NCBI RefSeq assembly: GCF_006345805.1
Contig: NC_043000.1
Coordinates: 118,978,001-119,042,000, forward strand
Reading direction: 5' to 3'
Origin: Octopus sinensis
Lineage: Eukaryota
DNA: 64,000 bases
Notes under the pieces: model-generated
Database searches by the model: none
What the model was told of the DNA's origin: nothing
What the model saw: only the letters and a program-made list of their open reading frames with translations
Made by a program: the position numbers and the translations under genes
Part shown: positions 1-64,000 of the stretch, piece after piece
Layout: each line of letters opens with the position of its first letter
Numbering within the stretch: the first letter of the stretch is position 1

Positions 1-1072
<1,072 letters not shown>

Positions 1073-1136
1073 TACCATCCAACCCGTGCTAGCACGGAAA
1101 ACAGACGTTAAACGATGATGATTATGATGATGATAT

Positions 1137-1526
1137 ATGCTAGCATGGGTTGGACGATTTTGACTGAGGGCTGGCAAACCAGATGGCTGCACGAGGCTCC
1201 AATCTTGATCTGGCAGTTTCTACAGCTGGATGCCCTTCCTAACGCCAACCACTCTGAGAGTGTAGTGGGGGGCTTCTTCGTGCCACCAGCACTGGGCCAG
1301 TCAGGCGGTACTGGCAATGACCTCGCTCGAATCTTTTTACACATTCCACCAGCACAGGTGCCAGTAAGGCGACGTTGGTAATGATTACGTTCGAATGGTG
1401 CCTTTTTACGTGCCGCCAGCACAGAGCCAGTTGGCTGCTCTGGCAACGATCATGCTCGGATGGTGCTCTTGGCACCCTACTAGCACGGGCACAAGTGCCA
1501 GTAAGGCAACGCTGGTAACGATCACA
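1137..1526 (-). mobile_element. RTE LINE 3' UTR fragment
   Basis: Reverse complement of the RTE terminal block; preceded by a short + strand tail piece at about 1073-1135. Confidence 0.75.
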
Positions 1527-1706
1527 CATTGTGATTTTATTGTGACTTCATAGCAAAATCCAGACAAAAGAAGTTGCATTGATTTGTAATGGATTCAAAT
1601 TACATTTGTACATAAATCAGCGGTCAATGCAACTTCTTTTGTTTCTTAATCTTTCTTAATCCTTTCCTTCAAACATTCAAAATCAACAGAGGTGACCGTC
1701 ATGTAT

Positions 1707-1915
1707 ACTCTTTTACTCTTTTACTTGTTTCAGTCATGTGACTGGCCATACTGGAGTACTGCGTTTAGTCAAGCAACTTGACTCCAGGACTTATTCTTTT
1801 TAAGCCTAGTACTTATTCTATCTCGCCTCTTTTGCTGAACCACTAAGTTACAGGGACGTAAACACACCAGCATCAGTTGTCAAGCGATGTTGGTGGAGAC
1901 AAACACAGACACACA

Positions 1916-1959
<44 letters not shown>

Positions 1960-2117
1960 CGATGGGCTTCTTTCAGTTTCCGTCTACCAAATCCACTCAC
2001 AAGGCTTTGGTCAGCCCGAGGCTATAGTAGAAGACACTTACCCAAAGTGTCACGCAGTGAGACTGAACCTAGAACCATGTGGTTCATAAGCAAGCTACTT
2101 ACCACACAGCCACTCCT
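1707..2117 (-). mobile_element. tRNA-derived SINE, family 2 (CR1-type tail)
   Basis: Reverse complement of aggagtggctgtgtggtaagtagcttgc head with A/B boxes, internal (CA)/(TA) tract, (gagtaaaa)n tail; homologous to 5837-6275. Confidence 0.85.
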
Positions 2118-2119
2118 AC

Positions 2120-2410
2120 ATCTTTTGCGTAAATTTGTAGGTGAATATCCTAATGCACCTATGATGATAAGTACAAATGGTAATTTATATTCAGGGCACA
2201 AGAGCTGTAAGTTCCACATTAATTCACCATAAATGTTCACCTTTTCCTGGACCTTTGATTGAACATCCACATCCACTGGGCAGCTGATTTCTGCAAGAGT
2301 GCATGACTTTTGTTCCCTGCCCCACAGAACAATATCAGGTCTCTAATGTTTGCACTGAATCACAGTTTTTATTAGAGTGTCCCACCAGCATTCCTTGTTT
2401 TTAAATGTGT
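2120..2410 (-). pseudogene. Restriction-like endonuclease (RLE) fragment of an R4/R2-group non-LTR retrotransposon
   Basis: Minus strand translates WWDTLIKTVIQCKH*RPDIVLWGREQKSCTLAEISCPVDVDVQSKVQEKVNIYGEL, a PD..E..K-type RLE motif. Confidence 0.7.
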
Positions 2411-2424
2411 GAACACTTGTTGTA

Positions 2425-2765
2425 ATTACTTACTTGTACTTGTGGTGACATTCACCCTGGGCGGGTTGAGTCAGCTTCTTCTACCACCCTCGAGGCATCT
2501 CAAACCATGGCAGCCATGCACGATGGTCCTACGCCAGTTCACTGGAGATAGCGAGCCAGTCACAGTTCCATCAGCGCAGGCTGACCACCTGCGGACCCGT
2601 GAGCATGGAGAGGTCCTCCTTGATCGTCGTAGCCCAGGTTTTCAGCTGCCCTCCCGCGCGTTTCCACCAGTTGGGAAGTGGAGTTGGGAGGAGGACATCA
2701 TGGCTCAGTTCTGTTGGTTCTGACATGGCTTTGATGTATTCATCAGGATAATCCTTCCTGCAGAT
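2425..2765 (-). mobile_element. RTE-type LINE C-terminal/3' end remnant
   Basis: Minus strand WWKRAGGQLKTWATTIKEDL resembles the RTE C-terminal RRGG..KTW..K.DL motif; ends in acaagtacaagtaagta repeats. Confidence 0.6.
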
Positions 2766-2841
2766 AGCATTATAAACAAGTTAAAGATAAAGGTTAAAAG
2801 CTATAGATTTGAATTACTAACTCTGTCTTTTTACTTTTTAG

Positions 2842-2895
2842 AATGGAACACTGAAAATCATTGACCGCAAAAAGAACATATTTAAACTTTCACAG
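2842..2895 (+). CDS. ACSL: Long-chain acyl-CoA synthetase, internal exon (NGTLKIIDRKKNIFKLSQ)
   Basis: ttttag acceptor, gtagg donor, phase 0; diagnostic ACSL motif G.LKIIDRKK.IFKL.QGEY. Confidence 0.95.
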
Positions 2896-3157
2896 GTAGG
2901 TTCAAATTTAATTAATGTATAAAGAATTGCACAGTTACATGTGGCATTTACCCAAAGATAACCTTTTTTTAAATACTGCACATCCATGAGAGATGTTATC
3001 TCTGAAGAAATACCACAGTAACTTGCCTGTCATCTGTATATATATATATATATATACATTAAGTATGATACACAAATGGCTGTTTTGATTTAAATATTTT
3101 TTTTAATAAATTATAATAAAGTATTGATGTTTTTTTTTTTAATTTCTGTTATTCTAG

Positions 3158-3247
3158 GGTGAATATATTGCACCTGAAAAGATTGAAAATATTTACTTAT
3201 TATGTCCATTAATATCCCAAATCTTTGTGGCTGGTGACAGTTTACAG
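3158..3247 (+). CDS. ACSL: ACSL exon ([30 protein letters not shown])
   Basis: ttctag acceptor, gtaag donor, phase 0, continues the previous exon in frame. Confidence 0.95.
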
Positions 3248-3349
3248 GTAAGTTCTTTTACAAAGAATGTTTTTGCATTAAAATTAAACTTGATGTTAAC
3301 AATGTTGTTATTAAAGTATTGTAAACTGTTGAAGTTGTACGACACTAAG

Positions 3350-3940
3350 AAGGTGGCGAGCTGGCAGAAACATTAGCACGCTGGGCAAAATGTGTAGCCG
3401 TATTTTGTCTTCCGTTACGGTCTGAGTTCAAATTCTGCTGAGGTCAACTTTGCCTTTCATCCTTTCGGGGTTGATAAATTAAGTACCATCATCATCATTG
3501 TTCAACCATGGTCGAGACAATGGAATTTACCATGCTATGCCAGACTTCACAGTCCATCATAGCATTACAGAGGTCCTGTTGCTGGATGCCTGTATCCCTG
3601 GAGATTACATCAGGGTAGGAGAGTGTGCGCCCTCTGGTATTGCAAGCAGATGTCTTCCAGAGAAGAAGAGTAGAAATTACCTCATTTTCAACTCTACAAC
3701 AATGTCCAGCAAACTGGACTCTTCTACCTTTCACAAGAGATGATACAGGTGGTAGTTTCCCATATATTTGCATTTTGGTTGTATGACGCTTCCACGAGAG
3801 ATTTTGAGCTCTCATAAGGAGGCGAGTGTAGGTTCCATCCAACCCAGTTATGCACTGGGGTCGATGTATTCAATTTAATTCATTTGTCTGTTCTTGTTTG
3901 TCTCCTCTATCTTTAGCCCCTTGTGGGTAATAAAGAAACA
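3350..3940 (+). mobile_element. tRNA-derived SINE, family 1 (Tx1-type tail), split by an RTE insertion
   Basis: Head ggtggcgagctggcagaaac, B box gagttcaaattc; body interrupted at about 3488-3843; tail ccccttgtgggtaataaagaaa. Confidence 0.8.
3488..3843 (-). mobile_element. 5'-truncated RTE LINE 3' end with (GAT)n tail nested in a SINE
   Basis: ORF 3495-3842: DGTYTRLLMRAQNLSWKRH...RRVQFAGHCCR is an RTE C-terminus. Confidence 0.8.
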
Positions 3941-4210
3941 GTCATAGATGCTTGGGTCAATAGATTCTCAGAAATCCAAATTAGAGACAAATGCTTCATG
4001 CCTTATCTTTGTAGTGTTCATAGACAAAACCTTCAATCCTTGTTTATTCTAAATATCATACTATAAACAAATATTAAAGTAATGTATACCTTAAGGTGAC
4101 GAGCAGGCAGAATTATTTAATTGGCAGGTAAAATGCTTAGAGGCATTTCGTCTGTCTTAATATTCTGAGTTCAAATTCCACTGAGATTGATTTTTGCTTT
4201 TTATTCCTTC

Positions 4211-5010
4211 CATCATCATCATCATCATCTTTTAACATCCGCTTTCCATGCTGGCATGGGTTCGATGGTTTGATTGAAGGCTGGAGAGCCAGAAGGCTGC
4301 AACAGTCCCCAATCTGATCTGGTAATGTTTCTACAGCTAGATGTCCTTCCTAATGCCAACCACTCCGAGAGTGTAGTGGGTGCCTTTTACATGCTACTAG
4401 CACAGGAGCTAGTCAGGCGGTCCTGGCATCAGTCACATTCAGATAGTGCTTTTTACATGCCACTGACACAGGAACATGTCAGGGAGTACTGGCATCAGCC
4501 ACATACAGACAGTGCTTTCTATGTGCCACCAGCACAGGAGCCAGTCAGGTGGACCTGGCAGCGACCACATTTGGATGGTGTATTTTACATGCCTCTGGCA
4601 TGGGAGTCAGTCAGGGGACAGTGGCATCAACCACTATCATATGATGCATTTTACATGCCACTGGAACAGGAGCAAGTCAGGGGGCACTGGCCACAGCTAT
4701 GATTTTGGTTTTACTTGGCTCAACTGGTCTTCTCAAGCATATCATATTGCCTGACACATCAGGGGTACTCTTAAATGGGCCGGACATGCAACACTGGCAT
4801 TGGCCATGACTGAATTACAGCATGTATATATAATTCACCCTGTTTTAGTTTTCTTTTGTTTTGGTCTTTTATGAGTCCTTGGGCTCGTGGTGGGTGCTTT
4901 TTAGGTGCCACCAGCACGGGGCCAGTCAGGCGGTACTAGCAATGACCTCACTTGAATCTTTTTACACATGCCACCGGCACAGTAAGGCGACGTTGGTAAC
5001 GATCACACTT
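4211..5010 (-). mobile_element. RTE LINE 3' UTR fragment
   Basis: catcatcatc tail followed by the reverse complement of the terminal block and tandem units. Confidence 0.75.
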
Positions 5011-5665
5011 GAATGGTACCCTTTTACTCAAATGGTATAAAGCAATTAGCCAAGCAATTGGTTGGTTTACCGGTTAATTAGTTGTCTAATTAGCTGACTA
5101 GCTGACTAATAATATTCTTGTTAATTTTGACACATGGTCAGTTGTTTTGAGGAGGGGGAGAGAAGTTGATTACATTGACTAATACTTATTTGATAAGTCA
5201 CAGAAGGATGACAGGCAAAGTCAATCTCGGTGGAGTTTGAACTCAAATCTTAAAAAGTGCAAAGAAATTTTGCTAAGCAGTTTGTCCAGTTCACCACTTT
5301 TCTAGTTAATTCATAATATTAAAAGAATTGAAATGTAATCAGTGCACGTGTTTTCATTGGCAAAATGATCTACCCAAGGACCAACAACAATATATCTTTC
5401 AGAACATGATTTCACAAAATGCTATATTAAAAAACTTTATACGCAAAAAAACTTTCTGAACATTTTCTATTGAATGCCATGGAACAGAAGTAATATAACA
5501 ATGAGATAAATCTATGATCATGGTTCAATTCCCATTGAAGTAGATTCACTTTACTAACATTACCAATTCTCTTATGAAAGCTGAATCTTAAATCCATCTC
5601 CACTATAAATTTAGTGTTTGCTTCAATTTTAAATCTTCATAATTTTTGTATTGCATTTTTTTCAG

Positions 5666-5767
5666 TCCTACATTGTCGCCATAGTTGTTCCAAATGATGA
5701 GAACTTACTTGAACTAGCAAAGCTGAAAGGAATAGAAGGAACATATGAAGAACTCTGTGACAACAAG
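5666..5767 (+). CDS. ACSL: ACSL exon (SYIVAIVVPNDENLLELAKLKGIEGTYEELCDNK)
   Basis: tttcag acceptor, gtaaat donor, phase 0; matches ACSL LVAIVVP...EELC.N motif. Confidence 0.93.
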
Positions 5768-5836
5768 GTAAATTAATATCTTCGTCTTAACCCTTTACCT
5801 GTCCATAGTATTTTCACAATTTTATCTTAAATAGCC

Positions 5837-5991
5837 AGGAGTGGCTGTGTGGTAAGTAGCTTGCTTACCGACCACATGGTTCCGGGGTCAGTCCCACTGC
5901 GTGGCATCTTGGGCAAGTGTCTTCTACTATAGCCTCGGGCCGACCAAAGCCTTGTGAGTGGATTTGGTAGACGGAAACTGAAAGAAGCCCG

Positions 5992-6032
<41 letters not shown>

Positions 6033-6275
6033 TATATATGTGTGTGTGTGTACATGTTTGTGAGTCTGTGTTTGTCCCCCTAGCATTGCTTGACAACCAA
6101 TGCTGGTGTGTTTACATTTCCCGTAACTTAGCGGTTCGGCAAAAGAGACCGGCAGAATAAGTACTGGGCTTACAAAGAATAAGTCCCGGGGTCGATTTGC
6201 TTGACTAAAGGCGGTGCTCCAGCATGGTCGCAGTCAAAGGACTGAAACAAGTAAAAGAGTAAAGAGTAAAGAGAG
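5837..6275 (+). mobile_element. tRNA-derived SINE, family 2, full length
   Basis: A box tggctgtgtgg, degenerate B box, internal (TA)(TG) tract, tail gtgctccagcatgg..cagtcaaaggactgaaacaagtaaaagagtaaagag. Confidence 0.85.
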
Positions 6276-6319
6276 AGAACCATGTTTGTTTTCAAACTTT
6301 TAGTTAGCCATTGTTTCTT

Positions 6320-6545
6320 TTCGCTCTTTTTGACGTTTCAGTCATTTGACTGCAGCCATGATGGAGCACTGCATTTAGTCAAACAAATTGACCTCAGGAC
6401 TTATTTTCTGTAAGCCTAGTACCTATTCTATCGGTCTCTTTTGCCGAATTCACCAAGTTTCATAAACACACCAATATTGGTTGTCAAGCGATGGCAGGGA
6501 GACAAACATAGACGCAAAGACACAAACATATATATATACATACGC

Positions 6546-6634
<89 letters not shown>

Positions 6635-6668
6635 CATGTTTGTTTGTGTGTGTGTGTGTGTGTGTGTG
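6320..6668 (-). mobile_element. SINE family 2, 5'-truncated, inverted relative to 5837-6275
   Basis: Reverse complement of the SINE tail and body up to the internal microsatellite. Confidence 0.8.
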
Positions 6669-6669
6669 T

Positions 6670-7335
6670 CATCATCATTTAACGTCCACTTTCCATCTTA
6701 GCATGAGTTGGACAATTTGACTGAGGTCTGGTGAACCAGATGGCTGCACCAGACTTCTATCTGATCTGGCAGAGTTTCTACAGCTGGATGCCCTTCCTAG
6801 CGCCAACCACTGCGAGAGTGTAGTGGGTGCTTTTGCATGCCACTGGTACAAGGGCCACTCAGGCAGTACTGGCAGCGGTCATGCTCAAATGGTGCTTTTT
6901 GTGCCACTTGCACAGGAACCAGTCCAGCGGCACTGACAACGACTTCACTCAAATGTTTTTCTCATGTGCCACCAGCACAAGTGCCCATAAGGCAATGCAG
7001 GTAACGATCACGCTCAAATGGTACTTTTTATGTGCTATCAGCACAGAGGCCAGCTTGTTGCTCTGGTAACAATCATGCTCATATGGTACTCTTAGTGCTC
7101 CACTAGCACAGATGCCAGTCATCAAATTTGATTTTGTTTCTGATTCTGATTCCAATCCCACTTGCCTCAACAGGTCTTCGCAAGCAGAGTTTAGTGTCTA
7201 ATGAAGGAAAGGTATGCATAAGTGGGCTGGTTACACCCTTGGCCTAGGCCACAAAGTTATGGTCTCACTTGAGCTTACCGAGTCTTCTCAAGTACAGCAT
7301 ATTTCCAAAGGTCCCAGTCACTAGTCATTGCCACA

Positions 7336-7340
<5 letters not shown>
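6670..7340 (-). mobile_element. RTE LINE 3' UTR fragment
   Basis: Reverse complement of the terminal block and tandem units. Confidence 0.75.
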
Positions 7341-7376
<36 letters not shown>

Positions 7377-7931
7377 AAAGAGGGAGTGGTGTTTCCATGA
7401 AGGAAAAAAATATAGGAAAATGTGTTGCTGAAAATGCACTTAAAAATGCACTTAAATTTCAACAATATTTTTTGTTTATCAATGGTAAGAATGTAAAATT
7501 AGAAAAAACATCGTTATAAGTTTCAATGTCGACAGATCAAAATATTTCAATGTTGACTAACTAAAATGTTTCAATGTTGATAAATTAAAATGTTTCAATG
7601 TTGATAAATTATCATGTTCAAAACAGGTGTAAGTTTGAAATTAAAACTGTATATTAATTTGATAGAATGTACAAGGTTCATTAATTTCAGTGGTAGTCGA
7701 CAAGCCATACTGAAAAGAACAAGTGTGAGAATTAAAATAGTAAAAAAAGGAACCTAGGTTTATGGTTTCTCAGATCTTCTTTAAACAGTTGCTTTCACTT
7801 GTAATGGTATGTTTAGGGAAAGATGTATCTATAAGTTTTTTTCCTGCGAGTGGATCTGATTTTGATTCGTTAAAAAATTGATGACGTTATTCTTCTTTGG
7901 TCAAGCTTGTCATTCTGTAAAAGAGTAAAAG

Positions 7932-8609
7932 AGTCAAGATGAAGAGTGCAATTCGATTGTAATAGATATTTTATTGGTTGAATGATATTTCAATAGTAAG
8001 TCTGTCTTTGTCAAGTTCAAAGTAAGAAGTGATAAAAATTCAAAATTACAGAAATTTAAGCGTAAAGTATGAACGAGAGCAAGTAGCATCCACGCGTTTT
8101 GGAATGACATCATCAGTTTTTAAGTCTTTAACAGGTGAAAAGAAAAAAAACAGAAAAAAGAAGACGACAGAAAAAGGAAAGAAAAAGAGAGAAAGAAGAA
8201 TATTTAATCAAACAGCTTTGTATAAATTTGATGATATTCTCCTGTCATCTTATTCATTCCTCCAGGGCGTGATGCTAATAACCTGCAAACATATTTCTCC
8301 TCATACATTCTGAGAAGTGAAAGCGAAGTAGATTCAGAATATTTTCTGAGAATATGCACCTTCAAGTCTTCTTCAAAATTGCAGCTGCTTGAAACGAAAT
8401 GTTCAGCAAGTTCTGTCAAACTACTGTTATTGTCATTCCATCAATGTGTGGATGCTGGTTGCTCTCGTTCATACTTTACATTTAAATTTCTATAATTTTG
8501 AATTTTTATCACTTCTTATTTTGAACTTGACAAAGACAGACTTACTGTTGAAATATCATTAAACGAATAAAATATTTATTACAATCAAATTACACTCTTC
8601 ATCTTGACT
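7932..8609 (-). mobile_element. Penelope-like element remnant: GIY-YIG C-terminal fragment flanked by about 185-bp inverted repeats
   Basis: ORF 8204-8419 LAEHF...DLKVHIL...EEKYVCRLL..PGGMN matches the PLE endonuclease C-terminus; 7932-8115 is the diverged reverse complement of about 8425-8609. Confidence 0.7.
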
Positions 8610-8639
8610 GTTTACCTTTGTGAAGATTATGTCAATCCT

Positions 8640-9445
8640 TTTAAAAATATTATTATTATTATTATTATTATTCTATGTTTGACTTTTGCTTTACATTTGC
8701 ACAAGCTGGCTCCAAATCTCACCCAGAGACCTCAAGAGCCAACAAGTTGGAAGTTTGTGTTGGTGTTATGCCTAGGGTGCCATATATTTGGTTTTGTATT
8801 TAGTGTTATACTAGTGAATGTCTAAAAAAACCATACGAAAATTATGTTTGTTTTAAAACTTGAGATTACATAGAATTATTATTATCATTATTATTGAGTG
8901 AGAGTGCAGTGCATGCCATCAAAGTGACACTGGGGTAAAATATGTGAAGCCCAGTATACCCATCGTGACTACCCGTCTGATAAGGGCACACCAGGCACAT
9001 GCATCACAACTATATGTGTGCGACTTGGTGATCTCATATCAAGATAAACAGCACATGAGCTTGCAGGTGGGGCCCAGTTAGAATTTTCTTTTGGTTGAGT
9101 AGCCCATCCCACTCAAAAGGTCCCTGAATAAGGATTGTTTAAGGATGTTGAACGAACCACCCATGTTTCCAAAGATGAATTATCCAAACCTCTAAGAATT
9201 CCTTTCAACACACGGCTATGATGCTCCCCCACTACTTCTGCTCATGATCAGAGATGCACATATCATCAACCACTAAGGGACATGGTCAACTGGTTAAGGT
9301 GAAACAACTGACAAGCAAATCTGTGGTATTGAGCAGAATATTTGCTGTAGTCCATCTTTTATACCAAGACAAAACAATGTACATGATAACACTTCCAATC
9401 AGGTAAGATCAGAGGCCATGAGAGCCACTGCCTGATACTGCATCA
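8640..9445 (-). mobile_element. Two non-LTR retrotransposon 3' ends with (TAA)n tails (probably R4/Dong-like)
   Basis: (TTA)n tracts at about 8650-8672 and 8876-8895 followed by non-coding repeat-like sequence; clade assignment is from tail type only. Confidence 0.4.
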
Positions 9446-9475
9446 GAGCAATTATTATTACTATTATTATTATTA

Positions 9476-9525
<50 letters not shown>

Positions 9526-9555
9526 TATTTTTTTATTTTTTTATTTTTTTGCTAG

Positions 9556-9627
9556 GAAATAAAGAACATTATTTTGACCGATATTCAAGAAATAGGTAAA
9601 AAACATGATTTGAAAGGTTTTGAACAG
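9556..9627 (+). CDS. ACSL: ACSL exon (EIKNIILTDIQEIGKKHDLKGFEQ)
   Basis: gctag acceptor after a T-rich tract, gtacg donor, phase 0; ACSL motif L..FEQ. Confidence 0.93.
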
Positions 9628-10144
9628 GTACGTACTTTCTCAGTTAATAGTTAGAGTACATACTGTGAGCATCATCATTGCCATCAACATCACTATCATC
9701 ATCACCATCATCATTTAACGTCTGTTTTCCATGCTGGCATGGGTTAGACTGTTTGACAGGTGTTGTCAAATCAGAAGACTGCACCAGGCTTTGCTGCCTG
9801 TTTTGACATGGTTTTTTTTATGGTTGGATGTCCTTCCTAACATCAACCACCTTGTGGAGTGGACCAAGGGATTTTTACATGGCACTAGCACCAGCGAGGT
9901 CTGTTTTGGCAGCTCCACTGATTTGCGTACCCATAACAAAGTATTTTTTAGGGAGATTCAGTACGACACAGAATGTGACCGGGCTGGCTCTTTGAATTAC
10001 AGGTACAATTCATTTCTACCAGCTGGGTGGATTGGAGCAATAAAAAAAAATAAAGTGCCTTGCTCAAGGAATAGAACTCATGACCTTGCAGCCATGAACC
10101 AGATACACTAACCACTAAGCCATGTACCTTATATTTGAGTGTAA

Positions 10145-10880
10145 GTGGGGTGTAAGGATGTGTGTGTGTGTGTGTGTGTCTTTGTATCTATGTGTGTATG
10201 TGTTTTTGTGTGTGTGAGTGTGTGTGTGTGTCTTTGTGTGTGTGTGTGTCTTTGTGTGTATGTGTGTATGTGTTTTTGTGTGTGTGAGTGTGTGTGTGTG
10301 TCTTTGTGTCTTTGTGTCTGTGTCTGTATGTGTGTGTATGTCTTTGTGTGTATGTGTTTTTGTGTGTGTGAGTGTGTGTGTGTCTTTGTGTGTTTATGTG
10401 TGTGTCTTTGTGTGTTTATGTGTGTGTCTTTGTGTCTTTGTGTGTGCGTATGTCTTTGTGTGTATGCGTGTATGTGTTTTTGTGTGTGTGAGTGTGTGTG
10501 TGTCTTTGTGTGTTTATGTGTGAGTGAGTGTGTGTGTGTGTCTTTGTGTGTTTTGTGTGTGTGTGTGTGTGTGTCTTTGTGTCTTTGTGTGTGTGTCTGT
10601 GTGTGTGTGTCTGTGTGTGTTTATGTGTGTGTCTTTGTGTCTTTGTGTGTGTGTGTGTGTGTGTGTGTCTGTGCTTGTCCCCCACCACCGCTTGACAACT
10701 GGTATTGGTGTGTTTACATCCTCCATAACCTAGCAGTTCAGTAAAAGAGACTAACAGAATAAAGAACAGGTTTTAAAAAGAAAATAAGTCCTGAGGTTGA
10801 TTCGTTCAACTAAAAATCTTCAATGTGGTGCCCCAGCATGGTCGTAGTCTGATGGCTGAAACAACTAAGTGGTACAAGAT
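10145..10880 (+). mobile_element. SINE family 2 with a greatly expanded degenerate (GT)n interior
   Basis: About 530-bp GT/GTCTTT tract followed by SINE body and tail gtggtgccccagcatgg...ctgaaac. Confidence 0.75.
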
Positions 10881-11377
10881 AAAAGAAGAAATTAGATTAT
10901 GCTACATCATTAACATTACAATAACATAACGTTAATGTTACGTTACATTAACATAACATTAACATTACATTAACATTCATTAGCATTACATTAACATTCA
11001 TTAACATTCATTAACATTACATTAACATAACATCAACATAACTAAGCAGGGTGTCTAGCTTGCTAACGGTTCTTTCAGCTTGCCATCTTCATCATCATCA
11101 TCCTTATGCTAGCATGGGTGGGATGGTTTGACAGGAGCTGGCCAGGTAGAAGCCTACACTAAACTTCTGTGACTATTTTAGCAGGATTTTTACAGCTGGA
11201 TGCCCTTTCTAACACCAACCACACCACAGAGTGGACTGGATGCTGTTTAAGTGGTATCTGCATTGACAGGGTCTCCCAAGTACCTTGCAAGACTAAAAGA
11301 GAAAGACAAATCTTTTGAGAGGCGAGGGGGCATTAAAGGAGGTGATGTTGTGTCAGATGATGAAAGCTTATAGTGAT

Positions 11378-11795
11378 AAGGTGGCAAGCTGGCAGAAACG
11401 TTAGCACGCCTGGTGAAATGCTTAGTGGTATTTCGTCTGCTGTTACGTTCTGAGTTCAAATTCCGCTGAGGTCGACTTTGCCTTTCATCCTTTCGGGGTC
11501 GATTAAATAAGTACCAGTTATGCACTGGGGTCGATTTAATCAACTTAATCCATTTGTCTGTCCTTGCTTGTCCCCTCTGTGTTTAGTCCCTTGTGGGTAG
11601 TAGAGAAATAGGTATTTCGTTTGCTGTTACGTTATGAGTTCAAATTCCGCTGAGGTCGACTTTGCCTTTCATCCTTTCGGGGTCGATTAAATAAGTACCA
11701 GTTATGCACTGGGGTCGATTTAATCAACTTAATCCATTTGTCTGTCCTTGTTTGTCCCCTCTGTGTGTAGCTCCTTGTGGATAGTAAAGAAATAG
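11378..11795 (+). mobile_element. SINE family 1 with tandem duplication of its 3' body
   Basis: Head at 11378; the body from ggtatttcgt to gaaatag is repeated twice (about 11427-11610 and 11611-11795). Confidence 0.85.
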
Positions 11796-12659
11796 AAAGC
11801 TTATAGTGATACAGAGAGACAGAAACAGGTGTCTTGTTGTGACCAGTGAGAGAGAAAGAGATCAGGAATGAAATCTGAAACATGCGTGCTGCCACAAAGG
11901 AGATACATGGGTACCCAACCTGAGGGAAGTGCAAGAGAAACAGAGAGAGTGGGAGACAGCAGGATAGAGGTGGTGGCAAAGTGCCTGGCATACTCACAAG
12001 GGACAGGGATCAGAATATAAAAGGGATGGTTGAGTAAAGGAAGAGAGAGATATAGATGGTGGCAAGTGCCAGGGCATACCCTTGAGGTATACCATGGCAC
12101 TTGCCACCATCTATATAAATATAAGTAGCAGGATATTGCAAGAAGTGTAATTAGAGAGTGCAGAGCAGGTGGGGGAAAGTGAGTGGTGAAAACCAGGATT
12201 TATATAGAGTGTAAGGGTGGGGGCTACTGGATAACAATGACACAGAGAAACCAGTCTATGAAAACAGGATTGGGGAGTGAGAGGTAGGCATAGATTATGA
12301 AGGGGGAAATGTGAGGAAGAGAAGAGGTGTAGATTGGTTTGTTGGAGTAGGGTGTGTGGAAAGTTTTCTTGTGTGGTTGGAACACATAGGTCAGGTCTAG
12401 CAGAGAGCAATGATACAGTGAGACAGGGCCAAAGGGACAGGATTAGGGAGTGGAAGGTAAGCATAGAGCATGGAGTGGAAATGCAGGGAAGAGAAGAGAT
12501 GCAGAGATGTAGTTTGGTTTCTTGTAGTTTGGTTTCTTGTGTGTGAGAAGTTTTCTTGTCAAGTGTGGGTGGGACACACGGCACTTCTAGAACTCAATTT
12601 CACTGACATGAGCAGATCTTCTCAAGAACTTCATATCGTCAGATATCTTGGTTTATTGT

Positions 12660-13060
12660 CATTTCCTCTGTGAGGCCCAACATCCTGGGATTTCTCCTCA
12701 CCACTTCATCCGATGTCTTCTTGGGTCTCCCCTCTTCTGCAGGTACCATCCACTTTCAGTGATTGGCACTTCTTTATGCAGCTTTCCTCATTCATATGCG
12801 TCACATGTCCAAACCAATGTAGTCTTCTCTCTTGCATGCTACATTTGGCTCCTCTTACACACAACTTTTCTCTCAATACATTTGCACTTTGTCATACATG
12901 CACACTGATGTTGCACAGCCAATGGAGCATACGACCTTCATTTCACTCCAGTCTGTGCATATCTTCTGCATTCAGAGCCCATGTCTCACTACCATGGAAT
13001 ATAGCCATTCATGCACAAACATCATACAGTCTACTTTTCACTCTGAGAGAGAGTCTTTTG
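12660..13060 (-). pseudogene. Degenerate RTE ORF C-terminus
   Basis: Reverse complement aligns by eye to the RTE coding region at about 58420-58830 (RVKSRLYD..HGSETW..LRWFGHV). Confidence 0.7.
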
Positions 13061-13340
13061 TTGCCAATGATGATGATGATGACTGGATTACCATACAGTA
13101 GTGAGCTGGCAGAACTGTTACTGCACTGGGAAAAAATACTTTGTGGCATTTCTTCCGCTTTTACATTCTGAGTTCAAATGCCACCCGGGTCGACTTTGCC
13201 TTTTATCCTTTTAAGGTTAATAAAATATAGTATGTAATCGACTAGTCCCCTTCCCAGAAATTGCAGGCCTTGTGCCAAAAATTGTAATCAAATATTAAAT
13301 TAACTTTACATTGCATTAACTCTACATAACTTTGTATCTT

Positions 13341-13555
13341 GCTACATGGAAGGTGTTTATAAGCCATTTGAGAAACGCACAAAAACCGTTAGATTCACTT
13401 CAACATTTAAATTTAATTTGTCAAAATATTTTCGTCACTTTGAAACTGCGACCTGTTCACTGACAAAACTTCGTGCTGCATCTTAAATGGCTTATAAACA
13501 CCTTCCACGCTGCAATTATTTTCGTTCCAGCACACGATCTCAGATCAAGTCACTC
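13341..13555 (-). mobile_element. Short non-autonomous insertion with 12-bp TSD, internal 23-bp inverted repeat and hammerhead-like motif
   Basis: TSD actttgtatctt at 13329-13340 and 13556-13567; perfect IR 13347-13369 / 13485-13507. Confidence 0.8.
13417..13467 (-). ncRNA. Type I hammerhead ribozyme-like motif with G3-C8 core variant
   Basis: UUUGUCA-GUGAACA-G-GUCGC(aguuucaaa)GUGAC-GAA-AAUAUU-U-UGACAAA: 7-bp stem I, 5-bp stem II, palindromic stem III. Confidence 0.65.
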
Positions 13556-13639
13556 ACTTTGTATCTTCTTTTTCATAAAATCTATAATATTCTACCTGTG
13601 TGCAAAAAAGAAAAAAAAATTATTTTTTTTCTGTTTCAG

Positions 13640-13783
13640 GTAAAGGCTATCACTCTCACTTCGGTCCCATTCGGAATTGAAAATGGTCTCATTTCAGCGA
13701 CACTGAAGAATAAACGATTCCAATTATTGAAAACTTTTCAGCAACAAGTTTCAGATATGTACAAAATCAGCAATGGTTCTTAG
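13640..13783 (+). CDS. ACSL: ACSL terminal coding exon (VKAITLTSVPFGIENGLISATLKNKR...NGS*)
   Basis: tttcag acceptor; F.IENGL.TPTLK.KR-like C-terminal ACSL motif; TAG stop. Confidence 0.93.
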   Translation, partial: VKAITLTSVPFGIENGLISATLKNKRFQLLKTFQQQVSDMYKISNGS

Positions 13784-14043
13784 GCAACATTTTTGTGTCC
13801 TTTGAGTCATTATAACAACATTTTCTCTATTTTCTTATACATCATTGTACCATACTTTCTCTCAATAGAATTTCTGCCACAAATTTATACTATTTGGTTG
13901 TCAGATGAAATTGTTTTGTTTTTGTTTCTCCTACTTGGTAATTCAATGCTACATGTCTGAAACGAAGTAAGATTCATTCAAACTTCTATAACGATAAACG
14001 AAAAGTTGTTGAGAAAGAGTAAAGCTACAAAACAAAAATAACA

Positions 14044-14049
14044 AATAAA
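14044..14049 (+). promoter_or_regulatory. Candidate polyadenylation signal of ACSL
   Basis: AATAAA about 260 nt after the stop in AT-rich sequence; another occurs at about 14112. Confidence 0.3.
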
Positions 14050-15028
14050 AGGCATATAACATTATAATATAAACAATTTGTGTTTATTCAAATAACATTG
14101 GAAAGGATTGAAATAAATGGAAGAAAAGGGAAACAAATTTATCTGAGAACCTAATAATTTGCTGTGATGAATGCTGTAAATGTAAACAAATACTTAAGTT
14201 TCCAAGGGGAAAATCCTTTAACAGCTCTTGATTATTCAATGAAGCCGTTTCACTTTTGCTAACACTACTAATATGTTTGGGAAAGGCTCACGATCACTAA
14301 CTTTACTCAGGATACTAATAATAATTTTTCCTTCTTGGAGAGAAAAATTACCGGGAATAGGGCATGTGTGGATTGAATTAATATAAGTAAATTACCTGTG
14401 ATAATTAATGATGACAGCAATGAGTCCCCATAATCCTTTATGTCATACAAGTGCAACTAGGAGAAATGATTGGCAGAGCTTAAACCTCCATAATAATTAC
14501 TGGTATTTGCTAGTACAAAAAAATATCTGTTTATGGTAACTTACTAAATAATTTGAAAGATAATAGAAACAAGTATGGTTACAGAGTTAATGGAAAAAAT
14601 ATCAAAATATCTGTTTAAAAAGGGTTTTTTTTTTACTTCCTTATAGTTGTTGTTATTCTTTAGCTCCTCAACAAAAAGCTGTTATAATTCAAGAAATATT
14701 TTTTATAATTTTCTCAATGTATTTTTTTAACCTTCAAAATGTATTTTTATAACTTTCAAAATGTATTTTCTATAAGTTTCTTCGGAAAATTAAAGTTATT
14801 GTTTTATAATTTACTTCAACACTTGTCTGTATTGCTTCATTTCATTGTGCTTATTTGGTAAGACAATCTCTCACAAATGTCACTTGTTTGTTTTTACCAT
14901 GTTTTCAATGCTTTTAAGGGTTTGGACAAGGATTTACGTGAAGCAGGATATTTATGGCCAGATGCTCTTGTTGATAACCATTATCTGTTTTCAAGTAAGA
15001 TGATATTTTTAATTGCAGAGGTTTGCTT

Positions 15029-15670
15029 ACAAAGACTTGTTGAGGCAAGTGAAATCAAATTCGATGACTGGCATCCGTGCTAGCAGAGTGCAAAGAGCAC
15101 CATACGAGTGTGATCGTTGCCAGAGCCGCTAACTGGCTTCCGTGCCAGTGGCACATAAAAGGCACCATTTGAGTGTGACCGTTACCAGCGTCGCCTTACT
15201 GGCACTTGTGCCCATGCTAGTAGGGTGCCAAGAGCACCATCCGAGCATGATCGTTGCCAGAGCAGCTAACTGGCTTCCGTGCCAGTGGCACATAAAAGGC
15301 ACCATTCGAGTGTGACTGTTACCAGCGTCGCCTTACTGGCACTTGTGCCCGTGCTAGTAGGGTGCCAAAAGCACCATCCGAGCGTGATCGTTGCCAAAGC
15401 CTTGGTAGATGGAAACTGAAAGAAGCCTGTCATAGATATGTGTGTGTTTGTGTTTGTGACTCAGTTTGTCCCCCACCACCACTTGACAATTGCTGTTGGT
15501 GTGTTTACATCCTTGTAACTTAGTGGTTTAGTAAAAGTGAATGATAAAATAAGTACAAGGCTTAGCAAAAATTAAATACTGGGATCAATTCATTCGACTA
15601 AAAATCCTTCAAGACGGTGCACCAGCATGGCCACAGTATAACGACTCAAACGAGTTAAAGAAAAAAAGAT
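15029..15670 (+). mobile_element. RTE 3' UTR fragment joined to a 5'-truncated SINE family 2 copy
   Basis: RTE tandem units 15029-15400, then SINE body and tail from gccttggtagatggaaactgaaagaagcc. Confidence 0.7.
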
Positions 15671-16165
15671 AACAGATTCACAGGAGAATGAAGACAGTAT
15701 ACCATCACCATCATTATAACCATCATCATTTAATGTTTGCTTCCCATGCTGGCAAGAGTTGGATTGTTCGATCATTTGTCAGATTCCAGTGAGCTACAAG
15801 GCCACTTGAAGCTTCAGTGCCAGCTCTGGTATGGCTTTGATGGTCCTTCCTAATGCCAACCACTTTACAGAATGTGCTGGGTGCTTTTGCCATGGCACAG
15901 GCACTAGTGAAGTTGCTGTGAAACTCGCAAGATAGAAAAAACACAGGGATATAAGTAAAATAAGGAAGATGAACAGCTTCTTACAAAGGAAAAAGGAAAG
16001 AAGCTTAGAAACCTTTATATATATGTGTGTGTGAACAATATATTATATATCATATGTATATGTGCCTATAAATTTATATAAATAAGGATAAGATCGTTAT
16101 TTAAATATCAAACTTATCAAGTGGACAGTATGGGAATAAAAACCTTCAAAGGTAATAATTATTAT

Positions 16166-16478
16166 TAAAATTATAATTTAGTGTATCTAAGAGATACCAC
16201 CACGCTTGAAATAGCAGCCAAAACTTGACTCTAAAACCACATTAAAAGTTTGTACAGCACCAGGAGAGAAGAAAAAAAAGACAAAATAAACTAGCAAAAA
16301 AATTACTAGATAATTCCAGATCCCGGATTTCTGACTTTGCATAAGAAATGCTTTGCCTCATCAGCGGAATATACACAGCATAGAACATATTTGAACTTTT
16401 AATGTGGTTTTAGAGTCAAGTTTTGGCTGCTATTTCAAGCTTGGTGGTATCTCTTAGATACCCTAAATTATAATTTTA
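16166..16478 (-). mobile_element. Fold-back PLE-like insert: 85-bp inverted repeats enclosing a hammerhead
   Basis: 16166-16250 is the reverse complement of 16394-16478 (2 mismatches seen). Confidence 0.7.
16313..16370 (-). ncRNA. Type I hammerhead ribozyme (AUC site)
   Basis: AUUCCG-CUGAUGA-GGC..GUC-A-GAAA-UCC(g)GGA-UC-UGGAAU. Confidence 0.7.
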
Positions 16479-16486
16479 TATCTGCT

Positions 16487-16518
<32 letters not shown>

Positions 16519-16528
16519 GCTGAGTTCC

Positions 16529-17095
16529 ATTTGAGCATTGAGCCTGATGGAGGCAAGGTGGTTCCTTTCAAGTGTTGGGCCTCACAGAGGCGAGGTGGAT
16601 TAGTTCATTTCGAGTGTTGGGCCTCATGGAGGCAAAGTGGCCGAGTTCCTTTTGAGTGTTGGGCCTCATGGAGGCAAAGTAGCCAAGTTCCTTTCGAGTG
16701 TTGGGCCTCACAGAGGCGAGGTGGCTTAGTTCCTTTCGAGTGTTGGGCCTCATGGAGGCAAAGTAGCCGAGTTCCTTTCAAGTGTTGGGCCTCACAGAGG
16801 CGAGGTAGCTTAGTTCCTTTCGAGTGTTGGGCCTCATGGAGGCAAAGTGGCTGAGTTCATTTCGAGCATTTGGCCTCATGGAGGCAAAGTGGCCGAGTTC
16901 CTTTCGAGTGTTGGGCCTCACGGAGGCAAAGTAGCCGAGTTCCTTTTGAGTGTTGAGCCTCACAGAGGCGAGGTAGCTTAGTTAATTTCGAGTGTTGGGC
17001 CTCATGGAGGCAAAGTGGCCGAGTTCCTTTTGAGTGTTGGGCCTCATGGAGGCAAAGTAGCCGAGTTCCTTTCGAGTGTTGGGCCTCACGGAGGC
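16529..17095 (+). repeat. 42-bp minisatellite, about 13 copies, two alternating variants
   Basis: Unit agtgttgggcctca(tg/ca)gaggc..gttcctttcg; no unique spacers. Confidence 0.95.
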
Positions 17096-17393
17096 AATGA
17101 CCAAGACCTTTGGCCTTATGTCATGCTTGAGAAGAGACCCATGAAACTGAGCAAAATTGCAGTTGTGGCTGATGTCATTGTCATGCAAATGGCAAACAGC
17201 CGGTGGCACATAAAGGCACTCATTACGCTCTTAGAGTGGTTGGCATTAGGAAGGGAATTCAACTGAAGTAAACCAAGCTAAATTAAACTGAAGCCTGGCA
17301 CAGCCTTTTAGCATGCCAGCCCAGTCAAACCGTCCAACCTATGCCAGTATGGACAACGGACGTTAAATGATGATGATGATGATCATGATGATA
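17075..17393 (+). mobile_element. RTE LINE 3' end with (GAT)n tail
   Basis: gaggcaatgaccaagacctttgg matches the RTE ORF end at about 58810-58860; terminal block and tail follow. Confidence 0.7.
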
Positions 17394-17644
17394 ATATAAG
17401 TATATATATATATCTTTATATATTAGTCAATTTAGGGTAGCAAAAAATTCAATAGAAATTTATCGCTACCAGCGGCCTAGTGGAAAAGAGAAAATAGTCA
17501 AAGACTAAATATATAAATATAACAATTTAGGAGTGACCCTTAACAGGCCATTCGTCCACCAGAAAGAGCAGCCATAACTCACACCGCCAAGTAGTAGTAA
17601 TTCAGAAATTAGGTGAAAATTTAAAAACATTTACCCTAATTCAT

Positions 17645-17744
17645 CTTTTAGACGATGCATCGTTTCTGTGTTATTAATGATTAAATTAGCTTAATTAAAT
17701 TAAATTAAGCCAATCTACCATAGGTCACACTTCATCAGTAAAAA
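17645..17744 (-). ncRNA. Type I hammerhead ribozyme (GUC), extended stem II
   Basis: UUUUUA-CUGAUGA-aGUGU..long hairpin..ACACa-GAAA-CGAUGCAUCG-UC-UAAAAG; palindromic stem III. Confidence 0.7.
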
Positions 17745-18116
17745 ACCTGGGAGAGACAAATATACACGAGGCGTCTGTATCGATGCCTCCGGAATATCTG
17801 TCTTAAAATTTTCAAGACCGACGTATTCGCGCCAAACTTATCAGCAGTAAATATAAACTGCCGATTCAATCTCAGAATTATTCAGAAAATTATCAATTAG
17901 TCAATTTAGGGTAGCTGGTAGCGATAAATTTCTATTGAATTTTTTGCTACCCTAAATTGACTAATTGATAATTTTCTGAATAATTCTGAGATTGAATCGG
18001 CAGTTTATATTTACTGCTGATAAGTTTGGCGCGAATACGTCGGTCTTGAAAATTTTAAGACAGATATTCCGGAGGCATCGATACAGACGCCTCGTGTATA
18101 TTTGTCTCTTCCAGGT

Positions 18117-18216
18117 TTTTTACTGATGAAGTGTGACCTATGGTAGATTGGCTTAATTTAATTTAATTAAGCTAATTTAATCATTAATAACACAGGAACG
18201 ATGCATCGTCTAAAAG
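18117..18216 (+). ncRNA. Hammerhead copy with GAAA changed to GGAA (probably inactive)
   Basis: Same motif as 17645-17744 except G at 18196. Confidence 0.6.
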
Positions 18217-19156
18217 ATGAATTAGGGTAAATGTTTTTAAATTTTCACCTAATTTCTGAATTACTACTACTTGGCGGTGTGAGTTATGGCTGCTCTTTCT
18301 GGTGGACGAATGGCCTGTTAAGGGTCACTCCTAAATTGTTATATATCTTTATATATATAAAATTGAGAATGTGTGTCTGTGTGTTTCCCTAAAACTTGAG
18401 AACTACACAACCAATTTCATTCAAATTTTACACATGCCTTACTTAGGGTCCGGGGAGTGTCATCGGCAATTTTTTAATTTTTTGCCTCGGGCGAGCCCAC
18501 AGCAATATCATATCTTCTCCACTACGATTCCCTAAAACTTGAGAACTAGACAACCAATTTCATTCAAATATTACACATGCCTTACTTAGGGTCCATGTAG
18601 TTTCATGGGCAAGAAAAAAGTTCAAATTCTTGTCTAGAGCGAGCCTATAGCAATATTATATCTTCTCCACTATTTCAGTATTACGTGTTAAAAGTGAAAC
18701 AAAAATATTTCTCTATTTTATGTCAGATGCTTTCACTTTAACAATAAAAATAATAATAACAATTTAATTATATGTAGTAGGAAATAATTTAAATCAAACT
18801 AAAGTATATTATAATCGTAACATACAAAAGTAAAAATAGCAATTGGTATAAAATTGCATCAATGATTTGAACTTGAATAAGTGGTTTCACATGAATGGGA
18901 AGAAATTAAAAATATAATTAGCGTGCAGAAATGGAATAGTCCAGATGGATAATCAAAAATTAAATTAAAGAAAAGACTATTGTCTATAAAGCATACAATG
19001 TAGAGAAAAAAGAAGAGCTGACAATCGCAGTTTTAATCGCGTGTGTTAAGTAATTGTTAATTTTGTATATAGAAATTGAAAAAAATTTGAATCGCGCGAG
19101 GCATTTGCCGCTGCGCGTTAGAAACTTTTTGTAGAAAGTGCGCCGACCCTCAAGTC

Positions 19157-20592
19157 ATGGAGACTTACGCGGGGGTCGCCGCAATGAAAAGCGATACGCC
19201 GCTGACAGTAAGAGAGGTGTTCTTTAAAAAAGAACAGCTAGAGGAATTTGAGAAATTCATTGAAAGGGAGGGTGACAGAGTGAAGCTGGTCCCCCCTGCT
19301 GAAGCAAAGGAGGAAAAAGAGGACAAAACTATAATTTATAGGACACAGGACACGACCACACGAAAGCTATCAAGAATAGCAATAGAAGACATAGAAAAAT
19401 GTCTGGACGACGTTATGAAAAAGGCTACCTTTGTGTGCAGAGGCAAGAAATATGGTACGGTGGAGGTGAGGTACGCAACAAAAGAAGTTGCGGCCTCGCT
19501 AGCTACCACCGTACTCAGAACCGAAAACTTCGTCATGTAGCCTACCTACAAGGGAAAAGAGGGGTACGGGTTAAAATCCCAAATATACCCCCAGATTTAA
19601 AACCAGAATGGCTGGTAACAGCCATCCTAGGATCAGCTGAGGAAGATATAGAAATTGGATCGATAAAGGAGACTAGCACAGTGAAATGGAAGGGATTCGG
19701 AGTAGAGATGTGGCTGACGACCACAAACAGCGATATAGATCGAATTCCCTTCCAAATAGAAGTAGAAGATGGTAGAACCCTCTCCGTAATCGTTGAGGGG
19801 AGGAAACCCAACTGTCATTTATGTGGGACAAGAGCTCACATTCAAAAAGAATGTCCGCTATACGAATTCGTGGCGGAGTGTGAAAAAGCAGAGGAAAACA
19901 AAAAAGAGAAAGAAAAAGAAACCGAAGAAGGGAACAATACTCTAAAGGAGAAAGAAAGCAAGGAAAAGGAAACAACGGTAAAAGGAAATAACAATACACA
20001 GAAGGAAAATGAAAGCAAAGGGAAGAAATTAATAGAAAAAGAACAAAAGTCACAGGTAATAGAGAAAGAAAAAGTAAGTAAAATAAAGGAATGAGAAAAA
20101 ACAGAAAAAAAACAAGAGAAGGAACAGAATCAAGAGAAAGGAAAGGCTGCTACACAAAAAGAAAAAGAAAAAACAGGAAAAGAACATACGACAGGCAAAG
20201 AACCAAAAAGACAAGAGAAGGAAAAAGAAAAGGAAAGCAAAAAGAGAGAAAGAGAAAAACCGAGAGAGGAAGGTAAAGAAGAAGTAAGTCAGAAGAGGAA
20301 AACTAAAGAAAACATAGGGTCAAATAAAAGATACAAATTTTACGGAACATTGGTACAATATAGACACTGTGGGGAGATGGAGGAATTAATTAGTGAAACG
20401 GAGGGTTATTCATGGGTCAGGATGGGCACGGAGTGGAAGGAAACAGGTGCACTGGTCCATGAAGACAACGCCGATGCGTTTATCGAGGCCGCTGGTATGA
20501 ACGTAACAAGACACACGAAGTGCCGACTGCTAAGGTACCCACGTGAGATGGAAAATTACAATGACCTAAAAAAGGTAATGGAACTAATTTAA
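19157..20592 (+). pseudogene. ORF1-only unit A (LINE ORF1/gag-like, CCHC knuckle), disrupted
   Basis: TVEVRYA RRM-like region, CHLCGTRAHIQKEC knuckle, K/E-rich linker, C-terminal domain; TAG at 19538 and frameshifts. Confidence 0.8.
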
Positions 20593-21105
20593 AATTATAA
20601 GAAAACAAAAAAGAAAAAGAGAATTTGGAAAGACTTTTGTTTATTTCAAATGTATTTTGAAATCTTAAAGATGTATTGCGAAAGCTTTATATGTGAATTT
20701 GTGAAAACAATTTTTTGTAATTGATAATGTATTTTGAAATTATATTTTGAAATGTATTGAAATGTATTGCGAAATGCTGAAAAATGAATTTGTTACTTTT
20801 GAAAACATTATAAAATGTAATTAAAAACGACGAAATGTAACCACCTGATTTCGGGGATCGGTTGGGGCATTACACCACATTTATACATATTTCATATTTC
20901 ATTATTTTTTTTTCCCCGATTGTACTGTCCCCTCTATGTTCGCCCCTTGTGGGTAGTAATAAAATCATTGCAGTCTTAATCGAGTGTGTGTTGTTAGTTG
21001 TGACCAGACGGTGAATTTTTTCTGTGTAAATTGATTTGATATCGCGCGAGGCGTTTGCCTCCACGTGTGGAAACCTTCCGAAGAAGGTGTATTGACCCTC
21101 TAGTC

Positions 21106-22514
21106 ATGGCGACTTACGCGGGGGAACCGGAAAAAATAACGATTCGTCGATAATTGTAAGGGAGGTGTTCTTTGAGAAGGAGAAACTCAAAGAATATGAA
21201 AAGCTTTTCAAAAGGGAGGGTGATAGCGTGAAGCTAATCCCCCCGCGAAAGCAAAAGAGGATAAAGAAAGCAAGACGGTGACATATAGAACCCAAGACAA
21301 GAATACGAAGAAACTGGCAAGAGTGGAGATAGACGAAATTGAGAAATGTCTGGGAGACATAATGGGGAAAATAACCTACGTGAGTAGAGGCAAGAAATTT
21401 GGTACGGTGGAGGTGAGATGTGCAACGGAGGAAATTGCGGCCTCACTGGCTACCACCGTACTAAGAGCCGAAAAATTCACAATGTGGCCCTCATATAAGG
21501 GAAGAAGAGGGGTCCGGGTTAAAATCCCGAATATACCCCCAGAAGTGAAAATAGAATGGCTGGCAACAGCTATTCTAGGAGCAGCAGAAGAGGAAGTGGA
21601 GGTGGAATCAATTAAGGAGTCCAACGCGGTAAACTGGAGAGGATATGGGTTAGAATTGTGGCTTATGGCCACAAAAGAGGATATTGAAAGGTTTCCCTAC
21701 AGAATTGAAATTGAAGAGGAAAAAACCCTCAGCGTAATTGTAGAGGGGAGAAAACCAAACTGTTACTTGTGTGGGACAAGGGGGCACATTAAAAAAGAGT
21801 GCCCGTTATATGAATTTGTAGCGGTGTGCGAGCAGGAACTTGAAGAAAAGAAGAATACTATAAATGAGAAAGAAAGCATAGAAAAGGAAACAAAACAACA
21901 AGAGAAAGGAAATAATAAGTCAATGAAGGAGAAAGAAATAATAGAAAAAAAGAAATAGAACCAAAACAGAGTCAGGAAAAAAAAAGGAAAAAGAAACAAT
22001 AGGAAAAAAACAAGAGAGAGATCAGAATCAAACGAAAAGAAAAGACGGCATACAAAAGGAAAAAGAAAATACAGGAAAGGAACATAAAGCACGAGAGAAA
22101 GAGAAAACAGACAAAGAGCCAAAAAGACAAGAGAAGGAAGGAGAAAGAAAAGAAGGCAAAAAGAGAGAAAGAGAGAAACAAAGAGAGGAGAACAGGGAAG
22201 AAATAAGCCCGAAAAGGAAGATGAAGGAAAACGCAGGATGGAAACAAGATTACTATTACTACAAGTTAGTAACCTACCATTTCTGCCCTGTAATGAATGA
22301 CTTGACAAGCAAAACGGAGGGACATATATGGGTCAACAGGATGACCGACCGGTGGCAGGAGACTGCTCTAATCCCCGAAGAAAGTGCCGCTGAGTTCCTC
22401 AGAGCTGCTGGGGAAAATGTAATATTTTACACGAAGGTTCGAGTAAGAGAGCGGCTGCCTGAGGATTCAGTGATGGACTTCAGAGGAGTAGAAAAAATCA
22501 TAGAATATATGTAA
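21106..22514 (+). pseudogene. ORF1-only unit B, paralogue of unit A, disrupted
   Basis: KKFGTVEVRCATEE, CYLCGTRGHIKKEC knuckle; same domain order and 3' tail as unit A. Confidence 0.8.
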
Positions 22515-23035
22515 AATTGTGAGAGGAAAAAAAAAAGAAAAAATTTGGTGAAATATATGTGATAAAACTGACGAAAATGTAACCTCTTGATTCCGGGGAT
22601 CGAGTGGACATTTACATCTCATTGTAAATATTCTTTCATATGCCATTATTACTTTTATTTTTTCCTTTTCTTGTCATTCGCTTTCTTATTTTAAGTTCCC
22701 CGATTGTATTGTCCCCTCTATGTTCGCCCTTGTGGGTAGTAATAAAATCATTCCAGTCTGTTATACGCCAGTCTGTTTTGACATTTGCTGCTACTTTGTT
22801 AATACCGGTTTGTTAATTTAATTACTGTTACTTTGATTGATATATTGTGTCTTTTGTATAAGACTGTCATTAGCCTTCGCGCGAAGGCTACGTATTTAAT
22901 TCCCCCCTGCAGGGGAATTATTGTGGAACATTTTGTGTGGAACACATTTAAAAATCTACACAAAAGGCTTGCGAAGCCTGAATTTTTTGAAGGCTTGTGA
23001 AAGCTAATTGAAATGCTTATTAAGCCATTTTCGAG

Positions 23036-24306
23036 ATGGATACCCCCATCTCCTATTCACCTGTGTCAGGTGAAGAAAGCTCACCGGCGGTGTCACCGAA
23101 AGCAGAAGCCCCAGCTAAGAAGTTTTCTGAAGTTGCGGGCAAGAAGCTGAAGACAATTAAAACAGAAAGAAGCAGCCTGGAAAAATACACAGCATGTCTA
23201 AAAAGGAAGGTACAGAAGTATCAGTAACGCCGGACGTCAGTAAGATGGAAGAGGTGGAAAAAAAAAGGATTATTTATAAAACGTACAACTCAACAACGAA
23301 GTCCATTCAAAGAGTGGAAGAAAAGAAAATCGAGTGTTGCCTAAAGACAATATGGCAGGAAATAACTTATATAAATCGTGGAAGAAGATTTGGAACGGTA
23401 GAGGTGAGGTTCAGGTCAGAAGAGATAGCTAAAAAGCTATCAACTGAACCACTAAAAGCCGATAATATAGTCCTCCTCCCCCTGTACAGAGGCAGAAGGA
23501 CCTCAAAAATCAAAATAAGAAACATTCCCCCAGAGGCAGATGCCACATGCCTGGTGGCGGCAGTCATGTTAGGCCTGGAGGAAAAAAATCAATATCCTCC
23601 AGGCTACAGTAGAGGAGGAGGAGCATTGGCAAGGCCAATGCATTTCAATAGTGATACAAACGGAAGTACAGACATTGGAAGAAATTCCAGAGACATTAAG
23701 GATCAGCGAGGAGGAGAGGGTGATAGTGTTTGTGGAGGGCAGAAAGCCGAGGTGCTTCGGCTGCGGTAAAAAGGGGCACGTGAGAGCGGAGTGCCAACCT
23801 AGACCGCAGGAAGCAGCACCGCCAGAAAAAGAAAAAACAAGAAAAGAGAAAACAGAAGAGAAAACACCAGAAACTACAGAAACCAAAGAAGCAACAGAAA
23901 CAACAAGCGGCGAAGAAAAGGAAAAAGAGGAGGGGTGGTCAAAAATTACCAAAAAAAAAAACGGAAAACAGAAACCACCCCTCAGAAAGAGAGCCAAAAA
24001 AAGAGGAAAGAAGTGACGAATACATTTATGGCCATTAAGGCTGCCAACAACAGGCTAATTAACGTTTTGGCAGCCATGGCCAAGGTGGAGAAAATTAAAA
24101 AAACAAAAGACTGTATTGTTTATAGAATAGGCGGGAAGGATTACGGACGGATAAAATCCGAATTCTTTCACGACGTGGGCCCTCTGAGATTGGATATATC
24201 TCCATATTTATACGAGGGCCTGCGTCGGACTCCCCCACGAGCCCAGGAAAAAAATAAAAGTGAAGAAGAAGAAAAACAAGTCGAACAAGTCGAACCACTG
24301 ATATAA
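23036..24306 (+). pseudogene. ORF1 of a Tx1/L1-clade LINE (frameshifted)
   Basis: RRFGTVEVRF, CFGCGKKGHVRAEC knuckle, spread over three frames. Confidence 0.85.
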
Positions 24307-24314
24307 GGTAAGTC

Positions 24315-27300
24315 ATGGATTGCATTTTTGTTGGTTGTTTAAATGTGCGCGGCCTGGGATCAAGCTGGAAGCAAGGTCGCTTCCTTAATGATATCAGGTC
24401 GCGTAATTTGGATGTTATTGTTGCTACAGAAACCCGGTTAGAGGGGCCAAAAGGTCTACTCCCGCTGTTTGACGGCTACGAGAGTTTTTTCTCTCCGGCC
24501 AGTCCTACAGGCGGGGGTGGGGTGTTGGTCCTATTAAAAAGAAACCGGGTTTTTGAGAAAAAGTTATTTTTTTCAGACCCAGAAGGTAGGCTGGTCGTCA
24601 TGGATTTGACGTTCAGTAGCTGTAAAGTTATCAGACTGGATGCAATTTACACACCCAACCATAAAGGGCAAAGTGATTATTTTCGAGAACTGGAAAACTT
24701 TCTTGGTACTTCGCATTCATTAGTTATGCTAGGAGACTTTAACACAATTTGCAAAGCGGATGTAGATTGTGTTGGCTCGCGTCCAGATAGAAAAGGTAAC
24801 ATTGGCTTCCTGGAACTGCTAAGCCGCTTTGAGCTAGCAGATCCTTATAGGTTGGAATTTCCGAACGCTCCATTGTGGACATGGTCAAACAGCGACGGAT
24901 CTTCCAGGTCATACATAGATAGGATACTAATTAGAAAAGTAGACAGAAAAATAGCTAAGTGTCCACAGTTTTACCTGGTCAGCTACAGTGATCATAAAAT
25001 GGTCACCTGTAAGCTTGACATAGATAAGGTTAAAAATAGAGGCTCCGGTTACTGGAAACTTAATACGTCCCTTTTGGCGATTAAGGAGTACAGAGACCGG
25101 ATTAGGACTATAATTCAGAGGGCGCTATCTGGTGCCATCATTAATAACAAATGGTGGTATGCCCTCAAGCGAGCCATCAAATTCGAGTCTATTAGATATA
25201 GCATAGGATTAGTGGCTAGAGAGGCTAGGAGGGAATCTACTCTAGTTAGGGAATTAGAGGAAGCCTTGAAATCTGGCTCTGCGGTTCAGGTGGCGGCCAA
25301 GAGACTGGCGTTAAACCAGCACCTCGAGGCCAAACACATGGGCTGCATTGTCAGGGTTAGGATCCGCGCAATGGGTTGTGAAGGAATCAACGCTGTGAGA
25401 TGGGCCCGAGTGGTGGAAGCTCAGCGTGGTAACGACGCCACGATTCGATCTATGACGAACCAACAAGGTGAGTTGATAAACGAGCCCGAGGAGATGTATG
25501 AGGCCTTTCAGGAGCACTTCGCTCAGCTTTTCGGTGGGTGCGGCGGACTGGATAGGAGGAGGGCCTTTACGGACCTCCTCGACGGGCTGCCGCGCTTATC
25601 GGGGCGAGATGCGGAGGACTGTGAAGGGCCAATCACGCCTGGGGAGGTGGTTGAGGCGATGGCGGACTGCGGCGCGGGCAAGGCGCCGGGTTTAGATGGT
25701 CTACCCTATAAGTTATATAAGAGTATGCCAGACTTGTTCGGGCACCTACTGGCGGAGGTCTATGCGAACTGGAAGCAGAACGGGTTCATACCCAGATCTG
25801 TGCGCCGGGGAGTAGTGACACTCGTCAGAAAGGACCCGAGCAAGGAGGAGTGCATTGATAATTTCAGGCCCATCACTCTGCTAAACACAGAGTTGAAGAT
25901 TTTGGCCAAAGTGTTATCGAAAAGATTGGCGCGTGTCGCGGATGGTTTGATCGGGGAGGCAGACATGTGCCGTTCCCGGCAGAACCATTCAGGATAATCT
26001 CCATCTTATGCGGTACACTATAGAGGGGTTTAATAGTGATTTTAGCAAGGGTGGGGCACTGGTCCATTTAGACCAATCTAAAGCATTCGATAGGGTCGAC
26101 CATCGCTACCTGGTATCTGCCCTGGCACAGTTCGGGCTGGGCCTAGGCTTCCTCAGGTGGATTATCCAAATTTACGACAACATCGACTCGGTAGTTCGGG
26201 TGAACGGCTTCTTGTCGAAGCCGTTCAACATCAAGCGCTCGGTTCGTCAAGGGTGTCCGCTCTCCCCGCTTTTGTACGTGATGGCTCTTGAGCCATTACT
26301 GCGAAAACTGAGCGGCATCCCGAGACAGCCAGGTAGTGGAAAATCGGTGTCAGCGTACGCGAATGACATCACCATCATCGTAACCGAAATGGATCACCTA
26401 CGTAAAGTAGGCAAGGCCATACAGGTTTACGAGACGGTGACAGGAGCAAAAGTTAATCGTGAAAAGTCAGTCGGCTTGTAACTCGGCACCTGGAGAGGCA
26501 AGTCGATGCCTCCTGACAGCGTCGTAGAACGTTGGACGGAGGGTCCGATTAAGTTGCTAGGGGTTTGGTTCGGTCCTGACCTCCAAATAGAGAAGAATTG
26601 GGGCGAGGTATCGAGCAGGGTGGCTGCAGTAACCAAGACCTGGTCTTGGCGGTGGCTATCCCTGAAAGGGAGGGCGGAGGTAGCCAATGTGTTTATCGCA
26701 TCGGTTATCACCTACCGCCTTTCCGTCGTTCCTTGCCCTGATTCGTGGTTGATCAAGTTGGAAAGACAGCTCTTCTACTTCTTGTGGAAGGGCGGGAAAC
26801 CACTTGTGAAACGCTCTACTTGCTGTCAACAATCGTTAAAGGGTGGGCTAGGGATGCCTTGGTTGATGATGCGCAGACATGCGCTGAGGTTAAGACATCT
26901 GTGGCTCTACCTGGATGGTGAACGGGTGTGGTCTCCGCTAGCAAAACTGATGTTTCCCAAGTTCACTAGTTTCGGTGGATGGGAAACCTGGCTGAATCGT
27001 AGATCGAAACTGGGCACATGGTACACGGAGTGTCGCAAGGCTCTCCTGCTATCCCGTCGATCGTGCAACGCCTGCGGTGGGGGTTCCACCACATTCTTCT
27101 ATAGAGGGTTGGTAGAGGCGGAATGTGAAGATACCTTGGGGGAAACCCTAGGTCTCGACGATAATCAGCTGGCCAGTCTGTTCCGACGTACGTTCGAGCC
27201 GAAGACACTGGACAACTTCCAGAAGTCTCTGGCATGGCAATGCTACAGAGGAGCTCTACCTGTTCGGAATAAACTCGCAAGGCACGGTGGCCAAGACAGT

Positions 27301-27708
27301 CCGATATGTCCAAGATGCGAGCGGGATAGGGAAACCGTCCCGCACGCTATTGTTCATTGTTCGGTCGTGTCTGAGGTGTGGGTTTATGCCGAACAGCTGT
27401 TGTCAAGCACACGAAGAGTACAGCTGTCGACTGAGTCTATTACAAAAATTGACCCACCAGATTTCCTCGCGAAAGAAGGTAAGAATTGTTTTCTCGTTGT
27501 AGTAGCAATTGCGAAAGAGGTGATATGGAAGACGAGAATGAAAAGTTTACGGTCAGGCAAGTTCATCTCCGGCCCTGGTTTGATGAATTACTTCATCTTT
27601 CACCTGAAAAGGAAGATATGGCTGGAGAGAAAATGCCTGACAAAGAGAGTGTATGAAGAACGATGGAAAGATGTAGCACGAAAGTTGCGAGTGGATGATA
27701 CCACATAA
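24315..27708 (+). pseudogene. ORF2 of a Tx1/L1-clade LINE: APE endonuclease + RT + C-terminal Cys-rich domain
   Basis: LNVRGL, GDFN, SDH; KAPGLDG, RPITLLN, DQSKAFDRV, QGCPLSP, YAND(D); CPRC...HAIVHC; frameshift near 25960 and TAA at 26479. Confidence 0.92.
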
Positions 27709-28109
27709 ATGTAAAACTAGACGAAACCAAAGTATCAGTGGGGAGCGGGGCTCGTGGGGTCCGAGCTAAACCCGCTCCCACTCCATCCGTAATGTCTTCC
27801 GGTCTGTTCCCCATTCGATTTTTTCTATTTTTGTAATTTTTGTAAATTTTTAAATTCGCCTTTTTTGTAAACCCATTCGTATATCTGTCCCCACATCAGA
27901 TTGTATTGTCCCCTCTATGTTCGCCCCTTGTGAGTAATAATAAAACAATTCCAGTCTGTTATATATTTTGAGTATTGTTATCAATAGCGATATCAAGATA
28001 TAACTTTGTATTTTGCATTTTATGTGTAGATGTATATATATAGATGTACACATATATATACACATATATACGTGCACTAGCACTATGACCCAGCAACGAT
28101 GGGTCTTTA

Positions 28110-28117
28110 ATGCTAGT

Positions 28118-28150
<33 letters not shown>

Positions 28151-28216
28151 TATATATATGTGTGTGTATATATGTATATATGTGTGTAAATATATAAATA
28201 TATATATATGTATATG

Positions 28217-28249
<33 letters not shown>

Positions 28250-28278
28250 GTATGTATATGTATATGTATGTATATATG

Positions 28279-28309
<31 letters not shown>

Positions 28310-28520
28310 GTATGTATATGTATGTATATATATATGTGTATATATATATATATATGTATATATATGTATATATATATATGTATATATATATGTGTATATA
28401 TATATGTATATATGTATGTATATATATATGTGTGTATATATATATGTATATATATGTGTGTATATATATATATATGTATATATATATGTGTGTATGTATA
28501 TATATATGTATTTTTATAAT
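28110..28520. repeat. (TA)n/(TATG)n compound microsatellite
   Basis: Low-complexity tract. Confidence 0.95.
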
Positions 28521-28529
28521 TTTTTATAT

Positions 28530-31500
28530 TTTATCTAGTTTCAGCTCACGAGCTGTGGCCATGCTGGGGCACCGCCATTTGGTTTGCTACATGATTTTAC
28601 TTCACGAATGCTTTTTAGCAACTGCCATTTGGTGCAAGAGAGAGTTCGATGCAGCTGCCCTCATCTGCACCTCCTGCCGAGAAGTTGGTTCATCCGAGAC
28701 ACCTGACAGGAAGAGATCCAGTACTACTTTAAAGACATCCGCATCCAACCCATGCAGGTCCCTCAGGTTCTTCGGGAGGATATTGAAGAGCTGTGGGTCT
28801 CTGAAGCCCAGGCTATCACAGTATCTTGTCCTACATCTTGATGGCAAATTTGGAGTCGTTGGCACCACGCAGTGGCGCCCAGTTCTGGCATTTGTGTAAC
28901 TCTCGATGCCAAAGTTTGGGACAAGTCCTTCCAGGATCTTCCAGATGTGTATTATGGCATATCTTTCTCGCCTACGCTCCAACGAATAGAGTTTTAATCT
29001 CTTGAGTCTTTCCCAGTAGCTTACATGCCGCACAGAAGCTATCTTCTTCGTTTAGCTTCATTGGATCGCCTCAAGTTCTGTGATCAACTTGACACTGGAT
29101 GGTGACCATAGCTGAGAGCAATAGTCAAAGTGGCTTAGGACAAGTGTCCTCCAGAGGACCATCGTGGTTTCTTGTTCTCTTGTTCTAAATGTTCAAAGAA
29201 TCCATCCGGCCAACCGTTTACATTTCATTGCGAATTTAGCAACATGTACATGAAAGGTTGCGTCATCACTCATGTAAATACCCAGGTCACGCACTGATTG
29301 TGCCTCTGGGATTGCAATCCCTCCAGGTCCAGTGTATTCATTGGGTATTGCATTTAGTCTTGCATGCTGATAGCATAAAGCATGAAACTTTTCAGCATTG
29401 AACTGCATGCTATTCTTTTCAGCCCACTTGTATATTTTGTCCAGCTCACATTGCAGGTGCTTAATGTCTTCAGGGTTCTGTATTGCCTGTGAAACTTTTG
29501 TATCATCTGCATAACTTTTGATCGTGGCTCTCTGCGAGGCTGGGGGCATGTCTGAGAGGGCCATTATGAGCAGTAGTGGTCCCAAAACAGTGCCCTGCGG
29601 AACACCGCTCACTATTTGCGTGTTAATGGAAGTGGCCTCAATGGCTACTACCACCTGAATTTTATCCTTCAGAAAGTCATGAAGCCATCCTCCCAATTTT
29701 CCAACTATGCCAAGATCACGCAGTTTGTGACATATCATTCCATGATCGACTTTATCAAAGGCCTTTGCAAAGTCGAGATATATCACTTCCACATTTGAGT
29801 GGTTGAGCAGTCGTTTCAGCACCCAGTCATAGTGTTGTAGGAGCTGAGTTAAGCAGCTTCTTCCTGGTCGGAAACCATGTTGGGTGTCAGGCAGCAAGTC
29901 ATTTTCTTCAAGGAAGGTGATTAGTTTCCTTCTGACTATTCGTTCCATGACCTTGCTGATGTGTGAGGTGAGAGAGATAGGTCTGTAGTTCTTGGCCTCC
30001 GCTCTGCTACCTCCTTTATGAATAGGGCATATTTTACCTTCCTTCAGTTTTCTTGGAAGTTTGCCAGCTGCAAGTAAGCTCTGAAAGAGGAACTGCAGTG
30101 ATCTTGCTAGGACTCTCTTACATACTTTTAGGAGGATTGCCGGGAATCCATCGGGGCCAGTAGCTGAGTTTGTTTTCATTTCATCTATAGCCTTTATTAC
30201 ATCGTCTTCCTTTATATTGATGTAATCAATCATCGCTGCCTCTGATTCTATATCTGCAGTGGTAAAGAAGTCAGTTGGATTGCTGATTTGGAAATGCCCA
30301 AGGGGTGGAGTGAAAACACTCTTGAATTGCTCATTTAGTATTTCACTTACCCTAATTGGATTTCCTGTGAGTGTGCCATCCTTTTCAAGGAGTGGCCCTA
30401 TCCTACAGTTCACCGTAGCTGTTTCTTTGGCATACCTGTAGAAAGCTCTGAGGTTAGATTTTATGTTGTCTATAGCCCAGGCTTCTTTGTCTGCTCTTTC
30501 CTTTTCATGGGAGAGTTGCAGACAATTTTCAATTTCCAACAGTTTTATTTTCAGGCGGGACTTTTCACTGCTTTCAATTTGTTTGTTTAGGCGATTTGAA
30601 ACTTTTGTACGCCGTCTCATTAGAATTTTCCTCTCTCTGGGGATTTCGTTCTTGTGTACAGTGGCCTCTCTCTCTGGGACACATTTGTAGCATATGGCTT
30701 GCATTAAATACATGAATTGTTGGAGTTTCATATCGATGTCTGGTGAGGAGAGACATTCAGGCCAGTTTTGTTTGAGGATCTCTTTCTCAATTTGTTTCCA
30801 GTTTGCCTAATGGAAGTTCAAGCTGGAAAGATTCTGAGAGTTTCTTGTAGGCTGCATGTCCATGCTTTCCTTTGGCCCGTACATGGTCAGCTCTACCATG
30901 TTGTAATCCGAGAGTAGTGTCGGTGTCACTTTCACATTATGGATGAGATCCATATTATTTGTGAAGCAGAGATCCAGTATGTTTCCTGCCCTGGCTGGTT
31001 GGAGTATTACTTGCTCCATGTACAGGGTGTTGATAAGGTTCAGGAGAGACCTCGCCTGTCCTCGTTCACATCATGTCATTCCTGGGAGAGAAAGGCCCTC
31101 GGGCCATCTGACATTGGGTAGATTGAAGTCTCCCATAAGAAGTACACTTATGTGTTGTTCTAATGTGACTAGAACTTCTTCTATTTTTATAAGGCAGTCT
31201 TCAAACTTGCCTACATGGCTTGGGGCATCTGGAGGGCGATATGTAGCACACACAACTACACCAAGTTGCCTTATATGAACAATTAGTGTGTCACACACCG
31301 AGTTTGAGTATGAGAAATGGCCCTGGGTGTGAGATCCTCACTGATGTACATAGCAACTCCTCCATGACTCCTTTCGTTTCTGTCGGTCCGTAGTACAACA
31401 TACTGTGGTATGTGTAATTCCGCATCTGCTATGTTCGGTTTCAGGTGTGTTTCCGTAAGTGCTATGCATAAGGCTTGATTGCATGCAACAAAGTCTGTCA

Positions 31501-32460
31501 AGAACGGGATTTTTGTCCTGTTACTGAGTGTTTGCAGTCCTCTGATGTTCAGTAGGAGCATCGAGGTGAGGTGTATGCTGTTGCCGGCGGTGTCCACCTT
31601 GGGTCTATTTGCTGTGGCTGTCTTGTATATTGTGGATAGTCCCATCTGCGAGTTTGAGTTTGATGGAGCCAGGTTAGCTGCTGTACAATCTTTTGTGCCA
31701 TGCACAAAAAAGATTCTTGTTCAGCAGCTTCCCTTTCAATAACATGTTGGCGGTTTTAGCACGCACCACATCTGCGTACCTCCATTTTGGGCAGGTGGTG
31801 CGGGGTCCATTCCTTTTCCTTTTGGTAGTTGGTTTCTGACCTGTTTCGACTTTATGTGGCAGGGTCTTTGATGTGCAAAACGGCAGTCTGCACCTTCCTC
31901 TCCATGCCAGCAGACACCTTTCATGTAGAATTTACATATTCGTGTGCGCTGTCTGTTTCTATCCTTTTTGGTACATGGATAGTCAGGTTTGCTTCTATCC
32001 TTGGCTGTTTCATCTTTTGGTTTTGTTTGAGTTTTAGTTTTTCCTTCTTTGGCTGTATCTTTTTTGGCTCTTTCATCTCCATGGCTTTTGGTGCTGGTAG
32101 GAGCACTTACACTTGGGTTTAATTCCCGTGAAGGTTTCTCACTTAAATCTTCTACCTGGGTGCTTACCAAGTGGGGGTGACATCTTTCATCAGCACCCGT
32201 GTCTCCATCCTTGCCATCTTTACTTTGTTCGTTGTCAAAGATGGCATCAAGCGTGCCACTGTGAGATCTTATGAGTGCATAGGAGCGTATAAACGCCTGC
32301 TTTTTTCGCTCTATCTTTTATATCCACTGCTCTTTAGCGCAGCTGTAATTATGTTGTTCGGATTATCTCCGTCGGCGCATTACCAGGCTCTCAGGAACAA
32401 CGCCAATTCATTACTTTTCCAGGCTCTGGACATTTTTGATATTTTATTTATCTATCTATC
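28530..32460 (-). mobile_element. Near full-length CR1/Jockey-group LINE, family A (ORF1 with CCCH finger, EEP, RT), disrupted
   Basis: ORFs 31736-32170, 31071-31705 (LNIRGL, GDFN), 29193-30731 (YLDFAKAFDKV, GVPQG, YADD), 28602-29033; tail ggtgccccagcatggccacagctcgtgagctgaaac. Confidence 0.9.
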
Positions 32461-32991
32461 TAATTATATTAATTTATATTAATTTAATAGTGCGATAGAG
32501 GGTAGAGAAGAAATAGAGAAAGAAAGCGTCTATGTATTTAAAGAGAGATTGAGAGCTGAAAGAAGATAAGAAGAGAGTAATGAAGAGACAAGCAAAGGCG
32601 TGAGGGAGAGACGTGAAGAGACAGAGAGAGAAAGAAGTAATATTGATCAATGCCAATATCTAAAGATGTCGCAAATACTCTTTGGAAATCTATCAATGTA
32701 TATTTAAAAGAGAAAATTATCGCTTGCACGTTTCAGACACAGAAGTAAAGAAATGCTTTCTCTCTCAGAGGATATATTTTACAGTAATTCAGCAATGTTT
32801 TATAAAAGCAGGATTAAACGATTGTAGAAAATCTTTGCAGAGTCTTTCAAACATGATACATATTAATGATTCTTTAAAAGTAAAAAATACTTTTTAGCCA
32901 ACTTCATGTGATTTTCTCGGCGAAGATTAGTCTACCATATATACATATATATATGTATATATATGTATATATATGTGTATATATATATATG

Positions 32992-33068
<77 letters not shown>

Positions 33069-33105
33069 GTATATATATATATGTATATATGTATATATTT
33101 GTGTG

Positions 33106-33140
<35 letters not shown>

Positions 33141-33223
33141 GTGTATATATATATATGTATATATGATTAGTGAATGGAAGAAATGGAGTTGAACGAAGAT
33201 TGTACAGAATTCCTTTTATTACA

Positions 33224-33305
33224 TTCTACACATGTTTCAAAGGCCACAATTTTCCAAATTCTGATTAAATAAGGATACCATATTGCAGCTTTCTCTTCAG
33301 GAAAA
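33224..33305 (-). ncRNA. Type I hammerhead ribozyme, diverged copy (GUA)
   Basis: UUC-CUGAAGA-GAAAG..CCUUU-GAAA-CAUGUG-UA-GAA. Confidence 0.65.
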
Positions 33306-33365
33306 ACCAGGAATTACGTTGTTACATGTACATATGTATATATGTATATAAATATATGTGTGTGC

Positions 33366-33396
<31 letters not shown>

Positions 33397-33508
33397 TGTG
33401 TGTGTGTGCATATATATATGTATATATATATGCATGTATATATATGCATGTATATTTATGTATATATATATGTATATATATATGCATATGCATATGCATA
33501 TGCATGTG

Positions 33509-33539
<31 letters not shown>

Positions 33540-33798
33540 GTATATGTATATGTATATATATATGTATATGTATATATGTATATGTATATATATATGTATA
33601 TGTATATATGTATATTTGAGCAGTTGAATGAATTACCTTGTTATAGATAATTCGGTTAACCGATACCTGGGTAGCAAATTCACATCAGAGAAGACACGTT
33701 TGAAGTTACATGCTTTCGTGTGGAAATTTGTATGTTTTTTTTTAAATATAAATATATGGAAGAATGGAGTTGAACGACGAATTATCAAAATTCCATTA

Positions 33799-33881
33799 TT
33801 TTCGACATATGTTTCGAAGGCTGCATATTCCTAATTGCGAAGGAATAAGGAGTATATTATGCCGCTTTCTCATCAGGAAAA
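33799..33881 (-). ncRNA. Type I hammerhead ribozyme (GUC)
   Basis: Reverse complement of 34035-34117. Confidence 0.85.
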
Positions 33882-34034
33882 GCAAGGAACTTATGTCAAC
33901 ATCAAGATGCACAAATGACTTTTAGATGACTGCTCACATGGAGACCATAGTGATAATGATTATCACAATGGGCTCCGTGTGAGCAGTCATCTAAAAGTTT
34001 TTTGTGCATCTTGATGTTGACATAAGTTCCTTGC

Positions 34035-34117
34035 TTTTCCTGATGAGAAAGCGGCATAATATACTCCTTATTCCTTCGCAATTAGGAATATGCAGCCTTC
34101 GAAACATATGTCGAAAA
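34035..34117 (+). ncRNA. Type I hammerhead ribozyme (GUC), canonical core
   Basis: UUUUC-CUGAUGA-G..C-GAAA-CAUAUG-UC-GAAAA; palindromic stem III; predicted cleavage after 34112. Confidence 0.85.
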
Positions 34118-34164
34118 TAGAGGAATTTTGTTAATTCGTCGTTCAACTCCATTCTTTCATATAT

Positions 34165-34184
34165 GTATATATGTATATGTATAT

Positions 34185-34233
<49 letters not shown>

Positions 34234-34845
34234 ATATATATATATGTATAGCTATATATGTATATATATATATGTATGTATATGTATATATATATGTATA
34301 TGTATATATGTATATGTATATATGTATATATATATATATGTATATGTATATATGTATATGTATATGTGTATATATGTATTATGTATATGTATATATATAT
34401 ATGTATATATATATATATGTATATGTATATATATATGTATATGTATATGCATATATATATATATATATGTATATATGTATATGTATATATATATATAGGT
34501 ATATATGTATATATATGTATATGTATATATGTATATGTATATGTATAAATGTATATATATATATATGTATATATGTATATATATGTGTAAATATGTATGT
34601 ATATGTATATATATAAATGTATATATATGTATATGTATATATATATATGTATATGTATATATATATATGTATATATATCTGTATATATATGTATATATAT
34701 ATTTATATATATATGTGTGTATATATATATGTGTGTGCATATATATATGTATATATGTATGTATATATATATGTATATATATATATGCATAGGTATATAT
34801 ATATATATATGCATATGTATATATATATATGTATATGTATATAAG
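34165..34845. repeat. (TA)n/(TATG)n compound microsatellite
   Basis: Low-complexity tract. Confidence 0.95.
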
Positions 34846-35832
34846 CTATGCAGATGATACAAAAGTTTCACAGGCAATACAGGACCCTGAAGACACTAAG
34901 CACCTGCAATGTGAGCTGGACAAAATATACAAGTGGGCTGAAAAGTATAGCATGCAGTTCAATGCTGAAAATTTCAAGCTTTATGCTATCAGCATGCAAA
35001 ACTAAATGCAATACCCAATGAATACACTGGACTTGGAGGGATTGCAATCCCAGAGGCACAATCAGTGCGTGACCTGGGTATTTACATGAGTGATGACGCA
35101 ACCTTTCATGTACATGTTGCTAAATTCGCAATGAAATGTAAACGGTTGGCCGGATAGATTCTTTGAACATTTAGAACAAGAGAACAAGAAACCACGATGG
35201 TCCTCTGGAGGACACTTGTCCTAAGCCACTTTGACTATTGCTCTCAGCTATGGTCACCATCCAGTGTCAAGTTGATCACAGAACTTGAGGCGATCCAACG
35301 AAGCTACACGAAGAAGATAGCCTCTGTGCAGCATATAAGCTACTGGGAAAGACTCAAGAGATTAAAACTCTATTCGTTGGAGCGTAGGCGAGAAAGATAT
35401 GCCATAATATACATCTGGAAGATCCTGGAAGGACTTGTCCCAAACTTTGGCATCGAAAGTTACACAAATGCCAGAACTGGGCGCCACTGCGTGGTGCCAA
35501 CGACTCCATATTTGCCATCAAGATGTAGGACAAGATACTGTGATAGCCTGGGCTTCAGAGGCCCACAGCTCTTCAATATCCTCCCGAAGAACCTGAGGGA
35601 CCTGCATGGGGTGGATGCGGATGTCTTTAAAGTAGGACTGGATCTCTTCCTGTCAGGTGTCCCGGATGAACCAACTTCACGGCAGGAGGTGCAGATGAGG
35701 GCAGCTGCATCGAACTCTCTCTTGCACCAAATGGCAGTTGCTAAAAAGCATTCGTGAAATAAAATCATGTAGCAACAACTAATGGCAGTGCCCCAGCATG
35801 GCCACAGCTCGTGAGCTGAAACTAGATAAAAA
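34846..35832 (+). mobile_element. 5'-truncated CR1-group LINE family A
   Basis: SYADDT... through ORF 35197-35757 and tail; near-identical to the reverse complement of 28530-29520. Confidence 0.9.
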
Positions 35833-35929
35833 AAATACATATATACATGTATGTATATGTATATGTATATATATATGTATGTATATATATATATATGTAT
35901 ATATATATATGTATATATATATGATAAAC

Positions 35930-64000: not shown

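What the first reader, a model, noticed from the sequence alone, without database searches (positions are those of the whole stretch)
13341..13567. Hammerhead ribozyme with the C3-G8 catalytic-core pair swapped to G3-C8, in a 215-bp TSD-flanked retroelement
Seen: the minus strand 13467-13417 reads UUUGUCA GUGAACA G GUCGC-aguuucaaa-GUGAC GAA AAUAUU U UGACAAA. That gives a perfect 7-bp stem I, a 5-bp stem II, the GAAA half-core, a palindromic stem III and a UUU site, i.e. type I hammerhead topology. The other half-core is GUGAACA instead of CUGANGA. Established: positions 3 and 8 form a Watson-Crick pair in the active fold, and a compensatory swap is tolerated in vitro, whereas single changes are strongly deleterious. 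Inference: a simultaneous C3G plus G8C change is unlikely from decay and suggests a functional natural variant that CUGANGA pattern searches would miss. The motif is enclosed by a perfect 23-bp inverted repeat, and the insert has a 12-bp TSD. It lies antisense, 84 bp upstream of the last ACSL exon.
Basis: partly seen in the sequence, partly recalled or inferred. Interest (0 to 1): 0.9.

Follow-up and report, generated by a model that had tools for sequence, protein, structure and literature searches.

The report
Penelope-type hammerhead motif with swapped core pair
A 215-bp retrotransposon fragment in the last intron of an acyl-CoA synthetase gene carries a hammerhead-ribozyme-like motif of the minimal kind found in Penelope-like elements. 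One catalytic-core base pair is swapped (G3-C8 instead of C3-G8), which would be a new natural core variant, but it rests on a single copy and nothing shows that it cleaves.

Summary
The minus strand 13467-13417 reads as a type I hammerhead scaffold: a 7-bp helix I, GUGAACA, one unpaired G, a 5-bp helix II, GAAA, the palindrome AAUAUU, U17, then helix I. A 23-bp perfect inverted repeat and a 12-bp target-site duplication flank it. The motif is not chance: among 720 composition-matched decoy cores, the only hits with helix I of 6 bp or more are this motif and a canonical CUGAUGA hammerhead at 36286-36349.

The better name is a minimal hammerhead (min-HHR) of Penelope-like elements (PLEs). It has the family's unpaired nucleotide between A9 and 10.1, the G10.1-C11.1 pair and a palindromic helix III. 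The insert also has PLE anatomy: two head-to-head 5'-truncated copies, a 40-nt tail at one end only, a short duplication and an AT-rich target.

Natural covariation at positions 3-8 is already published, as U3-A8. A C3G/G8C double mutant of a PLE hammerhead partly regains cleavage, and cleavage is dispensable for PLE insertion in vitro.

No second copy could be retrieved, because the host genome (probably a cephalopod) is not in any searchable collection. Family-level G3-C8 and catalytic activity therefore remain untested. I rate it a plausible new variant of a known kind, of moderate interest.

The parts
13329..13340 (.). Left copy of the 12-bp target-site duplication, ACTTTGTATCTT
   Evidence: Exact direct repeat with 13556-13567. 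It abuts the left arm of the inverted repeat.
13341..13480 (-). Copy in the hammerhead sense (about 140 nt). Interpreted as the 3'-terminal part of a 5'-truncated Penelope-like element without the tail. It contains the hammerhead motif plus 83 nt downstream of the predicted cut.
   Evidence: Sequence. Hammerhead helices I and II are the minimum-free-energy fold in this context. The 83-nt distance from the cut to the 3' end compares with 85-92 nt in the Anolis PAc element (PMC11167929).
13417..13467 (-). Hammerhead-like motif (type I, min-HHR architecture). Helix I is 13467-13461 paired with 13423-13417. The 5' core GUGAACA is 13460-13454, with G3 at 13460 and C8 at 13455. The unpaired G is 13453. 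Helix II is 13452-13448 paired with 13438-13434, with loop 13447-13439. G12 A13 A14 is 13433-13431. The palindrome AAUAUU is 13430-13425. U17 is 13424, and the predicted cut lies between 13424 and 13423.
   Evidence: No Rfam match.
13339..13373 (.). Left arm of the inverted repeat, which is the 3' terminus of the hammerhead-sense copy. It contains the AC-rich stretch UAUAAACACC within a terminal stem-loop.
13481..13515 (+). Right arm of the inverted repeat. Interpreted as a second, inverted, heavily 5'-truncated copy holding the same 3' terminus, joined head-to-head to the first copy.
   Evidence: 31/35 complementary to 13339-13373, with a perfect 23-bp core. Head-to-head inverted truncated copies are typical of PLE insertions (PMC8557442, PMC3846280).
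13516..13555 (+). A 40-nt one-sided extension between the right arm and the right target-site duplicate. Interpreted as the PLE 'tail'.
   Evidence: Sequence. The arms end at 13515 and the duplication starts at 13556. PLE tails are 30-40 bp, sit at one end only, and lie at the 3' end of one inverted copy (PMC8557442, PMC3846280, PMC11167929).
13556..13567 (.). Right copy of the 12-bp target-site duplication
13640..13783 (+). Context only: the last coding exon of an ACSL-like gene (VKAITLTSVPFGIENGLISATLKNKRFQLLKTFQQQVSDMYKISNGS*), preceded by a polypyrimidine tract and AG.
   Evidence: The ACSL assignment rests on my own recognition of the C-terminal motif. The database search returned nothing.

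Best explanation
The 215-bp insert is a short, non-coding product of Penelope-like-element (PLE) retrotransposition. It consists of two 5'-truncated copies of an element's 3' end joined head-to-head: about 140 nt on the minus strand, and 35 nt plus a 40-nt tail on the plus strand. It went into an AT-rich intron site and created a 12-bp duplication.

The longer copy keeps the element's hammerhead. This is of the minimal PLE type: an open helix I, one unpaired nucleotide after A9, a G10.1-C11.1 pair, no helix III hairpin of its own, and a palindrome that can only build helix III between two RNA copies. Its core pair is G3-C8 instead of C3-G8.

Shown: the sequence anatomy and its non-randomness.

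Inferred:
(a) The PLE origin.
(b) G3/C8 was already present in the transcribed source element rather than arising at this locus.
(c) If the motif cleaves at all, it does so weakly, as a dimer and/or with help from the element's protein, in transcripts of the source element.

At this locus the motif is a solitary copy antisense to the host gene. It most likely does nothing as a ribozyme.
For: Motif significance:
- Only two hammerhead-valid scaffolds exist in the window, and the decoy and Markov nulls are far below 1.
- Features not used in my descriptor also match the published min-HHR consensus (PMC4209133). These are a single unpaired nucleotide between 9 and 10.1, the G10.1-C11.1 pair, and palindromic 15.2-16.2 with loop 3.
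- Hammerhead helices I and II are the minimum-free-energy fold, or within 0.7 kcal/mol of it, in the 140-nt and 215-nt contexts.

Insert anatomy against PLE hallmarks:
- High 5' truncation and an adjacent inverted truncated copy forming inverted repeats.
- A 30-40-bp tail at one end only (PMC8557442).
- A 31-bp tail at the 3' end of one inverted pLTR, and duplications of 8-10 bp in Adineta vaga (PMC3846280).
- Both DNA strands are cleaved and extended, the target is AT-rich, and reverse transcription starts 85-92 nt downstream of the hammerhead cut in the Anolis PAc element (PMC11167929). Here the distance is 83 nt.

Other elements excluded: no tRNA-like head, no ORF, and the inverted repeat is not flush with the duplication on the right, which argues against a MITE.

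Genomic context:
- The closest named relative of a LINE protein from the window is from the octopod Argonauta hians.
- Octopus vulgaris has active Penelope families (PMC13282606).
- The giant squid genome has 235 Rfam type I hammerheads (PMC6962438).
- A canonical type I hammerhead sits in a partial-tandem unit elsewhere in this window.

G3-C8 plausibility: a C3G/G8C double mutant partly restores cleavage in a PLE hammerhead (PMC11167929), and a natural U3-A8 covariant occurs about 1,300 times in Schistosoma mansoni (PMC4209133).
Against: - Only one copy was seen. No other copy is in the window and none was retrievable elsewhere, so there is no family consensus, no covariation and no link to a full-length PLE with RT and GIY-YIG ORFs.
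- No PLE ORF was seen in this window. Four of the long RT/endonuclease ORFs were scanned against Pfam and look like LINEs; the others were judged by eye.
- No Rfam hammerhead model scores the motif even at E<=10. Those models do not represent min-HHRs, and they also missed the canonical motif at 36293.
- Helix I (7 bp) is longer, and helix II (5 bp) shorter, than the S. mansoni min-HHR families (4-5 and 7-8 bp).
- Three of the four arm mismatches cluster in the outer 8 nt, so the exact copy boundaries and the tail length (40-48 nt) are uncertain.
- The whole 215-mer could instead be one hairpin-shaped unit.
- G3.U17 wobble competes with the active fold.
Confidence: 0.6

Rival explanations
1. 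A selected, catalytically competent natural G3-C8 hammerhead. Under this reading G3-C8 is the consensus of an active cephalopod PLE or retrozyme family. Its transcripts self-cleave at U17, as dimers or with protein help, and the core pair was kept by compensatory evolution. This is the reader's interpretation, refined; it adds to the best explanation rather than replacing it.
For: - Eleven of 13 core positions are canonical, and the two that differ restore a Watson-Crick pair.
- All helices are intact.
- The insertion looks too little diverged for two post-insertion hits, so the swap was in the source RNA.
- The double mutant is partly active (PMC11167929, PMC3884650).
- The natural U3-A8 variant shows the pair can covary (PMC3088659, PMC4209133).
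Against: - Single copy only, with no cleavage data.
- Hammerhead cleavage is not needed for PLE insertion in vitro, and no RNA-seq ends were found at the hammerhead site in Anolis (PMC11167929).
- Canonical min-HHRs already cleave poorly (PMC4209133).
- The swap is only a partial rescue.
- U17 can pair with G3. Published remarks say G3-C8 works better when position 17 cannot pair with G3 (PMC3884650).
Confidence: 0.28
2. Chance resemblance. The insert is some other short retroposed or foldback element, and its internal hairpins happen to frame GUGAACA...GAAA.
For: - Rfam finds no hammerhead.
- AT-rich, repeat-rich sequence yields hundreds of thousands of two-helix scaffolds.
- The local fold z-score is only -1.9.
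Against: - The decoy-core test on the same window gives about 0.003-0.02 expected hits per core.
- The Markov null gives fewer than 0.002.
- Three additional unselected min-HHR features match: the unpaired nucleotide, G10.1-C11.1 and the palindrome.
- The insert independently shows PLE hallmarks.
Confidence: 0.17
3. A decayed copy of a canonical C3-G8 hammerhead. Under this reading the two core changes are random substitutions at this locus or in a dead lineage, and have no functional meaning.
For: - Most genomic min-HHRs are solitary, heterogeneous relics of truncated PLEs (PMC4209133).
- The arms differ at 4 of 35 positions, so some divergence cannot be excluded.
Against: - The duplication is 12/12 and the central repeat 23/23 (26/27 over the adjoining run).
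- By my own estimate, exactly two hits at positions 3 and 8, both to the complementary base, with every other core base and all 12 helix pairs intact, has a probability of about 2e-4 even at roughly 6% divergence.
Confidence: 0.07
4. A MITE or other DNA transposon, or a hairpin small-RNA precursor, defined by the 23-bp terminal inverted repeat.
For: - A long perfect inverted repeat.
- Rfam long-hairpin plant microRNA families match weakly (E 0.002-0.008, 29 and 24 bits against gathering scores of 211 and 200).
Against: - The right arm is separated from the duplication by 40 nt.
- A 12-bp duplication is atypical for cut-and-paste families.
- No other copy is in the 64 kb.
- The Rfam hits are far below threshold and reflect only the hairpin shape.
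Confidence: 0.05

Closest known systems
Minimal hammerheads (min-HHRs) in the pseudo-LTRs of metazoan Penelope-like elements (Cervera & de la Pena 2014, PMC4209133)
   Same: - Type I topology.
- One unpaired nucleotide between A9 and 10.1.
- A G10.1-C11.1 pair.
- GAAA followed by a palindromic 15.2-16.2 and loop 3, with no stable helix III, implying action as a dimer.
- Mostly found as solitary motifs in truncated copies.
- A natural covariant of the 3-8 pair exists (U3-A8).
   Different: - The core pair here is G3-C8, which was not found among natural hammerheads in the papers searched.
- Helix I is longer (7 bp against 4-5) and helix II shorter (5 bp against 6-8).
- Location in a pLTR of a coding PLE is not shown.
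PLE insertion architecture (Arkhipova 2013, PMC3846280; Craig 2021, PMC8557442; Frangieh 2024, PMC11167929)
   Same: - Strong 5' truncation.
- Head-to-head inverted copy.
- A 30-40-bp tail at the 3' end of only one copy.
- A short duplication and an AT-rich target.
- The hammerhead lies about 85-92 nt upstream of the reverse-transcription start (83 nt here).
   Different: - No RT/GIY-YIG ORF and no direct pLTR pair. The whole insert is 215 bp.
- The duplication is 12 bp, against 8-10 bp in the rotifer examples.
Metazoan non-LTR retrozymes (Cervera & de la Pena 2020, PMC7229834; Li et al. 2026 preprint, 10.64898/2026.07.22.740005)
   Same: - A non-coding unit in the 170-400 nt size range with low GC.
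- A type I hammerhead with a weak palindromic helix III.
- Duplications longer than 4 bp when present.
- Solo monomers occur.
- These elements are thought to derive from PLE pLTRs.
   Different: - Not tandem here, so two cleavage sites for excising a circle are absent.
- The inverted-repeat-plus-tail anatomy is not a described retrozyme feature.
- No expression or circular-RNA evidence.
Engineered C3G/G8C hammerheads (Martick & Scott 2006 and Przybilski & Hammann 2007, both as cited in PMC3884650 and PMC11167929)
   Same: The same double swap, which partly restores cleavage lost in either single mutant, including in a PLE hammerhead.
   Different: Those are laboratory mutants. Here the swap is in a genomic, retrotransposed copy, and it is combined with U17, which can wobble-pair with G3.

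Membership tests
Hammerhead ribozyme (general) | Three helices around a junction, with helix I and helix II flanking the 5' core box | tested here: met
   Helix I has 7 Watson-Crick pairs and helix II has 5 pairs (one G.U). This fold is the local minimum-free-energy structure.
Hammerhead ribozyme (general) | 5' core box C3 U4 G5 A6 N7 G8 A9 | tested here: not met
   The box reads G U G A A C A. Positions 3 and 8 are both changed, to a complementary G-C pair.
Hammerhead ribozyme (general) | 3' core G12 A13 A14, an A15.1-U16.1 pair, and H17 (not G) at the cleavage site | tested here: met
   GAA, then A...U, then U17. Caveat: U17 can wobble-pair with G3.
Hammerhead ribozyme (general) | Stable helix III hairpin (type I) | tested here: not met
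   Only A15.1-U16.1 closing AUAU is possible within one molecule. The palindrome AAAAUAUUUU could pair between two copies at -4.6 kcal/mol.
Hammerhead ribozyme (general) | Match to a curated covariance model (Rfam hammerhead families) | tested here: not met
   No hit at gathering score in the window, nor at E<=10 in 13250-13650. The canonical motif at 36293 is also missed, so the test has low sensitivity here.
Hammerhead ribozyme (general) | Site-specific self-cleavage | not testable with these tools
   Needs an in vitro transcription assay or RNA end mapping.
PLE min-HHR (PMC4209133) | [quoted passage not shown] | tested here: met
   G at 13453.
PLE min-HHR (PMC4209133) | Conserved G10.1-C11.1 pair | tested here: met
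   G at 13452 pairs with C at 13434.
PLE min-HHR (PMC4209133) | Palindromic 15.2-16.2 and loop 3 in place of helix III | tested here: met
   AAUAUU at 13430-13425.
PLE min-HHR (PMC4209133) | Short helix I (4-5 bp) and long helix II (6-8 bp) | tested here: inconclusive
   The values here are 7 bp and 5 bp. The published sizes vary between genomes.
PLE min-HHR (PMC4209133) | Occurs in consensus families with compensatory changes, some inside pLTRs of coding PLEs | not testable with these tools
   No second copy is in the window. The source genome is absent from the collections.
Penelope-like element insertion | ORF with RT and GIY-YIG endonuclease | tested here: not met
   No open frame in the insert. 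Four long RT/endonuclease ORFs of the window scanned against Pfam are LINE-type (RVT_1, Exo_endo_phos); the other RT-like ORFs were read by eye only. The insert can at most be a truncated or non-autonomous copy.
Penelope-like element insertion | Adjacent inverted 5'-truncated copy giving flanking inverted repeats | tested here: met
   Arms 13339-13373 and 13481-13515, with a 23-bp perfect core.
Penelope-like element insertion | An optional 30-40-bp tail at one end only, at the 3' end of one inverted copy | tested here: met
   40 nt at 13516-13555, between the right arm and the duplication. There is none on the left.
Penelope-like element insertion | Short target-site duplication in an AT-rich target | tested here: met
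   A 12-bp exact duplication, ACTTTGTATCTT.
Non-LTR retrozyme (PMC7229834) | Tandem repeats of 170-400 bp, each carrying a type I hammerhead | tested here: not met
   A single 215-bp unit with no tandem copy.
MITE / cut-and-paste DNA transposon | Terminal inverted repeats directly flanked on both sides by the duplication | tested here: not met
   The right arm ends 40 nt before the duplication.
tRNA-derived SINE | tRNA-like head and an A-rich or simple-repeat 3' tail | tested here: not met
   ARAGORN finds nothing, and neither end has an A-rich or simple-repeat tail.

The most novel reading that the evidence does not exclude
G3-C8 is the consensus core of a still-active cephalopod Penelope-like or retrozyme family whose RNA self-cleaves. 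That would be the first natural hammerhead with the C3-G8 pair inverted. It would show that nature uses both a transition-type (U3-A8) and a full strand-swap version of the catalytic pair. It would also imply that descriptor and Rfam surveys systematically undercount hammerheads in PLE-rich genomes.
Probability: 0.25. Interest if true: 0.6.

Novelty: new variant of a known kind. Interest (0 to 1): 0.45.

Why it matters
If the G3-C8 core is shared by a family and cleaves, it would be natural, evolutionary confirmation that positions 3 and 8 need only pair, beyond the known U3-A8 case. It would also argue for adding swapped cores to hammerhead search descriptors. CUGANGA patterns and the Rfam models both missed this motif, and Rfam also missed the canonical hammerhead in the same window.

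It bears on an open question too: why do Penelope-like elements keep hammerheads when cleavage is dispensable for insertion in vitro? A compensatory change would be evidence of selection on the fold.

If it is a one-off, the locus is an ordinary truncated retrotransposon in an intron.

Tried and rejected
- **Rfam.** Searched the whole window at gathering score and two local slices at E<=10. There was no hammerhead hit for either motif. The only hits in the finding's slice were far-below-threshold plant microRNA families driven by the long hairpin, which I rejected as artefacts of shape.
- **Second copy in the window.** blastn with word size 7 found none.
- **Public DNA collections.** An 18-mer from the inverted repeat against metagenome contigs gave 13 loci. 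A 17-mer from the hammerhead against bacterial and archaeal genomes gave 120 or more loci. All are isolated seed matches of 19-26 nt at roughly the number expected by chance for collections of this size (my own estimate), and none has both arms. These scans were poorly suited to an animal repeat.
- **Protein route to the host genome.** The 47-aa last exon found no homologue. Exact look-ups of the 98-aa ORF spanning the element and exon, and of a 549-aa LINE ORF, found no contig. The best LINE homologues are only 55-62% identical, and the best named one is from Argonauta hians. The source species is therefore not in the collections, and an orthologous empty site or family copies could not be fetched.
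- **Searches not run.** I ran no further search on the element's 46-aa ORF, or fetch bulk DNA from distant cephalopods, because the chance of hitting this young family was too low for the cost.
- **Homology between the two hammerhead loci.** They share only GGTCGCA, which sits in different structural positions and is plausibly chance.
- **Dimer co-folding.** It gave a trivial extended duplex and was uninformative.
- **Supplementary files.** The min-HHR, PLE and octopus repeat papers held no usable sequences.
- **Rejected readings.** The tRNA-SINE, MITE and coding readings were all rejected.
Full report

Yes. Reading 13467-13417 on the minus strand gives UUUGUCA GUGAACA G GUCGC AGUUUCAAA GUGAC GAA AAUAUU U UGACAAA. 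In hammerhead numbering this is:
- helix I, 7 Watson-Crick pairs;
- the 5' core box, with G at position 3 and C at position 8;
- one unpaired G;
- helix II, 5 pairs starting with G10.1-C11.1;
- G12 A13 A14;
- A15.1...U16.1 inside a palindrome;
- U17, then the return strand of helix I.

The topology is type I. The predicted cut lies between 13424 and 13423.

The perfect inverted repeat is 23 bp, inside 35-nt arms at 13339-13373 and 13481-13515 that match at 31/35. The 12-nt direct repeat ACTTTGTATCTT lies at 13329-13340 and 13556-13567. The insert is therefore 13341-13555, or 215 bp. The last exon of an ACSL-like gene starts at 13640 on the plus strand, 84 bp after the insert, so the motif is antisense to the gene.

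**2. Is it more than chance?**

The other is a fully canonical one on the plus strand at 36286-36349.

Three nulls agree that neither is expected by chance:
- In 600 windows simulated from a third-order Markov model of this sequence, the swapped core appeared 0.0017 times per window with helix I of at least 5 bp, and never at 6 bp or more.
- A stricter null keeps the real sequence, with all its microsatellites and hairpins, and replaces the core boxes by all 720 same-composition permutations. These decoys gave 4 hits in total. The only two with helix I of 6 bp or more were the two hammerhead-valid cores.
- With a looser descriptor, 13 of 718 decoys scored at all.

Three features not in the descriptor also match what min-HHRs show: the G-C identity of the first helix II pair, the palindrome after GAAA, and exactly one unpaired base after A9.

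The hammerhead helices are the minimum-free-energy fold of the 140-nt context and lie within 0.7 kcal/mol of it in the 215-nt context. I conclude that the motif derives from a hammerhead. About 0.17 is left for coincidence, to allow for post hoc selection over many windows and many possible variants.

**3. What is the element?**

Cervera and de la Pena (PMC4209133) defined minimal hammerheads in PLE pseudo-LTRs. Their features:
- type I topology;
- a highly conserved G10.1-C11.1 pair;
- no real helix III, but palindromic 15.2-16.2 and loop 3, so that two copies must pair to make an active dimer;
- thousands of mostly solitary copies per genome, attributed to truncated PLEs.

Arkhipova and colleagues describe the insertions themselves:
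- PLE insertions show strong 5' truncation, often with an inverted 5'-truncated copy immediately adjacent, which produces flanking inverted repeats. A 30-40-bp 'tail' is present at only one end (PMC8557442).
- In Adineta vaga a 31-bp tail sits at the 3' end of one inverted pLTR, and duplications are 8-10 bp (PMC3846280).

Frangieh et al. (PMC11167929) studied the purified Anolis PAc protein:
- It cleaves and extends both DNA strands at AT-rich sites.
- Reverse transcription starts at two internal sites, and the interval between them is the tail.
- The main start lies 111-118 nt into the ORF, while the hammerhead cut is at +26, so the start is 85-92 nt downstream of the cut.

The insert here fits point by point:
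- a hammerhead-sense copy of about 140 nt (13480 down to 13341) that ends 83 nt after the predicted cut;
- a head-to-head inverted copy of the same terminal 35 nt (13481-13515);
- a 40-nt extension on that copy only (13516-13555);
- a 12-bp duplication in AT-rich intron sequence.

The last 40 nt of the hammerhead-sense copy also fold into a stem-loop whose 3' strand is AC-rich (UAUAAACACC). This loosely recalls the AC-rich stem-loop at the PAc initiation site.

Alternatives fit worse:
- **MITE.** A MITE needs the duplication flush with both repeats, and here it is not.
- **SINE.** There is no tRNA-like head and no A-rich or simple-repeat 3' end.
- **Coding element.** There is no ORF.
- **Retrozyme.** A non-LTR retrozyme in the strict sense is a tandem array (PMC7229834), and this is a single unit. 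However, retrozymes are now argued to be non-autonomous derivatives of PLE pLTRs, and solo monomers are common (10.64898/2026.07.22.740005).

The exact class, truncated autonomous PLE or PLE-mobilised non-autonomous element, cannot be decided from one copy.

**4. Host and context**

The window is packed with LINE-type elements carrying RT and AP-endonuclease domains, and with TA/TG microsatellites. The best named homologue of one LINE ORF is from the octopod Argonauta hians, at 62% identity, and all other hits are 56% or below. The ACSL exon peptide and two exact-protein look-ups found nothing.

The source is therefore probably a cephalopod whose genome is not in the searchable collections. 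That is why no family copies or orthologous empty site could be obtained.

Cephalopods do carry the relevant elements. Octopus vulgaris has 30 Penelope families with intact-looking copies (PMC13282606). The giant squid assembly has 235 Rfam Hammerhead_1 hits (PMC6962438).

**5. The G3-C8 swap: what can and cannot be said**

*Established (literature).*
- C3 and G8 pair in the active fold, and the pair was confirmed by exchange experiments (PMC3884650).
- In a PLE hammerhead, C3G and G8C each abolish cleavage, and the double mutant partly restores it (PMC11167929).
- Natural covariation to U3-A8 occurs in several hammerheads (PMC3088659) and in about 1,300 S. mansoni PLE motifs (PMC4209133).
- In my literature searches, G3-C8 appears only as a laboratory variant.

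*Inferred here.* The duplication is 12/12 and the central repeat 23/23 (26/27 over the adjoining run), so little has changed since insertion. Two post-insertion hits, exactly at positions 3 and 8, both to the complementary base, with everything else intact, have a probability of about 2e-4 by my estimate. The swap was therefore already in the RNA that was reverse-transcribed. Eleven of 13 core bases and all helix pairs are preserved alongside a compensatory change. That suggests, but does not prove, selection on the fold in the source lineage.

*Against function.*
- Hammerhead-dead mutants insert normally in vitro, and no RNA ends map to the hammerhead site in Anolis (PMC11167929). Retrotransposition therefore does not certify catalysis.
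- Canonical min-HHRs cleave poorly and only as dimers or with an engineered helix III (PMC4209133).
- The PAc hammerhead needs its protein.
- The swap is only a partial rescue.
- With G at position 3, U17 can wobble-pair and extend helix I, as the minimum-free-energy fold does. A G3-C8 variant was reported to work better when position 17 cannot pair with G3 (PMC3884650).

At this locus the motif is a single copy on the strand antisense to the host gene, so a role here is unlikely.

**6. Verdict**

It is best filed as working like, and probably belonging to, the PLE min-HHR class, inside a truncated head-to-head PLE-type insertion.

The G3-C8 core would be a new natural variant of a known kind. 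The principle that the 3-8 pair covaries in nature is already known. Both the claim of function and the claim that G3-C8 is a family trait are untested.

Scores: confidence in the PLE-derived hammerhead reading 0.6; probability that a G3-C8 family exists and cleaves about 0.25; interest 0.45.

Noticed in passing
window 36286-36349 (+), within 35925-36486: A fully canonical type I hammerhead: AGUCUUG CUGAUGA, then helix II (GCAU...GUGC with an inner hairpin), GAAA, a 4-bp helix III with loop CAGG, A17, then CAAGACU. It lies in a 477-bp unit whose first ~85 nt recur at its 3' end (35925-36009 against 36402-36486, 80/85 identical). This is a partial tandem like a pLTR or retrozyme, inserted in a (TA)n/(TATG)n microsatellite. 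Rfam does not detect it even at E<=10. The hammerhead fold is 3.1 kcal/mol above the local minimum free energy.
   Followed up: partly
window 13339-13515 (+ strand, the sense of the ACSL pre-mRNA): If the intron is transcribed, the inverted repeat forms a duplex of about 27 bp, nearly perfect, 125-300 nt upstream of the last exon's 3' splice site. This is a possible substrate for ADAR or Dicer, and a possible influence on splicing, in a lineage known for heavy RNA editing. This is pure inference.
   Followed up: no
window 13340-13515 (-): Rfam plant microRNA precursor families MIR8562 and MIR841 match at E 0.002-0.008, but at 29 and 24 bits against gathering scores of 211 and 200. This is an artefact of any long hairpin, not a microRNA.
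   Followed up: yes
window 13640-13783 (+): The ACSL-like last-exon peptide (47 aa) shares no three 5-residue words with anything among 5.8 billion proteins. The best LINE homologues are at most 62% identical, from Argonauta hians. The source species and its close relatives seem absent from the protein collection.
   Followed up: partly
window 19157-24016 (+), upstream of 24315-27708: Three successive, related gag-like ORFs with a CCHC knuckle (about 19399-20094, 21278-21958 and 23194-24016) precede a LINE ORF with endonuclease and RT domains. This may be a tandem triplication of ORF1, or nested copies.
   Followed up: no
window 28435-28659, 35700-35920, 37248-37450, 45108-45288: At least four copies (81-86% identical) of the same LINE 3' end, each abutting TA-rich microsatellites. 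This family appears to target or generate (TA)n arrays.
   Followed up: no
window 35940-35975 and 36417-36452 (+): The repeated terminal segment of the 477-bp unit contains GAAAUGACUGAUGUCCCUCUUAGCGUGAGG. This resembles a hammerhead 5' half (CUGAUG plus a hairpin) but has no following GAAA box. It may be a relic half-core.
   Followed up: no
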